This document shows, piece after piece, positions 1 to 64,000 of a DNA stretch of 64,000 nt. This DNA is from a virus. The notes beneath the pieces were generated by a model. The model had not been told where the DNA came from. It worked only from the letters and a program-made list of their open reading frames with translations, and made no database searches. A program made the translations under genes and the position numbers. The stretch's first letter is position 1, and each line of letters opens with the position of its first letter. The stretch lies in the IMG/VR virus record IMGVR_UViG_3300045988_174992. One strand, written 5' to 3'.

Positions 1-11
1 TTATATATTGA

Positions 12-698
12 CTAATCCCAATATCTTGTACTATAACCATCCCCAAGTTCACCAAAATCTTCTGGTCTAGTACCATCATAAAACATATAGTCATTTTCTT
101 CACTATCAATAATCTTCAAATCAGTTTCTGAAATTCCAAGCTTCTTTGCAATTTCATCAATAGTGAAGATACCATTTGCATGTCGTTCATCAGTTTCCTT
201 CTTCTTTTCCTTTGTATATTCAATGAACAAACTTCTATACTTAATAGCATCTTCATACTGAGTGAAGATTATTGCATTATCAAGATTGTCATTTTCTTCA
301 AACACAGGAAAATCATTCTCATCAGTCAAAGTAAAATCAGCAATACCATGCTTACCAATTACATAGGCCATATACTTTGCATCCTTAACGCGATACATAT
401 CCTTGAGGAATGGATAATAAATAGGAGTCATTCTATATCCATACTTTACCTTGCTTACAAATACAGGAATGATATTATCTGTAACAATTCTGTTATTCTT
501 AGCAGAAATGTTCACAACCCATAAGATATTGTACTTCTTCTGAAACAATACCTTTGTCTTGAATAGACCAGACAATGCATTATGAACAGTTTCTTCTTCA
601 GTACAATAGAGATCCATAATATATCTAGTATACTTACTCTTTTCCTTAAGAGTTGATAACTTGGCTAATGTACTTGATAATGTTGCTGTATATGTCAT
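12..698 (-). CDS. hypothetical protein (228 aa)
   Basis: Long ORF in minus-strand array; consensus promoter 727-756 directly upstream; no motif recognised. Confidence 0.6.
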   Translation of the reverse strand: MTYTATLSSTLAKLSTLKEKSKYTRYIMDLYCTEEETVHNALSGLFKTKVLFQKKYNILWVVNISAKNNRIVTDNIIPVFVSKVKYGYRMTPIYYPFLKDMYRVKDAKYMAYVIGKHGIADFTLTDENDFPVFEENDNLDNAIIFTQYEDAIKYRSLFIEYTKEKKKETDERHANGIFTIDEIAKKLGISETDLKIIDSEENDYMFYDGTRPEDFGELGDGYSTRYWD

Positions 699-726
699 AA
701 TCTTTATTTTAATATTTAACAGATAA

Positions 727-756
727 AATATAGAATAAAATTCTAAAATTTCAAAA
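727..756 (-). promoter_or_regulatory. phage consensus promoter (TTTGAAATTT-N12-TTCTATATT type)
   Basis: Minus-sense TTTTGAAATTTTAGAATTTTATTCTATATT upstream of 12-698. Confidence 0.6.
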
Positions 757-758
757 TT

Positions 759-1115
759 TTATTCATCTTCATTCCAAGAAATTTCTGTTGTATGATAATG
801 TTCTCTCTGCCCAGAATAAGGGTCCCATTCAGAATCAACTTCAACATTAAGATTCTTCATTACATCATTCTTAATTGTATCTTTTACATACTTTGCAACT
901 GCCTTTCCTAAGATATAAGAAGGATCATTCTTAATATTGAATTTGTCATTCTCAATAGTTTTATTCAATGATTCATTTCTTGCCTTCAAGTCAATTACTT
1001 CAGCTCTCAATCTTTCAATTTCTCGTTGCATATCAAGAACATCATTTGACAAAGAATCAACATAATTTTTCTTTATCATCTTTACCAATTCATCAAATCT
1101 ATAATCTCTTTTCAT
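759..1115 (-). CDS. hypothetical coiled-coil protein (118 aa)
   Basis: ORF with heptad-like charged segment (QREIERLRAEVIDLKARNESLNK); tightly packed with neighbours. Confidence 0.55.
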   Translation of the reverse strand: MKRDYRFDELVKMIKKNYVDSLSNDVLDMQREIERLRAEVIDLKARNESLNKTIENDKFNIKNDPSYILGKAVAKYVKDTIKNDVMKNLNVEVDSEWDPYSGQREHYHTTEISWNEDE

Positions 1116-1121
1116 CTTCTT

Positions 1122-1247
1122 TTAATATTTAGTTTCAATAACTACTAATCTTGGATCTATTTCTAAAGTTTTACCAATGATATCCTGTACTTCTTGTACA
1201 CTAAACACATAGTAATGTCCTTCTCTTCTTACTTTTGATATATCCAT
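1122..1247 (-). CDS. small hypothetical protein (41 aa)
   Basis: Own translation: MDISKVRREGHYYVFSVQEVQDIIGKTLEIDPRLVVIETKY; below the ORF-track cutoff; exactly fills the gap between 1115 and 1253. Confidence 0.35.
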   Translation of the reverse strand: MDISKVRREGHYYVFSVQEVQDIIGKTLEIDPRLVVIETKY

Positions 1248-1252
1248 ATATA

Positions 1253-1780
1253 TTATAGCTTAATACAAATGTTTTCTGCTAATAATTCAAATTTTTCTGC
1301 AAGAGCTTCTTTAGCTTGCTTTAATGTAAATTCAAACTTATTAGCTTTATTAGTTGTCTTCTTTTCTTCTTTCTGAACTGCTAAGGCCTTGTACTCTTCA
1401 TATCTGTATCTGTTTATATATTCGTAAGAAGTAGAAGCATGTACATTAACAGGTAGAACAAAGAAACCCATTGAATTTTCAAATTCATATTCCTTGAATT
1501 TTACTTCATAAGGAGCATAAGTATCTGCATTAGTAAGGTTTCTTAAATAATATTTATTGCCAACCTTTACAACTACATAAGGACAGATATGATTATGAGA
1601 TATTTCATTATTTTCTGTAAGTTGAATTTCTGTAACCCAAATAGTTTCCCGTATTGTATATAAAATATCCAATGTTTCACCATCAACCATATTCAGGTCA
1701 ATATATTCGGTTTCATTGTGATCATTGTAATCATTGAGGTTCATCATTGGAGCATCATTATAATCAATATTTGTATTCAT
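1253..1780 (-). CDS. hypothetical protein (175 aa)
   Basis: ORF preceded by consensus promoter 1815-1844; no motif recognised. Confidence 0.6.
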   Translation of the reverse strand: MNTNIDYNDAPMMNLNDYNDHNETEYIDLNMVDGETLDILYTIRETIWVTEIQLTENNEISHNHICPYVVVKVGNKYYLRNLTNADTYAPYEVKFKEYEFENSMGFFVLPVNVHASTSYEYINRYRYEEYKALAVQKEEKKTTNKANKFEFTLKQAKEALAEKFELLAENICIKL

Positions 1781-1814
1781 ATTTTTAATATTTTACTTAA
1801 TTATTTACGCTTAA

Positions 1815-1844
1815 AATATAGAATAAACAAAATAAATTTCAAAA
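1815..1844 (-). promoter_or_regulatory. phage consensus promoter
   Basis: Plus strand reads AATATAGAATAAACAAAATAAATTTCAAAA; divergent partner of 1863-1894. Confidence 0.6.
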
Positions 1845-1862
1845 TAAATTCAAATAAAATGT

Positions 1863-1894
1863 TTTGAAATTGCAATTATTTTGTTTCTATTTTA
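1863..1894 (+). promoter_or_regulatory. phage consensus promoter (plus orientation)
   Basis: TTTGAAATTGCAATTATTTTGTTTCTATTTT upstream of the Mre11-like gene. Confidence 0.5.
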
Positions 1895-1915
1895 ATTTAG
1901 TATAAACATTATTTT

Positions 1916-2941
1916 ATGGAAGAAAAGGATACTTTAGTGATAGGTGATTTCCATTTTGGAACAAAGACAAATTCTGTACAATGGCTTGAAGAAATGGAAA
2001 ACTATTTTGTGGAAATTGAAAGTTTGATAGAGGCAGCAAGTGTGCAGAAAGTAATTTTCTTAGGTGACTTGTTTGATGTAAGATATTCTATAAATACTTT
2101 GGTTGGCATCAAGGTGAAAGATATGGTTAGAGAAATGATAGAAAGAAACCCAGTAAAGAGTTTCAATTTTCTTGCCGGTAATCATGACTATTATTCTCCT
2201 AAGAAAGAAGATATGCATTACAACGCTTATGAAATGGTTTTTGGTTCTGAATTTATGAAAGAACATGACAATGTACACTTCTATACAGAAAGTCCATATC
2301 TTGATGAAGATGGTGACTTATATTTGCCTTGGTTTTTTACAGAAGATAAAGAATTGTTTGGGCAAACAGTAGAACATTTTAAAGGAGAATTAATAAAGAG
2401 AATATTCTGTCATTCTGATTTATGTACTTGGGATATAGATATGATAAAGAATATGAATGGAAATCCAGTATATAGTGGACACATTCATACACCTTGGACT
2501 GATGAAGAACATAAGTTATATAACCTTGGTGCAGCATTACCATTGAACTTCAATGATGTAAACGACAAGAGATATGTATATTTGCTACGAGGTACAGAAA
2601 TAGTACGTAAGTTTGAAAATGAAGAAACTTATCAGTTCTACAGATATTTTAACGAAGAAATATTCAATCTTACAAAATTTGACAATTGCTTTGTTCAACT
2701 ATACATTGATAAAGACTTAATCAATAAAGCCAAATATATCGAGAAAGTAAAAGAACTGAAACTTAATAATCCTGGAATATCTATAAGAGTAGTAGCAATA
2801 GATAAGACAATGATAAATGATGATGAAGTTGGAATTGATATGAACCAAGATATAAAGAAATATATTGACAGCAACATTCCAAAGAATCTATATAATAAGT
2901 ATGAAACAATTAAAGAAAAGATAGAAGAAAGAGGAAAATGA
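1916..2941 (+). CDS. Mre11/SbcD-like recombination nuclease (T4 gp47-like)
   Basis: Calcineurin-like phosphoesterase motifs GDFHFG, GDLFD, GNHD, GHIH; 4-nt overlap with the following Rad50-like gene. Confidence 0.8.
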   Translation: MEEKDTLVIGDFHFGTKTNSVQWLEEMENYFVEIESLIEAASVQKVIFLGDLFDVRYSINTLVGIKVKDMVREMIERNPVKSFNFLAGNHDYYSPKKEDMHYNAYEMVFGSEFMKEHDNVHFYTESPYLDEDGDLYLPWFFTEDKELFGQTVEHFKGELIKRIFCHSDLCTWDIDMIKNMNGNPVYSGHIHTPWTDEEHKLYNLGAALPLNFNDVNDKRYVYLLRGTEIVRKFENEETYQFYRYFNEEIFNLTKFDNCFVQLYIDKDLINKAKYIEKVKELKLNNPGISIRVVAIDKTMINDDEVGIDMNQDIKKYIDSNIPKNLYNKYETIKEKIEERGK

Positions 2942-4647
2942 AAATAAATAAGATTAAGATAACAAACTTCAAATCAATTTATGGTACTCAAGAATTTGAC
3001 TTTAATGAGTTGAATGGTATGATAAAGCTATCTGGACCTATTGGGAGTGGAAAAACCAGCCTGCTGGAAGCTATTCTGTTTGGTCTTTATGGTACTATAA
3101 AAGATCATAAGAATCCAAATTTGATTGCTTGGAATACTAAAGATTATAAAGTTGAATTATGGCTTACTTCTGGAAAGCATGATATTTATATTTCTAGATC
3201 TTGCTATTCTGAAATGGTAGCAAAAATAGATGGAAAGGATTTGCAAGCACCATCTAAGAATGATTATCAGAAAATTCTAGAAGAATATTATGATGTACCA
3301 AGAATTGCAATAGAAAGAATGTGCATCATATCATTCAACCAATTTATGTCATTAGCAAGCATGAACCCATTTCAGACAAAATGTTTTCTTGATGATGTAT
3401 TTGGGTTCAAGACTTTTACTACTTATAATGATGAAGTAGTGGAAGAAAAAAGAGATGTAGTAAAGAGGGGAACTGAATTGCAAGCATTGATACAAGAAAC
3501 TTCTAATCAGATAGAAGCTTTAAAAAAGAAGAAGGAAAATCAGCAACAGAAACTTGCCACATCAATAGATATAACAGGTTTAGACAAGCGAAGAAATGAT
3601 TTGATTGAACAAGGAAAATCTGTTAAGCAAGAACATAAGCAAAAAGTTGATACCATAGTAGAACAGAGAAGAGAATTAGAAAAAAAGAAATCTGAATTTG
3701 TCGATAAGAGAACCGAAGCGGCTACTTTAGGTAAGCAACAGAAACAAATGTATGAGAAATTCAAATCAGGCAAATGCCCTACATGTGGTCATGATATTGA
3801 GAAATCAAAAATAGATGAATATCTAAATAAGATGAATGATTATGCTAAAGTTTGGCATGATTGGAATGATAAGATAGAAGAAGTATCTAAAGAAATTCTA
3901 TCTATAAATGATAAGATAGATGTGGTAAACAAGAAATATGATACATTGATTTCTGATATCAAATCTGAAATTCACAATATTGATACTAAAGTATCAACTT
4001 ACAATTCTAATCTTAAGCTAATGAAAGACAATTTTGACAACTTGATATCAGAAGCTAAAGAGAAGTTAGAAAGGTTGCAACAAGAATCTTTAGATAATGA
4101 ATTAGAACAAGGTGAGTGGAATGATTTGTCAGAATTATTCACCAAGTCATTACGATACAAGTTGCTTGATTCTATGATACCACATATCAACAATTCAATA
4201 TCTAAGTATCTCAATAAGCTTGAACAAAACTATTCTGTCAAGTTTGACCAAGAATTCAAGTGTCATATATTCATAGACAATAATGAAAAAGAAATTTCAT
4301 ATAAAGACTTATCAACTGGACAGAAGAAGACTTTAGATATTTGTATCATTTTTGGAATTCTTCAGAATGTTATTGCAAATGTAAATTTTAATGTAATAGG
4401 ACTTGATGAACTTTTTTCTAACATGGATGACAACATGAAAGATATGATGTTGGAAATGCTTCAAACTTCCATGGCAAACAACAGAACTATCATAATTATA
4501 AATCATGGTCCTATGCCAGATGATAGGTTTGACCACAAGATAAGAGTAAGTGTAAAGAATAAGAAAATCAATAAAGAAAACATTAAGAAAAGCTTATGTT
4601 CAGGTCAAGTAATAGTACATGCATCTGAATATGAACAAATCTTTTAA
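2938..4647 (+). CDS. Rad50/SbcC-like ATPase (T4 gp46-like)
   Basis: Walker A GPIGSGKTS; long coiled coil with CPTCGH zinc hook; ABC signature LSTGQKK; Walker B IGLDELF. Confidence 0.85.
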   Translation: MKINKIKITNFKSIYGTQEFDFNELNGMIKLSGPIGSGKTSLLEAILFGLYGTIKDHKNPNLIAWNTKDYKVELWLTSGKHDIYISRSCYSEMVAKIDGKDLQAPSKNDYQKILEEYYDVPRIAIERMCIISFNQFMSLASMNPFQTKCFLDDVFGFKTFTTYNDEVVEEKRDVVKRGTELQALIQETSNQIEALKKKKENQQQKLATSIDITGLDKRRNDLIEQGKSVKQEHKQKVDTIVEQRRELEKKKSEFVDKRTEAATLGKQQKQMYEKFKSGKCPTCGHDIEKSKIDEYLNKMNDYAKVWHDWNDKIEEVSKEILSINDKIDVVNKKYDTLISDIKSEIHNIDTKVSTYNSNLKLMKDNFDNLISEAKEKLERLQQESLDNELEQGEWNDLSELFTKSLRYKLLDSMIPHINNSISKYLNKLEQNYSVKFDQEFKCHIFIDNNEKEISYKDLSTGQKKTLDICIIFGILQNVIANVNFNVIGLDELFSNMDDNMKDMMLEMLQTSMANNRTIIIINHGPMPDDRFDHKIRVSVKNKKINKENIKKSLCSGQVIVHASEYEQIF

Positions 4648-4707
4648 CTAAAACAAATAACTTTATTTTTTAAGTGAGGAAATAAAAATCAAATTTGATT
4701 AATAAAT

Positions 4708-5847
4708 ATGGCAATACGTAGAAAGCAAACACAAGAAGAAACAGAACAAACATTAGCTTCTCAAATTGGAGATCTTGGTAATGATTTGAATATGGAAGCA
4801 GATGGAGGAGTACAGCAAGAAGTATATGATGATGTAGCTGAAGAAGCTCCTTCTACCAATATGGCTAGTCAAATGATAGGAAAGAAGCTGAACAGACTTC
4901 CTGGAGCTATGTCAAATGAAGAGAGAGAACGTGATAAAGAATTCATCAAATCACAGAATCTTTCAAGAATTGGCCAGAAAATTGGAGAAACAACAAGAGT
5001 TCGTGAAGGATGGCTCCCAGTAGATAGAGCATTGTTAGGTGAACGTGATATTTTCTATCCATCAGATTGGTCATTCTATATTCGTCCAGCAACAGTAGAA
5101 GCTATTCGTAACTGGTCTATGATTGATGATCAGAATGGTAATTCTATTGATGAGGTATTTAATGAAGTATTGAAGACTTGTTTGCAGATTAAGGATAGTA
5201 CAGATCGCCCTATTCCTTGGCACAACATCTGCTCTTGGGACAGATTCTTCTTCTTACTTCTTATAAGAGAATATACATTCCAGGATGGTGAGTCAAATAT
5301 TTCATATTATGAGGATTGTCCAGAATGTGAAACTCCGGTAGAATTCAATTTGACTTCTAATGCATTGATGTATGATATGCCAGACGAAGAAGTAATTTCT
5401 TATTACGATCAGACTTCTCGTACTTGGGCAATTGATCCATCAGAATATGAAGTAGAAGGTGACCCTATTACTTTATATGTACCAACTTTGGAAAAAGATG
5501 CAAACATCAAAGCTTGGATGATCCGTAAGCTTCAAGAAAACAGAAATACAAAGATAGATCCTGTATTTATTCGTTTTGTTTCTTGGATGACACCTAAAAT
5601 TTCTAAGGATGATGAAATCAGTAAGAGACAAATGAAACAGCTTAAGATGGCATTTGATTCTCTTTCTATTGACCAGTTTGAATTTATGGATGAAGTTCTT
5701 AAGAACATTATTGTTACTCCTAAGACTAAATTGATTGCTAAATGTCCAAGTTGTGGAGAGGAGGTAACTTCAGATATAAGATTTCCCAATGGAGTCAGCG
5801 GTTTATTCCATATACAAAGTAAGCGTCGTAAATTCGGTAAGAAATAG
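4708..5847 (+). CDS. hypothetical zinc-ribbon protein (379 aa)
   Basis: Two CxxC pairs (CPECETP, CPSCGEE); lies between the nuclease genes and the head genes. Confidence 0.6.
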   Translation: MAIRRKQTQEETEQTLASQIGDLGNDLNMEADGGVQQEVYDDVAEEAPSTNMASQMIGKKLNRLPGAMSNEERERDKEFIKSQNLSRIGQKIGETTRVREGWLPVDRALLGERDIFYPSDWSFYIRPATVEAIRNWSMIDDQNGNSIDEVFNEVLKTCLQIKDSTDRPIPWHNICSWDRFFFLLLIREYTFQDGESNISYYEDCPECETPVEFNLTSNALMYDMPDEEVISYYDQTSRTWAIDPSEYEVEGDPITLYVPTLEKDANIKAWMIRKLQENRNTKIDPVFIRFVSWMTPKISKDDEISKRQMKQLKMAFDSLSIDQFEFMDEVLKNIIVTPKTKLIAKCPSCGEEVTSDIRFPNGVSGLFHIQSKRRKFGKK

Positions 5848-5896
5848 TTTATTTATTTGTAGAGAATATCACATACAACCTAGTGAGATACTTAGA

Positions 5897-6070
5897 ATGC
5901 CTTATTGGATATATGAAGAGTATCTTGCTAACATAAAAGATATTCAAAAGAAAGAAGAAAAAGAACAGAAAGATCAGGATAAGAGATATAATAGCATGAT
6001 GCCTAAGATGCCTAGCATGCCTAAGATGTCAACACCAGCTATGCCTAAAATTTCTATTCCTAAATTCTAA
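5897..6070 (+). CDS. small hypothetical protein with MPK-rich C-terminus
   Basis: Track ORF 5789-6070 overlaps the upstream gene by 59 nt in the +1 frame; first non-overlapping ATG is 5897; C-terminus MMPKMPSMPKMSTPAMPKISIPKF; terminator follows. Confidence 0.4.
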   Translation: MPYWIYEEYLANIKDIQKKEEKEQKDQDKRYNSMMPKMPSMPKMSTPAMPKISIPKF

Positions 6071-6072
6071 AC

Positions 6073-6102
6073 AAAAGGACAGTACAACTACTGTCCTTTT
6101 TT
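6073..6102 (+). terminator. rho-independent terminator
   Basis: GGACAGTA-CAAC-TACTGTCC followed by TTTTTT. Confidence 0.75.
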
Positions 6103-6225
6103 ATTTTTATCTATTATTAATTAAACGTAATTTGATAGAGGCTTTTTACTTACTTCTGTTATTTTTAAAAAGTAACATTAACCTAATTTAATATATAGGT
6201 CAAAATTTATCCTATCAAATACGAA

Positions 6226-7803
6226 ATGGCAAAGAAATGTCTAGTATATGAGACACTTGGCAACATAACTGCAATGAAGGTTAAGGAGTCTCTTGACAAT
6301 AATGAAATTCGCCTTTCTGGTGTATTCGGTGTTTGTGGTATTAAGAATGGCAATAATCGAATCTACAGTAAAGAGAATTACGGCCGGATGGTAGAAAGTT
6401 TGCAAAAGACAATAGCAACAGAAGGTTGTCTTGGTGAACTTGAACATCCAAATTCAATGAATATTAATCTAAATAATGTTTCACACAAAATTGAAAGTGT
6501 TCAAATGCATGAAGATGGTACCATAACAGGTACTGTTGTATTGCTTGATACCGAGAAGGGTCGTAATGCTAAGGCTATTGTAGAAGCTGGTGTACCTTTG
6601 TATATCAGTTCTCGTGCACTTGGTTCTATCGATGAATCTGGTAATGTAACACTTACCATGCTTAAGACTTATGACTTAGTTGGTACACCTGGTTTCTCAC
6701 AAGCAAGTTTACACCTAGATGAAAATCAGAAGTTTGAATCATTAAATGAATCTATGTGTGCAGTAATTCTTGAAGGTGAAGATGACAACGATGATGATTC
6801 AAATAAAGACAAAGATAAAGACAAAGATAAAACAAATATGAAAGACTTGAAAGAAGCAGTTGATAAGCTTAGTGAAAAGGTAGAAAGCCTCGAGGCTGAA
6901 CTCCATGTAGCTAAGGAATCTATCAATGAAAAGGATGAGCAAATCCAAGCTCTTACTGAACAAGTTTCTGAATTCAAGCCTACTAACTATGATGCTATTG
7001 AATCTTGGATTAAGGAAGAATTCAAGCCTGAATTCAGCCAAGAAATGGCAAATGGTGTACAGAAATGGGTAAGTGAAGAGTTTGCTCCAGTTGTTCAGAA
7101 TTGGGTATGTGAACAGTTTGCTCCTGAAGTACAGAAGTGGGTAGTAGAGCAGTATTCACCAGAAGTTCAGAAATGGATAGTGGAGAATTATTCACCAGAA
7201 GTTCAGAAGTGGGTAGTAGAGCAGTATTCACCTGAAGTACAAAAGTGGATTGTTGAAAATTACTCTGATGAATTACAGAAGTGGATTGTAGAGCAGTACT
7301 CTCCTGAAGTTCAGAATTGGATTGTTGAAAATTACTCTGATGAATTACAGAATTGGATTACCGAGCAATTCGGTAAGGAATTGACTAACAAGATTAATGA
7401 GAATGTTTCTGAATATCTCGAATCTAAGTCTAATGACAAGTTCGAGAATATTGATAGAATGCTTGAGATGCTTGAAAGTGGTCAAGGTTCTAAGGAAAAT
7501 GAGATTCAGATGTTGAAGGAACAGCAAGAGAAGAATCTTGGTAAGTATGCAAATTGCTATGCTATTGTAAACATGCCAAATGAGTATCGCCCAATGTTTG
7601 AAGGTTTGAGTGAGCAAAAGAAGGATGAGATAGCTCTACAGTCTCGTGCTTATGACTTTACTAAGACTGGTGTAATGGAAAGCTTCTGGGCTGGTATTGA
7701 CTTCAATGAGAAGCCTGTACAGAATATCAATGAAAACCATAATCAAAATCCAGTAGATAACTATATGGCTAGTATCGCTGCTCAGATGATGGCTTTACGT
7801 TAA
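6226..7803 (+). CDS. prohead protease fused to scaffold-like repeat domain (T4 gp21/gp22-like)
   Basis: N-terminal ~170 aa resemble gp21-type prohead protease (GELEHP, ISSRALGS regions). An acidic KDKDKD linker, a coiled coil and 9 x 12-aa repeats follow. Directly upstream of the capsid gene. Confidence 0.7.
   Translation: MAKKCLVYETLGNITAMKVKESLDNNEIRLSGVFGVCGIKNGNNRIYSKENYGRMVESLQKTIATEGCLGELEHPNSMNINLNNVSHKIESVQMHEDGTITGTVVLLDTEKGRNAKAIVEAGVPLYISSRALGSIDESGNVTLTMLKTYDLVGTPGFSQASLHLDENQKFESLNESMCAVILEGEDDNDDDSNKDKDKDKDKTNMKDLKEAVDKLSEKVESLEAELHVAKESINEKDEQIQALTEQVSEFKPTNYDAIESWIKEEFKPEFSQEMANGVQKWVSEEFAPVVQNWVCEQFAPEVQKWVVEQYSPEVQKWIVENYSPEVQKWVVEQYSPEVQKWIVENYSDELQKWIVEQYSPEVQNWIVENYSDELQNWITEQFGKELTNKINENVSEYLESKSNDKFENIDRMLEMLESGQGSKENEIQMLKEQQEKNLGKYANCYAIVNMPNEYRPMFEGLSEQKKDEIALQSRAYDFTKTGVMESFWAGIDFNEKPVQNINENHNQNPVDNYMASIAAQMMALR
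7057..7380 (+). repeat. nine in-frame 36-nt tandem repeats inside the protease/scaffold gene
   Basis: Encodes VQKW(I/V)VE(Q/N)YSPE-type 12-mers x 9. Confidence 0.9.
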
Positions 7804-7889
7804 ATGTCTAAAAAGTGGAGGAACAATTTATTTTTACTAAATTCTAAAAGAAAAAGAATTATAACAAAATCATATTTCTAGTAATAAAC

Positions 7890-9710
7890 ATGTTGATTAC
7901 AGAAAATCAGAACAAAGCAATGTGGACTAAGATGCTTACTGAGCAGTTCCATGTTGAAGATAATGAAAAGTTGAATTGGGTATCTGATTATGCCCAAACA
8001 CATGCAATGTTTGAAGCTAACCTTGGTGCTCATGCAGTAGCAACACCAACAGGTGTTCAGCCTGTAACAGTTCCAGCTGGTGCTCCTGGTGGTGGTCCTG
8101 GTGTTGGCCCTATGTATGCTACTCCAGCTAATACTCTTGGTATGGGTAACATTGCTGCTCCTAGTGGTCCTCACGGTGCTGATGGTCGTGGTAGCTCTAC
8201 AGCTGGTATCAATCCTGGTGCATTCTTCAATCAGACTCCTGGTAGTGGTGATATTCCAGTTTCTACACTTCCTATGGCTTTGAACGTAGCTTTGATGACT
8301 ATTGGTCTTGAGCTTGTTCCAACTATTCCTACTAAGGGTCCTTGGGCTCTCTTGAGTTATATGGACTTCCCTTATGCTGGTGGTAAGATGGGTCGTAGAA
8401 ATGAAATTGCTCATCTTGATGGTGTTGGTGAAGGTCGTGAGAACAAGCCAATGTACTTCAAGGTATTGCTCCCTGGTACTGCAATTGCTAAGCTCCGTAA
8501 AGTTGAGAAGCTTGTTGAAGATGCTCAGGTAGAATTCACAACAGCTGCTGGTACTGTAAGAGGTATTTTCAAGGGCTTCGGTCGTATGGATGGTGGTCTT
8601 CTTGTACAGGTTATCGATTCAAAAAATGCCGCTGCAGATAAGGATATCTCAATTAATGAGGCATTCTCTGGCGCCGATGGTCTTACCGCATTAAAGGTAG
8701 CAGGTGAGGATGTTATTGCTAAACTTGACGGAGATGGTGAAAAACTAGCTAAGCCAGATTTCGCTCAGACAATGGTTGACTTCATCGATGGTTTCGCTAA
8801 CTTCGCTACTGGTAAGAAGGAACCTATGACACGTGCTGAGAATGAAACTGGTACTGGTAACACTATCGGTCTTCGTCTATTCTCTAAGTGGATTACAGTA
8901 GGTAGTTATGAAGTAACAGGTGCCGTAACTCGTCAGCAACTTCAGGATCTTCCATTGTACGGTGTTAATGCTGTTTCTAAGATTATGGAAGCAATGCAGA
9001 ACGAAATCACCCAGTCTATCAACGCTCGTATTCTTGAGCATGTATTCCGACTTGGTGTTACTAACGCATTGAATTTGAAGAACTATCAAGGTGTTGACTT
9101 GAACCTCTACATGGGTACAGCTGATAAGGACTTCGCTCAGCTTCCTATGAATATCAAGGAGTACAAAGATATCTTCGGTACCGATCTTCGTGCTACTTGG
9201 GGTAATGTCAAGAATTCAGAAGTAAACACTTCTGCTGAGAATCTTCACACTCGTCAACGTCGTATTGCTTCTCGTGTACTTGCAGCATCTAATCTCATCC
9301 AGGTAACTAACAGACGTGGTCCAGCTACTTGGGTTGTTACAAATACTCAGATTGTTACAGCACTTCAAGATTGCGCTCAGTATGTAGTTGCTCCAATGCA
9401 GAATACATTTACACAGTCTGTAACTGCTAACCTCTACAAAGCTGGTACACTTGCAGGTCTTCAGGTTTATGTAGATCCTTACATGGATTGGGATGATACT
9501 CGTATTTGTGTTGGTCGTAAGGGTTCTGGTAACGAACCAGGTGTAGTATTCATGCCTTATATCCTTGCAGACCAAATGCAGCTCATCGCTGAAGGTACAA
9601 TGGCACCTAAGATGCTCGTAAATAGCCGTTACGCTATTGCTGATATCGGTTTCTTCCCAGAAAAAAGTTATTACACTTTCACTGTTTCTTCAGAATTCGG
9701 TTTGCTCTAA
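7890..9710 (+). CDS. major capsid protein, T4 gp23-like
   Basis: 606 aa; blocks resembling gp23 (ATWVVTNTQIVTALQD, LQVYVDPYM, VVFMPYIL); Gly/Pro-rich N-terminal propeptide; strong terminator downstream. Confidence 0.85.
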   Translation: MLITENQNKAMWTKMLTEQFHVEDNEKLNWVSDYAQTHAMFEANLGAHAVATPTGVQPVTVPAGAPGGGPGVGPMYATPANTLGMGNIAAPSGPHGADGRGSSTAGINPGAFFNQTPGSGDIPVSTLPMALNVALMTIGLELVPTIPTKGPWALLSYMDFPYAGGKMGRRNEIAHLDGVGEGRENKPMYFKVLLPGTAIAKLRKVEKLVEDAQVEFTTAAGTVRGIFKGFGRMDGGLLVQVIDSKNAAADKDISINEAFSGADGLTALKVAGEDVIAKLDGDGEKLAKPDFAQTMVDFIDGFANFATGKKEPMTRAENETGTGNTIGLRLFSKWITVGSYEVTGAVTRQQLQDLPLYGVNAVSKIMEAMQNEITQSINARILEHVFRLGVTNALNLKNYQGVDLNLYMGTADKDFAQLPMNIKEYKDIFGTDLRATWGNVKNSEVNTSAENLHTRQRRIASRVLAASNLIQVTNRRGPATWVVTNTQIVTALQDCAQYVVAPMQNTFTQSVTANLYKAGTLAGLQVYVDPYMDWDDTRICVGRKGSGNEPGVVFMPYILADQMQLIAEGTMAPKMLVNSRYAIADIGFFPEKSYYTFTVSSEFGLL

Positions 9711-9733
9711 TAGTAAAAATGTAATAAACATAG

Positions 9734-9766
9734 AAAAAAGAGATTCCTTAAGGAATCTCTTTTTTT
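9734..9766 (+). terminator. rho-independent terminator after the capsid gene
   Basis: AGAGATTCC-TTAA-GGAATCTCT followed by TTTTTT. Confidence 0.8.
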
Positions 9767-9906
9767 GTATTTATATCCTATAAAATATTAATAGTCAAAT
9801 ATTAAAAATAATTCAAATTTATATTTGACTATATCCAATTTACATAAATTATTTTTAATCAACAAATTGATAAATTTGACAAATACATTTTAAGTAAAAT
9901 ATAAAC

Positions 9907-12900
9907 ATGGCAATTCCAGTATATTTGCAGAACTTTAAGCATGCTGGCCTGTACAGAGTTGTTTTTGACAAATCAACCGTATTGAGTCAGGATACAAATG
10001 TTCTTCGTTTACTTGTTGGATATTCTGATAAGGGCCCATTCAACATTCCTACTTATATCCAAAGTGCTGCTGATTTTATCGCTATGTACGGTAATATCAA
10101 CAAGACACAAGAGCGTCGTGGTAATTTCTTCCACCGTACTGCTTTACAGATGTTGAGTGTATCTCCTATTCTTTGTTTGAACTTGAAGAAGTTTGATACA
10201 GAAAATGTTACAGGTGCTCAAATCAACACTAACTTCAATGCTAAGGATACTATTGATACTGTACAGATTCCAGTAGCAGATGTTTACGATACTACTCGTT
10301 TCTGGTCATTGGATCCAGAAAAGCTTAATGAAGTACGTGGATCAGAATATATCAATATCGCTACTACTGATGTAAAAGCTAATTCTGGTACTTTCTTCAT
10401 TCGTAAGGCTTCTGGTAGCAAAGTAAGTTCTTACAATGTTACAGTAAGTGATTGGTATAAGGATGCAGGTGAAGCTGTTCCTGAATTCCTTGAAGGTTAT
10501 GAAAATGAACTTATGTCAGCATTCTTTGCTGAAGTTTATGTATTCAGTGGTAAGTTTACTGCTGATCAAGTTCTTGCTTCTGAAACTTTAAAGAATTACT
10601 TTATTGTAGATAAGAACGGTAAATTGAAGCTTCGTCAATATGTAAAGGACAGCTTTGGTGACTATAACGATACTCTTGACTATCTCTTCGAAGATGAGAC
10701 AAGTGGTGCTATTGGTCATTATGTTGGTTGTTTGATCCCATATTTCAAGGATAAGAATGGCAACTATGCTTCTCTTGATATCATATTCAATCTTGATTCT
10801 GATGCACACCACATGATGATGAGCTTCAATGAAGATATGCTTTATGAATATGGTACGGCTAACATTGACATGTCAGGTGCTCGTTGGATCTCTACTTCAG
10901 ATTCTACTCCCGACGACAATACACATATAGAAATCGATGGTTCTGATGTTGGTCATAAACGTGCTAATATTTACAAGCAGTATGGTACTAGCATTGTTTG
11001 TATTGACAGACTTTGGAAGGGTACTGCTTTAACATCACTCCTTGGTAATGTTGATGCTCCGGTTGTTTCTGCCAAGACACATTTCCGTACAAACATCTGG
11101 TCAGATGAAGATACTATCAAGCATCCTCTTTCTTATAAGAAATCTAAGAAGATCAGTGGTAATATGTATGTTCAGTCTTGGACTAATACAACTATTACTT
11201 TAGGAGCTATTGGTAAATCCACTAAGGGTGAAACTCAACGTATCACTATTGATTTAAGCATGGTTTCTAATCCAAATGTAAACTATATCCTTTACGAACT
11301 TGGTGCTGCTTATAAGAAGACAGTTGGAGGTGTAACTTCGTATGTTCCATTTGAGTCAGGTCTTGGTACAGTTTACAAATCAACTGATGCTTATGACAAA
11401 CCAGAGAATACCAATGGTCCTAAGAAGGTAATTACTTCACTTTCTAGAGATTTGGATAGTGCAGATGATGATAAAGTTATCTTAAGTTCTGAAGTTGTTA
11501 AGTGTGATATTGAAGATGTTTACATTACTACAAAGACAGAATACCTCAATCCAGATACTTTAATTGATACAAATAATAAGTATGCTTCTTGGAATGTATA
11601 TGGTCCATCTGTTACATTCATCCCGTTGAATGAAAACTGGACACTTACAGCTGATGTATATGATGAAACAGATGAAGATGCGGTACATACCTATCATTTG
11701 ACAGCTCCTGCTACAGCTGATACTACTATTCTTGCTATGCTTCAGAAGGGTGATCAGTTCTTAGCTGTAGATGGTAAGATTGATATGGATGGTGATGGCG
11801 ACTATTCTGATGAGGTAAATAATGGTTACTATGACCTTTGCTATGTTCAGGAAACAGAAACTATTACAGATGAATATGGTAATCCAAAAGAGTATTCTAT
11901 AAAGTTCACTGGCAATATAGCTACTTATGAAGGTGCTAGTAAGTCAGATAAAGATGTAACTATTTCCAATAGTGAATATAACCTTCTTGATGCAACAGAT
12001 CAAGCAAAATATTCTCCTAAGAACTGGTTGGTTAGCTATAAGAAAACAGGTCCTAGAACTTTGACAGCTGAAGCTTATGATGCAGCAACAGATAAAACAG
12101 GATTTGTCGCATCTGCCATTGTATTCTCTAAGCAAGTTACAGCTTTAGAATATAATACAATCTTAAATGATACTGCACGTAGCATGTGTACTAAAAACTA
12201 TCATTATCATAAGATTGCAACATCAGATTCAAATAACGATAATATAACAGGTGCACGATATAAAACACTTTCTGAAACGGAAAAGAAAGAATATAAGTAT
12301 GTAGAACTTGATACTTGGACATTTGTCTATAATGATATCAAACAGTTACATGCATCAGACGCCGGCCTTAAGAAACCTATTCAAGTAACAACTTCTGATG
12401 GAGGACAATTCTATGTTGATGGTTTTGCTAATGATGATTTGAATGTAGGTAAGACTATCACTACAAATACTATTGGTTTGAAATATGATGGTACTGATAA
12501 AATCGGTTATTATGTTGCAACGTATACAAATCCAGCATTTAAGTTTGGTTCACAATTAGAAATACTTACCGATGCAGAATATCAGAATATCAAGCCAATT
12601 TCTGCAGAGAAATATAATGGTCTTACCGAAACAGAAAAAACAGCTTATAATAGTACTACAGCTAATTATACTGAAAATCGTGGTATTAAAAGTTCTGAAA
12701 CTCCAGGTCATTATTTGATTGGTTATTCTGAATTAGTAGCTAATACTAATGAATGGATCAAGACAGCAGCACAAAATGAAACAACTTATGGTAAGTATCT
12801 TGTTCGTATTGAAAATGGTTTGAACCAAGAGATTGGTACAATGGAACCTGTATACTTGAAGGGTTATACTTATGAACATCCAAAGCCAGATGGGGTTGGA

Positions 12901-13890
12901 CAACGTGCTAAGCTTGAATGGCAGAACTTCCAATTGTCAGCATTGACTGAATATAAAGGTCTTCGTACAGGTCTTTTGAATAAGTCAGAAATCGATTTCA
13001 GATATGTTATCGATGGTTTTGAAACTTATGTTGATGCTGGTGCTAAGAAGGTACTTTCTTATCTTGCTAAGCAGAAGCAAAATGCATTCGCCATTCTTAA
13101 CTTCCCTTCTGTTAAGACATTTGTAAAGTGCCCATACAGTTCATTTACTGATGCTAAGGGAGTATTCAATGTACAATATGTAATTGATGGATTCAATAAG
13201 AAGAAAGCTCATACAACGGCATTCTCTCTTCCATCAAATGATGAAGGCGCTAGCTTTGCAGCTTTCTATACTCCATTGAAGCTTTCTGATGGTACTATTG
13301 ATTCTGTTGTTCCATCTGCAGGTCTTGTATCTAACTTGTTCATGGAGAAGTACAATTCACGTCTTCCTTATGAAATTGTAGCTGGTCCTAACTACGGTGC
13401 AATGTCAGTATCTGGTCTTGTTGGTCCTGATTATAATTATAGTAGTGATGAACTCAACATAATTGAGCCTTTTGGTGTAAACTGTATGGTATACCGCCCA
13501 AGCTTTGGAACATTCATCAATGCTAACCAAACTGCTAAGCAGACACCTAAGTCAGCATTGAGTTCTGTTAACGTTCGTGAGTTGGTTATCTACATAATGG
13601 ATGAAGTTGAAAAGATTCTTCAGTCTTATCAGTGGGAGTTCAACAACCAGACTGTACGTAATAAGATTAAGGATCGTGCTGATTCTATCTGTGCTAGAGT
13701 TCAGGCTAATGGAGGTATTCAAGCTTACTTGAATGTCATGGATGACTCTAACAACACACCTGATATTATTGATAATGAGATGGCTATCTTGTCTACTCAT
13801 ATTGAACCAGGTCGTGGTATGGGTAAGATGGTACATGAGTTGACTCTGTATCGTACAGGTCAGATGAATTCTACTATTCTTGGAGAATAA
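9907..13890 (+). CDS. tail sheath protein with very large central insertion (1327 aa)
   Basis: Sheath-like N-terminus (AGLYRVVFD) and C-terminal domain (GVNCMVYRPSFGTFINANQT...LTLYRTGQ); lies between capsid and tube genes. Confidence 0.7.
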   Translation: MAIPVYLQNFKHAGLYRVVFDKSTVLSQDTNVLRLLVGYSDKGPFNIPTYIQSAADFIAMYGNINKTQERRGNFFHRTALQMLSVSPILCLNLKKFDTENVTGAQINTNFNAKDTIDTVQIPVADVYDTTRFWSLDPEKLNEVRGSEYINIATTDVKANSGTFFIRKASGSKVSSYNVTVSDWYKDAGEAVPEFLEGYENELMSAFFAEVYVFSGKFTADQVLASETLKNYFIVDKNGKLKLRQYVKDSFGDYNDTLDYLFEDETSGAIGHYVGCLIPYFKDKNGNYASLDIIFNLDSDAHHMMMSFNEDMLYEYGTANIDMSGARWISTSDSTPDDNTHIEIDGSDVGHKRANIYKQYGTSIVCIDRLWKGTALTSLLGNVDAPVVSAKTHFRTNIWSDEDTIKHPLSYKKSKKISGNMYVQSWTNTTITLGAIGKSTKGETQRITIDLSMVSNPNVNYILYELGAAYKKTVGGVTSYVPFESGLGTVYKSTDAYDKPENTNGPKKVITSLSRDLDSADDDKVILSSEVVKCDIEDVYITTKTEYLNPDTLIDTNNKYASWNVYGPSVTFIPLNENWTLTADVYDETDEDAVHTYHLTAPATADTTILAMLQKGDQFLAVDGKIDMDGDGDYSDEVNNGYYDLCYVQETETITDEYGNPKEYSIKFTGNIATYEGASKSDKDVTISNSEYNLLDATDQAKYSPKNWLVSYKKTGPRTLTAEAYDAATDKTGFVASAIVFSKQVTALEYNTILNDTARSMCTKNYHYHKIATSDSNNDNITGARYKTLSETEKKEYKYVELDTWTFVYNDIKQLHASDAGLKKPIQVTTSDGGQFYVDGFANDDLNVGKTITTNTIGLKYDGTDKIGYYVATYTNPAFKFGSQLEILTDAEYQNIKPISAEKYNGLTETEKTAYNSTTANYTENRGIKSSETPGHYLIGYSELVANTNEWIKTAAQNETTYGKYLVRIENGLNQEIGTMEPVYLKGYTYEHPKPDGVGQRAKLEWQNFQLSALTEYKGLRTGLLNKSEIDFRYVIDGFETYVDAGAKKVLSYLAKQKQNAFAILNFPSVKTFVKCPYSSFTDAKGVFNVQYVIDGFNKKKAHTTAFSLPSNDEGASFAAFYTPLKLSDGTIDSVVPSAGLVSNLFMEKYNSRLPYEIVAGPNYGAMSVSGLVGPDYNYSSDELNIIEPFGVNCMVYRPSFGTFINANQTAKQTPKSALSSVNVRELVIYIMDEVEKILQSYQWEFNNQTVRNKIKDRADSICARVQANGGIQAYLNVMDDSNNTPDIIDNEMAILSTHIEPGRGMGKMVHELTLYRTGQMNSTILGE

Positions 13891-13898
13891 AATACATT

Positions 13899-13922
13899 GA
13901 GGAAGTCCTTAAGGACTTCCTC
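13899..13922 (+). terminator. hairpin after the sheath gene (weak U-tail)
   Basis: GAGGAAGTCC-TTAA-GGACTTCCTC. Confidence 0.5.
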
Positions 13923-13964
13923 ATTCTAAGGAAAATAACAAAATCTTATATATAAGAAAGTTTT

Positions 13965-14648
13965 ATGCAGAAAATAACAGAAAATAAGCCTAACATTTAT
14001 TGGGGTGGATCAGTTGCTGCAACTACAGGTGATTTTGCTTCTCGTGGCCATGATGGCAAGACACATCTTCCTCATTTAATGAATACCAAGGCTGGTGCTA
14101 ATCGTCATGATCCAATGAACCGTGCTGTGTTTGAGGTATCATTCACACTTCCTACACAGTTGCAAGGTATGTTTGGTGCTGATGCTGCTACCATGACAGA
14201 ACAAGTTACAGATGTTGCTGGTTTGGATGCATTACAGAAGACAGTACAAGCTGGTTCACAGAAATTCTTTGGTGTTGATGTGAGCTTCTTGAACCCAACA
14301 TTAGATAACACTTATGCCGAAGTTACAGTAAACTTCAATTTGAACATTCGTTCTAAGTCAGATGCTTGGTTGCTTCGTATCTTCAAGGCTTGGGAAAAAC
14401 TTGGTTATGACCTTGCTGATGGTACTCGTACATTGAAGGCTGACTATGTTGCCGATGTAATGAGAATTGCAGAAGCTAATCGTGATGGTACTATTTACCG
14501 TGCTTATGTATTCCATGACACAATGATTACAAATGTAACAGGTCTTGATACATTAAACTATACTGATAATGAACCTGCAAAATTAAGTGTCACATTTAGA
14601 AGTGACTTCTGGGATGAGGACATGAGCACTGGTGAATCAAGCAACTAG
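13965..14648 (+). CDS. tail tube protein (gp19-like, by position)
   Basis: 227-aa ORF immediately after the sheath gene; ends at a bidirectional terminator; call is positional. Confidence 0.5.
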   Translation: MQKITENKPNIYWGGSVAATTGDFASRGHDGKTHLPHLMNTKAGANRHDPMNRAVFEVSFTLPTQLQGMFGADAATMTEQVTDVAGLDALQKTVQAGSQKFFGVDVSFLNPTLDNTYAEVTVNFNLNIRSKSDAWLLRIFKAWEKLGYDLADGTRTLKADYVADVMRIAEANRDGTIYRAYVFHDTMITNVTGLDTLNYTDNEPAKLSVTFRSDFWDEDMSTGESSN

Positions 14649-14673
14649 AAAAATCAATCCTGAAACAATAAAA

Positions 14674-14710
14674 ATGGTCGAGAGATATAATTTATCATCC
14701 CGACCATTTT
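14674..14710. terminator. bidirectional terminator between convergent tube and VWA genes
   Basis: ATGGTCG...CGACCAT stem flanked by AAAAA and TTTT. Confidence 0.55.
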
Positions 14711-14742
14711 CCGTTTCCTGTGTGACCCAGGCGCCATCCTGG
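14709..14742 (+). repeat. GC-rich hairpin repeat family, copy A (partial: core only)
   Basis: TTCCGTTTCCTGTGTGACCCAGGCGCCATCCTGG; 11 nt from the stop of the VWA gene. Confidence 0.8.
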
Positions 14743-14753
14743 TAAATTATAAT

Positions 14754-16604
14754 TTATTTTAACTTATCATAATTTTTTCTAACAATATTAGAAAATTTAA
14801 TCAATGCTTCTTTCATTCCTGATTTTGTATCAGATACACCTACCCAATTATCTCCATATAACTGATAATTGATTGATTTATATTCTTTTTCATTATTTTT
14901 GTACTGATAATCTGTTGAATTGATGCAAAGCAATCCAAATAATACATTTTGGGCTTTCCAATCATTGATAACTCTGATTAATGATGTTTTACTACTCAAA
15001 TACAAACTATCTGTAATATTCAAAAAGAATATTTTCTTATTTGTTTGTAGTTTAACATCTTTCAATATAGTATCATAAGACTTTGCATCATTTTGACTCA
15101 TTTGATGTAATCTATTTCCTAACTTATAAGGATTCTTATCTTTAGGTGTAATATATTTTACAATATTTTCACCATGTCCATAGATATATAAATCAATTCC
15201 ATCATAATTCTTCATTGCTTCATAAAAAATACAAGCAAGTTTTGATGCAACATTTCTAGCAGAATATTCACAGTTTTGAGGAAAACTCATTGATGCGGAT
15301 TCATCTATTGATATTACAAATGTATATTTAGGATCTGGGCTTTCTGATTTCTTCATAACCTTTCTATGATATACACAGTTTACTCCTTGGATTGCTTGTA
15401 CAAGATGTGAAGATATAAGTTGTCCGTTTCTATGGAATTTATCATCTTCTAATTCAATTTTCTTATTGTTAGGAATGATTATTTTCTTAGCAATATTTAT
15501 TTCTTCTGTTAGTTTAGAAACCATTTTCTTGTAAGCAACTACATCAGAACTATTTGGTTTTACAGCACCTATCTCTTTTGTTGCTCCTTTAAACAATTCA
15601 TCTAGCTTATTATCTGGTTTACCAAGAGTATCATTTTCTTGATTTACTGATTCTTTTGCCTTGTTGAATTTTTGTGATATCACATTATTTGATTTATTTC
15701 TTCCTTCACTTGTATTAGGAGAAAACAATCCATTTTGACCACAATTCTTGTCTTGGTTTGGATTACCTTCAGTTGATGAATTTCCTATCATACCAAGATT
15801 TGGCTTAGATAATTTTGAATTGAGATCATCTAACTTTACATATTTCTTGATTATTTCCATGGTATCAAGACATGCAACAACAGTATTTTTTGTAGGACTA
15901 TATTTGAATTGGCTTGGATCTTCAATCTTTACAATAACATTTTCATATATCTCATCTAGCATTGGACCAAATTCATCAATCCATTCTTTAGGAAATCTAT
16001 TTGAAAGATTTGAATTTCTAACCATATACAATACCATGAATTGCACAATATCTATCTTACTGTTAGAAAGAACAAGCTTCTTTACAGAATTGATGAATTT
16101 ATCTTCAGAAAAGTAATGTGACAACACATGGTTCAAGAAATACATCCATTGTGGTTTTCTGACACCTAACATTTCTTCAATACATTCATCTTCATATAAA
16201 TTATGAAGCCAATGAGCAATAGGATATTTTACCATTTTCAAATCATAGTTTTTGAAATCAGTAAAAGCACAATGGCATGCTTCATGACAAGCTAATCCCA
16301 TTTCAATATCCATACCATCATAAGCATCTTTATGCTCCTTCATTGGATTCATTCCAACAACAATATGTTTACCATCTGTATATGATGAATCAGAATTTTC
16401 TTTAGCAACTAACTGTGCGGAATTTTCTGTTACTTGATTGGAAACATAAAGTAAAGCTTGTGACATCAATGCTGCTGATGTCTTATAAGCTTCAATTTCC
16501 ATCTCTTTATATATGAACTTTGAAGATGGATTTATGCCAAACCTGTTAATAGTATAAGTTGGTCGGTTAGAAAACCATTTTGTATGTTTGAGAGTATATG
16601 TCAT
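14754..16604 (-). CDS. metallopeptidase-like + von Willebrand A domain protein (CobT/DUF2201-like)
   Basis: HExxH (HEACH) in the N-terminal half; MIDAS DxSxS (IDESASMS) in the C-terminal half; 616 aa. Confidence 0.6.
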   Translation of the reverse strand: MTYTLKHTKWFSNRPTYTINRFGINPSSKFIYKEMEIEAYKTSAALMSQALLYVSNQVTENSAQLVAKENSDSSYTDGKHIVVGMNPMKEHKDAYDGMDIEMGLACHEACHCAFTDFKNYDLKMVKYPIAHWLHNLYEDECIEEMLGVRKPQWMYFLNHVLSHYFSEDKFINSVKKLVLSNSKIDIVQFMVLYMVRNSNLSNRFPKEWIDEFGPMLDEIYENVIVKIEDPSQFKYSPTKNTVVACLDTMEIIKKYVKLDDLNSKLSKPNLGMIGNSSTEGNPNQDKNCGQNGLFSPNTSEGRNKSNNVISQKFNKAKESVNQENDTLGKPDNKLDELFKGATKEIGAVKPNSSDVVAYKKMVSKLTEEINIAKKIIIPNNKKIELEDDKFHRNGQLISSHLVQAIQGVNCVYHRKVMKKSESPDPKYTFVISIDESASMSFPQNCEYSARNVASKLACIFYEAMKNYDGIDLYIYGHGENIVKYITPKDKNPYKLGNRLHQMSQNDAKSYDTILKDVKLQTNKKIFFLNITDSLYLSSKTSLIRVINDWKAQNVLFGLLCINSTDYQYKNNEKEYKSINYQLYGDNWVGVSDTKSGMKEALIKFSNIVRKNYDKLK

Positions 16605-16635
16605 AACTTCAGTTCTTCTTAAAATTTACACCATA

Positions 16636-16664
16636 AATATAGAACAATCTTGATTTATTTCAAA
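16636..16664 (-). promoter_or_regulatory. phage consensus promoter
   Basis: AATATAGAACAATCTTGATTTATTTCAAA upstream of the VWA gene. Confidence 0.6.
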
Positions 16665-16692
16665 CTTGTTGGAAATGAATTTAGTACAAACA

Positions 16693-16726
16693 AAGGGAAT
16701 TTCAAACAAAAGTTCAAAATTCCCTT
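16693..16726 (-). terminator. hairpin terminator
   Basis: AAGGGAATT...AATTCCCTT 9-bp stem downstream of 16744-17049. Confidence 0.5.
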
Positions 16727-16743
16727 ATATTTATACTTATATT

Positions 16744-17049
16744 TTACATGCAACAAATATATCCATCTTCTGGACCAAACCAACAACTAGGGCTTTCCCA
16801 ATCATCTCTTCCATAATCAGAAACTCTTCTAAAGTAATCTGATTCTGCTATTTCTAATTCAGTTTCATTCAACTCGTCCTTAAAACCATCAATATTATCT
16901 AGACACCATTCAATATAACCATTCTTGTTTCTTGATGTGTTGTAATCATACACTTCTTTTATAGTATGTCCTTTAAACTTACCAAAAGTAAGTACTCGTT
17001 TAGGTTCATCAAATGGATTGTCACTTATTTCTAACTTAAGATATTTCAT
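16744..17049 (-). CDS. hypothetical protein, DUF3820-like
   Basis: FGKFKGHTIKEVYD...YIEWCL pattern; 101 aa. Confidence 0.45.
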   Translation of the reverse strand: MKYLKLEISDNPFDEPKRVLTFGKFKGHTIKEVYDYNTSRNKNGYIEWCLDNIDGFKDELNETELEIAESDYFRRVSDYGRDDWESPSCWFGPEDGYICCM

Positions 17050-17052
17050 AAT

Positions 17053-17697
17053 TTACATAGGTTTAGGATCATCATCCCAACTCATATTCTGATAAACTGC
17101 TGGTAAACATTCTTTATTTACATAAGCACCTCTACTTCCACCAGAAACCCAATATTTGTTAAATTGTCCATTCCATACATAGGGATGATGTTCTTTACCA
17201 TAATAGTCTTCTTCAAATCTAGTAGTATCTTCAACAAATACTTTTTCTGTATGACGATATGGATATCCTTCAAAAACACGATACTCTCCATTCTCATTTA
17301 CAGCAATATATGCTTGGTTATATCTATGTTGTACTACTTTATCATCATCTGATGGTTTGTTCAAATACTTATCAATATCAAATGCATTAGGACAATTGAT
17401 ATCTGAAAGGTATTTAATCAAATTAGGATCAATCTTGATAGTCTTCAAGTTATTGAAGTAATTTTCATTCAATTTGCTTGGTACCCCCATCTGCCATATC
17501 TTCAACTTACTAGCACTCTTAAGAAGATATTCATATTCTTCTTCATAACCGGGTGGTAATGTATCAGCATCCTTATACATTCTAGATAAGAAATGAAACA
17601 ATCTGCTTGCAAATGTATAATCAATTACAAAACCATAATTACTAATATATGGACATTGCAATTGTTCTTCTGGTATATTCTTTTCTTTATTGAACAT
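17053..17697 (-). CDS. hypothetical protein (214 aa)
   Basis: ORF only, tightly packed in operon. Confidence 0.6.
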   Translation of the reverse strand: MFNKEKNIPEEQLQCPYISNYGFVIDYTFASRLFHFLSRMYKDADTLPPGYEEEYEYLLKSASKLKIWQMGVPSKLNENYFNNLKTIKIDPNLIKYLSDINCPNAFDIDKYLNKPSDDDKVVQHRYNQAYIAVNENGEYRVFEGYPYRHTEKVFVEDTTRFEEDYYGKEHHPYVWNGQFNKYWVSGGSRGAYVNKECLPAVYQNMSWDDDPKPM

Positions 17698-17708
17698 GGA
17701 TAATTAAA

Positions 17709-18230
17709 TTAAACAGTTAAATATGCATAATAGTCTTTATATAGAGTTCCTACTTCTTTATCAAAAGTATATTCAATCAATTTCTTATGTAAAGTATCAA
17801 GCATCTGTACTTCAATACCACCTTTCAACAATAGAATCAATGGAGTAACATCTCTATACTCTTCTCTAAATACTACTCTCTTAATACCTGATTGAATAAT
17901 AAGCTTTGAACACTGCAAGCAAGGGCTCAATGAAACATAAGCTGTAGCACCTTTACACTGACCTTCTGAACACTTGGCACATTTAGCAATAGCATTAGAT
18001 TCAGCATGCAATACTTCATCATTTGTTACAAGATTGCCATTTTCGTCAAGATGTTCACATTCATTTGGAAATCCCTTTGGCATGCCATTATATCCTTGTG
18101 CAATAATCTGGTCATCGGAACTTACAATAATGCAACCAACCTTACTTCTTGTTGCAAAACTCAAATCCTTCAAACATGAAGCCATATTCATGTAAACGAT
18201 ATCATATTCTAGTCTTCTATTTTCTGTCAT
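17709..18230 (-). CDS. dCMP deaminase
   Basis: Cytidine/deoxycytidylate deaminase zinc motifs HAESNAI and PCLQCSKLI. Confidence 0.85.
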   Translation of the reverse strand: MTENRRLEYDIVYMNMASCLKDLSFATRSKVGCIIVSSDDQIIAQGYNGMPKGFPNECEHLDENGNLVTNDEVLHAESNAIAKCAKCSEGQCKGATAYVSLSPCLQCSKLIIQSGIKRVVFREEYRDVTPLILLLKGGIEVQMLDTLHKKLIEYTFDKEVGTLYKDYYAYLTV

Positions 18231-18245
18231 TGGATATTAAGTTAT

Positions 18246-18755
18246 TTAGTTTAACAATTTAACATATAATGATTCTTTTGTTTTCAATACCTTGTTAGGT
18301 TCTCTTGTCTTAGACATTTGACGTCTAAATTTGCTAGTTCCAGTATCATTAGTAATTTTTGTCCAACCATTACATTCCGGAAAACCTTCATCTCCTGCGG
18401 TACCACCATCAAAACTAACTAGCATATTGCAATCATTTGATGTTTCATTACACCAATTATAGAAATTTTTAAGGTTAAATTCATCAGAATTATAAATACC
18501 AGAAGCATTTTCATTAAGGAACATCTTATAAGGAGGATCCAAATAAATAGTAGAATTAGTTGGAATATATAATGAGTCATAAGAAGCATTGTTAAATTGA
18601 ACATTATATTTCTTAACCAATTCATTACACTTCATAATGATTTCTTTCTTGTTATCTGGGTGCATTCCAGGAACAACAGGCATACAAGCTGCATTGAATC
18701 CTTTCTTACCATATCTGACTAGTCCATTAAAATTAAATGCAAGCAATGTCATCAA
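18246..18755 (-). CDS. Dam-type (D12 class) N6-adenine DNA methyltransferase, N-terminally truncated fragment
   Basis: FNGLVRYGKKGFNA block and DPPY motif IV present. AdoMet-binding FxGxG region (~100 aa) missing. Frame is closed 15 codons upstream. Track start is TTG. Confidence 0.65.
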   Translation of the reverse strand: MMTLLAFNFNGLVRYGKKGFNAACMPVVPGMHPDNKKEIIMKCNELVKKYNVQFNNASYDSLYIPTNSTIYLDPPYKMFLNENASGIYNSDEFNLKNFYNWCNETSNDCNMLVSFDGGTAGDEGFPECNGWTKITNDTGTSKFRRQMSKTREPNKVLKTKESLYVKLLN

Positions 18756-18840
18756 TATCTGTAAATTTGATATCTGAATATTTTCTACTGTTCTTATATA
18801 TTACAAATCTTGCCATAATTATATTATTTTGTTCAGATAT

Positions 18841-18870
18841 AATATAGTATCAATTCTAAAAATTTCAAAA
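18841..18870 (-). promoter_or_regulatory. phage consensus promoter
   Basis: AATATAGTATCAATTCTAAAAATTTCAAAA upstream of the Dam fragment operon. Confidence 0.55.
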
Positions 18871-18937
18871 CAAATTTAAAAAATTTCTATGAAATAATGA
18901 ACATCTATTTCAGTTCTGTTCAAGAACTAAAGTTATG

Positions 18938-19031
18938 CACATAGGGAGCGGAAAATTTTCTCAGGTTATTAATTATACTCCTAAGTATTCTTCCGCTCCC
19001 TGTGTGACCCAGGCACATTCCTGGAGAATCC
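18938..19031 (+). repeat. GC-rich hairpin repeat family, copy B (complete)
   Basis: CACATAGGGAGCGGAA-37 nt-TTCCGCTCCCTGTGTG (16-bp stem), then ACCCAGGCACATTCCTGGAGAATCC; 14 nt from the stop of the gp52-like gene. Confidence 0.85.
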
Positions 19032-19045
19032 TATTTTATATTATC

Positions 19046-20476
19046 TTATTTTACATAATTTTTAAATAATTGAAAATCATCTTTTATTAAAGATCGTTTC
19101 AATAATTCCAAGTCATTGATATACATTTGCTTTTCTGTTGTATTTTTGATATATTCAAGATGCTTCTTTATCTCTTCATTCTGCTTCAAAAGTTCATCTC
19201 TTTCTTCTATAGTTACTTTTGACATGGGTGTTGCAAGCAATGCCATTGGCAAGTGTTGTGCATCCATATCAGGTTTGATATCCACTTTACTTCTGTTACG
19301 AATCTTAAGCTTACCTTTACATACAAGTTCAATGAACTTTACTAATTCTGAATTGTTCTTGTATTTATCTTCAAGTATCTTTACAAGCTTCTTCTTTCTC
19401 TCAACATAAACAGTCAATCTCCAATTTACAAAATATTTGATAACCTCATATCTGTCTTTGAAATATTTGAGCTTGCCATTCTCATCAAGCAACCAAAGCA
19501 AATCATCTGGAAGTTTCTTAATGAGCTTGAACTTATTAGCTAATCTCTTACCTGACCTATCTGATTTGATTTCTTTTGCAAGTTGACCTTTGAAGAATTG
19601 TACTTCATAATGCACATTACCATCCTCTGACAAATCTTTATAGTCTTTGATTTCTTGTTTGTCACAAAGTCTATTCAGTAATTTTTCAAATTCAACATAA
19701 GTAGTATCAGATGGCAAATTAGTGATTGTCATCAAGTCTTTTGCTTGATTTGTCTTCCATTCTCCATAGCAATACCATTGGCCAGATTCTAACTTCCAAT
19801 TGTCTTGTGGAATATCTCTCAAATAAGGCCTTACAACTGTCTTAAACTGTTCTATACCTTTCTTACTTTTGAGAATCTCTAAACAGCAATCAAGTACATC
19901 TACTGGATTCCAAGCATTGCTATGGAAAGAATATCCATTAGCAATACCCATAGTTGTATTAGAAAGAACTGTAGGTACAATAGGAAGGTAATGTTCTGGC
20001 TCAACATAGTCACCTTCTTCAAATACATATTTCAACAGGTCATAATCTGCCTTGTATACTAAGTCTGCATACTTTGACTTTCTGATATATAGGTATCGAG
20101 GTGCTCCAGCTTCTGGACTGCGGAGATATCCTCCTTGGCCTTCAATTTCTAGTGGGTTGTAAAAATTATAAAAAGCTTTAGCCAATGTACATGTGGTACC
20201 AACAAGGGAAGCGTCACCATGTGCATAGAGAGATATCTTCATTGTGTCACCAACAAGAGCAAGCAACTTCGATGTTGATCCATTCTTCAATGAACCTTCA
20301 AACATTGCATGTACAATCTTTCTTGCACCTGGCTTAAACCCATCGCATATAGAGGGGATAGCACGATCCCCTACTGTTGCAAGTGAATAATTCAAATATT
20401 CTACATTGAGAAAGTCAGTAATTGACTTGTTGATATCTTTCTTTACAACTACTTTATTTTCTGATTTCTTTACCAT
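19046..20476 (-). CDS. type II DNA topoisomerase, GyrA-like cleavage subunit (T4 gp52-like)
   Basis: 476 aa; active-site region EAGAPRYLYI; directly downstream of the GyrB-like subunit gene. Confidence 0.8.
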   Translation of the reverse strand: MVKKSENKVVVKKDINKSITDFLNVEYLNYSLATVGDRAIPSICDGFKPGARKIVHAMFEGSLKNGSTSKLLALVGDTMKISLYAHGDASLVGTTCTLAKAFYNFYNPLEIEGQGGYLRSPEAGAPRYLYIRKSKYADLVYKADYDLLKYVFEEGDYVEPEHYLPIVPTVLSNTTMGIANGYSFHSNAWNPVDVLDCCLEILKSKKGIEQFKTVVRPYLRDIPQDNWKLESGQWYCYGEWKTNQAKDLMTITNLPSDTTYVEFEKLLNRLCDKQEIKDYKDLSEDGNVHYEVQFFKGQLAKEIKSDRSGKRLANKFKLIKKLPDDLLWLLDENGKLKYFKDRYEVIKYFVNWRLTVYVERKKKLVKILEDKYKNNSELVKFIELVCKGKLKIRNRSKVDIKPDMDAQHLPMALLATPMSKVTIEERDELLKQNEEIKKHLEYIKNTTEKQMYINDLELLKRSLIKDDFQLFKNYVK

Positions 20477-20481
20477 ATTCT

Positions 20482-22365
20482 TTAAACTAAATCTCCCATC
20501 ATTTCTTTTCGATCATTACTATTCTTACCAAACCATTTCTTGAACATTGACTTTGTCAAATCATCAATCTTGAAATGCATGAAGATAGGGTTTCTCATTG
20601 ATTCTTTTGTTTCGGATGCATCAAGACCAGAAAGACCTTTGACGTACTTAATCATATATCCTTTAAGCTTTCTTGCATCTTTATCAAATTCTTCTTGGCT
20701 ATAATACTTCTTTACTTCTTTACCCTTCTTTGCAATAATGATAGGAGTAATGCTTCTGCATACTATACCCTTCTCAAAAAGAATTGGCCATCTAGAAAAA
20801 AGAAGAAGCAACAATGCGGCAATCTTATCTCCATCAATATCGGCATCAGTAGATATTACAATCTTATCAAATTTCAAATCATTGATATTGAAGTCATCAC
20901 CAAACTTAAGACCCAAAATAGTAATAATATCATTGAACACATCATTTTTCATAATCTGCAATGGTGACATATCTAATGAATTAGGTGGTACACCTCTCAT
21001 TACATAACCAGCTTGAGTTTCTGGATCTCTACCAATACGAAGACCTCTTGCTGCAGAATCACCTTCATAAATCCAAAGCTGCTTACCTTGTTTCTTTTTT
21101 GATGAACAAGTCACATACTTATCTGAACGACGAAGACCTTTACTTGCTTCTTTATTGAGCTTACGAAGAGTGCGTTGATCTTCTGCTTCACATTTCTTCT
21201 TATACCAATCTCTTACATTATCTATGATTTCAGACTTTACAACGGAATCAAGAAACTTGTTTGGAAGTTCAAACTTTACATTTTCATCTTTATAGAATTT
21301 CTCTACAGGTGTAGTCAAACATTCCTTAGTCTGTGAATCATAAGATGGATTAGAAATAGTCAAGTCACAGAACATGCTATAGTTGCCATCAACTTGTCGT
21401 GGAAGCAAATCAATCTTATCTTTCTTCTTAAGAAAATCACATACTGTAGTATTGATGATTTGGTGCAATGCCTTAACATGAGTACCTTTATTGCAAATAC
21501 CTCCATTAACGAATCCAATATTGATAGCACCATCAGGATATACATAGACATGCTTATGTTCATCTTTCATCTCTATGCAATCCTTTAAAGTAACATAATT
21601 TCTGTACAAGTCAATATAGTCTTTGAAATTGTCATATCTGTACTCACCACATAGATCTTCATCTTTATATGTTACCTTCAATCCTGGATTAGCAGCTGCT
21701 GCATTGATGCAACGTGTCAATATGATATCCTTGAATGTTCTGTCAAGCTTATCTATTCCTTCAAATCTAGAAAAGTCTAGATGAAATGTGATCCTAGTTC
21801 CATGATTTTTCTTAGAAGATTTTTCTATCTCCTCATCATAGAATTCTGACATGTTGTTTTTCCAGTTACCAACCCATCGCTTCTTTCCATCATCTGTCAT
21901 TACACCAAAATAAGATGAAAAAATATTTGTAAGGCTGGAACCAACTCCATTAGTACCAAGGCCTGATCTATCTTCATCATCATTATAGTTTGATGATGTT
22001 CTCATTCTTCCAAAGATTAGTTGTGGTACCATAATACCAGCTTCTTTATGTTTGACAACTGGAATTCCACCATTATCTTCTATTACTATGGTATTGTCTT
22101 TCATTACAGTAACAGAAATTTGTGTTAACCCTATATTGTCTGGTCTACGATATTCATCAGTAGAATTTGATATGATTTCATCTATCAATTTCAGTATAGC
22201 TGGAACATATTCTACTTCTTTCTGTACCATCATCTGTTCTTTATAATCAAAAACAAACTGAGTAGAAAGTTCTGGTTTTACTGAACCAACATACATGCCA
22301 GGACGGAGGAGTACATGCTCTTGTTCTGATAATTCTTTATATTTTTGCTCTATTGTCTTTGCCAT
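20482..22365 (-). CDS. type II DNA topoisomerase, ATPase + Toprim subunit (T4 gp39-like)
   Basis: GHKL ATPase N-terminus (EHVLLRPGMYVGS), Toprim EGDSA, DADIDG. Confidence 0.85.
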   Translation of the reverse strand: MAKTIEQKYKELSEQEHVLLRPGMYVGSVKPELSTQFVFDYKEQMMVQKEVEYVPAILKLIDEIISNSTDEYRRPDNIGLTQISVTVMKDNTIVIEDNGGIPVVKHKEAGIMVPQLIFGRMRTSSNYNDDEDRSGLGTNGVGSSLTNIFSSYFGVMTDDGKKRWVGNWKNNMSEFYDEEIEKSSKKNHGTRITFHLDFSRFEGIDKLDRTFKDIILTRCINAAAANPGLKVTYKDEDLCGEYRYDNFKDYIDLYRNYVTLKDCIEMKDEHKHVYVYPDGAINIGFVNGGICNKGTHVKALHQIINTTVCDFLKKKDKIDLLPRQVDGNYSMFCDLTISNPSYDSQTKECLTTPVEKFYKDENVKFELPNKFLDSVVKSEIIDNVRDWYKKKCEAEDQRTLRKLNKEASKGLRRSDKYVTCSSKKKQGKQLWIYEGDSAARGLRIGRDPETQAGYVMRGVPPNSLDMSPLQIMKNDVFNDIITILGLKFGDDFNINDLKFDKIVISTDADIDGDKIAALLLLLFSRWPILFEKGIVCRSITPIIIAKKGKEVKKYYSQEEFDKDARKLKGYMIKYVKGLSGLDASETKESMRNPIFMHFKIDDLTKSMFKKWFGKNSNDRKEMMGDLV

Positions 22366-22370
22366 ATAAT

Positions 22371-22670
22371 TTACAACACCTTAATATAAGCATCATTCAA
22401 TGTAAGCCATTCTTTCTTAGCATCTTTATTGAGAATTCTCAATTCACATTTATATACTGGATATTTGACATTCTTAGGTGCCACCAATGTTACTCTTGAA
22501 TTCAACACTTTACCAATATGTTCTACTCGTTCAATACTAGCACCAAATCCTCTTGAAGATGGTACTACTTCTGGAACAGCAATAGAAACATTCTGATCTA
22601 TCATTGTATCAAGTTCATTTTTTAACCAATCTTGAAAATGATCTAAATAATATTCTGTTTTATAATACAT
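22371..22670 (-). CDS. hypothetical protein (99 aa)
   Basis: ORF only. Confidence 0.55.
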   Translation of the reverse strand: MYYKTEYYLDHFQDWLKNELDTMIDQNVSIAVPEVVPSSRGFGASIERVEHIGKVLNSRVTLVAPKNVKYPVYKCELRILNKDAKKEWLTLNDAYIKVL

Positions 22671-23007
22671 TTATCTTTCCTTTCTTATATAATCTGTTTA
22701 TTGTATTGTTTACATAATTGTAATTCTTCTTAAATTCATCGGTCATGAATTCCCAACTCCAAAGATAGAGCTGTTCTGGTTCTCCATTCTCTTTTATTTC
22801 GAAGAATTTCATATTGTGTGGTGTACAACTTGCAATAAGTTCATTATCTTTTTTACCTGGCAATACTTCTACAAGACATAAGATGTTTCTATGTACAGTA
22901 TTGTCTTTCTCATTAAGAATATAGCTTACTGTATACATAGTACCACCAAATACTGGTTTTACATCTGACTTGATAACTGATTGCAAATTTCTACTTACTC
23001 TTTTCAT
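22660..23007 (-). CDS. hypothetical protein (115 aa)
   Basis: ORF; consensus promoter 23037-23065 upstream. Confidence 0.55.
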   Translation of the reverse strand: MKRVSRNLQSVIKSDVKPVFGGTMYTVSYILNEKDNTVHRNILCLVEVLPGKKDNELIASCTPHNMKFFEIKENGEPEQLYLWSWEFMTDEFKKNYNYVNNTINRLYKKGKINVL

Positions 23008-23036
23008 ATTCTAAGAATTTTAATATTTACTTTTAT

Positions 23037-23065
23037 AATATAGATAAATTGTATAGAATTTCAAA
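23037..23065 (-). promoter_or_regulatory. phage consensus promoter
   Basis: AATATAGATAAATTGTATAGAATTTCAAA upstream of the topoisomerase operon. Confidence 0.55.
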
Positions 23066-23081
23066 AATATCATAAACAAAT

Positions 23082-23110
23082 AAAAGGTACTCTATATTAG
23101 GGTACCTTTT
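23082..23110 (-). terminator. terminator after the PolB N-part
   Basis: AAAAGGTAC...GTACCTTTT. Confidence 0.6.
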
Positions 23111-23117
23111 GTATTTA

Positions 23118-24671
23118 TTATGATTTACTATTCTCTTCCTCTTCTCTTATCTTTATAAGTCTATCAATTTCCATCATTACTGGTCCTTGTAATGACCAAT
23201 TCAAATATTTGTAATGGTCTCGACGTTCCTTTTGAATTCTTTGCATTTTCGCGAACATGTATTCTTTATCATTTTTGTATACAGTTCCTTGCAATGATAC
23301 AAAATAATTAGGGTCTTTTCTGAACTTATCAAGCTCTTCTTCTGTCCATGGAATTTCTGTATATCTTCCAAAACTGTCTGGACCTACTTTATTTGTAACA
23401 ATAGATTCCATTGATATGTTGCAAGTTCGAACTACTGATGGATAAAGTGAAGCAAAATCATCACATACACTATATTCCCAACGTCCTGGAACACATCCAC
23501 AAAAAGCACCTTCATAATTTACTTTTGTTCTTTCAACAGCATCATAATCCCATACTACATGTCGATCTTCATCATAAAAACATCTGAACAAATTAGCTGT
23601 TGTCAAAGCCACCTGACCCAATGCTTTCTGAGCTGGAATTCCTGTTACTGTTGCCATAGAACAAGGACTTTCAATACATTTGAAACGATAATGAATCAAA
23701 GCATTCAAGCAAGAGTCGATAGCATTATAGTAAACAAACAATGGGAAATCCTTTTCATAACATTCCTTCATTGTTCCTTCATATTTTACTTTATGAGCAT
23801 TAACTCCATGACTACCAACCCAATCTAACGAATATGATTCATAAGGTCTCATTGAATACTCATAAGATTTGATGAGCTCCATATAATCCCATATCATGCA
23901 ACCTTGTGGTGCTGGAATACTATATTTTGTACCATCCATCTCTGACCAAGAAATCTTATTGATTTCTCCAACAACACTTGCGGATCTCATCAATTGCATT
24001 GCTTTGAACTTTCCAAACAACTTTACTGTTCTATTCCAAATATAGTTCCAATCAAATCGATAATAGTTCCATCCAGCAAGACATCCGATCTTTGGCATTA
24101 TTCTAGTAAACCAATGCTCAATCATTGATTCCTCAGTTTCAAAATATTGATAATATACTTTTGGTGTAAAACCTTTTTTCTTTAATAGGTTTTTCGCAAA
24201 GTCATTATCTTCTATATATTTAAGGTATCTTTCCTTCAATTCTTCTTGTTCATCAGAATTCAATGGTTTGATACCTAATACCATTACAGACAAATCTGGA
24301 CCAACAAGACTTATCAACTGAATTCTTTGTTCTGCCTTTTCTGGTTCTGGGAATTCATCAGAAATTTCGGTTTCTATATCACTAAAGTAAATTCTTGGAA
24401 ATCTCATCGCCATTACTTCCTTATAGATATCTTCTGGCAAATTGTACAAGAATTCCAACTGGTCAAACTCATTTGGTTGATATTTAGATGCATCCTTAGA
24501 TACTACATCACATTTCTTACCATCCCATGTATACTTCTTTCCATTTGGATTGTACTCATAAGTCTTCCAGTGATGCATCTGTTTTGAATAGCATTTTCTA
24601 TTACCATTTTCATCCAAATAGAAAATATAATACGTCTGATTCTTTCTTAACCAAAATCTGTCAATTATCAT
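23118..24671 (-). CDS. family B DNA polymerase, N-terminal part (exonuclease domain through motif A)
   Basis: Exo I FSDIETE, Exo II NYYRFDWNY, Exo III YYNAIDS, pol motif A DFASLYPS; ends before motif B; own terminator 23082-23110. Confidence 0.9.
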   Translation of the reverse strand: MIIDRFWLRKNQTYYIFYLDENGNRKCYSKQMHHWKTYEYNPNGKKYTWDGKKCDVVSKDASKYQPNEFDQLEFLYNLPEDIYKEVMAMRFPRIYFSDIETEISDEFPEPEKAEQRIQLISLVGPDLSVMVLGIKPLNSDEQEELKERYLKYIEDNDFAKNLLKKKGFTPKVYYQYFETEESMIEHWFTRIMPKIGCLAGWNYYRFDWNYIWNRTVKLFGKFKAMQLMRSASVVGEINKISWSEMDGTKYSIPAPQGCMIWDYMELIKSYEYSMRPYESYSLDWVGSHGVNAHKVKYEGTMKECYEKDFPLFVYYNAIDSCLNALIHYRFKCIESPCSMATVTGIPAQKALGQVALTTANLFRCFYDEDRHVVWDYDAVERTKVNYEGAFCGCVPGRWEYSVCDDFASLYPSVVRTCNISMESIVTNKVGPDSFGRYTEIPWTEEELDKFRKDPNYFVSLQGTVYKNDKEYMFAKMQRIQKERRDHYKYLNWSLQGPVMMEIDRLIKIREEEENSKS

Positions 24672-24707
24672 AGCCTTTAAAATTGTTTATTATACTTTAT
24701 CTTATCT

Positions 24708-24737
24708 AATATAGTTAATTAAGTTTTCCAAGTTCAA
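24708..24737 (-). promoter_or_regulatory. weaker promoter-like motif
   Basis: AATATAGTTAATTAAGTTTTCCAAGTTCAA upstream of the PolB N-part (TTGAAC in place of TTGAAA). Confidence 0.4.
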
Positions 24738-24748
24738 TGTTAACAATT

Positions 24749-24783
24749 AAAAAATGGAACTCTTGATTAATCAAGAGTTCCAT
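24749..24783 (-). terminator. rho-independent terminator
   Basis: Perfect 30-nt palindrome ATGGAACTCTTGATT/AATCAAGAGTTCCAT with a U5 tail in minus sense. Confidence 0.75.
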
Positions 24784-24860
24784 TCAATATTTTATATATA
24801 ATATTGTTCAACATAAAGAACGTGTTCAATTATATTGAACATCATCAATTCATTGAACAC

Positions 24861-25457
24861 TTATTCATATTTGAAATCATCCATCTTATCTGTAACCTTG
24901 TATACAACACCAACATCTGTTGTCTTTACACTTAGCAATCCTAATAATATCAATGTGTTTATGATGACTCCAGTATATTCTGATGTGTAATAATATTTTA
25001 GATATGTATCATAAGCATTCAATGGCTTATCTGGTTTAGTGAATCTGGCGCATTCCCAATCTACTACTGCCTCTGTCCATTCTACTTCATCTTTAGGTTT
25101 GTAAGCTTTATTTCCATCTAAATCCTTATAGCATGGATGATGATCTTGCCATAATGTATGAATATGGTTGATGCATTCAACTCCTAACCATGGAAACAAT
25201 GCATACATTACAATCTTGTCAACATCATGGTATTTATGAATTACTCTACCTGTCAAATAAGCTTCTACTTTCTTGAAGCATACATGATGCTTATAAGAAT
25301 ATAGAAGATGTGAATAGCTTTCTGTTACATTTCTTAAAATCAAAGATAGAAGTCCAAAGAAGTCAAATATCTTATATTGGACTGAATAATCTTTAAAAGT
25401 TTCTCTTACATAATGCAAAACATACTTAAGCTTTTCTTTACAACAAATCATAGTCAT
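24861..25457 (-). CDS. hypothetical protein (198 aa), possible HD-type motif
   Basis: ORF; H...HD pattern (YKHH...KYHDVDK), not diagnostic. Confidence 0.5.
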   Translation of the reverse strand: MTMICCKEKLKYVLHYVRETFKDYSVQYKIFDFFGLLSLILRNVTESYSHLLYSYKHHVCFKKVEAYLTGRVIHKYHDVDKIVMYALFPWLGVECINHIHTLWQDHHPCYKDLDGNKAYKPKDEVEWTEAVVDWECARFTKPDKPLNAYDTYLKYYYTSEYTGVIINTLILLGLLSVKTTDVGVVYKVTDKMDDFKYE

Positions 25458-25540
25458 TTTCGTTAGTTTTTTCTTCTTTTGAATCTGCTAAGTCACCATA
25501 AGGTGTATATGGGAGATTAGAACAATTTCTGTACAATTGA

Positions 25541-25912
25541 TTATATATATATATGTGCTGCAGATTGACCTACTTCAATAGTTTCATAAGCATTATCTTT
25601 ATCATAACAAAGCTTTTTTGTTCTTCCATCATAACAATTGTCAATTTCCAATCCATTGCCAATAGGTGTCTTAAGCACTATCTTAGTTGGTATTGTACAG
25701 ATAATTTCATGAATTCTATCAATAGGAATCATTTTGTCAGTATACCACCTTACATACAACTTCTTTTCTTTTTCCACATATTCATAAGTCTTATCCGTTA
25801 TTACACTTACTAGCAAGAATCTAGGAACATAAGACAAATCTACATCATTCATCTTCTTCCTAGTCTTTATAGAATAATCAAATGCTTTGTAATTTTTAAA
25901 ATTTTGTTCCAT
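25541..25912 (-). CDS. hypothetical protein (123 aa)
   Basis: ORF only. Confidence 0.55.
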   Translation of the reverse strand: MEQNFKNYKAFDYSIKTRKKMNDVDLSYVPRFLLVSVITDKTYEYVEKEKKLYVRWYTDKMIPIDRIHEIICTIPTKIVLKTPIGNGLEIDNCYDGRTKKLCYDKDNAYETIEVGQSAAHIYI

Positions 25913-25913
25913 G

Positions 25914-26180
25914 TTATAAATCCCAATCTTCTATTTCACTATCAACAAACCATCTTCCAACATATTCATAAGTAAACAACTTAGTACTTGTATACTTTCC
26001 AAGTCTACCATAGAATGCATGTGGTGACCACAATTCATCTGTATAATGATACTTCATCCAAAACAATGGATCGGCATAATTCTTATTTGGATTTGTATCT
26101 CTCCACTTTGTCTTGTATATGTTACCTATAATACCATAGCATATAAGGTAACCTCTAAATACATAAATTAACTTTTTCAT
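25914..26180 (-). CDS. hypothetical protein (88 aa)
   Basis: ORF; preceded by GC-hairpin repeat copy C. Confidence 0.5.
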   Translation of the reverse strand: MKKLIYVFRGYLICYGIIGNIYKTKWRDTNPNKNYADPLFWMKYHYTDELWSPHAFYGRLGKYTSTKLFTYEYVGRWFVDSEIEDWDL

Positions 26181-26200
26181 AATTTCTTATAATATTCTCT

Positions 26201-26297
26201 AGATTCCTCTGTTAAGCGCCTGGGTCACACAGGGAGCGGAAAAATATACTTCAGTATGTTCTATAAGCTAAGACATTTTTAACGTTCCTGTGTGAAT
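26201..26297 (-). repeat. GC-rich hairpin repeat family, copy C (inverted relative to A/B)
   Basis: Plus strand GCGCCTGGGTCACACAGGGAGCGGAAAAATATACTTCAGTATGTTCTATAA...CCTGTGTG; 8 nt from the stop of the AAA ATPase gene. Confidence 0.85.
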
Positions 26298-26302
26298 GTT
26301 TT

Positions 26303-27526
26303 TTAGTTCAATGTCATCATAAGTTGTTTTACAGGTTTGACATCATCATCATTGAATTTGTTGCAAACCACAAAATTCACCGCATCTAATATATCAAATC
26401 CATCAGCAATCATTTCACCAATAGCAATATTCTCTCTTGTAGAAACAGGAAAATTCACTACACCTTTCTTATTTTCTTGCCTCATTGCATTTGCAAACTT
26501 TACAATGATAGCAGCATCATCTTCTGATATCTTACATCTGTTCTTCAATACTTCTATCTCATTTCTGACTGGCATGTAATCCACTTTCAATGGTAGAAAT
26601 CTGTTCATCAAAGCAGCATCAATTTCTTGAGTACCACTATATTCCGAACCAATATTAGCAGTAGCAATGAATACACAATCTGGATGTACTTTTACTGAGC
26701 GTGGACCTTCTGAATCTGCTATAGCTAATGGTAGTTCTCTACGAGAATCTAAACAAGGAAACAGAATATTGTTTGTCATCAATGGAGCTCTTGAAAGCTC
26801 ATCAAGCAATATTACACCCGGTTTCTGAACATCATAAACAAACTTTGCATAATCAAATGTAGAACTACCATCCTTAATACGATGGCATCCGAGCAAGTCA
26901 GTTAATGGATCTTGCATAGCACCCATATCATGTACTTCACAATTTATTCCAAGTTGCTTACAAGCCATCAATATCAATTCTGTTTTACCAGTACCGGTAG
27001 GTCCAATCAATAATGTTGGTTTCTTTCTCATGATGTTTCTTACAAGATATTTCCAGTTCTTGCTTTCAACATAGAAACCAGTATTTTCTATATTTGGACA
27101 ATCAGGCAATGAATCAATAAAATTTTCAGAATTTATAATCTTCTTTATTGTTCCATCTTCTGATTTTGTTGTTACAACTTCTGCTTGTTCATCATTAAGA
27201 TCATAATCCACAGTTGGATCAAACTGACATTTCTTACTGAACAAATCATTCAAATCATCATCAGAAGCAATATTTGGAATTCCTTGAAAACCAAAAGTAA
27301 ACTTTTTAGAATCAAAAATATATTTATCAGTATAATATATTACTGCTTTATTTTTGTTTCTTTCTATGAAATCTATTTGCTTCTTATTATATCCTTTCTT
27401 ATTCTCTTCAATCAATTTCGTATTTCCACGAAATTTTGCATCCAATACAGAATTCTGTCCTCGATAAGGATAAAATATTCCTAATTCAATTGTAAAGTAT
27501 AATCTTGGATTTCTCATTTCTTTCAA
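26303..27526 (-). CDS. MoxR/CobS-like AAA+ ATPase
   Basis: Walker A GPTGTGKTE, Walker B ILLDELSRA; 407 aa. Confidence 0.75.
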   Translation of the reverse strand: MKEMRNPRLYFTIELGIFYPYRGQNSVLDAKFRGNTKLIEENKKGYNKKQIDFIERNKNKAVIYYTDKYIFDSKKFTFGFQGIPNIASDDDLNDLFSKKCQFDPTVDYDLNDEQAEVVTTKSEDGTIKKIINSENFIDSLPDCPNIENTGFYVESKNWKYLVRNIMRKKPTLLIGPTGTGKTELILMACKQLGINCEVHDMGAMQDPLTDLLGCHRIKDGSSTFDYAKFVYDVQKPGVILLDELSRAPLMTNNILFPCLDSRRELPLAIADSEGPRSVKVHPDCVFIATANIGSEYSGTQEIDAALMNRFLPLKVDYMPVRNEIEVLKNRCKISEDDAAIIVKFANAMRQENKKGVVNFPVSTRENIAIGEMIADGFDILDAVNFVVCNKFNDDDVKPVKQLMMTLN

Positions 27527-27540
27527 ATTTTAATTCTTAT

Positions 27541-27572
27541 ATAAATTAGAAAAAGGGAGAAAAATTTCAAAA
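27541..27572 (-). promoter_or_regulatory. promoter-like motif overlapping a terminator hairpin
   Basis: Minus-sense TTTTGAAATTTTTCTCCCTTTTTCTAATTTAT; the -33 box lies in the hairpin loop and the -7 box after the U-run; upstream of the AAA ATPase. Confidence 0.4.
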
Positions 27573-27591
27573 TGATGAAAAATTTCTCCCT
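27550..27591 (-). terminator. rho-independent terminator
   Basis: AGGGAGA...TCTCCCT stem with U-run in minus sense. Confidence 0.6.
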
Positions 27592-27601
27592 GTTGATTAC
27601 T

Positions 27602-27880
27602 TCAGGCAGCAATCATCAAATCCAAGTTGTGAATAAGGTTCTTATAACGAGAACCATCCAAATTGAATTTATATTGGCGGTCTTCGTATGAAACTTTACC
27701 GAAGACTGTTGCTAAAATCTTATCGCGACTAACACAGATGAATTTTACTTTTCTTCCATCTCGTGTTACTAACTTAGCACCTTTCTTTGCTTCATCAAGG
27801 TTGAACTCCTTGAAATTATTGTTTAATATTGAATTATTTACTGATGCAGCTACTGACTTATTCATATTGTTCATAATCAT
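27602..27880 (-). CDS. hypothetical protein (92 aa), MIM-start family
   Basis: ORF begins ATGATTATGAAC right after promoter 27916-27945; terminator 27550-27591. Confidence 0.55.
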   Translation of the reverse strand: MIMNNMNKSVAASVNNSILNNNFKEFNLDEAKKGAKLVTRDGRKVKFICVSRDKILATVFGKVSYEDRQYKFNLDGSRYKNLIHNLDLMIAA

Positions 27881-27915
27881 AATATTTTAAAATTAAACAT
27901 TTGTTTGACATGAAT

Positions 27916-27945
27916 AAAATAGAAACTATTCAGAAAATTTCAAAA
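27916..27945 (-). promoter_or_regulatory. phage consensus promoter
   Basis: AAAATAGAAACTATTCAGAAAATTTCAAAA. Confidence 0.55.
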
Positions 27946-27946
27946 T

Positions 27947-28303
27947 TTATTCAACTTTTTCTTCAATTTTTATTGTTTTGAAGTCGTCAAAAGTATTGAT
28001 GCCATCAATTAATGGGTTTAAGCATTTCATGGCCCAACTTGTCCTATCACTATATACAATTCTTTCTGTTTGCATGATAGAAATTCTAAATGTTTTGTTT
28101 CTGTCTCTCAAGTCATCATACAAATCACTATCATAATTGTCTTTAATACTATTTCTAGAACAAAGAAATAAATCGTATGCTTCTCCACTTCCTTTACCAC
28201 CCTTTACAATAAATGTATCTAATGCAAAGCTAGGTCTTTCTATTCCATCTGAACATTCAAATACTGTTTTCCACATGATACAAATATTAAATTGAAACTT
28301 CAT
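27947..28303 (-). CDS. hypothetical protein (118 aa)
   Basis: ORF only. Confidence 0.5.
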   Translation of the reverse strand: MKFQFNICIMWKTVFECSDGIERPSFALDTFIVKGGKGSGEAYDLFLCSRNSIKDNYDSDLYDDLRDRNKTFRISIMQTERIVYSDRTSWAMKCLNPLIDGINTFDDFKTIKIEEKVE

Positions 28304-28553
28304 ATATACCTATACCTACTTTACCATGTACATCAATTACAACATTATCAACATACAATACTTCTACCAAATCAAAGTCACCTAACTTTTCTAACTCCTC
28401 TTTTATTATATTATTGAACATGTTTCTACCAGTAGACCAATCTCTAGAATCTAGTACAGCTATCAACTGAAAAGCAAATAACTGTATTCTAGATTCTATA
28501 GATGATTTTCTTACTATAGGTCTATATTTTCTCTTATAGATCAAGTTTTTCAT
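28287..28553 (-). CDS. hypothetical protein (88 aa)
   Basis: ORF only; short overlaps with neighbours. Confidence 0.5.
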   Translation of the reverse strand: MKNLIYKRKYRPIVRKSSIESRIQLFAFQLIAVLDSRDWSTGRNMFNNIIKEELEKLGDFDLVEVLYVDNVVIDVHGKVGIGIYEVSI

Positions 28554-28836
28554 ATACTATAGCTGCTATCTTCTTTATAGACTTTTCAAAATCATTTATT
28601 CTTGATGGAATACAACAACAAGAACATGAACATCTCTTATCTTGATAGATAACATATCTCACATCATCATTCAAATGCAACCTTATATATTCTTTAATGC
28701 AAGCTAGTTTAGTTGGTGATGCATCTACTATTAATGGAAAATTGTCAAGTTGCTTAAGAAAGAATTCTCCTGGCAATGTATGTTCATCACATTCTGCTTT
28801 GTTGTAGTTTTCACTTATCAATAGATAGTTTACCAT
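28534..28836 (-). CDS. hypothetical Cys-rich protein (100 aa)
   Basis: ORF; CSCSCCC cluster. Confidence 0.5.
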   Translation of the reverse strand: MVNYLLISENYNKAECDEHTLPGEFFLKQLDNFPLIVDASPTKLACIKEYIRLHLNDDVRYVIYQDKRCSCSCCCIPSRINDFEKSIKKIAAIVYEKLDL

Positions 28837-28841
28837 TTTCT

Positions 28842-30887
28842 CTAATACAATTTAATTTCAATATTCTTTTCTCTAGCGCGCTTCATCTTACCAGTATTTG
28901 ATTCTAATGAATTAGTGAATACGATCTTCACTTCTTTCCAAGAACCAGTCATTCTATATTCTGGATGACACTTCAAGAATTCTGCTTTGCTAGAATAGTT
29001 ATTTGGTTCGCCTGTCAATATCACAGGAATCTTGTCATTTTCTTTCTTAGTATCTGCTAACTCTTTCTCTGATAGCTTGAAGGAATCTAATGACCATCCA
29101 TTGAAATCAAGAATCTTTTTGAATCTCTTCCAATTTGATGATTCTTTATCATCAACCCAATCATAAGCAATATGTGACATGCTTGTAAAGTCATAAGGCA
29201 ATCCAATCAGCTTATTCTCTATCTGTTGAGCTACTTTATCTCCGCACAACCTAAAGTTGCAAGACAAAATAATATCCTTCAATTTGATATTCTTAAGAAG
29301 CTTGGTATATGCTTTATTTACATTAGAACCTGTCTTACCACCTATGGCATTCTCAATTTCTGTTGGTGTACATAGAAGAATATTCCATGGCATTTCTTTT
29401 GCTTCAATACCAAAGAATTCATCTGGTTCGCAATCCTTCTTCTTCCATTTGATAAAATCTTGTACCGTTGATGTTCCAAATCCAGGAATCTTGAAACTCA
29501 ATGCAGAATTCAACAATTCAAATTCATTATCAATCTTAGAAGCCATTACATGACAACCATCAATATAGCTATCTGATGATGGAAAGCTTTCTCCTAATTT
29601 AGCGGGATCAAAATTTGTATAATCATAAACTTTGTATATATAAGGAATAATATCACCAGCTAATGAAAGTACAACCTTGGTTCCAACACTGATTTTTCTG
29701 TCCATCAGATAACCTGCGTTGAATGCAGATGCCCTTGTAATCTTCTTACCATCCATATATACGGGATCAGTAATGATAGTAGGAATATATTCACCTGACT
29801 TACCAAGATTCCATTCAATATCAATTACTGTTGTTGGCTCAGTCATAGGAATGTACTTGATAGCAACACAATCTGCTGGTCGACGTTCAGTCAAGTTGTT
29901 CTGCCTTTCTGATTCTACTGGTTTGATGACAATGCCATCCTGAGAATATTCTGACATATTTCTGTATTCTTCATACTTCTTATATATGCTAATCAAGTCA
30001 TCTACAGTATTCAGTTCAATACCTTCATCATAGAAGCTTGGGAAGAATGTATTGTATTCAAATTGATTATCAGTAAGAAGACGAGTCCAATCTAAATCTT
30101 TCCATTCACCATTCTTCTTTATTCTGTAATCATAGATAACAGGGAACAGATATACATATTCTGGAACATCCTTATCAATTCTATTTAGCATACCGGAAAC
30201 AAAAGCTCTAGTATTTGCGAACTTATCTGCAAATCTCTGCTTGAATGTTGACTTGCTTACAAGTACTTCACCTCGTAATGTTACCTCTGAAACATAACCG
30301 GATCTTTCCATTACAAAATCAAAGAAACCACCTTTGCAATCAAAGATAGGCTTAATCTGATTAGAAATATCCTTACCATATTCTCCATCACCACGGCCAG
30401 AGTATGTTATATCTAAAGTACCATCTGACTTCTTTGTAATATGAATTTCAAATGAGCAACCATCATATTTTGGCGTAACTATTACTTTACATACTTTCTC
30501 TTTATCATTGTATATATAACTGAAAATAGAATTCAAGTAAGTAGCCCAATCAATACTACCATCTGCCTTCTCATGAATCTGTACTTTAGATAAGCTACCC
30601 ATCATGAATGGATGCTTTACAGTATAATTGTCAGAATGCTTTGAACCGACATAGGACTTATTTTCTTGACCTAATGACTTCTCCAAAGTATCATATTCAT
30701 TATCATTAAGAATTTCCTTACCGGTATTGTAATAAGCACCTTTTGCTTTGTCAAGAAGAAATCTAGCTTCATCATCTGTCAAATTGTTGTAATCTCTAAA
30801 TTTCATTACGAGAATATCAACATCTTTTGACATATCATAAGATGGGTTACGTTCACAATTTAAATTTTCCAATATTTTTGTATTCAT
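28842..30887 (-). CDS. ligA: NAD-dependent DNA ligase
   Basis: N-terminal Ia-like region (YYNTGKEILNDNEYDTLEKSL); adenylation motif KYDGCS; 681 aa. Confidence 0.75.
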   Translation of the reverse strand: MNTKILENLNCERNPSYDMSKDVDILVMKFRDYNNLTDDEARFLLDKAKGAYYNTGKEILNDNEYDTLEKSLGQENKSYVGSKHSDNYTVKHPFMMGSLSKVQIHEKADGSIDWATYLNSIFSYIYNDKEKVCKVIVTPKYDGCSFEIHITKKSDGTLDITYSGRGDGEYGKDISNQIKPIFDCKGGFFDFVMERSGYVSEVTLRGEVLVSKSTFKQRFADKFANTRAFVSGMLNRIDKDVPEYVYLFPVIYDYRIKKNGEWKDLDWTRLLTDNQFEYNTFFPSFYDEGIELNTVDDLISIYKKYEEYRNMSEYSQDGIVIKPVESERQNNLTERRPADCVAIKYIPMTEPTTVIDIEWNLGKSGEYIPTIITDPVYMDGKKITRASAFNAGYLMDRKISVGTKVVLSLAGDIIPYIYKVYDYTNFDPAKLGESFPSSDSYIDGCHVMASKIDNEFELLNSALSFKIPGFGTSTVQDFIKWKKKDCEPDEFFGIEAKEMPWNILLCTPTEIENAIGGKTGSNVNKAYTKLLKNIKLKDIILSCNFRLCGDKVAQQIENKLIGLPYDFTSMSHIAYDWVDDKESSNWKRFKKILDFNGWSLDSFKLSEKELADTKKENDKIPVILTGEPNNYSSKAEFLKCHPEYRMTGSWKEVKIVFTNSLESNTGKMKRAREKNIEIKLY

Positions 30888-30902
30888 AAATTAATTCGAT
30901 TT

Positions 30903-31418
30903 CTATTTAAGTTTAGCAATATATTCTTTTGAACAGTTACTATCAGAATAAGCATCTTCAAGATGTTTAGTAATCCAATCTGTAATATACTTATCATATT
31001 TCTGCTTACGCTTAGAAGAATAATAGCTAATGAATGGCATGCTATCATATTTGATATAGAATCTGCTACGCTCAGATGTTTCCATTCCATTATTATGAAG
31101 ACAACATCCACCATACAATTCATTAATCATGATAATTCCACCTTCGTTGAGTGGATAAACTACAACTGGATAATCTTCACCCAAGAAATAAACTCTCCAA
31201 GTAGAAGTATGCTTGCCTTTAACTACTACTTTATATAGCAATGGAGCATCAGTATACTCATTTTCTTTTTCTGCAAGCTCATCATAGAACTCAAACTGAT
31301 CTAGATCATGTTCAATCAAATCATTCATCTTCTTATAATAGCATTCTGCATCATAAGATTCTTTACCTGATAACAATCTGTACAGCAAACTAAGTTTTGT
31401 CTTTCTCAACATAAGCAT
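30903..31418 (-). CDS. hypothetical protein (171 aa)
   Basis: ORF only. Confidence 0.55.
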   Translation of the reverse strand: MLMLRKTKLSLLYRLLSGKESYDAECYYKKMNDLIEHDLDQFEFYDELAEKENEYTDAPLLYKVVVKGKHTSTWRVYFLGEDYPVVVYPLNEGGIIMINELYGGCCLHNNGMETSERSRFYIKYDSMPFISYYSSKRKQKYDKYITDWITKHLEDAYSDSNCSKEYIAKLK

Positions 31419-31427
31419 AAAAATATT

Positions 31428-31871
31428 TTAATTATACAAATTAACAATCATTCTAATGAACATCTTCTCAATATCATCAAAGATAGTAGCAAACTTAGAT
31501 TTGATACTATCACCATCATATCTTGTTGGATCTGGTTCAGTATCAACATCTTCTGGAAAGTCACATTTGCTAAGTATTTCTACCCATCCAGTTGCTCTAT
31601 TGAATACTTCTACTTTATATACACTTCCATAAGAATTAAGTGTAATCTTAAATGTTTGACCTACCATCTTAATGATTCTGATAGACTTGCAAGTCCATCT
31701 TACTCCATTATGATATTCTCTGAAGAAATACAACTGGGTAATGTTGATTATATCCATCTTAGGTTCCCACCCAGACAAACAATTGACATCTAATTTTGAT
31801 GGAAGAGTATTCTCTTCAGGAGTTATGTTCCAAAGTTCTTTATAATACATAGTTATTTTATTTTTTAACAT
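31428..31871 (-). CDS. hypothetical protein (147 aa)
   Basis: ORF; promoter 31874-31905 upstream. Confidence 0.55.
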   Translation of the reverse strand: MLKNKITMYYKELWNITPEENTLPSKLDVNCLSGWEPKMDIINITQLYFFREYHNGVRWTCKSIRIIKMVGQTFKITLNSYGSVYKVEVFNRATGWVEILSKCDFPEDVDTEPDPTRYDGDSIKSKFATIFDDIEKMFIRMIVNLYN

Positions 31872-31873
31872 TT

Positions 31874-31905
31874 AAAATATAGAACAATATTCTTAAATTT
31901 CAAAA
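31874..31905 (-). promoter_or_regulatory. phage consensus promoter
   Basis: AAAATATAGAACAATATTCTTAAATTTCAAAA; divergent partner of 31915-31944. Confidence 0.6.
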
Positions 31906-31914
31906 TATTTTTGA

Positions 31915-31944
31915 TTGAAATCAATACCATTTATGTTCTATTTT
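31915..31944 (+). promoter_or_regulatory. phage consensus promoter (plus orientation)
   Basis: TTGAAATCAATACCATTTATGTTCTATTTT upstream of the plus-strand nuclease/thyX operon. Confidence 0.5.
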
Positions 31945-31973
31945 ATAGATAATATTTAATCCTTAAATTATAA

Positions 31974-32909
31974 ATGAACATGATAGAAAAGCTAAGAAAT
32001 TTAGATAATAAGTTTGTAGATAAGAATATTCCATACGTTACAATTAGTGCTGTAAATGGATATATAAGTCCTAAGTTTGACCAAGAAGCCATAGCAAAGA
32101 AATGCGAAGAAAAAGGTAAAACAATAAACTGCAAATGGACTGGATTGTCATATAAAGAGATATTAGACTTATGGGAACAGAAAGCTAATGTTTCTAGAAC
32201 TTATGGAAAGAAACTAGATGCTTATACTGAATGCAAGCTTGAAGGAGATGAAAACAGTATAGAAGAATTCATGCTTGATAATGATGTTGATACTGATGAA
32301 AGAATGAAGGCACACATCAAGGCATTTGATCAGTTCTATGAAAGAATCATGAAGTCAGGTGATGTTGAATTTGTTGGCAGAGAAATAGAAGTTTGGAATA
32401 GAATTACTATCAATGACAATGATTTCTATGTGAAAGGAAGATTGGATGCATTATTTTACAACAAACGTACTGATACTTGGATCATCATAGATTGGAAGTC
32501 AAATGAATGCATATCAACCAAAAGTAACAAATGGACACCAACATTGCTTGGACCTGCTCAAACACTTCCTAATCTTGATTGGTATACTTACACTATGCAA
32601 GTATTCAACTATAAAGAAGCATTGTTGCAGAATTATTTGCCTGAAGGTACAGAAGCTAGTCATGTTCAATGTATGATAGTGAATTTACCTAAAGCAGAAT
32701 ATGAGAATACAGATGCAGTTCTTGGTAAGAACAAAGGAGAAATCTATAAAGCATATATGCCAGCATTCAAATATGACGAGAATTTCTTGAATAGGGTATT
32801 TGAGTTTGCTTATAAGAAAGATAAGCTAGAAAGAAGCATGAGAAAGTTGAAAGAGAAAGAAGAATCGGAAACCAAAGTAGAGAAGCAAGAGGAATTTGAT
32901 TTGTTTTAA
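31974..32909 (+). CDS. PD-(D/E)xK (RecB/Cas4-like) exonuclease
   Basis: GRLDALF...IIDWKS core and downstream YTMQVFNY tyrosine/glutamine motif. Confidence 0.5.
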   Translation: MNMIEKLRNLDNKFVDKNIPYVTISAVNGYISPKFDQEAIAKKCEEKGKTINCKWTGLSYKEILDLWEQKANVSRTYGKKLDAYTECKLEGDENSIEEFMLDNDVDTDERMKAHIKAFDQFYERIMKSGDVEFVGREIEVWNRITINDNDFYVKGRLDALFYNKRTDTWIIIDWKSNECISTKSNKWTPTLLGPAQTLPNLDWYTYTMQVFNYKEALLQNYLPEGTEASHVQCMIVNLPKAEYENTDAVLGKNKGEIYKAYMPAFKYDENFLNRVFEFAYKKDKLERSMRKLKEKEESETKVEKQEEFDLF

Positions 32910-32931
32910 ACAATATTAATAAAATAACAAC

Positions 32932-33762
32932 ATGAAAGTAATTGATAGTCAAACAGCAGAGATTTTAAGTTTAGGTGAAGCAACACTTGAGGAAGGTAAG
33001 AAGATTGTAGAGATTGCAGGTAGAACTTGCTATAAATCATTGAATCTTATAACAGAAGGTAGTGCGGAAAAGTTTGTAAATAGAATGATTGAATCAGAAC
33101 ATCTGTCAACATTGGAACATTGTACTATCTATCTTAAGTTACCAAGAGAAAAGAGAGATGATGCATTGTTCTTTTCATACAACAAATATAGCGAAGTAAA
33201 TAGTGATGGCAATTATTGTTATGTTACTACCAACTATAGAGTAATTATTGAAAACGAAATGGAAGATGTACTTAAGTATCAGTGTGCTTATGAACCAATA
33301 AATCATGTCAGACGAATTACAGTACGAATGATAACCAATCGCCAGATTGCAAATGAGTTTGAACGACACCGTGTATTCAGTTTCAACCAGGAATCATCTC
33401 GTTACTGCAATTATGGTAAAGATAAGTTTGACAATGAACTTAAGTTCTTGAAACCATCATTTGGAAATTTCTTGATTTCAAATGAAATATATGATGAATG
33501 GGTAAAGCAAATGGAACGTGCTGAATACTCATACCTTAAGTTATGTAGGATGGGTTGTAATGCACAAGAAGCAGCTACAGTACTTCCAAACTCTACAGCA
33601 ACAGAGTTGGTGATGAGTGGTACAACAAAAGATTGGGAGCATTTCTTTGATCTACGTATGAAAGGTCTTACTGGTAAACCACACCCATTAGCTTATGATT
33701 TGGCAAATAAGATATATTTGTTGTTCAAAGAGCAAGGTGTCAAGATCTATCCAGAAGATTAA
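32932..33762 (+). CDS. thyX: FAD-dependent thymidylate synthase ThyX
   Basis: ThyX signature RHRVFSFNQESSRY. Confidence 0.85.
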   Translation: MKVIDSQTAEILSLGEATLEEGKKIVEIAGRTCYKSLNLITEGSAEKFVNRMIESEHLSTLEHCTIYLKLPREKRDDALFFSYNKYSEVNSDGNYCYVTTNYRVIIENEMEDVLKYQCAYEPINHVRRITVRMITNRQIANEFERHRVFSFNQESSRYCNYGKDKFDNELKFLKPSFGNFLISNEIYDEWVKQMERAEYSYLKLCRMGCNAQEAATVLPNSTATELVMSGTTKDWEHFFDLRMKGLTGKPHPLAYDLANKIYLLFKEQGVKIYPED

Positions 33763-33777
33763 ATTTTATATAAAGAA

Positions 33778-34587
33778 ATGATAAGTTTAAAAGAATATAT
33801 AGAAAGTCATAACAACTTACACAATAAGTTGTTCTGTCAAAATAGATTGAATGAGCTAGCTACTTATTTTGGTGAATCTATAGAAGACATACCAAAAGAT
33901 ATACAAGAATCATACATTAATCATACATTTGAACTTAATTCTTATCTATATGAGACATTAAAATCTCATGATGTAGATAGTTTGATTAATCATATAGAAA
34001 AAGAATATAAAGACAATATATATGAGATTTGCCCTATAAATAGATCTAATAAACATGGATTAGTAGGTGTAAAGTTCAACAACAAACAATTATATTATGT
34101 TAATTCAAGTAAGTTCTTGGATATATGTACATTCTTCAATTATGTGAAAACTGATACATGGAATGGATATACTATTTTAGAACCTGAATATCCTGATAAA
34201 TGTAATAATGAAACAATGAAATTGTTTAAGAACAAATTCATACATGTTACTACTAAGAAAAATTATGAAAAGATAAAGGTTACTGGACTTAGAATGAGAG
34301 GTTACGATGGAAAGGATGGATACAGAAAATATAGTTCTAGAATACAATTAAAAGGAAAAGAAAGTAAAGAAAGTATATTGAAATTTGCTAGAGAGTTTAA
34401 GCAAGCAAGAAAAGAATCAGATGATGAGAATCATTTAGATTGGGAAAATACAATAGTGTTGTTAGTAGACTTGTATACTGTAAACTTTGATATCTGGAGA
34501 GATCACATGTATGATAAAGAAGATCATTGTTATTTTGTAAAGAATAACATACCTGCTAAATATATAAAGAAATTATACGAAATTTAA
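33778..34587 (+). CDS. hypothetical protein (269 aa) with CTS-like leader
   Basis: N-terminus MISLKEYIES. The segment FIHVTTKKNYEKIKVTGLRMRG faintly resembles the H-x-T...GL region of Tpt1/ADP-ribosyltransferase folds; this is not diagnostic. Confidence 0.55.
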   Translation: MISLKEYIESHNNLHNKLFCQNRLNELATYFGESIEDIPKDIQESYINHTFELNSYLYETLKSHDVDSLINHIEKEYKDNIYEICPINRSNKHGLVGVKFNNKQLYYVNSSKFLDICTFFNYVKTDTWNGYTILEPEYPDKCNNETMKLFKNKFIHVTTKKNYEKIKVTGLRMRGYDGKDGYRKYSSRIQLKGKESKESILKFAREFKQARKESDDENHLDWENTIVLLVDLYTVNFDIWRDHMYDKEDHCYFVKNNIPAKYIKKLYEI

Positions 34588-34592
34588 AAGAA

Positions 34593-35117
34593 ATGAAAGA
34601 TAATAAAAACATTGGTCACATATTTTGTGGATATCCTGCTATAGGAAAGACAAGCATAGGAGGTAACAGTATTCAAATGGAAGATGGACGATGGGTTTCC
34701 ATAGTAGATTTGGAAACAAGCTTGATGAAAGGAAATGATGGTAGACCAACCAACTGGGTAGAAATCTATGTAAACTATGTACAAGATTTAATAATGCAAG
34801 GTATCAATGTGATGTGTAGTACTCATCGATTGGTTAGAGATGAACTAGAAAAGAGAAATCTAATTTATACAAATGTGATGCCTAATCTGAATATCAAAGA
34901 ATATTGGTTGTGTAAGTTACGTCAAAGATGGAAAGATAGTGGATTAGAGAAAGATAGTCTTGCTTATGAGAGAGCTATGGAACATTATGATAAGGATATT
35001 AAAGACTTGATGGACCATGATAGATATTGTATGATAGGTGTGGAAAGAAAATATGATTTGCAAGAAGTGCTTTGTAATTATATTAGGTACGGAAAATTAC
35101 AATGGACTTTTAATTGA
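34593..35117 (+). CDS. P-loop NTPase / kinase-like protein
   Basis: Walker A-like GYPAIGKTS near the N-terminus; 174 aa. Confidence 0.45.
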   Translation: MKDNKNIGHIFCGYPAIGKTSIGGNSIQMEDGRWVSIVDLETSLMKGNDGRPTNWVEIYVNYVQDLIMQGINVMCSTHRLVRDELEKRNLIYTNVMPNLNIKEYWLCKLRQRWKDSGLEKDSLAYERAMEHYDKDIKDLMDHDRYCMIGVERKYDLQEVLCNYIRYGKLQWTFN

Positions 35118-35149
35118 TTATTTTAAATAAAATAAATTGAATACTTTAA

Positions 35150-35511
35150 ATGAAGAATTTATCTAATTTCATATTAGAATCATTAAATAAAATGATTATA
35201 AGAAAATTTCAGATAAGATCATCAAGCAATTTAACATATCTTCTGTAAATGACAAAGGTTTTGTAGATGATTATGTAGAATATGTTGGAGACAATCTTAT
35301 CAGTAATGGAGAATGGCAAGATATTGATGATGATTTTGACAATTTTGTTGAAGAGATAATTAATGACATTAAGAAAGATGGAAATGATTCTGAATATGAT
35401 AAGTTCTCTGATTCCAATGACTACACATCAGAAGAATTCATAAAATCCAATAAGACTAATTTCTTGGATATATTTAGAAGCATTTATAACGGCTTTAAGA
35501 GTTTTGCATAG
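35150..35511 (+). pseudogene. frameshifted acidic protein gene with CTS-like leader
   Basis: ORF1 35150-35248 (MKNLSNFILESLNKM...). It continues only in the -1 frame, from 35191 to 35511: 106 sense codons, no ATG/GTG, a single TTG only near the 3' end, D/E-rich. The junction is at TTAAATAAAATG. Confidence 0.45.
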
Positions 35512-35515
35512 AAAA

Positions 35516-35541
35516 TTGGCTCGATCTTAAGATCGAGCCAA
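35516..35541. terminator. bidirectional terminator between convergent genes
   Basis: TTGGCTCGATC-TTAA-GATCGAGCCAA flanked by A- and T-runs. Confidence 0.75.
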
Positions 35542-35548
35542 TATTGTT

Positions 35549-36361
35549 TTAAGTAGTATAATAATTAACATTATATATACAATTATTATATGTAGATGTA
35601 ATAGTTTTATTTTTTGTGCCTGGGCCATCTATACTACAACCGTCTGGAATACTATAATTTCCGTAATTTGTTGTATATTTAAAATTAGGGGTTTCGTATC
35701 CATTCCATGTTAAACTGGTTAGTTCAAAATCAATTATAACAGAAGAATTATTGTCAATATATACTTTAATATGTGTATTTATAACATCTTGTCTTAATAA
35801 ATCATATACAGGAATTGGCATTTGGGCGTCATGGCTTTCTATCTGTCCACATACAGAAATATCATGACCATCTCCTGTTACCCAAATTCCACAATTAATA
35901 TTATAAGTACCAGTATTATCTACATAAGTATATTTATAATATGCAGGATTTAATCCTAATTTAGGATAATATGATGCTATAATTAAAGCATAGGAAATGT
36001 TACTTATTTGTGATTCATCTATTTTTTCCCAAGTATAACAAGAATCAGTATCTCCCTTTAAGTAATAATTTTCATAATTATTTCCATTTGATTCACTTGT
36101 TAAATGATGACTAATATATGAAGAATAAGGAGTAGACAATATTATACCACCAGGATCAGAAATATAAGTTGAATCTTGAATAAAGAAAGATGTCAATATT
36201 AATCCTGTTACATTTTTTGAATTTACATCTGAAACACTAATTGAATTATCAATATGTGGTGTTGTAAGAAATCTTCTAACATATATACTATTATTAGTAC
36301 CAGTATCGCTTTCATATTTCTTCATACTACCACTCTGAGTGTAGCATATTCCTGTAGCCAT
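35549..36361 (-). CDS. hypothetical N/Y/S/T-rich protein (270 aa)
   Basis: ORF bounded by the inverted-repeat element upstream and bidirectional terminator 35516-35541 downstream. Confidence 0.55.
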   Translation of the reverse strand: MATGICYTQSGSMKKYESDTGTNNSIYVRRFLTTPHIDNSISVSDVNSKNVTGLILTSFFIQDSTYISDPGGIILSTPYSSYISHHLTSESNGNNYENYYLKGDTDSCYTWEKIDESQISNISYALIIASYYPKLGLNPAYYKYTYVDNTGTYNINCGIWVTGDGHDISVCGQIESHDAQMPIPVYDLLRQDVINTHIKVYIDNNSSVIIDFELTSLTWNGYETPNFKYTTNYGNYSIPDGCSIDGPGTKNKTITSTYNNCIYNVNYYTT

Positions 36362-36434
36362 AAATTCTCTTTCAAATATATTTTATAGAATATAAGTGAC
36401 TAAGAGAAATTATGAATATATCAAAAACTAACAC

Positions 36435-36695
36435 CCAATACCATCTCCACTTGAGATGAATTGGTAAGTGTTAAGTTGTTCATGACTAATTCATTATTTC
36501 TTTTTTAAAGAAAGCGTCAGAGTGATATAATGAAATAGCTACAAATCAATTATCGTGTACTCTGACGCTTTTAAGTCACCACTATGATATATTTTGTAAA
36601 CATCATTAATTTCTTACTGAATATTATTAATTACATATAAATTTTTATATCTAATTATTTTACTACCAATTCATCTCAAGTGGAGATGGTATTGG
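36435..36695. repeat. perfect 32-bp inverted repeat flanking a 197-nt spacer that contains an 11-bp hairpin
   Basis: CCAATACCATCTCCACTTGAGATGAATTGGTA at 36435-36466 and its exact reverse complement at 36664-36695; inner stem AGCGTCAGAGT (36513-36523) / ACTCTGACGCT (36559-36569). Confidence 0.9.
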
Positions 36696-36788
36696 TGACT
36701 TAAATTTGAAGAAACATGATGTTCATTTCTAATATCTTATATATAAAAATAAGATAATTTATAAGTAGAATTTCAAGCCTGACAGTCA

Positions 36789-37991
36789 TTATTTAATTCT
36801 ATATTTAGCACCTATGATAGCATTAGCTGCAGCAAATGAACCAGTCATCTTCATCATTCTATCTTTCCAAGTGAATACAATACCTTCTGTAGAATTCAAC
36901 TTGTTTCCAAGTTTTTGAAGTCTTAACAATTGATCCTTAAGCTTATCTTTGTCTTCTTGAGTACCTTTCTCATCAACAAGCTTCTTAGTGGCTTCTATCT
37001 CATTCTTCAAATTGATTATTGCTTTGTCTTTGACTCCATCATTAATCAAACCAGATGTAAGTTCAATTACTTTATTTGACATATCTAAGAACAGGTCATC
37101 AATTGGTTCGATAACATCTTTAACATATTTCTTATAATCTTTCTTATCTATAGAAACAATTTCATCAGCATGTTCAGGGTAGCTCTTCTTCAATATTCTT
37201 ATATTTACACTCTTATCTGAATTGAACCATCGGTTGAAGAATGCATCCTTTTCAGTCATCCATTCTGGTGCTATAATTTCAAAACGTTTCTTTTTCCAAT
37301 CTTCTATAGTAGCATCTTTTCCTAAACCTTCAGATTTGAATAAGTCAATAACTTTCTTTTTATATTCATTAGCAAACTTATTGCTGTCTTTAGTAACTTG
37401 AATAATTATATTAGGTGTAAGCTTGGCTTTGTCATCCTTTTCTATAGCCTTTTGAATAATACCAAGTCCATCTTTGGTAACACTATCCTTTTTCCATTCA
37501 TCACCTTCTTTCTTATATACCCAAATATTATGGAAGTCAACCTGATCATCATCATAATACATGATATTAGTAGTACCTGATACTATACATTCACAGTTTA
37601 CTAACAATCTTGTATTAGGATCAGGATTGAAGAATTTGCTACCAATTCTTTTGAATATCTTTTCAAGTGTATTACCAGCAGATACAAATGCTTTTTGAAC
37701 GGTTGGTTTGTCTTTCCATTTTTCAATCATATCTTGGATAGTCATACCTCCACGTTCTGAATTCAAGTCACCTTTGTTTCTTATAAAAACTACTTCATCC
37801 TGATTATTCATAGATGCTTGTATGTTAGTACCATCTAATTTCTCTGTAGCATTAGATATCTTACCTCCAAACAAATCATCTATCAAATCAAGTAAATCTT
37901 GGCAGGTGAAGTCAGTTTCATCAATTACATGCATCATGTGACCACTAGCTCCACCTTCAAAGATTTGTACATATTGAGTTAAATTAATCAT
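36789..37991 (-). CDS. ligase-like nucleotidyltransferase (KxDG) with CTS-like leader
   Basis: N-terminus MINLTQYVQIFEGG; motif I-like EKLDGTN; C-terminal EGIVF / KMTG (motif IV/V-like) at unusual spacing. Confidence 0.5.
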   Translation of the reverse strand: MINLTQYVQIFEGGASGHMMHVIDETDFTCQDLLDLIDDLFGGKISNATEKLDGTNIQASMNNQDEVVFIRNKGDLNSERGGMTIQDMIEKWKDKPTVQKAFVSAGNTLEKIFKRIGSKFFNPDPNTRLLVNCECIVSGTTNIMYYDDDQVDFHNIWVYKKEGDEWKKDSVTKDGLGIIQKAIEKDDKAKLTPNIIIQVTKDSNKFANEYKKKVIDLFKSEGLGKDATIEDWKKKRFEIIAPEWMTEKDAFFNRWFNSDKSVNIRILKKSYPEHADEIVSIDKKDYKKYVKDVIEPIDDLFLDMSNKVIELTSGLINDGVKDKAIINLKNEIEATKKLVDEKGTQEDKDKLKDQLLRLQKLGNKLNSTEGIVFTWKDRMMKMTGSFAAANAIIGAKYRIK

Positions 37992-39538
37992 TTCTTAGAT
38001 TTGTTGTGTTTTAATTTTATAGACAAACTAGCATTTAATGGATTAGGAATAGATAATCCACCAACATCAAATGTCCATTTACTTACACCAGAGCTTACAA
38101 CTTCTAGAATCATTTTATTCTTTCTGATTCCAAAGTATACTTGTTTCATATCTACTGCTTTATGAATAATTGATGAAATAACATCCTCATTTTCAGACCC
38201 GTATTCTTCATTTATTTCTTTTATGCATATAGCCCATAATGGATATATAAAGAAACCATATTTAAGCTTAGGTTGATTTTCAGTATTAATTTTATCCCAA
38301 TCATACTTATTCAATAAATGAGATGTATCATTGTATCCTATTGCTTTGTATACTTCTTCAAAAAATTCTTTTGGGTTATCACCAACTATAGAATCTAAAA
38401 TTTCATTTATTTTAGAAAAATCTACTTTTGAATGCTTTTCATTTGCAAGATTTTTAAATTTCTTAAATGCTTCATTATTAGAAAGATATTTATCTACAAC
38501 ATATTTCTGTATTAGTGAATTTTTTTGATCGAATACAGACATACTATATGAGATAGCAATATTATTGATAAACTCTATTTCTTTATAGTCATACATTGCT
38601 TTTTTCTCTTTCTTATTCATCTGATCTTTTTCTTTCTTAAGATCATCAAGTTCATTTTCAACATTCTTTTTTAAGTTTGCAACAGTTTTAAGCATCAAAT
38701 CTTTACCAGCTGGTTTACCACCACCACCAAGTTGTTTAGCAGATACTTTATAACCATTAATATAGTAATCTATCAAAGGTTCATTAGAAACTGTAGGAAA
38801 AACTACCTTACAATCATTAAACAATCTAAAGAACAGGAATGGACCTAAAATTTCACCAAAGTCCTTTTCAATACAAGCAATGTCACCATTTTCTATGGGT
38901 TCAATATATTTCTTAATACTTGATAAATCTAATTCAATTCTGCCTTCAGAAGAAGTGTTGAAGAAATCATCTACAGTTCCTTCTTTAAATGATCCTTCTC
39001 TCTTTAAACTTCCATCATTCAATATATCAATTAACTTATCACAACATTTAACTATTTCTGGATGTTTTTCTTTTAATGAAGCTAAACCTCTATTTACCGC
39101 ATCCTTTAATTGTTTTCTATTATCAAAAGTATTTGATGATTCTGTTAGAACAAGAACTTTGTCAGGAGACAAATCTTTATTATGTAAAGTTTGTTTATCT
39201 TGTGTCTTATTAGCCACATAATAAACTTCATCGTTATAAGTAATTTTATAAGATTTATAAGTACCAGATGCTCCTTTTGATCTACCTACTACTTCAGAAT
39301 CATCATCTGATATAGATACACCTCTTGTGTCTTTAAATGCATCTTTCAAAAATTCTTTATTGGCATCTTCATCTGTACCCATTTCAAAACGCCCAACCTC
39401 CATAGGATCTTTATCCGCTGTTTTAAAATCAATATTATGTGAAACACAATATTTCTTTAAAATAGCTCTAAGATACGACTTATCTTTATTCGAAGACTTT
39501 CCTTCAAATATATCTACATAGTTTTCTAATGACTGCAT
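37988..39538 (-). CDS. hypothetical 516-aa protein with CTS-like leader, possible PD-(D/E)xK segment
   Basis: N-terminus MQSLENYVDIFEGK; IEKDFGEILGP...LIDYYINGYKVSAKQLGGGG resembles a D...(D/E)xK nuclease core (weak). Confidence 0.5.
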   Translation of the reverse strand: MQSLENYVDIFEGKSSNKDKSYLRAILKKYCVSHNIDFKTADKDPMEVGRFEMGTDEDANKEFLKDAFKDTRGVSISDDDSEVVGRSKGASGTYKSYKITYNDEVYYVANKTQDKQTLHNKDLSPDKVLVLTESSNTFDNRKQLKDAVNRGLASLKEKHPEIVKCCDKLIDILNDGSLKREGSFKEGTVDDFFNTSSEGRIELDLSSIKKYIEPIENGDIACIEKDFGEILGPFLFFRLFNDCKVVFPTVSNEPLIDYYINGYKVSAKQLGGGGKPAGKDLMLKTVANLKKNVENELDDLKKEKDQMNKKEKKAMYDYKEIEFINNIAISYSMSVFDQKNSLIQKYVVDKYLSNNEAFKKFKNLANEKHSKVDFSKINEILDSIVGDNPKEFFEEVYKAIGYNDTSHLLNKYDWDKINTENQPKLKYGFFIYPLWAICIKEINEEYGSENEDVISSIIHKAVDMKQVYFGIRKNKMILEVVSSGVSKWTFDVGGLSIPNPLNASLSIKLKHNKSKK

Positions 39539-39541
39539 AAA

Positions 39542-40150
39542 TCAATCAATATCAAATAAATTATCATTTTCTACATAACTTCCAAGTGAACAAAATGCAT
39601 CTTCATTCACTTTACTAAGTTCTTCTTTAAATTCATTAAACAACTTCTGTGCACCATCAGGCATCATCTTAACAAAAGCTGCCTTATCATCATCTTTGAT
39701 AGCTTGTCTAACTTTAGTAGCTGATATACCATCTACGGCAGAACTTGTTTCATCTCTTTCAATAACAAATACTTTGAAATCATCAGGAAAGTCCTTCAAA
39801 TATTTCTTATTGCTGGCCATTGATTTATACATCTTTTCTCTATCAGTACCACAACCCCAAAGATGGGCAGAATATCCTTTTTTAGCTAATTCTTCTCCTA
39901 TCTTATCTATAGCAGCATTTTTTACCCAAATAATATCTTGATAGAAATCTTTACTTCTCAGACAAGTATCTATTTCTTTCTTTATTAAATCATCAGAAAA
40001 TGGGTGTTTAGAATCAAATTTAGTGTTATGAATAAGACATAACACTGTTGGGTACCCATTTTCTTTATATAATGCTTCAAGAATTGATTGGTGACCTAAA
40101 GTAAATGGTTGGGTACGTCCAACCATTATATTGACATCTTTCTTCTCCAT
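39542..40150 (-). CDS. cytidylyltransferase-family nucleotidyltransferase (NMN adenylyltransferase-like)
   Basis: (H/T)xGH motif GRTQPFTLGH and ISxTxxR-like ISATKVR. Confidence 0.55.
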   Translation of the reverse strand: MEKKDVNIMVGRTQPFTLGHQSILEALYKENGYPTVLCLIHNTKFDSKHPFSDDLIKKEIDTCLRSKDFYQDIIWVKNAAIDKIGEELAKKGYSAHLWGCGTDREKMYKSMASNKKYLKDFPDDFKVFVIERDETSSAVDGISATKVRQAIKDDDKAAFVKMMPDGAQKLFNEFKEELSKVNEDAFCSLGSYVENDNLFDID

Positions 40151-40152
40151 AA

Positions 40153-40521
40153 TTATCTGAATAATCTATGAAATTCTTGATTATTTTCAATGAAGTCAGG
40201 ATGCCACATTTCAGTACCTCTACCAGTTGCTGCAAATTGTACAAAGTCATTTTCATCCTGATCCCATGCAAGTATCTCACACCATTTAGCTTTTGGGTTG
40301 TAAGCTTTGATTGTAGCATCACAATCGGCAAGGAATTGATCTTTTGACTTTCTTGCCAAATTTGTCACCATTTCTATATAGATAGGACCAAAGCTTTCTC
40401 TCATCCACTTTCCTTCATGTCCAATAAGCTGAATTCTATCTTTGAACTTTGAAGGATCATTGTTTTTAGCCTCTTCATACCTCTTCATATTTATAAACCT
40501 CACCTTTAGCTTTAGCTTCAT
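40153..40521 (-). CDS. hypothetical protein (122 aa; alternative start 40488)
   Basis: ORF; a 35-aa ORF upstream overlaps its 5' end, so Met12 (40488) may be the true start. Confidence 0.5.
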   Translation of the reverse strand: MKLKLKVRFINMKRYEEAKNNDPSKFKDRIQLIGHEGKWMRESFGPIYIEMVTNLARKSKDQFLADCDATIKAYNPKAKWCEILAWDQDENDFVQFAATGRGTEMWHPDFIENNQEFHRLFR

Positions 40522-40607
40522 CTATCATATATGATGTTATCTGTTGACAACTTTCATCAACACATTTTGTTAAGATCTTCATAACTTTATAATATTAAAT
40601 TCTTTAT

Positions 40608-41015
40608 TTAAAAATCTGGATTTGTACGTATACTGAATGATAGCGATTGAACTGGCATACTATCAGCTGGAATTCCCATGGTCTTTGCAAGTTCTTTGTT
40701 TAATTCTAGACAAGAATTCCATTGATTCTTATCTATTTCCTTTCTTCTATCAATATCCTTTTGCTTATATTCCTGACCGGTTTCATCATACATCCTGCAT
40801 AATGCATCATAGAATTTGTCAATTTCTTCTTTCTTAGAAATTTCACAACGATACATATAGTCAAAATATTTCTTATAGTTCTTCTGCCTCTTTATAGGAA
40901 ATGCCGCAGAAATAGTAAAATCAGTAAAATACTTATTGATAATCTCTCTATTCTTTGATATTTGGGCATTAGAATCAAATCCTGCTTCAGTAATATATTC
41001 AGTTAAGTTTTTCAT
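40608..41015 (-). CDS. hypothetical protein (135 aa) with CTS-like leader
   Basis: N-terminus MKNLTEYITEAG. Confidence 0.55.
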   Translation of the reverse strand: MKNLTEYITEAGFDSNAQISKNREIINKYFTDFTISAAFPIKRQKNYKKYFDYMYRCEISKKEEIDKFYDALCRMYDETGQEYKQKDIDRRKEIDKNQWNSCLELNKELAKTMGIPADSMPVQSLSFSIRTNPDF

Positions 41016-41059
41016 TCTTTTTTATTCAAATCGATTTAAGTAAAAATAGATTTTATGAG

Positions 41060-41092
41060 AATTGGACAACTATCAAAGATTGTTGTCCAATT
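41060..41092 (-). terminator. hairpin overlapping the end of 41073-41336
   Basis: AATTGGACAAC...GTTGTCCAATT 11-bp stem. Confidence 0.4.
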
Positions 41093-41336
41093 CATAGAAT
41101 GCTCGATATCCACATAACAAAAATATTCCTATATAATAGATATAGAAGAATCCAATCCAAATATCAAACAAAATCAAAAATGGTAATGATATTATCAAAA
41201 TGAATGGAAAGAATTCAATAAATATTTTTGTTGCCCATATAAACAAGAAGGTTATCCCAATTACCCATCCAAAAATATTTGATGACAACCTGTCAAATTT
41301 CTTAAGTTTGCTATTTATCAGTGATTTCCAATCCAT
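41073..41336 (-). CDS. small membrane protein (87 aa)
   Basis: Two to three hydrophobic helices (GWVIGITFLFIWATKIF..., ILIISLPFLILF...). Confidence 0.5.
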   Translation of the reverse strand: MDWKSLINSKLKKFDRLSSNIFGWVIGITFLFIWATKIFIEFFPFILIISLPFLILFDIWIGFFYIYYIGIFLLCGYRAFYELDNNL

Positions 41337-41547
41337 CTTTCTTCTCTTTCTTTTTCTTTTCTCTCAATTCTAGATACTTAATTACATAAAACAACCAACT
41401 TACAACAAAGAACATAAAAATATATGCTGTATATTGTATTGGTAATATTACAGAGTAAAATAATAAAATGACAATATTGACAATCATCAAATTATACCAT
41501 TTTGTACTCCAATATGTTTTTTGGCCAAAATACTGTGAATCATCCAT
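41311..41547 (-). CDS. small membrane protein (78 aa)
   Basis: Two hydrophobic helices, Lys/Glu-rich tail. Confidence 0.5.
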   Translation of the reverse strand: MDDSQYFGQKTYWSTKWYNLMIVNIVILLFYSVILPIQYTAYIFMFFVVSWLFYVIKYLELREKKKKEKKDGLEITDK

Positions 41548-42007
41548 GTTTTGTCTTCAATTTATTTACTTCATTACCGTAATCAAATGCATTCAAAAGC
41601 TTATTTATAGTTAATTTCAGCTGTTCTGGTGTAGTAGTATCATCTATGGCATCTACTCCAGACCAAGCAATACTTGAATACTCTGATCTTTCATACATAC
41701 AAATACTGTTACCAATAGCTGTAGAATTAGAGAAACAGATTTCAATAGACTTACCATAGAATCGTGGACCTTTGTACAATCTTTCTACTCTATCAACGAT
41801 CATATAATTAGTAGAAACATATACTGCACCTATCATCTTCTTTGTAATGATGATCTTTCCAACAAAACGTTCAACATCATATTTTTGAATTTCAATTTCA
41901 TCTATCTGCTTCTGAATATTCTGTTGTTCATCAGCTAGCTTGTTTCTTTTTAGACGTAGATCATCTTGCTTTTTCTGCAATTCATCGAATTTTTCTTTCT
42001 CGATCAT
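41540..42007 (-). CDS. hypothetical protein with N-terminal coiled coil (155 aa)
   Basis: ORF only. Confidence 0.55.
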   Translation of the reverse strand: MIEKEKFDELQKKQDDLRLKRNKLADEQQNIQKQIDEIEIQKYDVERFVGKIIITKKMIGAVYVSTNYMIVDRVERLYKGPRFYGKSIEICFSNSTAIGNSICMYERSEYSSIAWSGVDAIDDTTTPEQLKLTINKLLNAFDYGNEVNKLKTKHG

Positions 42008-42032
42008 TTTCTTTCCTTTATATATTTATATT

Positions 42033-42554
42033 TTAATCATGTGGTTCGTATGTATTAGTATGCTTGTAATGTTCATACTCCATACTGAACAAGTACCATC
42101 TCTTATATTTTGTCAACCAACTGATTGGGCATACTTTATGAATATCTTCATTACCAAAGAAGATACCATTTTCAGCACAATAGTATTCACGTTTCTTACC
42201 TGTTCTAGGATCAACCAATACAATGAACTTCTCACCAGTATTTTCATCTACATAATACTTTTCTACTTCATCTTCATTTGTGTATACTAGAACTTTCTCA
42301 TAATATTCTGTATCATATAGAACGAATGCAGCTAATCTTGGCAATGTTTCTTTCTTTGTCTTAGCATAACCAAGCTCATGAAAACTTACCATTGTTGCAG
42401 TATTTCCATGTTCCTTAGTCTTAGCTTCTTCAAAAGCTTCAACATCTTCTTGAGTCATCATAGATTCTGTCTCATAGATGGCTGTATACTCAAGATAAGG
42501 AATTGTTGATGTAGCAGATATGTCTACACGATAGTTTACTAAATACTTTCTCAT
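42033..42554 (-). CDS. hypothetical protein (173 aa)
   Basis: ORF; promoter 42585-42614. Confidence 0.55.
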   Translation of the reverse strand: MRKYLVNYRVDISATSTIPYLEYTAIYETESMMTQEDVEAFEEAKTKEHGNTATMVSFHELGYAKTKKETLPRLAAFVLYDTEYYEKVLVYTNEDEVEKYYVDENTGEKFIVLVDPRTGKKREYYCAENGIFFGNEDIHKVCPISWLTKYKRWYLFSMEYEHYKHTNTYEPHD

Positions 42555-42584
42555 TTTAATTATATTTTAATTATTAACAATTAT

Positions 42585-42614
42585 AATATAGAACTTTTTA
42601 AGTAAATTTCAAAA
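42585..42614 (-). promoter_or_regulatory. phage consensus promoter
   Basis: AATATAGAACTTTTTAAGTAAATTTCAAAA. Confidence 0.6.
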
Positions 42615-42620
42615 TAATGC

Positions 42621-42650
42621 AAAAAAGGATGATCTTAAGATCATCCTTTC
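42621..42650 (-). terminator. rho-independent terminator
   Basis: GGATGATC-TTAA-GATCATCC with U6 in minus sense. Confidence 0.75.
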
Positions 42651-42658
42651 TACATATT

Positions 42659-42979
42659 TTAGTTTATCATCTTCGAAATTCTGTCATAATAAACATTTGA
42701 CATGATTTTACAAAATGTACCTTGGTCAATAACAAACTTATCAACAACATGTCCTCCATTAGAAATTGTCACTTTAATATTCAATGAGTTAGGTGAATTC
42801 CATCCCACATTCATCGGTCTCATATTGGTGTAAGCAACTATTTTATTTCCAGGAAACATTTTATGATCTACCATGAACTGGGTAATATGGCTCTTTTCAC
42901 CAATATAGCATTCAAATGAAAATCCATATTCATTCTTCCAGTTTACTTTTCTATTTATATATCTCATAGTCTTATCCAA
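42659..42979 (-). CDS. hypothetical protein (106 aa)
   Basis: ORF; terminator 42621-42650 downstream. Confidence 0.55.
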   Translation of the reverse strand: MDKTMRYINRKVNWKNEYGFSFECYIGEKSHITQFMVDHKMFPGNKIVAYTNMRPMNVGWNSPNSLNIKVTISNGGHVVDKFVIDQGTFCKIMSNVYYDRISKMIN

Positions 42980-42990
42980 TATTGAGTTAT

Positions 42991-43749
42991 TTATTTGAAG
43001 TTCTTATACTTGTCAATGTACTCCTGTGGAGAAAGAATATTGGTATCATCAGGAACATCAGTTACCTTAGCTTCTGCAATCTCATCAATCTTGCTTGTTC
43101 TTTCCATAACAGTCATCTCATTAGTATAGTCGCCCATCAAATCACTCAAGTCAATATCAAACTTAACAGCCTTAGAACATGAATTAGCAATATAAGTTGA
43201 AATCAATGTAAGTACCTCTGCTCGTTTCATCTCAATCTTGTTGCTAAGCTTAGCCATTGTTGCATTGACACTCATCACTTGATTCCTCAAATTATCCAAT
43301 GATTTCTGAGATGCAGCAATTGACTTATCAAGCTGTTCTACCTGCATTACCATCTGGCCACCAATATTAGGATCCGAATCAGGATTTTCCTTCATCTTCA
43401 AGATGGATGATACAATATTATGCTTCGCATTTTGCAACTTAGTGATATTGCTGTTGATATTTGATTCAGTATTTGTGAGATTTACAATTACTTTCTTTAC
43501 TTCATCAACCTTAGCGGCTTTATAATCATCCAATGCATCAAGCATTTCTTGCTGGATATCTTCCGGTGTTCGCAACTTACGATTCAAATCATCCATATAA
43601 TGTGAGAACTTCTTCTGAAGAGTACATGCTAGCTTCTCACCAGAACTCTTCTTGTAATTAGCTTTCTTTCGTCCACTAAGATAGCATACTACCAAGAAAG
43701 TTACAACTACGATTACAATACCTAAAATTACATTTGTTACCATTTCCAT
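42991..43749 (-). CDS. membrane-anchored coiled-coil protein (252 aa)
   Basis: N-terminal TM helix VILGIVIVVVTFLVVCYL followed by a long coiled coil. Confidence 0.55.
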   Translation of the reverse strand: MEMVTNVILGIVIVVVTFLVVCYLSGRKKANYKKSSGEKLACTLQKKFSHYMDDLNRKLRTPEDIQQEMLDALDDYKAAKVDEVKKVIVNLTNTESNINSNITKLQNAKHNIVSSILKMKENPDSDPNIGGQMVMQVEQLDKSIAASQKSLDNLRNQVMSVNATMAKLSNKIEMKRAEVLTLISTYIANSCSKAVKFDIDLSDLMGDYTNEMTVMERTSKIDEIAEAKVTDVPDDTNILSPQEYIDKYKNFK

Positions 43750-43751
43750 TT

Positions 43752-44060
43752 TTATTTACTTAATTTTCTAATTAATTTATTAATATCTGATTGCAAATCT
43801 TCTTCTGCATATTTATTCAATTCATTCTGCTTATTTCTGTTTCTTCTTTCATTCTCATTGTAATATTGATTAAACTTACTATAAGAAATGAATGGGGCAC
43901 AATAGAAGTTTTCAGTTATTGAATTTCCTGTTATATCTTCATAATTATATCTGTTTTCTGACTTGAATACCCATCTGAATGCATTTACAATAAAATAGAA
44001 TACTACGCAGATATTTGTACATCTATAGAATGCCCACCAGAATCTTTCTGTTTCACACAT
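43752..44060 (-). CDS. small membrane protein (102 aa)
   Basis: One hydrophobic helix; overlaps the upstream ORF by 58 nt. Confidence 0.45.
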   Translation of the reverse strand: MCETERFWWAFYRCTNICVVFYFIVNAFRWVFKSENRYNYEDITGNSITENFYCAPFISYSKFNQYYNENERRNRNKQNELNKYAEEDLQSDINKLIRKLSK

Positions 44061-44263
44061 CTTTCTAGACTAGGTATATTGCTATGACAGATAATAGTTG
44101 TGAAGAAAATTACTGTTGTAATAGCAACAACTGTATAGATAACTAAAAATGATATGTCACATACCACCAAATTATATTTTGCATCTTTCTTTGGAAGATA
44201 CATGCATCCAAAAATTCCAAGCAAATTTGCTCTAATCCATTGTAATAATTTATTATTCATCAT
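44003..44263 (-). CDS. small membrane protein (86 aa)
   Basis: Two hydrophobic helices. Confidence 0.45.
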   Translation of the reverse strand: MMNNKLLQWIRANLLGIFGCMYLPKKDAKYNLVVCDISFLVIYTVVAITTVIFFTTIICHSNIPSLERCVKQKDSGGHSIDVQISA

Positions 44264-44272
44264 ATTTTTAAC

Positions 44273-44560
44273 TTATTTCTGTATAGACAACTGAGTATAC
44301 AAATCACCAATAAATGAATCAAGATTCCATCTTCCTGTAGTAGTACCGTGAAAACGATATCTTGTACCACATTTAGGACATTCATTTACCATCATCAATC
44401 CAAGATCTCCACTATCACACCAACCAATTACATGATTAGTATCTTGTGTATTGCATTCTGGACATCTGAAATCTTTTACATAAGGATCTGTTGATTCTCT
44501 TTTCAGTTTCAACAACTTATCCCATCTAGAACCTAATAGTTCTTTCCAAGTCTTTTCCAT
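44273..44560 (-). CDS. zinc-ribbon protein (95 aa)
   Basis: CPECNT...CPKCGT; promoter 44608-44636. Confidence 0.55.
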   Translation of the reverse strand: MEKTWKELLGSRWDKLLKLKRESTDPYVKDFRCPECNTQDTNHVIGWCDSGDLGLMMVNECPKCGTRYRFHGTTTGRWNLDSFIGDLYTQLSIQK

Positions 44561-44607
44561 TTATTTCTTAATTGATGTTACAATGTTGTTAATTTTTATA
44601 CATAATA

Positions 44608-44636
44608 AATATAGAATACATATCAGGAATTTCAAA
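44608..44636 (-). promoter_or_regulatory. phage consensus promoter
   Basis: AATATAGAATACATATCAGGAATTTCAAA. Confidence 0.6.
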
Positions 44637-44640
44637 TAGA

Positions 44641-44877
44641 ATGAATCAAAATTATAAAAAAATACAAGGGCTACCTCTTTCAGCATTACAACCTATGATA
44701 TTAGGAAAGAATGTTGAAATGGTAGCCACATGTTATCTATTTCCAGATTTTCATGTTGTTGGAATAGTATATAAAATTGAACAACCATCAAATACTTGTA
44801 TCATATATGTAAAAGAAAAGAACAGAATAGTAAAAGTTGATGGTGGAATGAATGGTTTGTCATTTATTTACCAATAA
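44641..44877 (+). CDS. hypothetical protein (78 aa), uncertain
   Basis: Only ORF filling a 300-nt gap between minus-strand genes; no plus-orientation promoter motif seen. Confidence 0.35.
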   Translation: MNQNYKKIQGLPLSALQPMILGKNVEMVATCYLFPDFHVVGIVYKIEQPSNTCIIYVKEKNRIVKVDGGMNGLSFIYQ

Positions 44878-45440
44878 CCACTATTCAATGTTCCATTCTT
44901 TCTTGCTTCTTTTACTTGTGCTTCTCTTATCTTTATATCTAATATAAGTTTACCTAATGGTTTCAAGAATGGCTTAATAGTTTTTTGTACTGGATATTCT
45001 TTATTTTCTTTATTACAATGGCTAACCCATTGATTTTCTACATAAGAATCATATAATGCATCTTCTTCTGGCTTCTTCAATTCTCCTGTTATGCTATTTA
45101 CATTATTCATCATTGAAAGAATACCTTCCCAATAGCAAACATCAAATGCTTCTTCATCATATTTTGGTGCTATAAAATCAATATGAAGAGAAATATATCT
45201 GAATAAAGTAATTTCTATATATGGATCTTCTTCATATTCAAGCATCCCATATTTGCTTTTCCAACCTAATCCAACCCCATATATTTCTAATATATTCATT
45301 GGATCTACACCATGATACTTTCTCTTCAAAAATCTAAATTTCATCTTTGGTTTCATGAAGTACCTTCTTCCATACTTCTCCCATATTTCTAATGGATTTT
45401 CCCAATCGATTTTAAATAAATTATAAAACTTCCAATACAT
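44868..45440 (-). CDS. hypothetical protein (190 aa)
   Basis: ORF only. Confidence 0.55.
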   Translation of the reverse strand: MYWKFYNLFKIDWENPLEIWEKYGRRYFMKPKMKFRFLKRKYHGVDPMNILEIYGVGLGWKSKYGMLEYEEDPYIEITLFRYISLHIDFIAPKYDEEAFDVCYWEGILSMMNNVNSITGELKKPEEDALYDSYVENQWVSHCNKENKEYPVQKTIKPFLKPLGKLILDIKIREAQVKEARKNGTLNSGYW

Positions 45441-45457
45441 TATTTTATATGAATTAT

Positions 45458-46711
45458 TTAGTTACTGCCATTCATCATATTCATGATGATTTCTTTCTTT
45501 TTTGGAGTCATATTTTCTAATATCTTATCAGTTGCATCTTTCAAAGTCATCTTTACTGTTGATAGAGAAACACCTTCATTTTCCGCTAATTCTGATACTG
45601 ACATGCTGTAAGGCATGCCAACACCATATCGTTTCTTCATCATTCTCTTTGCAGTAGGTGACAATGGTTCTAACAATTCATCTATAGCATTCCTCAAGCT
45701 AGATATACGTTCTTCTTCATCTAACTTATTGTCTTCAATGATGAATTCATCATTAGCCATCTTGCTTATATCATTATCATGATAGCAATCATCTGTATAA
45801 GGATTGATTCCATCTAATCTTATTATATCAGCTAATTTTGTTCCTTTACCAGCATTAGGTACTCTTACAACTTGACCTTGTCTTGATATATCTACTAATA
45901 TGCTTGCACGAATCCATTGAAATGCAACAGAAGCAAATACTGCAGTCTTTACATTCTTATCAACCCAAGCATAGAATTCTGATGTATTGTTGAATCCATC
46001 GACAGGTAATTTGCTCAATGTTTCATCAAGAAGCTTATCATAAGTAAATCCTTCTTTTATTATGCTCTTAGCTTTTTCATAGCATATAGGACTATCCTCA
46101 TCACATTCTAGCTTTATCTTTTGCTTGATAGAATTTCTCAGATTTGCTTTAGATGTATCAAATCTGTCGAATGCCGCTATCAATCCTTCATTACCAGATT
46201 GAATCAAATCATCAAATGGCATACCAAGATTCTGATAACGTTTAGCACAGTTTACAACTAATTTAAGATTGTTCTTTAAGAATATATCTCTATTTTCATC
46301 ACAGAATACTAAATCATCACATTCATTTTGTGGATGCTCTATATATTGCTTCTTTACTTCATTGAAGTATCTGTCTATATTGTTGTCAAAAGTCTTATCA
46401 GTATACTGCTTTACTAAACTTGCTCTTGCTTTTTTCTTAGCGGCAAGATATAATGTAGTTGCATCTGTTCTAGAAATAAATGGAGCTACTCTCATAGCTT
46501 CATCTATATAAGTACAAATGATATCCTTTTCATGACAATCCCTTATAGATCTTATTTCATCCTTCATTAACTGAATCCAATCTGCGAGGAAATTATCTTC
46601 TTCTATACCTAACCAAGGGCCAAATACAGGATATTTCTTTTTCAATGCTTTTACAAAGTCAACAATACGCTTTGTATTTGTTTTATTTATAGTTACTTTA
46701 ATACGTGGCAC
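45458..46711 (-). CDS. sigma-70 family RNA polymerase sigma factor
   Basis: Region 2 [35 protein letters not shown]; region 4 [21 protein letters not shown]; long N-terminal extension. Confidence 0.8.
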
Positions 46712-46745
46712 TTTTTACTTTTTACATGTATTTTCAATACAATTA

Positions 46746-46775
46746 AAATAGTAAAAATACCACGTATTATTCAAA
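46746..46775 (-). promoter_or_regulatory. promoter-like motif upstream of the sigma factor gene
   Basis: AAATAGTAAAAATACCACGTATTATTCAAA (variant -33 TTTGAAT). Confidence 0.45.
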
Positions 46776-46802
46776 CATACAAATGTTAAATATTATTAAA
46801 AT

Positions 46803-47387
46803 TTAAGATAGAGCCTTTTTAATCTCATCTAGCTTTTCTTTATGTTCTTTTATTTCTTCTACAGTTGCCAATCTGATAGTAGTATGAAGCAATTTGTTAT
46901 TTTCTTGGACATGAAATTCTTCAGTATCATGATCTTTAACTAATGGAATAAATCCAACTCCTGCATCTATACCACCAGCTAAGATTTGACAACCACGATG
47001 CCAACTTTTATCAATATTGATACCAAACTTTGGAATCTTATCATTCCAAGAAAATCCAGTAACTTCAAACCCTTTATAATATCCAATACTTACAGGGGCA
47101 TTAGCACTTATCTTAAATTCTTTCGTCTTAGTATCATATTCCATATTAGGTGAAACAGCAACCATATCACCTTTCTTGATACCTAAACTAGTAATATACT
47201 TGTCTTCAAATTCTTTTTCAACAAACTTTCTAAGATTGTTTGCCCAATATACTGCTTTGTTGAATGCATAATAAGTATCAGCATCATCTACCAATCTTTC
47301 TGTACCATCTATATCGTTAATTGCAAATCTGTCTTCCTCTATAGTGACATTACATCTCTTGGAAACTTTTACTTTCTTGAACTCCAT
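46803..47387 (-). CDS. hypothetical protein (194 aa)
   Basis: ORF only. Confidence 0.55.
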   Translation of the reverse strand: MEFKKVKVSKRCNVTIEEDRFAINDIDGTERLVDDADTYYAFNKAVYWANNLRKFVEKEFEDKYITSLGIKKGDMVAVSPNMEYDTKTKEFKISANAPVSIGYYKGFEVTGFSWNDKIPKFGINIDKSWHRGCQILAGGIDAGVGFIPLVKDHDTEEFHVQENNKLLHTTIRLATVEEIKEHKEKLDEIKKALS

Positions 47388-47393
47388 AGCATC

Positions 47394-47732
47394 TTACTTA
47401 ACTGTAATAGCAATATGATAATTGCCATTCTTTATTGTAGTGGAAAACATATAAGCGTATTTTACTGGTTTATTGAGAATATGAATAGGAATCTTCTTCA
47501 ATTCAGTATCAGAAATAATACCTCCTACATACTTTACTTCTACAATAGGTTCATCATACAACTCTTTAGCATTATATATCTGAACAGTACCTACACTATG
47601 GCATTTTCCATTCTGTTCTAACTCTTGAATATCATTCAACATTGACTGCAATGATGTACCAGAATCAAAATCTATAGAATAAAGGGCAACCATGGTCTCT
47701 TCATCTAATTGCTGAAAATTTAAGCTAATCAT
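47394..47732 (-). CDS. hypothetical protein (112 aa)
   Basis: ORF only. Confidence 0.55.
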   Translation of the reverse strand: MISLNFQQLDEETMVALYSIDFDSGTSLQSMLNDIQELEQNGKCHSVGTVQIYNAKELYDEPIVEVKYVGGIISDTELKKIPIHILNKPVKYAYMFSTTIKNGNYHIAITVK

Positions 47733-47738
47733 AATAAT

Positions 47739-47972
47739 TTACAATCTAGAACCATAAACAAAACCTACTACTCTCATCTTATCACCAAACTTATCTTTAA
47801 TTGATACATTTGAATAACCTTTCTCTTCAACATCATCAACAATGACAACTTGATTTTGCGATACTCCAGTCATATCACAAACATATTCATTGACTTCATC
47901 AAGTGAATCAAAATTTATTGTTTGTCTAGTTGAATCAACATAAAGTGTATATGAATTAAATTTACTCTTCAT
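47739..47972 (-). CDS. hypothetical protein (77 aa)
   Basis: ORF only. Confidence 0.5.
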   Translation of the reverse strand: MKSKFNSYTLYVDSTRQTINFDSLDEVNEYVCDMTGVSQNQVVIVDDVEEKGYSNVSIKDKFGDKMRVVGFVYGSRL

Positions 47973-48549
47973 TTCTCAATTTTGTTAGAATTTTTTCTAA
48001 TGTATATAAATCTGAATTTTCAATATTAACAGTAAATAAAGTATCTGTATTCAACATCAAACTCAATTCAGCAATATCTTTCTTCAGTTGCTTTTCTTTT
48101 CTGACTTTCTCTTTATATTCATCAAGAGCTTTAACAATACGCTTGTAATACTCGTCATTACTTTCATACTTCTTTTTAATGATATTTACATTAACATCAT
48201 AAGAAGTATTGCAGTTATATGCTTTGTATTCGTGTTCATCAAACTTTACTTCTGCATCTGAACCATACTTTTCTATTGCTTCATCTATAATAGATTTCAA
48301 ATCACCTAAAGTAGTATGCCCAAACGTAGAATCTGATGTTTTGAATCTCTCATCTGGAGTTCCAAATACTTCACCTTTACAATTTCTATCGTCACAATCC
48401 CAAGAATATTCATCTTTTTCTCTTGAATACTCTATCATTGGTACATTTACTGGCCAATATCCTCTATCTGGAACAACAAACCCTGGATATTCTCGTACAA
48501 TATCCTTTACAAGATCATCCAGGGTTTTTGCATTCATTTCTTTTTCCAT
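47962..48549 (-). CDS. hypothetical protein (195 aa)
   Basis: ORF only. Confidence 0.55.
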   Translation of the reverse strand: MEKEMNAKTLDDLVKDIVREYPGFVVPDRGYWPVNVPMIEYSREKDEYSWDCDDRNCKGEVFGTPDERFKTSDSTFGHTTLGDLKSIIDEAIEKYGSDAEVKFDEHEYKAYNCNTSYDVNVNIIKKKYESNDEYYKRIVKALDEYKEKVRKEKQLKKDIAELSLMLNTDTLFTVNIENSDLYTLEKILTKLRNEE

Positions 48550-48561
48550 GAATATTTTATA

Positions 48562-48948
48562 TTAAAGAGTTTCTACAGGATCAGAAGTATTGAATGTGAA
48601 ATTGTCGCTAATAAACTGACTATAATCAGACTTATTGATTTTGTAATACTGTGGTGTTGTAGTATGTACATAATACTCATCATCTTTATCAGTTGGCTGA
48701 ATACCAATTACATAGTCATTCTTTACTACCAAGCCACTAACAAATGTATAGAACTCTGAACTAGAAAGACACTTCTTAAGGTATTCATAATCATTTTTAT
48801 TGATTTTGTAATACTGAGATGTTACTGTATGTACATAAAACTCATCCTTATCAAATGTGTTAGGCTGAATTCCTACAATATTTGAAAACTTAATAATCAA
48901 ACCATTTGAAAGTACTGCAAACTGTGAATTACTTGACTGTGTCATCAT
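48562..48948 (-). CDS. hypothetical protein with internally duplicated ~55-aa domain
   Basis: Two copies of GL(I/V)...V(I)GIQP...(E/D)(F/Y)YVHT.T.QYYKINK.DY; a third copy is ORF 53965-54180. Confidence 0.55.
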   Translation of the reverse strand: MMTQSSNSQFAVLSNGLIIKFSNIVGIQPNTFDKDEFYVHTVTSQYYKINKNDYEYLKKCLSSSEFYTFVSGLVVKNDYVIGIQPTDKDDEYYVHTTTPQYYKINKSDYSQFISDNFTFNTSDPVETL

Positions 48949-48993
48949 ATTATTTATAATTTAATTTTATATTTGTATTTATATTTTAATTTT

Positions 48994-49383
48994 TTAATCA
49001 AACAAACTTACTAGATAATCTTCAAGTTCACCATCGATATCTAAGCGACCACCTTGCCATGCTTTATCAACATCCATGCTGAACCATCCACCATCTACTG
49101 TTCTAGCAAACCAGATTAGATTCTTATCATAATCTTTGATATCACAAGCAATGATATAATCAGTTGTCTTATTCCAAATCCAATCATAAGCTTTAGATTC
49201 ACGTTCAAAAGCCTTCTTAACTTTATCAGGTGCATCATCATATACCATTACTTGCTTTACTGTTGCTTGATACATTCTGTTATATGAAATCTTACCATCA
49301 TCAAAGAACATGCAAGTCTGATTTACCTTTGGAATAGGCTTTTCATCAAATTTCATCTGCTTGCTATTAATTGTCTTACCCAT
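48994..49383 (-). CDS. hypothetical protein (129 aa)
   Basis: ORF only. Confidence 0.55.
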   Translation of the reverse strand: MGKTINSKQMKFDEKPIPKVNQTCMFFDDGKISYNRMYQATVKQVMVYDDAPDKVKKAFERESKAYDWIWNKTTDYIIACDIKDYDKNLIWFARTVDGGWFSMDVDKAWQGGRLDIDGELEDYLVSLFD

Positions 49384-49402
49384 ATCTTATAATCATTTTA
49401 AA

Positions 49403-49756
49403 TTAATATACTTCTTCACAATCCAAATCTTCAAGATATGCATTATCTGTATCATAGTTGAAGAACTCATTTACACCGTCATCGTAAACATCAATGATAC
49501 GTTCTACATCATCAAAGTCAAATATAGGAGTACCTTCAACACCAAAGATTGATACTTCTTTGTTACCAAGAATCTTATATTCACCATTCTCATCTTTCTT
49601 TGAAAATGCAAGATTAATAGTAAGAGTATCATCATCCATAGTGAAAACAGTTGAAGTATCATCAAACTTGCAATTGAAAAGATAAGTATCTCCATTCAAA
49701 AGATTTACAACTGCTTTATCGAAAGAAATTTTATTTGTATTCATAATCATAATCAT
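49403..49756 (-). CDS. hypothetical acidic protein (117 aa), MIM-start family
   Basis: Starts ATGATTATGATTATG after promoter 49775-49803; paralogue of 54220-54576. Confidence 0.55.
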   Translation of the reverse strand: MIMIMNTNKISFDKAVVNLLNGDTYLFNCKFDDTSTVFTMDDDTLTINLAFSKKDENGEYKILGNKEVSIFGVEGTPIFDFDDVERIIDVYDDGVNEFFNYDTDNAYLEDLDCEEVY

Positions 49757-49774
49757 TAATGTTTTAACAATTAT

Positions 49775-49803
49775 AATATAGAAATTACAAATAAAATTTC
49801 AAA
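49775..49803 (-). promoter_or_regulatory. phage consensus promoter
   Basis: AATATAGAAATTACAAATAAAATTTCAAA. Confidence 0.6.
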
Positions 49804-49812
49804 CTTTTTATA

Positions 49813-50799
49813 CTATTTATTTCGTCTCCAATGGCAATCTTTCAGATAGTCAAAACATGACTGACCACCATCGTCTTTATCTTTATTGTATTCTGCTAAT
49901 GTATCTACAATCTTTTCAATAGACTTGTCATTTACAGTATCAGGTACTTCATATCCAAGGAGCCAATCTACTTCTTTCATGATATTGTACCATTCATCGT
50001 CTGTTTGATATATAGGAGTAACAGACTTTGTTGCTGTATATGGAAACTTGTCAAAACAAGCATAAACAAGACCTACCATCAACTTTGCAACATCAAGCTC
50101 CTTGTCTGTCAAAACGTTAAATACTGGACTAAAAGACATTCTATATACAAACTTGCTTGCAAGTTTCATGTATGTTTTAGTTCTGTTATCTGCCTTCTTC
50201 TTCTGAGAATGTTCAATCTCATCCTTCAATCCATCAATATACTTGTCAATAGAATATTCAGACATCATGAATGTATAGTAGTCCTTTGAAATCTTTGGCA
50301 TCTTAGGTCCACAAACCTTAATCTTAAGCTTATCAAGCAAATCCATATTGCTATCCATATCTTCAAAGTAATACTGGATAGGACAATACTTTCTTCCACC
50401 GACCTTGATTACATTATTGAAGAATCTTGGCTTTGGAATCAAGTCATACATCATATTAGGATCTGATGTATCATTCACAATATACTTACATCCATTCTTC
50501 TTCAATGAATAGATAATAGTAATATGATATTCTCTTGCAATCTTTGCAGCACACTCCCAGAAATAATGTACAGGGTTGAAGTAACTATCTTCATTAATAG
50601 GCTTGCAAATAAGACATCTTACTTTACTGATATCTGAATATTTATCATCTAACCATTCGTTCAACATCTTGTTTGTATGCTTTTCAGCTAATACATTCAT
50701 GCTATCCATGTACTCACCACAAGTTCCATGTTCCATATCTTTGTAGATGAAGATATCAATATCAAACACACTCGCACACTTTCTAAGTTCTTCAGTCAT
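49813..50799 (-). CDS. hypothetical protein (328 aa)
   Basis: ORF only. Confidence 0.6.
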   Translation of the reverse strand: MTEELRKCASVFDIDIFIYKDMEHGTCGEYMDSMNVLAEKHTNKMLNEWLDDKYSDISKVRCLICKPINEDSYFNPVHYFWECAAKIAREYHITIIYSLKKNGCKYIVNDTSDPNMMYDLIPKPRFFNNVIKVGGRKYCPIQYYFEDMDSNMDLLDKLKIKVCGPKMPKISKDYYTFMMSEYSIDKYIDGLKDEIEHSQKKKADNRTKTYMKLASKFVYRMSFSPVFNVLTDKELDVAKLMVGLVYACFDKFPYTATKSVTPIYQTDDEWYNIMKEVDWLLGYEVPDTVNDKSIEKIVDTLAEYNKDKDDGGQSCFDYLKDCHWRRNK

Positions 50800-50832
50800 A
50801 ATCTATCTATATTAATATTATTTTAATTCTGT

Positions 50833-51738
50833 TTACAAGTAAGAAGGTGACCAATTACATACATAATTAACCAAAGCCATGATATTTGAATATCCTACTT
50901 CTTCATTCTTACCATATACTTTATATACATGTTTCTTCATGATGCTTCCACATTCATTAAGTACATCCATCTTTCTCATTTCATTAGAGAAATTGACACA
51001 ATGCTCAATATATGTATCTAGATAATGCTCACGAATCTGGTCATCATTAAATCTTTCTTTTCTACCACCAGGTACCAGACAAGAAGTTGGTAAATCATTA
51101 TAGTAGAAATACTTTTTCTTATTGTTTTTACAAAGACCTATAATGAATCTGTATAATGAACGAACATACATCCTTACAGTATTAGAAGTTCCATTTGGAA
51201 ATTCATTTTTCTGTACTTCATCTTCAATATCTGATGCAAATGTGTAGTAGATAAGCTGTGCTTTCTCCCTATGCATCTTCTTCAGTTCTTCTGTATAATT
51301 CTTGATAGTCTCATTATATGAATTCAGATGATGGAAATTGTACAGAACTCTATTTGATGGATAATTGCAATTGCCAGGTGCATCAGGACCAAACTTATGA
51401 AGATAATTCTTCTGCAATGATTCATGATAAAGCTTTACCAACTGTGGTACACTAGATGGCTTAGCTATATATGTGATAGCTCTATATCGACAGACACAAG
51501 TGCAATTCAAACTCTTTGCAACTTTACAAACGGTTTCCCAGATAGCAATATCATACTTATCTTTGTCATGATTCTCATAAACATAGTCAAGAACAACAGT
51601 ACGAATCTTATTATATTCATACTTATTCTTATGAAGAATCAGTTCAGTAACACTTAAACCATCCTTCTTCAAATTCTTCTTTGACAAACCAATACAATGT
51701 TCATCACTCTTAAACTGGAAACCTTTTACTGTAATCAT
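50833..51738 (-). CDS. hypothetical protein (301 aa)
   Basis: ORF only. Confidence 0.6.
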   Translation of the reverse strand: MITVKGFQFKSDEHCIGLSKKNLKKDGLSVTELILHKNKYEYNKIRTVVLDYVYENHDKDKYDIAIWETVCKVAKSLNCTCVCRYRAITYIAKPSSVPQLVKLYHESLQKNYLHKFGPDAPGNCNYPSNRVLYNFHHLNSYNETIKNYTEELKKMHREKAQLIYYTFASDIEDEVQKNEFPNGTSNTVRMYVRSLYRFIIGLCKNNKKKYFYYNDLPTSCLVPGGRKERFNDDQIREHYLDTYIEHCVNFSNEMRKMDVLNECGSIMKKHVYKVYGKNEEVGYSNIMALVNYVCNWSPSYL

Positions 51739-51760
51739 AATTGAAATAAAATTTTTAAAA

Positions 51761-52105
51761 TTAAATACAACCTGAAATTAAGTTTGCTTGATCTAATCTA
51801 GTCAAGAAATCAAACTTTGAATCTGGAGAACTTGAAAATGGATAAAAATCCTTCATCAATTCACATTCACCGAACTTCAATCCATTTAAGATATCAGTAT
51901 CATTTTCAATGTTGAATTCCCATCCAGACCAAACTTCTGTTTTATTTTTGCTATTGAACAATATCTTCATTGTAACAATATTATTCTCAATCTTGATAGC
52001 AATTACAGAAAAACCAAATGGCTTCATCCAAAGTGACTTATTAGGTTCCACCTTTCGGTAACCCATTGATATTAATGCCTTATTCAAATTGTTCATCATA
52101 ATCAT
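51761..52105 (-). CDS. hypothetical protein (114 aa), MIM-start family
   Basis: Starts ATGATTATGATG after promoter 52141-52169. Confidence 0.55.
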   Translation of the reverse strand: MIMMNNLNKALISMGYRKVEPNKSLWMKPFGFSVIAIKIENNIVTMKILFNSKNKTEVWSGWEFNIENDTDILNGLKFGECELMKDFYPFSSSPDSKFDFLTRLDQANLISGCI

Positions 52106-52140
52106 AATAATTTAATATTCTACATTTATTTAACATAATT

Positions 52141-52169
52141 AATATAGAAAAGTTGAATTAAAATTCAAA
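52141..52169 (-). promoter_or_regulatory. phage consensus promoter
   Basis: AATATAGAAAAGTTGAATTAAAATTCAAA. Confidence 0.55.
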
Positions 52170-52197
52170 CTTTTATTTCCTGTTAACTTTAGTTAAC

Positions 52198-52225
52198 ATA
52201 TAGAACAATCTTCTAAAATTTCAAA
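52198..52225 (-). promoter_or_regulatory. phage consensus promoter (second of a tandem pair)
   Basis: ATATAGAACAATCTTCTAAAATTTCAAA. Confidence 0.5.
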
Positions 52226-52250
52226 CTATAATTTCTTAATTTCAATATTT

Positions 52251-52505
52251 CTAATATGTTCCTAACTTGCAAAATGAAAGAATAGAATACTTAAGAATTG
52301 TAAAAGTAGATTCATAATCAACTCGTTCTTTTCTACAGATTCTATCAGCCCACATCATAAGTACTTTCTCATCAACAACATTTTTGAATTCAATAGGATG
52401 TTCTGCTGTACTTCTTGTATCTAATACTAAAGAATCAATGTTCTCTACTATCTTATTTGTCTGTATACACCGTTTTACAACTTTATAGCTTACTAGAAAC
52501 TTCAT
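52251..52505 (-). CDS. hypothetical protein (84 aa), tandem paralogue 1
   Basis: Same length as, and alignable end-to-end with, 52518-52772 (FLVSYKV.KR...VENI..LVLDT.ST..H.IE..NVVD...ISFCKLG.Y). Confidence 0.55.
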   Translation of the reverse strand: MKFLVSYKVVKRCIQTNKIVENIDSLVLDTRSTAEHPIEFKNVVDEKVLMMWADRICRKERVDYESTFTILKYSILSFCKLGTY

Positions 52506-52517
52506 GACTTATTTGTT

Positions 52518-52772
52518 TTAATATGGTCCTAACTTACAGAATGAAATAATAGAGCAATTCAATATTGTATATTCATATCCATCAATAAATCTTTCTGTAT
52601 TGCAAATTTCAAAACTCCACTTATCTAATACATTTCTGTCAACAACATTCCCATATTCAATATGATGCTTATCAGTACTATCAGTATCTAATACTAAAGC
52701 ATTGATATTTTCTACAACAATGTCATTTATGTCATTACGTTTAGTTACCTTATAGCTTACTAGAAATTCCAT
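52518..52772 (-). CDS. hypothetical protein (84 aa), tandem paralogue 2
   Basis: See 52251-52505. Confidence 0.55.
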   Translation of the reverse strand: MEFLVSYKVTKRNDINDIVVENINALVLDTDSTDKHHIEYGNVVDRNVLDKWSFEICNTERFIDGYEYTILNCSIISFCKLGPY

Positions 52773-52776
52773 AGTC

Positions 52777-53109
52777 TCAATCTCTTTTCTTGTAACGTTT
52801 AACTACTTTATATCTCTTACCATCTCTATATAGAAGCCAATCTCTAATATCAGAAATATCTTCAAATTCAGAAATGGTACCATATTCATCTTCAAATACA
52901 ACAGTTTGCCATTTGCGACTTAACCAACCAGATGGTACAATCTCTTCAACTTGATAATAGACTTCATCCACCCATTTGAATGTACCATCATCTTGCTTCT
53001 TTCTCTTATGTTGACTTACTTCAACAATACGATACTTCAATTCAACACCTTGATTGAGTTCACCTAATTCTTCTGTTGCATCGACATCAACAATTCTCTT
53101 CTGTTCCAT
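52777..53109 (-). CDS. hypothetical protein (track ORF extends to 53178)
   Basis: Track start overlaps the upstream ORF by 92 nt; Met24 (53109) reduces the overlap. Confidence 0.5.
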   Translation of the reverse strand: MEQKRIVDVDATEELGELNQGVELKYRIVEVSQHKRKKQDDGTFKWVDEVYYQVEEIVPSGWLSRKWQTVVFEDEYGTISEFEDISDIRDWLLYRDGKRYKVVKRYKKRD

Positions 53110-53566
53110 GCTTATATAGTTTATTCCAATAGCTCTCAAGAATATCACACTGAATGTTGTGGCTGAATGTCTCATCAAAAATCAGCTTATGCTGAAAATC
53201 AATAGCGACTGCAAATGGATAATCATGAAAATACATGCTTGGCATTTCTCTATTAGGATTTGAAGAAGTCAAATCCAGAAAATCTGTTTCCATCTGTTCT
53301 GTTGACAAACTACTCTTCAATGGTACCATCTTGAATAATGTAGTATCAGAATCAACAGGAATTCCAAAAAACATAAACTTTACATTATGCCTAGAATTAG
53401 TACCAAGGTTGAAGAATGAAACACAAATTTCCCAACCTATCAAATTATCAAGCTTAGATACGTAAACTTTATGTTCGCATAACGAAGTGTTCTTGAAACC
53501 ATAATATTTCAAGCATTCTTCAATATCTTTCTTAATCTCATTTTCTACAAAAACAACATCCATCAT
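53087..53566 (-). CDS. hypothetical protein (159 aa)
   Basis: ORF only. Confidence 0.55.
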   Translation of the reverse strand: MMDVVFVENEIKKDIEECLKYYGFKNTSLCEHKVYVSKLDNLIGWEICVSFFNLGTNSRHNVKFMFFGIPVDSDTTLFKMVPLKSSLSTEQMETDFLDLTSSNPNREMPSMYFHDYPFAVAIDFQHKLIFDETFSHNIQCDILESYWNKLYKHGTEENC

Positions 53567-53581
53567 AATAATTAATTTTAT

Positions 53582-53968
53582 TTATTTTCGATTCTTTGAT
53601 TTGAACAACTGAAACAACAAGTTATGAAACCAACCATATTCCCATACATTGATATTCAATTGACTTATGAAATGTAGAGCAGAATCAAAAGCAGTACATT
53701 TATTGCAGATACTTACATCATCTCTCTTAGGACAAAGATCAGTATCTCTGTTGCAGTAAACTTCTACTTCTTTCTTATCTGGATTATATATACAATGTAA
53801 GCTTACTGTATAGTAGTCGTTTCTGTTATACTTTTCTGTAAAGAAAAACTTAATATCAGCAATACAAGTACCTAAGTAGTTACATTCTATAGCATGAATG
53901 ACATCAGAATTAGAATATCCTTTATCTAGCCATTCTTTTACTTTTCTTTCAAATTCTCTTTCACTCAT
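53582..53968 (-). CDS. hypothetical Cys-rich protein (track ORF extends to 54001)
   Basis: Met12 at 53968 gives an ATGA start/stop overlap with the upstream ORF. Confidence 0.5.
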   Translation of the reverse strand: MSEREFERKVKEWLDKGYSNSDVIHAIECNYLGTCIADIKFFFTEKYNRNDYYTVSLHCIYNPDKKEVEVYCNRDTDLCPKRDDVSICNKCTAFDSALHFISQLNINVWEYGWFHNLLFQLFKSKNRK

Positions 53969-54180
53969 ACAATCTCCTTTACATCCAATCCAAATCCACA
54001 AGTAATGAGATACTTGTAATCTTCTTTAGATACTTTATAATACTGTGATGTAATAGTATGAATGAAGAACTCATTCTCATTGTCAGGGTTTGGTTGTACT
54101 CCGATAACCTTATCCATATCAACAACCAAACCAGTTGACAAAATAACATACTTCATGTTTGCTTCGTTCTGTACTTTCAT
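53965..54180 (-). CDS. hypothetical protein (71 aa), single copy of the QYYK(I/V) domain
   Basis: GLVVDMDKVIGVQPNPDNENEFFIHTITSQYYKVSKEDYKYL matches the repeats in 48562-48948. Confidence 0.5.
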   Translation of the reverse strand: MKVQNEANMKYVILSTGLVVDMDKVIGVQPNPDNENEFFIHTITSQYYKVSKEDYKYLITCGFGLDVKEIV

Positions 54181-54219
54181 ATTCTTTCTATATTTATAAT
54201 CTATCTTTTATAAATTAAA

Positions 54220-54576
54220 TTAATATTCCAAACAGTTAGAATTCTTCCACTTGGTAATTCCAATAGGAGCAATTCCAAAATCTTCATTCAACAAATCTTC
54301 AAGCTTCTCAAGGAGGAAGTCAATATCATCCTGAATAGTATTGCCATTCATCAAATCTTCATCATACTCAATAAGATGAACTTTATTAGATACTACCTTC
54401 AAACCAGTATCTTCATCCTTAGTAGTGGTTTCGAAAATAAGGTTAACAGTACCATCTACCTCATTCATTGAGAATACTGCTTTAGTATATTCTGTAATCT
54501 TCAACTTAATACCGTTAGAATCACCAAGAAGAAGATTTTCAAAAGCGTCATTTGTGTTGTTTGTAATCATAATCAT
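54220..54576 (-). CDS. hypothetical acidic protein (118 aa), MIM-start family
   Basis: Starts ATGATTATGATT after promoter 54628-54657; paralogue of 49403-49756. Confidence 0.55.
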   Translation of the reverse strand: MIMITNNTNDAFENLLLGDSNGIKLKITEYTKAVFSMNEVDGTVNLIFETTTKDEDTGLKVVSNKVHLIEYDEDLMNGNTIQDDIDFLLEKLEDLLNEDFGIAPIGITKWKNSNCLEY

Positions 54577-54627
54577 TAAAAATTAAATTGTTCTACATTC
54601 AGTTTGTCAATATTTATTTGACATACT

Positions 54628-54657
54628 AAATATAGAACAATCTTTCAGGATTTCAAA
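54628..54657 (-). promoter_or_regulatory. phage consensus promoter
   Basis: AAATATAGAACAATCTTTCAGGATTTCAAA. Confidence 0.6.
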
Positions 54658-54671
54658 ATATATTCAAAAAT

Positions 54672-55979
54672 TTATTCAGCTGCCTTAATATTTATTCGTT
54701 CTTTTATTCTCTTCAGAATCTGAACTGTTGGTTCAATCTGCTCAATAATCTCATCCATAGGCTTGTATGCCATAGGAGACTCATCTAATGTTGACTTGTT
54801 GACAGAAGTTGAACAAACATCCTTCATTTCTTCGACAAATTCATCCATAGAAAGATTTGCCTTAGCAGCAGAACGTGACATCAATCGACCGGCACCATGA
54901 GGAGCAGTACAATTCCATTCAGCATTTCCTTTACCTACACAAATCAATACACCATCTCGCATATTGATAGGAATCACAAGTTCACGTCCATAAGCGGCAT
55001 TGACAGATCCTTTACGAATAATCATATCGTCAAAGTCAATGTAGTTATGCATTGTATTGATGACACGTGCCATAGAAGCACCTTTGACAATCTTAGTATA
55101 GATTTCTGTCATCTTATCCGAAATAAGCAAATGATTGTACTTGGCATAAGTCTGTGCAATTACCATATCAGTAAGATAGCCAATCAGATTCTTACCATTC
55201 AGATAGCCTGTTGGAACAGATGATACAAAGTCTTCCTTTGCATTCTTAATTCGCTCATTCCATTCTGACTTAGGATACATATCCTTTATCTTTTCAATAT
55301 GCTTTGCCCATTCAGAACTATCAACATGATAAGGCTTGTTTGCAACATTCATCCAGTACTTTGCTACCTTCAAACCAAAGTTGCGAGAACCACAATGTAT
55401 CATTATATATCCATTACCTTCGTCATCAGTATCATAAGACAAGAAATGATTGCCACCACCAGTAGTACCTAATGACTTCCAAAAAGTACCTTCATCCATA
55501 CCAATTCGGTTCAGCATATCGGAAATGTACTTTTCATTTACATTTACATTGTTTACAAAATTGGTTGTAGCAACAGCTCTGTCAATAGCAGTATTGCACA
55601 TCTTGTAAAACATCTTCTCATCAGCAATCTTCTTATCATAAATAGTGAATCCAGTAGGAATATCCTTCTTCCATCGATGTTCAAGCAATGCATAAGATTC
55701 CTCTGGACATGGCTTTGACATCTTGATGCAAGTTACCTGACAACCAATATCAACACCTACATGGCTTGGATTTACCATTGGATTATCCTTATCAATAGTA
55801 GAAGAGAAGCCAATTGTTATCGACTGCCCCAAGTGGATATCCGGCATTATTCGTATTTTCTGATCCTTGAATGCAGGACAGTCACAGATACTGTAAACCA
55901 TCTTCAATGCATCTTCTTCAACTGTCTTTGCAAAAATCTTGCAATCCTTATTGTACTTTCCAATTATATTGTATTCCAT
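54672..55979 (-). CDS. rtcB: RtcB-type RNA ligase (3'-phosphate/5'-OH)
   Basis: Motifs MPDIHLGQS, GGGNHFLS, APHGAGR; 435 aa. Confidence 0.85.
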   Translation of the reverse strand: MEYNIIGKYNKDCKIFAKTVEEDALKMVYSICDCPAFKDQKIRIMPDIHLGQSITIGFSSTIDKDNPMVNPSHVGVDIGCQVTCIKMSKPCPEESYALLEHRWKKDIPTGFTIYDKKIADEKMFYKMCNTAIDRAVATTNFVNNVNVNEKYISDMLNRIGMDEGTFWKSLGTTGGGNHFLSYDTDDEGNGYIMIHCGSRNFGLKVAKYWMNVANKPYHVDSSEWAKHIEKIKDMYPKSEWNERIKNAKEDFVSSVPTGYLNGKNLIGYLTDMVIAQTYAKYNHLLISDKMTEIYTKIVKGASMARVINTMHNYIDFDDMIIRKGSVNAAYGRELVIPINMRDGVLICVGKGNAEWNCTAPHGAGRLMSRSAAKANLSMDEFVEEMKDVCSTSVNKSTLDESPMAYKPMDEIIEQIEPTVQILKRIKERINIKAAE

Positions 55980-55980
55980 G

Positions 55981-56256
55981 TTAATTCAAATCTAATTTTG
56001 TGAAACCTGTAATGACAACATGCAATTCTGCTACTTTACCTTCATTTTCTTGTCCATGTGAATAGGTTCGTTCATTCAACTTCTTGGTTTCTTCATCTTC
56101 TAATACATCTGTCCAAGTATCTAATGTATTTTCAGTAACATTACCAAACATGTTACACCACATCAGTTTTGTACCTTCATAAAAACCAGAAATTCCAAAC
56201 ATCGTGGTATAGCTAACTTTATAGTTGACTAATGCTTTTCTTCTCAATAATGACAT
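55981..56256 (-). CDS. hypothetical protein (91 aa)
   Basis: ORF immediately upstream of rtcB and downstream of GC-hairpin repeat copy D. Confidence 0.5.
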   Translation of the reverse strand: MSLLRRKALVNYKVSYTTMFGISGFYEGTKLMWCNMFGNVTENTLDTWTDVLEDEETKKLNERTYSHGQENEGKVAELHVVITGFTKLDLN

Positions 56257-56282
56257 ATCTATTTACTAATTATTAATTAATT

Positions 56283-56380
56283 CTAGGATTCACCTGCTAA
56301 GCGCCTGGATCACACAGGAAGCGGAAAAATATACTTCAGTATGTTCTATAAAAGGGACTCATTTGAGAGTCCCTGTGTGA
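56283..56380 (-). repeat. GC-rich hairpin repeat family, copy D (inverted relative to A/B)
   Basis: Plus strand GCGCCTGGATCACACAGGAAGCGGAAAAATATACTTCAGTATGTTCTATAA...CCCTGTGTG; 3 nt from the stop of 56383-57180. Confidence 0.85.
56350..56373 (-). terminator. terminator-like hairpin inside GC-hairpin repeat copy D
   Basis: GGGACTC-ATTTGA-GAGTCCC with U4 in minus sense. Confidence 0.5.
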
Positions 56381-56382
56381 AT

Positions 56383-57180
56383 TTATTCCTCATTCAACTT
56401 GATGAATCTGATCTGGGTGAGGATAAACTTACCTTCATTTGTCTTTGCAATCTCCTTAAGCTTCTTGTCTACTTCTGGACGAGTTTCAGGAGTATTAGGA
56501 AGAGGTTCTGTCATCACCTTGATGAATTCACCTTTGCGAACTCCATCGGCTTCATCTTCTGAAACATTCTTCTTAATTACAACCAACTGAGTCTTGTCCT
56601 TTGTATCCATAACTGAAGTAAGAATCTTACCGTAAGCTGCTTCCTTGATGAGATTGTTACGGAGAATTCTGAGCTGCTGTTCTTCTGAAGAAAATGAATA
56701 CTCCTTATTGATTCTATAAAGGTTATCAACATTCTTGTGGCATGTATCTTCAAGTTCCTTAGCAAATTCCTTGTTGTTGATAATCATTGCAACAAACTCA
56801 TAGTACTTGAGAACTTTAGTACTTCTTTCATCAAGGTTGTTGATTCTTACATCACCATAAGAACTGATGTTCAAACGGAAATCCCACACCTTTTTATTGG
56901 TATCCCAATTGTATTCATAAGAAGGATAGATATCTAATTCATAGAAGCTGTTGTTATCTTCTGGTTTGAAAGTTACATGTCGATCAGTAGCAAGGTCAAC
57001 ATGGTACTCATCAATGTTGAACTTCTTCAAAATATCATTCACATCATTGATGTAGTTAGTAACAGCACTTGTATATTTCTCTGCTCCAACCTTGGTCAAT
57101 TCATTAATTTCATTCAAACGATTGTCAATTGACTCAACTGTTGTATACTTAGCTTTAACTTCTGCGTAGTTCATAATCAT
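56383..57180 (-). CDS. hypothetical protein (265 aa), MIM-start
   Basis: Starts ATGATTATGAAC after promoter 57225-57254. Confidence 0.6.
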   Translation of the reverse strand: MIMNYAEVKAKYTTVESIDNRLNEINELTKVGAEKYTSAVTNYINDVNDILKKFNIDEYHVDLATDRHVTFKPEDNNSFYELDIYPSYEYNWDTNKKVWDFRLNISSYGDVRINNLDERSTKVLKYYEFVAMIINNKEFAKELEDTCHKNVDNLYRINKEYSFSSEEQQLRILRNNLIKEAAYGKILTSVMDTKDKTQLVVIKKNVSEDEADGVRKGEFIKVMTEPLPNTPETRPEVDKKLKEIAKTNEGKFILTQIRFIKLNEE

Positions 57181-57224
57181 TCAAATTTTAAAAATTAAAC
57201 AACTTATTTATTTATTACGCATTA

Positions 57225-57254
57225 AATATAGAACAAAACATGTTTTTTTCAAAA
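57225..57254 (-). promoter_or_regulatory. phage consensus promoter
   Basis: AATATAGAACAAAACATGTTTTTTTCAAAA. Confidence 0.55.
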
Positions 57255-57272
57255 TATATTCAAAAAAATTTC

Positions 57273-57310
57273 AAAAAAAAAAAAAATGGAACAATCAATT
57301 GATTGTTCCA
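57273..57310 (-). terminator. rho-independent terminator with 14-nt U tract
   Basis: TGGAACAATC-AATT-GATTGTTCCA next to A14 on the plus strand. Confidence 0.8.
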
Positions 57311-57317
57311 CTTCTAT

Positions 57318-57899
57318 TTAGATATATTGCTTTACATTTTCTATAGATTTACTGAATGTATTCAAGAACATGTTTGCTTGACTATCTTCTGCAAAAGACA
57401 GCAATCTTGACCACCCAGTAACTTTCCTTACATCTAATTCACCATTATGAACAGCTACAGCCCAACAAGGTGTTCCGTCATCTGATGGTTCCCATCCTCT
57501 TCTGTAGATATCTCTCAATATGATAATCTTACCAAGTTCATATAAGTCATCTTTCAAAGCTGAATTGTCATCATCTTCATAAGAACGAGCTTCATAAAAT
57601 GAATCTACTGCTTCTTCCCATGATTCCGGAAAGCTTTCTATTTCATTCAATGGTGGCAATTCTTTCCAAACTTTCTTCAAAGATTCCCACAACATGGTAT
57701 CATCTTCCATATAGACGATCTTGTTGTTGTCATGAAAATCAATGTAGAATACATGGTGAGGATTAGCCAATTCAATACTTTTGAAATCTTCTCCTACAAC
57801 ACCACCACAAGCCATCAATCGATTCATGACACCTAGTGGATTTGATGGGCAACCCAACACATATATAAACTGATGATCTTTGTGTTCTTTATATTTCAT
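57318..57899 (-). CDS. hypothetical protein (193 aa)
   Basis: ORF; strong terminator 57273-57310 downstream. Confidence 0.6.
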   Translation of the reverse strand: MKYKEHKDHQFIYVLGCPSNPLGVMNRLMACGGVVGEDFKSIELANPHHVFYIDFHDNNKIVYMEDDTMLWESLKKVWKELPPLNEIESFPESWEEAVDSFYEARSYEDDDNSALKDDLYELGKIIILRDIYRRGWEPSDDGTPCWAVAVHNGELDVRKVTGWSRLLSFAEDSQANMFLNTFSKSIENVKQYI

Positions 57900-57900
57900 T

Positions 57901-58152
57901 TTACAGCTTTACAGTCATCCTATATGCTAGTCCATCTTTTCTGTTTATCAAATCTGCTGTAACTTTCTTAACTTCTGTATTGAAAGTATAATCAATAGAT
58001 TTGTCAGAATTCTTGACAAACGTATAGTCACTATCTATATTTGTCATGTCTAATGACATGTATATTGGTTTTCCTTGGTCATCAATACCAGGGAAAAAGA
58101 AGAGATGACTCTTGCCATCTCTCTTGTATAATGATACAAATCCTGGAAACAT
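57901..58152 (-). CDS. hypothetical protein (83 aa)
   Basis: ORF only. Confidence 0.5.
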   Translation of the reverse strand: MFPGFVSLYKRDGKSHLFFFPGIDDQGKPIYMSLDMTNIDSDYTFVKNSDKSIDYTFNTEVKKVTADLINRKDGLAYRMTVKL

Positions 58153-58203
58153 ATTTATATTCTTTTCAATTAAAATTAATACTTATATGATATTTACTTA
58201 TAG

Positions 58204-58234
58204 AATATAGAATATGAGTATAGATTATTTCAAA
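58204..58234 (-). promoter_or_regulatory. promoter-like motif, -33 box overlapping the upstream stop codon
   Basis: AATATAGAATATGAGTATAGATTATTTCAAA; spacing 2 nt longer than consensus. Confidence 0.4.
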
Positions 58235-58908
58235 GCCTTGAGAGCTTCAACAATTTTTGCTTTATGATGCACTTTAATGCTCTTAGGTCCACCTGTAGGA
58301 ATATGCCAAGCAATCTTATCAATAACAGCATCTTTATCTGTTGCAGTTGCTATTTCATCTAACCACATCTTTACAACATCATAAGTTACACCACAATGCA
58401 AACGAAGTTCACGTTCCAAACCTGTGTGTCCATCAGCATCTTTTAGAAGTTCATCATGGGCCCAAGGTTCTTCTACTTCTGGACCACAGTCATTTGATGG
58501 TATTTGGTCTGGATCTTCCGTACTACCTCCTGGCTTAGATGGATCTGGATTTGGCTTAGATGGATCTGGATCCTTAGGTGGTTCTGGTACCTTATAGTTA
58601 GGATTTGCCTTACGATGATCTGCATCCTCTTTCTTGATAGTTTCATCATCACTATCATAATGGTACAAATATTGATCTTTTTCAGTACCTTCTGTCCAAT
58701 AATGACCTGACTTACAATTTTTGTTAGGACAATGACCAGGTTTGCAAGTACATACATGGGCAGGATTTGAACAATCACCGGCATTAATTGGTGTAGGAGT
58801 ATTTTCTACTACATCCTGAATAGTTGTATCCTGTATTGGATTTACTTCATCATTCAAAACAACTGTTGATTGCTTTGTTTCTTCTGTATTAGTTGATTTC
58901 TTTGCCAT
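58225..58908 (-). CDS. hypothetical protein with Cys/His cluster and PDPSKP repeats (227 aa)
   Basis: CSNPAHVCTCKPGHCPNKNCKSGH; KDPDPSKPNPDPSKP encoded by an 18-nt tandem duplication. Confidence 0.55.
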   Translation of the reverse strand: MAKKSTNTEETKQSTVVLNDEVNPIQDTTIQDVVENTPTPINAGDCSNPAHVCTCKPGHCPNKNCKSGHYWTEGTEKDQYLYHYDSDDETIKKEDADHRKANPNYKVPEPPKDPDPSKPNPDPSKPGGSTEDPDQIPSNDCGPEVEEPWAHDELLKDADGHTGLERELRLHCGVTYDVVKMWLDEIATATDKDAVIDKIAWHIPTGGPKSIKVHHKAKIVEALKALK

Positions 58909-58968
58909 TTTTCAATTCAATTTTAATGGATTTAGTTAAAAATAAATTCAAGTACAATGAAGAATATT

Positions 58969-58997
58969 AAAAAGAGATGCTTGTTTTAAGCATCTCC
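58969..58997 (-). terminator. terminator enclosing the PolB C-part stop codon
   Basis: GAGATGCTT-loop-AAGCATCTC, U5 in minus sense; the TAA stop lies in the loop. Confidence 0.6.
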
Positions 58998-60278
58998 AAA
59001 TAAGTCAAATTGTACTGTACCATTGCTATTCAACAATGGGAATTTCATTACTTCAAGAAATCTGTTCAATGGATCAAGAACATTCTTTTGCCATTGAACC
59101 GCTTTATCACATGGTGGTGCCCAAGATGGAAGCTCACCAGATGGATATCCAAAGTAATCTGTTTCAGCCTTCTTTGTACTTCCTAATCTTATATTGTAAT
59201 ACTTTACTTTCTGTCCTTGTACAATACGAAGATTTCTCTGATTGTTCTTCTTTGCCAAATAGTTATATCTTGCTGCACATTTTACTGATACTGGAGTCTG
59301 TTTTGCAAACATCAAATCTTCTTCATCACACAATACATATTTCTTGTAATTACCAACATTAATTGACTGTGAAATATCTTCAATAGGAGCAGCCCAGAAT
59401 TTCTTCTTCCATTTATCCAATTTACTGTTGAAATAGAGAATATATTCTTCTTTTGACATTTTACCAGTATCATAAACCAATGACCTTGTCATATCAGTAA
59501 TGATTTCCTTTGCAAGCTTAGGAGAAGTTGTCTTAATAAGTTCAATTCCAACACCAGTAATCTTTGAAGGTGTAAACCATTTGCCTTTTGAATAAGACAT
59601 GGCCTTCAAATATTTCTTTTTCTTCAATGTAATTGTTGCTTCAGAAACAGTTTCCAATTCAAACTCATGAATTGAATGACAATGACGTGGATTGTACATA
59701 TCATTCATCCATTCTGTATTCTGCTTATCAAGAAACTCCTTATTGAATTTCAATATCCATTTGATCTTGTCATCTCGTTCTGGAATACTTGCTAAAGTTT
59801 CTGGTGTCCAACATCTGAAGAAATCACCATATTGGGTATACACAGAATCTGTATCTGAGTATTCACTAATATGCTGTTGCCTAAACCAATCATGCTTTGA
59901 CTCATCAAGTTCAAATCCAAATTTTTCCCACAAATCCTTTCTTTGCCAAATATCTTCATGGAAAAACTCTTCAAGTCTATTCCACATGAATTTTGTCAAA
60001 TTTCTTGCCTCGCAGGTAATATCGGAAGCGCACCTCATGTCGTAGAAATAGAAGAATCTGTTTGCACATGCACCGTACGCCGAGTTATTTAAAAGCTTAC
60101 TGCATAATTCCAACATTGAATTCTCTTCAATAAGATGTTCCAAGTCCTCTTTATATGCTTTAAGCTCTTCCAATGAAAGTGAATATATGTCCCTTCCATC
60201 AAGCTTATCTTTCATAAATTGCTGACACTGCTCAGAGAAAACTTTTTTTTCTCCATATTTCTCTACATTATATTCCAT
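58986..60278 (-). CDS. family B DNA polymerase, C-terminal part (motifs B and C, thumb)
   Basis: Motif B KLLNNSAYGACAN, motif C YSDTDSVY, KKKKYL; starts 2 nt after the stop of the upstream endonuclease-like gene; own terminator. Confidence 0.9.
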   Translation of the reverse strand: MEYNVEKYGEKKVFSEQCQQFMKDKLDGRDIYSLSLEELKAYKEDLEHLIEENSMLELCSKLLNNSAYGACANRFFYFYDMRCASDITCEARNLTKFMWNRLEEFFHEDIWQRKDLWEKFGFELDESKHDWFRQQHISEYSDTDSVYTQYGDFFRCWTPETLASIPERDDKIKWILKFNKEFLDKQNTEWMNDMYNPRHCHSIHEFELETVSEATITLKKKKYLKAMSYSKGKWFTPSKITGVGIELIKTTSPKLAKEIITDMTRSLVYDTGKMSKEEYILYFNSKLDKWKKKFWAAPIEDISQSINVGNYKKYVLCDEEDLMFAKQTPVSVKCAARYNYLAKKNNQRNLRIVQGQKVKYYNIRLGSTKKAETDYFGYPSGELPSWAPPCDKAVQWQKNVLDPLNRFLEVMKFPLLNSNGTVQFDLFGDA

Positions 60279-60280
60279 TA

Positions 60281-61348
60281 TTAAATTCTATTTATATATT
60301 CTTTTACTTGATTAATAGTAAAAAATTCAAGATAATTCAAATTATTTCTTTTTGCACATTCTCTTTTCTCAACATCTTTAATAGTCCATGTTGTTATAAT
60401 TTGTGGTAATTTCTTCCAATGTTTATATTTCCTTTTAAGCCTTTCTAATATTACTTGATCTTTAACTGAATTTTTATCATAGGGATTACTACCATGTGTG
60501 TAAAATCCTTGATATTCTATAAACAAATCTTTTGATGGTATGTAAAAGTCACATTTATATGGGTACCTGATCTTATCATAATATTGCCTTATTATATCAG
60601 GATATATTTCTTTCAATAAATTATAACATTCATTTTCTGATTTAGAATTTCTTTTATCCAAAGTACCATTCTTCCTCATTGTAAGATATCCCTTTTTTTG
60701 TACTTCTTTAGATATAGAACTTGCAAACTTTTTGTATTCTTCTGTTTTAGCATAATTATCTACACCATAATGTTTCAAAAAAGTTTGTTTTTTCTTTTCT
60801 GTTATCTTGTTTCTATCTTCTTTAGAAATATATGACCATCTTTCTTTTTGAATATCCGATAAATATGTTTCTCCATATTTATTTTTTATCAATTCAGGAA
60901 TTTTCTTTCTAAACTCTTTGTTACCTAATATAGAATTTGAACCATATTTCTTTTTACAAGTTTCTTTTCTCTTATCTATAAACTCTTTTACACTTAATGT
61001 AGATTTGACCCCATATTTATCTATAATGGATTGCCTCATGTTTTGCAATTTTTCTGGGTCATGTTGTTGACAATAAGATGAACAATATTTTTTCAGACCA
61101 TCTCTATTCCCATAAGACTTTATTTCATTTATGAAAGGAATTCTCTTTCCACAAAGTTTGCAAGTTAATGGTTTATCCAAACCATGCTTTATCAAATAAA
61201 ATGCCTCATATATATTATCTACATTTTCAAATCTAGTTTTAAGATATTCTATTTCTTCTGGAAGTACTTTGCCATATTTTGCTTTTCTATATAGCATGTT
61301 AGTATTCTTCCAGTATTTTGATATCAATACTTCATCTGTTACCTCCAT
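60281..61348 (-). CDS. putative homing endonuclease-like protein (zinc finger, KYG repeats, PD-(D/E)xK-like C-terminus)
   Basis: CKLCGK...YCSSYCQQH; four (K)KYG(V/S/E) repeat modules; C-terminal CDFYIPSKDLFIEYQG resembles a D...ExQ/K nuclease core; abuts the split polymerase gene. Confidence 0.45.
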   Translation of the reverse strand: MEVTDEVLISKYWKNTNMLYRKAKYGKVLPEEIEYLKTRFENVDNIYEAFYLIKHGLDKPLTCKLCGKRIPFINEIKSYGNRDGLKKYCSSYCQQHDPEKLQNMRQSIIDKYGVKSTLSVKEFIDKRKETCKKKYGSNSILGNKEFRKKIPELIKNKYGETYLSDIQKERWSYISKEDRNKITEKKKQTFLKHYGVDNYAKTEEYKKFASSISKEVQKKGYLTMRKNGTLDKRNSKSENECYNLLKEIYPDIIRQYYDKIRYPYKCDFYIPSKDLFIEYQGFYTHGSNPYDKNSVKDQVILERLKRKYKHWKKLPQIITTWTIKDVEKRECAKRNNLNYLEFFTINQVKEYINRI

Positions 61349-61364
61349 ATATTAGAATATAGAA

Positions 61365-61398
61365 AATGGACACTACTTTGTTCAAAGCAATGTCCATT
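61365..61398 (-). terminator. hairpin between 61418-61792 and the endonuclease-like gene
   Basis: AATGGACA...TGTCCATT, followed in minus sense by TTTCTATATT. Confidence 0.45.
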
Positions 61399-61417
61399 TC
61401 ATTTACAAATAAAGGAC

Positions 61418-61792
61418 TTAGATGCAGTCCTTCAAGAAGTCAAGCTCATCATCTGTCAAACCTGTTACCTTAGCATTAGGGAACAATGTGTTGTGGATCT
61501 TGACTGCAATCTTGATCTTTCGAGCTAGAACAGCCATAGACTGAGCTGTGGTATTCACCTTATTGAGAATCTTGACTGGATCAATTGCTTTCAAATTAGT
61601 AGCAACATCTGTGGTATTTGTGATACCCAAGTCAAGTGAATTCTCGAGATCATTCTGCATATTACGATAGTCCTGTACCATCTTAGCTACATCCATCTCA
61701 GACTGTGTCTGAATTGATCGTGTTGCGTTCTTTACACGAATATCCTTTACTTGCTTTGCACTTCCACCAATAATTGACTCAAAACTCTGCAT
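61418..61792 (-). CDS. hypothetical protein (124 aa)
   Basis: ORF; promoter 61855-61883; N-terminus MQSFESIIGG is weakly CTS-like. Confidence 0.55.
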   Translation of the reverse strand: MQSFESIIGGSAKQVKDIRVKNATRSIQTQSEMDVAKMVQDYRNMQNDLENSLDLGITNTTDVATNLKAIDPVKILNKVNTTAQSMAVLARKIKIAVKIHNTLFPNAKVTGLTDDELDFLKDCI

Positions 61793-61854
61793 AATTCTTT
61801 CTTAATTTAAATTGTTAAAAATATTTGTTTGTTGTATATATTAAATACGTTTAT

Positions 61855-61883
61855 AATATAGAAAAGCTTCAAAAAATTTCAAA
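61855..61883 (-). promoter_or_regulatory. phage consensus promoter
   Basis: AATATAGAAAAGCTTCAAAAAATTTCAAA. Confidence 0.6.
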
Positions 61884-61903
61884 CTATTTATATAAAACTA
61901 TTT

Positions 61904-62293
61904 CTACAAAAGAAGCATATCAACATTATCAGAACTTGCATAGGGTATAGAATAAGAAACTTCATTCTTTGTATCTGGTTTATTTTTCTTAAGTTTCCTA
62001 GGAATAGTTGTCAATTCTTTAAGTAACTCATCTTGCTTAGTATACTTATTGTTTCTCAACTCCGTATGCATCTTTTCCAACATTTCAATCTTATACTGAA
62101 GATATTCAATATGTTTTCTTAGAATCATCTTACAAGAAAGACCAATGTCATAATCATCAGTACTGAAATTCCTAGTATCATTCAAAAAACTTCTTATTAC
62201 ATTGAGTTCTACTTTGGAATCCATCAATTTGTTGCTAATAGTATCGCCATTTGGTGATGCAATAATATCCTTAATTAATTCAATTTCTTCCAT
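61904..62293 (-). CDS. hypothetical protein (129 aa)
   Basis: ORF only. Confidence 0.55.
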   Translation of the reverse strand: MEEIELIKDIIASPNGDTISNKLMDSKVELNVIRSFLNDTRNFSTDDYDIGLSCKMILRKHIEYLQYKIEMLEKMHTELRNNKYTKQDELLKELTTIPRKLKKNKPDTKNEVSYSIPYASSDNVDMLLL

Positions 62294-62365
62294 ATTTATT
62301 CTTTCTGTTATTCATAATCAATTCAGCTCTAGTATATATAACATAGCCATTATCATCAATTTACA

Positions 62366-62680
62366 TCATAACAATACCTCACTTTCTTTATTTGCAAATA
62401 CATTATCTTCTTTACTCTTGCCAAGTTCATAAGGTCTCATAGATCCACAGATGAATGTCCAACCTTTCTTCAGATAAGGCTTGTCAGAAATATAAGACAA
62501 GATTCTCTCTCGTTGGCTAGGACTAGTCCATTCCTTTTCCATGTTATTGTCTGGGTTGGTACAATACATAGCCATGTCATCATCATTGAACCAATCATCT
62601 GGGTCTGGATCTGGCACGATAGCATGGTACTTGCACTTCAGACACTTCTTATCACAAAACTTCTTTTCACTCATAAGCAT
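62366..62680 (-). CDS. hypothetical Cys-rich protein (104 aa)
   Basis: CDKKCLKCKYH cluster; promoter 62699-62729. Confidence 0.55.
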   Translation of the reverse strand: MLMSEKKFCDKKCLKCKYHAIVPDPDPDDWFNDDDMAMYCTNPDNNMEKEWTSPSQRERILSYISDKPYLKKGWTFICGSMRPYELGKSKEDNVFANKESEVLL

Positions 62681-62698
62681 AATATTTATTTAACATAT

Positions 62699-62729
62699 AA
62701 AAGATAGAATATTTTGTAGAAATTTCAAA
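62699..62729 (-). promoter_or_regulatory. phage consensus promoter
   Basis: AAAAGATAGAATATTTTGTAGAAATTTCAAA. Confidence 0.5.
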
Positions 62730-62782
62730 CAAATAATCTAACTTTTAGAAAATTTTTATGATATTTCTATTTTTATAAATAA

Positions 62783-62812
62783 TTGAAATTAATTTATATA
62801 AAATACTATATT
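62783..62812 (+). promoter_or_regulatory. phage consensus promoter (plus orientation) upstream of tnpB
   Basis: TTGAAATTAATTTATATAAAATACTATATT, 32 nt before the tnpB ATG. Confidence 0.5.
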
Positions 62813-62843
62813 AAATTATAAGATATAAATTTATTCCTAATAT

Positions 62844-64000
62844 ATGAAACTTAAGCTAACACAACAAATTATCATAGGGCAGAAGCATAAGAATTATGCT
62901 TCACTTGATATACTGTGTTGGCTTTCTAAGAATCTTTATAACCAAGCTTTGTATCAGATAAGACAGCAATATAGTAAAGACAAGACTTATCTTGGTTATT
63001 CTAAGCTATATAGACTATTATATGATACAAAGCAACCAGATTATTTTGCTTTACCATATACTCAATGTAGCCAGCAAATACTACGTTTAGTTGATAAAAC
63101 ATATACTTCATTCTTTAAAGGAATAAAGTCAGCTAAGAATAAAGGAAAGAAAGTCAGACTTCCTAAGTATAAAGATAAAGAAAATGGAAGGTATGTATTT
63201 GTATATACCAGTCAATGTATCAAGGTAAAGGATGGCATTCTAAGACTTAAAGTGAACAAGACTGATTTCATTTACTTTAATTGTGACAAGGAAGATGTAT
63301 GCCAAGTAAGAATAGTACCTAAAGGAAATCATATAGTAGTAGAAATAATATATCAAGTAGAATATGAACTGAAGAAAGATAATGGAAATTATGCTAGCAT
63401 AGATCTTGGAATTGACAATATAGTTACTTTAGCTTCTAACTCAGCTCAATCCGTTCTTTATAATGGAAGACCATTGAAAGCAATAAATCACTTTTACAAC
63501 AAGAGAAAAGCTGAGTTGCAATCTAAGGTAAAGACTAAGTCAACTAAGAGAATAAAGCGTTTGAATGGTAAGAGAAACAGAAAGGTAAAAGACTTCATGC
63601 ATAAGCTAAGTCATGCCATAGTATGTTACATGGAATCAAACAACATAAATACATTGATTGTAGGAAAGAATGTTGGTTGGAAAGACAGTATCAAGCTAGG
63701 GCATGTTGTAAATCAAAACTTTGTTTCAATACCATACAATATGCTAATACAGATGCTAGAGTATAAGTGTAAGCTAAAAGGTATCACATTCATTGTGGTA
63801 AATGAAGCATATACTTCAAAGTGTAGTTTCATGGACAATGAAAATATTTGCAAGCACAAAGTATATGCTGGATCTAGAATAAGAAGAGGATTGTTTGTAA
63901 CAAAGAATGGACTTAGACTAAATGCAGATATAAATGGAGCTTTGAATATAATGGTACTAGGTTGTACTAAGATAAATGTAAAACGTGATGCTCTAGTAAT
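62844..64000 (+). CDS. tnpB: TnpB-type (IS200/IS605 OrfB) RNA-guided endonuclease, 3' end outside window
   Basis: Own translation; open frame from ATG 62844 to the window edge (absent from the track because it is unterminated). RuvC triad contexts IDLGIDN, VNEAYTSKCS, NADINGALNI. No tnpA nearby. Confidence 0.85.
   Translation, partial: MKLKLTQQIIIGQKHKNYASLDILCWLSKNLYNQALYQIRQQYSKDKTYLGYSKLYRLLYDTKQPDYFALPYTQCSQQILRLVDKTYTSFFKGIKSAKNKGKKVRLPKYKDKENGRYVFVYTSQCIKVKDGILRLKVNKTDFIYFNCDKEDVCQVRIVPKGNHIVVEIIYQVEYELKKDNGNYASIDLGIDNIVTLASNSAQSVLYNGRPLKAINHFYNKRKAELQSKVKTKSTKRIKRLNGKRNRKVKDFMHKLSHAIVCYMESNNINTLIVGKNVGWKDSIKLGHVVNQNFVSIPYNMLIQMLEYKCKLKGITFIVVNEAYTSKCSFMDNENICKHKVYAGSRIRRGLFVTKNGLRLNADINGALNIMVLGCTKINVKRDALV

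Follow-up and report, generated by a model that had tools for sequence, protein, structure and literature searches.

Gut bacteria typically show phase variation that is brought about by DNA inversion and is often directed against phages. The invertible promoter switches of bacteria include fimS of Escherichia coli (FimB/FimE), the capsule promoters of Bacteroides fragilis (Mpi), and the cwpV and flgB switches of Clostridioides difficile (RecV), and the Mpi and RecV recombinases act in trans. The sap locus of Campylobacter fetus, reportedly described by Dworkin and Blaser in 1996-97, is said to have one invertible promoter between opposed sapA homologues with conserved 5′ ends, and its inversions are said to be nested and largely RecA-dependent; a title with the words 'Nested DNA inversion' is among the references of PMC1950947. 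To our knowledge, DNA-inversion phase variation in phages is known mainly from the tail-fibre segments of the temperate phages Mu and P1. In these phages, the Gin and Cin serine invertases act on the G segment of Mu and the C segment of P1, respectively, and thereby switch tail fibres. The gut context of the bacterial promoter switches has been described (PMC10939037), and the tail-fibre inversion of Mu and P1 has been summarised in two works (bioRxiv 10.64898/2026.02.14.705889 and PMC13501310). One of them, the TPMM paper (PMC13501310, August 2026), presented putative invertons on gut viral MAGs (16 contigs), for example at a Microviridae capsid gene. The other (bioRxiv 10.64898/2026.02.14.705889) reported 30-kb invertible 'isomer' regions in Anabaena cyanophages, whose orientation is not phylogenetically fixed, and a recombinase-independent mechanism was discussed. 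In giant T4-like gut phages, reversible gene switching of such a kind is hardly documented.

The locus described here lies in a window of 64,000 nucleotides (the whole stretch of DNA that was analysed, IMG/VR record IMGVR_UViG_3300045988_174992), which belongs to a T4-like jumbo phage from human gut metagenomes with a GC content of ~30%. Its genes include those for a Gp23 capsid protein, a T4 baseplate protein, a prohead protease, a gp46/47-like nuclease, topoisomerase II, ThyX, RtcB, and a sigma-like factor, and the contigs of the clade measure 148-294 kb (individual loci are denoted below by L numbers). Annotated GenBank phages contained no DNA relative, and by protein they gave just ligase-like matches of 25-27% identity. 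The 84 kb of this phage that were searched contained no integrase and no other recombinase of the lysogeny type. The element at 36435-36695 is probably an active invertible DNA switch (inverton).

With regard to other features of this genome, an extended phage promoter consensus, TTTGAAAT-N12-TTCTATATT-N6-GT(T)AAA, occurs at no fewer than 14 intergenic sites in the window, such as those upstream of 12-698, 1253-1780, 14754-16604, 42033-42554, 49403-49756, and 61418-61792. Upstream of genes, the T4 late motif TATAAATA is over-represented, with 8 sense occurrences versus 1.6 expected. Shine-Dalgarno motifs precede 6 of 83 genes, which is the background level, and appear not to be used, which may hint at the type of host. 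A family-B DNA polymerase is apparently split into an exonuclease-domain ORF (23118-24671, minus strand) and a polymerase-domain ORF (58986-60278, minus strand) ~34 kb apart, and directly upstream of the latter lies a 355-aa DUF7487 ORF (60281-61348, minus strand), possibly a mobile endonuclease. A TnpB/IS605 OrfB gene (62844-64000, plus strand; PF01385, 5.7e-25; PF07282, 3.5e-15) with a Cas12f-like TNB domain runs off the end of the window, and L031 seems to hold a different gene at this place. In L013 (4048-4829), the ThyX gene adjoining the module is split into pieces of 49, 146, and 35 aa, by frameshifts or assembly errors.

The element consists of two arms, both putative crossover sites: a gene-proximal arm at 36435-36466 (CCAATACCATCTCCACTTGAGATGAATTGGTA, 32 nt) and a ligase-proximal arm at 36664-36695, its exact reverse complement. 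Between them lies the 197-nt invertible segment (36467-36663), whose orientation in the window is referred to as the 'W' state. A sequence-only reading of this DNA had described a perfect 32-bp inverted repeat around a 197-nt spacer, and this description held. The arms are 100% complementary over 32 nt and form the only long inverted repeat of their kind in a scan of the 64-kb window, which contains no further copy of the 32-mer with up to 3 mismatches allowed, and none of 100 dinucleotide shuffles gave a comparable match. The extension of the match beyond 32 nt, proposed in the same reading, is marginal and amounts to a few pairs with a bulge. The inner stem of 11-13 bp with a loop of ~35 nt was recovered as a 13-bp stem (36511-36523 / 36559-36571) with a 35-nt loop in the folds of both strands. 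The whole element folds at -97 and -93 kcal/mol on either strand (z ~ -11), and the arm by itself is dyad-symmetric (MFE -10.2/-12.7 kcal/mol; equalled by 4 of 5000 shuffles). No Rfam family or tRNA matched the element.

The 427-nt non-coding gap (36362-36788) that had been noted between a ligase-like gene and a 270-aa ORF is likewise present, and is mostly taken up by the element. Both neighbours are on the minus strand, namely, a 400-aa ligase-like ORF (36789-37991) with a weak PF09414 (RNA_ligase) match and the 270-aa ORF (35549-36361). A 5′-UTR ('U', 36362-36434, minus strand) of 73 nt extends from the gene-proximal arm to the ATG, and a leader ('L', 36696-36788, minus strand), a diverged inverted copy of the 5′-UTR region, adjoins the ligase-proximal arm. 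As had been stated earlier, no terminator lies between the element and the ligase gene. The only one is a bidirectional palindrome at 35515-35542, downstream of the 270-aa ORF at the end of the module, and it is kept in relatives with and without the module (L002 and L003 compared). The palindromes at 35515-35542 and 42624-42649 share a terminator-like core, GATCTTAAGATC, and the former brackets a variable slot that holds the switch module, a gene of 163-181 aa, or both. A mini-ORF of 8 codons, ATGAACATCATGTTTCTTCAAATTTAA, situated just beyond the ligase-side arm (36705-36729, minus strand), is kept in relatives and contains the near-palindrome GAACATcATGTTt.

On the evidence of the assemblies, 36435-36695 is a real invertible DNA segment, an inverton that flips by recombination within its arms. 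The same phage was recovered as ENA MEGAHIT contig k127_125124 (ERZ919512; L004/L007; 276,731 bp, sample ERR414236), which is identical to the window over 39361-36664 and in both arms, shows just 2 SNPs along the 3,918 nt compared on the other flank, and has a 197-nt spacer that is the exact reverse complement of that in the window. Here and in related loci, the inversion breakpoints fall inside the arms. The loci were gathered from homologue clusters of the 270-aa protein, plus an IMG/VR pattern search, and all of them have 32-nt arms, a spacer of 183-206 nt, a 5′-UTR of ~62-76 nt, and a cassette gene. When assemblies were searched for both orientations of 36467-36663, both were found: relative to the 5′-UTR side, 15 of 27 distinct loci are in the window state and 12 are inverted in the consensus assemblies, a count that takes in the window and treats L004/L007, L002/L042, and L001/L139 as one locus each. 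Both states occur in at least three lineages, in many gut samples, and in both assembly pipelines (k127/k141 and 'scaffold').

In the lineage that encodes one identical 207-aa protein (P0026), L013 and L021 are inverted and L014 and L016 are in the window state, with 0 differences in 2,167 + 1,122 flanking nt (3,289 nt compared) and likewise 0 in the re-oriented spacers. Since these four loci with identical flanks split 2:2, flipping is recurrent and faster than point mutation, and an orientation that outpaces point mutation does not represent one single old rearrangement. The assembly k is far above 32, so the orientation is not an arbitrary choice of the assembler. A short segment between inverted repeats was accordingly found in both orientations in otherwise identical genomes, and the earlier suggestion of an invertible switch is strongly supported. 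Fragmented or short-k assemblies stop at the arms, as in L005 (Logan, k=31), whose first position is 36464, and in the NCBI contig L008, whose last is 36664. Contigs of the cassette family are mostly just 0.8-2 kb long (L005, L006, L024-L028), though the phage genomes measure ~250-290 kb, and assemblies break on both sides of the cassette gene, either at the switch or where strains with different cassettes co-exist.

In several respects, this locus is like the bacterial promoter switches: ~200 bp are enclosed by perfect inverted repeats immediately upstream of a variable gene, populations contain both orientations, and the cargo is of the promoter or terminator type (putative here). As in the Mpi and RecV switches, the recombinase may act in trans. 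Unlike them, it is carried by a T4-like jumbo phage genome with no recombinase found in 84 kb, its arms drift between close lineages, and relatives have a second, nested inversion.

The centre of the spacer (AAAGCGTCAGAGTGATATAATGAAATAGCTACAAATCAATTATCGTGTACTCTGACGCTTTT, ~60 nt) is almost invariant in all lineages, as judged from the oriented spacers of 14 loci, and persists in lineages whose arms have diverged at 10-12 of the 32 positions. This core (36511-36571) is composed of the 13-bp stem and the 35-nt loop with a -10-like box, and U/T-runs lie on both sides. No sequence in 35300-37000 matches the sigma-70 type better than a promoter-like site of the segment, TTTAAA-N16-(TG)a-TATAAT (36504-36531, plus strand; 10/12, TG extension present), which in the window is directed away from the 270-aa gene. 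It is kept in all lineages with the exception of L001, which has a 1-nt deletion in the -10-like box. From this match, we infer an outward-firing promoter of the sigma-70-like type in the core. In the window, TGnTATAAT is present 12 times, the chance of one falling in the segment is ~0.04, and no other use of it was seen upstream of the genes of this phage in the 64-kb window. The phage's own promoter consensus (TTTGAAAT-N12-TTCTATATT, at least 14 copies) is unlike the TGnTATAAT site of the segment. A Bacteroidetes-type promoter (TAnnTTTG) found no convincing match in the spacer, and a T4 late-promoter-like TATAAATT in the spacer is not conserved across lineages.

The promoter-like box faces the 270-aa gene in L004 and faces away from it in the window, and by this direction the window state is putatively called OFF and the L004 state ON, an assignment that follows from the consensus match. 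In the OFF state, the putative promoter would face the end of the ligase gene; in the ON state, it would face the 73-nt 5′-UTR and the hypervariable 270-aa cassette gene. A transcript started at the box would be without the 5′ half of the stem, read-through transcripts would fold the hairpin, and the hairpin with its flanking T-runs could halt read-through from either side. Leader L contains a degenerate promoter of the phage consensus (TTGAAAT at 36776-36770 and a -10-like box at ~36757-36748, minus strand), with which a weak minus-strand promoter-like motif noted earlier at about 36749-36777 coincides. Because this promoter reads into the segment, the switch could alternatively act through cwpV-type termination that depends on orientation. 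Two layouts speak for a promoter inside the segment. In L025, the switch is flanked on either side by a complete cassette gene, and these divergent genes both have the same 5′-UTR and no leader besides it; in L029, a single cassette is intact, and the box is directed at it. Loci of the L012 type have a terminator between the ligase operon and the module.

The 270-aa gene (35549-36361, minus strand), putatively regulated by the switch, belongs to a cassette family with a conserved N-terminus (MATGICYTQSGS.KKYE), a variable or swapped middle, and a conserved C-terminal beta domain of ~120 aa. Its protein has 69 homologue clusters with identities of 87-37%, and the C-terminal domain was modelled with a pLDDT of 88.5 and a pTM of 0.81 (AlphaFold). 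The 270-aa protein had no Pfam, PHROG, or PDB profile match, the cassette models had no significant structural neighbour in Foldseek searches against PDB and BFVD, and no relatives of the cassette protein were found in annotated GenBank phages. A tail-fibre or Ig-like label was dropped because no significant sequence or structure match was obtained. Judging from the layout of the locus, inversion probably switches this hypervariable gene on and off.

In some relatives, the module is larger. L029, L001, and L002 have a second perfect inverted repeat of 32-33 nt. It falls in conserved codons for the N-terminus (YTQSG..KKYE) of two divergent cassettes, and the stretch that it encloses comprises the first 6 codons, the 5′-UTR, leader L, and the inner switch; of the cassettes, one is complete, and the second is without a start. 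The window has a single copy of this coding motif (YTQSGSMKKYE, 36311-36343, minus strand), which corresponds to the outer repeat of the relatives. The silent cassette of L029 has a counterpart of the same type in L032 (90.7% identical) that is joined to the head, and the two loci become equal only after in silico flips of the outer and inner segments; no single strain showed both states. Inversion of this outer 'head' (promoter, 5′-UTR, and first 6 codons) could also change the cassette body that is expressed. In L025, the switch has a copy of the 5′-UTR on either side, the two copies being inverted relative to each other, and leader L of the window is a diverged mirror copy of the 5′-UTR, so the single-gene ON/OFF switch of the window looks like a reduced two-cassette toggle, and we infer that its module is a reduced form of the two-cassette module. 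In L003, whose ligase is 97% identical, the ligase stop runs straight into the terminator palindrome, and the whole 1.24-kb module, element plus gene, is missing. The switch module as a whole is accessory.

A sap-type layout, i.e., a promoter segment between opposed cassettes with conserved 5′ ends, was found in L025, L029, L001, and L002, whereas in the window there is a single cassette, and the mirror copy of the 5′-UTR is degenerate. As in C. fetus sap, a putative promoter-bearing head in these relatives lies between divergent cassettes that share only the 5′ coding end, the swap repeat falls in conserved codons, the inversions are nested, and there is no dedicated recombinase nearby. The differences are that the repeats measure 32-33 nt, as opposed to several hundred bp in sap, that the window has one cassette, that there is an extra inner flip of 197 nt, and that the carrier is a virus.

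Between lineages, 16 of the 32 arm positions vary (14 loci), and the changes are mirrored in the partner arm (436 matched versus 12 unmatched cells). Five arm haplotypes were distinguished, i.e., the WIN type, C7T+A22G, C16T, the L002 type (8 changes), and the L001 type (10-12 changes), and both arms of a genome nearly always carry the same one. The perfect arm match is 32 nt in every lineage. Unmatched arms occur in a few loci (L010, L015, L018, L025, and L063), which are possibly hybrids or locked switches. Compared with the 4-fold sites of the neighbouring gene, arm divergence is 0.25 versus 0.15 and 0.31 versus 0.52, and the 5′-UTR and spacer are better conserved than the arms (divergence ~0.07); between WIN and L002, for instance, the 5′-UTR differs by 7% and the arms by 25%. 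Since the arms drift approximately like 4-fold sites yet stay matched, what is maintained is the identity between the arms, not the arm sequence. That perfect arm identity implies selection, or homogenisation, had also been proposed earlier, and the co-variation of the arms across lineages bears this out. Internal dyad symmetry is kept in every arm haplotype (shuffle p 0.0007 to 0.018). No enrichment was detected for a protein-binding motif, CACTCTGAG, common to the inner arms, the outer repeat, and the core. Within the L002 lineage, TATCACTCT recurs over 9-10 nt (shuffle p = 0.005) in the inner arm (6823-6854 of L002), the conserved core of the spacer (6982-6999), and the outer repeat (6691-6722), which may reflect sequence exchange among the three. 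A 9-mer shared by arm, core, and outer repeat is significant in this lineage only, and not in that of the window.

With regard to the flipping enzyme, a Pfam scan of the 83 ORFs of the window yielded no recombinase family among the matches listed (for one batch, the best 25 of 35 families, the remainder having E values above ~2e-4), in agreement with the earlier remark that none is visible in the window. PF00589, PF00239, and PF07508 had no matches in the window plus 10 kb past each end (84 kb), and no tyrosine or serine recombinase was found beside the module in any related locus. The TnpB at the window end is not an invertase. As the search covered 84 kb of the phage, an enzyme acting in trans would be compatible with these results. 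A site-specific recombinase encoded elsewhere in the 276-kb genome or supplied by the host is slightly favoured, at a little under an even chance. Three features suggest it: the dyad symmetry is conserved, the extent is fixed at 32 nt, and the centre is not palindromic. Short-homology recombination by the general machinery of the phage or host is a serious, if somewhat more tentative, candidate. Homology-driven inversion is suggested by the near-neutral drift of the matched arms, the outer repeat of the same length and unrelated sequence, the recombination genes of the phage, and the reportedly RecA-dependent precedent of C. fetus.

The ends of the arms (TATCA...TGATA) presumably resemble hix/gix sites, the 26-bp (12-2-12) crossover sites of the Gin, Hin, and Cin systems, which also have an enhancer bound by Fis. 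The locus is like the G segment of Mu and the C segment of P1 in that DNA inversion in a phage genome would alternate variable proteins (as proposed here) and in that the repeats are dyad-symmetric and ~30 nt long. In Mu and P1, the variable 3′ parts of genes lie inside an invertible segment of 3-4 kb with the invertase gene adjacent, whereas here the putative promoter and 5′ end are inside a segment of 0.2-0.46 kb and the variable bodies are outside. An invertase gene adjoining or inside the segment, as for Gin, Hin, and Cin, was found neither in the window nor in related loci. As in the viral MAG (PMC13501310) and cyanophage (bioRxiv 10.64898/2026.02.14.705889) reports, inversions in phage genomes were detected from sequence data. 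Those reports concern candidate calls or very large segments, in contrast to the small promoter-type switch coupled to a jumbo-phage cassette family that is described here.

Several other explanations of the element were weighed against an active switch. It is unlikely that the locus represents a passive inversion polymorphism, in which the repeats are mere substrates of T4-like recombination and the orientation is without regulatory effect. Such a polymorphism would fit the failure to find a recombinase in 84 kb, the approximately neutral rate at which the arm sequence drifts, the presence of gp46/47-like recombination nuclease genes in the window, and the fact that the putative promoter is a consensus match with a chance of ~0.04. 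However, the core stays near-invariant while the arms and 4-fold sites diverge, and the arms are matched, dyad-symmetric, and 32 nt long in five lineages, whereas a useless pair would decay. In addition, the element is always located directly upstream of a cassette gene or between two, with a conserved 5′-UTR. The folding of both strands (-93 to -97 kcal/mol, z ~ -11), the mirrored arm changes, which are also expected from selection on RNA pairing, and the U-runs that flank the inner hairpin could instead suggest a long-hairpin RNA element (an RNase III site, terminator, or insulator) to which DNA inversion is incidental. This appears improbable, given that both DNA orientations are common, that the element has no Rfam match, and that L012-type loci have a terminator upstream, from which it follows that the main input does not come from operon read-through. 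Inversion leaves the stem unchanged, so pairing in the RNA does not by itself account for the conservation of a sequence-invariant, orientation-specific 35-nt loop, and a 32-bp stem in a read-through transcript follows from the repeats of any inverton and hence does not explain the DNA inversion.

There is very little likelihood that the two states are an artefact in which the assembler picked the orientation arbitrarily and a single orientation is real. The breaks of short-k assemblies at the arms (L005 at 36464, L008 at 36664) would be in keeping with it, but spanning contigs come from k=127 or k=141 MEGAHIT and scaffold assemblies, whose final k-mers are far longer than 32 nt, so the arm-spacer junctions are read-supported, and both pipelines yield both states in many independent samples. 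A MITE inserted in the intergenic gap, which the sequence-only reading had also considered, would fit the terminal inverted repeats and small size but was rejected as having next to no chance of being correct. The element is a single copy in the window, and further copies of the arm core are absent outside the locus in IMG/VR, JGI metagenomes, and 185,579 GTDB genomes. There is no target-site duplication, the 'empty' relative L003 is without the whole module, gene included, and the position relative to the cassette gene is always the same.

The active switch remains the preferred reading, and its likely benefit would be bet-hedging, in that the progeny would be a mixture, some making the variable protein and others not, or making different ones. 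A broader and more tentative proposal, held with well under even confidence, is that of a nested system in which a 197-nt promoter flip inside a 0.46-kb head flip would both toggle and swap cassettes without a dedicated recombinase, with the repeat length of 32-33 nt, rather than the sequence, under selection. For a T4-like jumbo phage of which 84 kb showed no sign of lysogeny, this might constitute a phage counterpart of bacterial antigenic and phase variation, serving as bet-hedging against host defences or receptors.

What appears to be new is a small promoter-type switch that is conserved, and actively flips, across a widespread clade of gut phages with genomes of 250-290 kb, together with its putative control of a fast-evolving cassette family and the nested cassette-swapping inversion in relatives. 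The locus also serves as a warning that phage genome assemblies break or differ at such inversion sites. At 260 bp, the system is compact and tractable for asking whether short perfect repeats and general recombination are enough for programmed switching, and it also gives access to the role of the hypervariable proteins. If the interpretation is true, such phages would also create heritable, reversible heterogeneity in their progeny.
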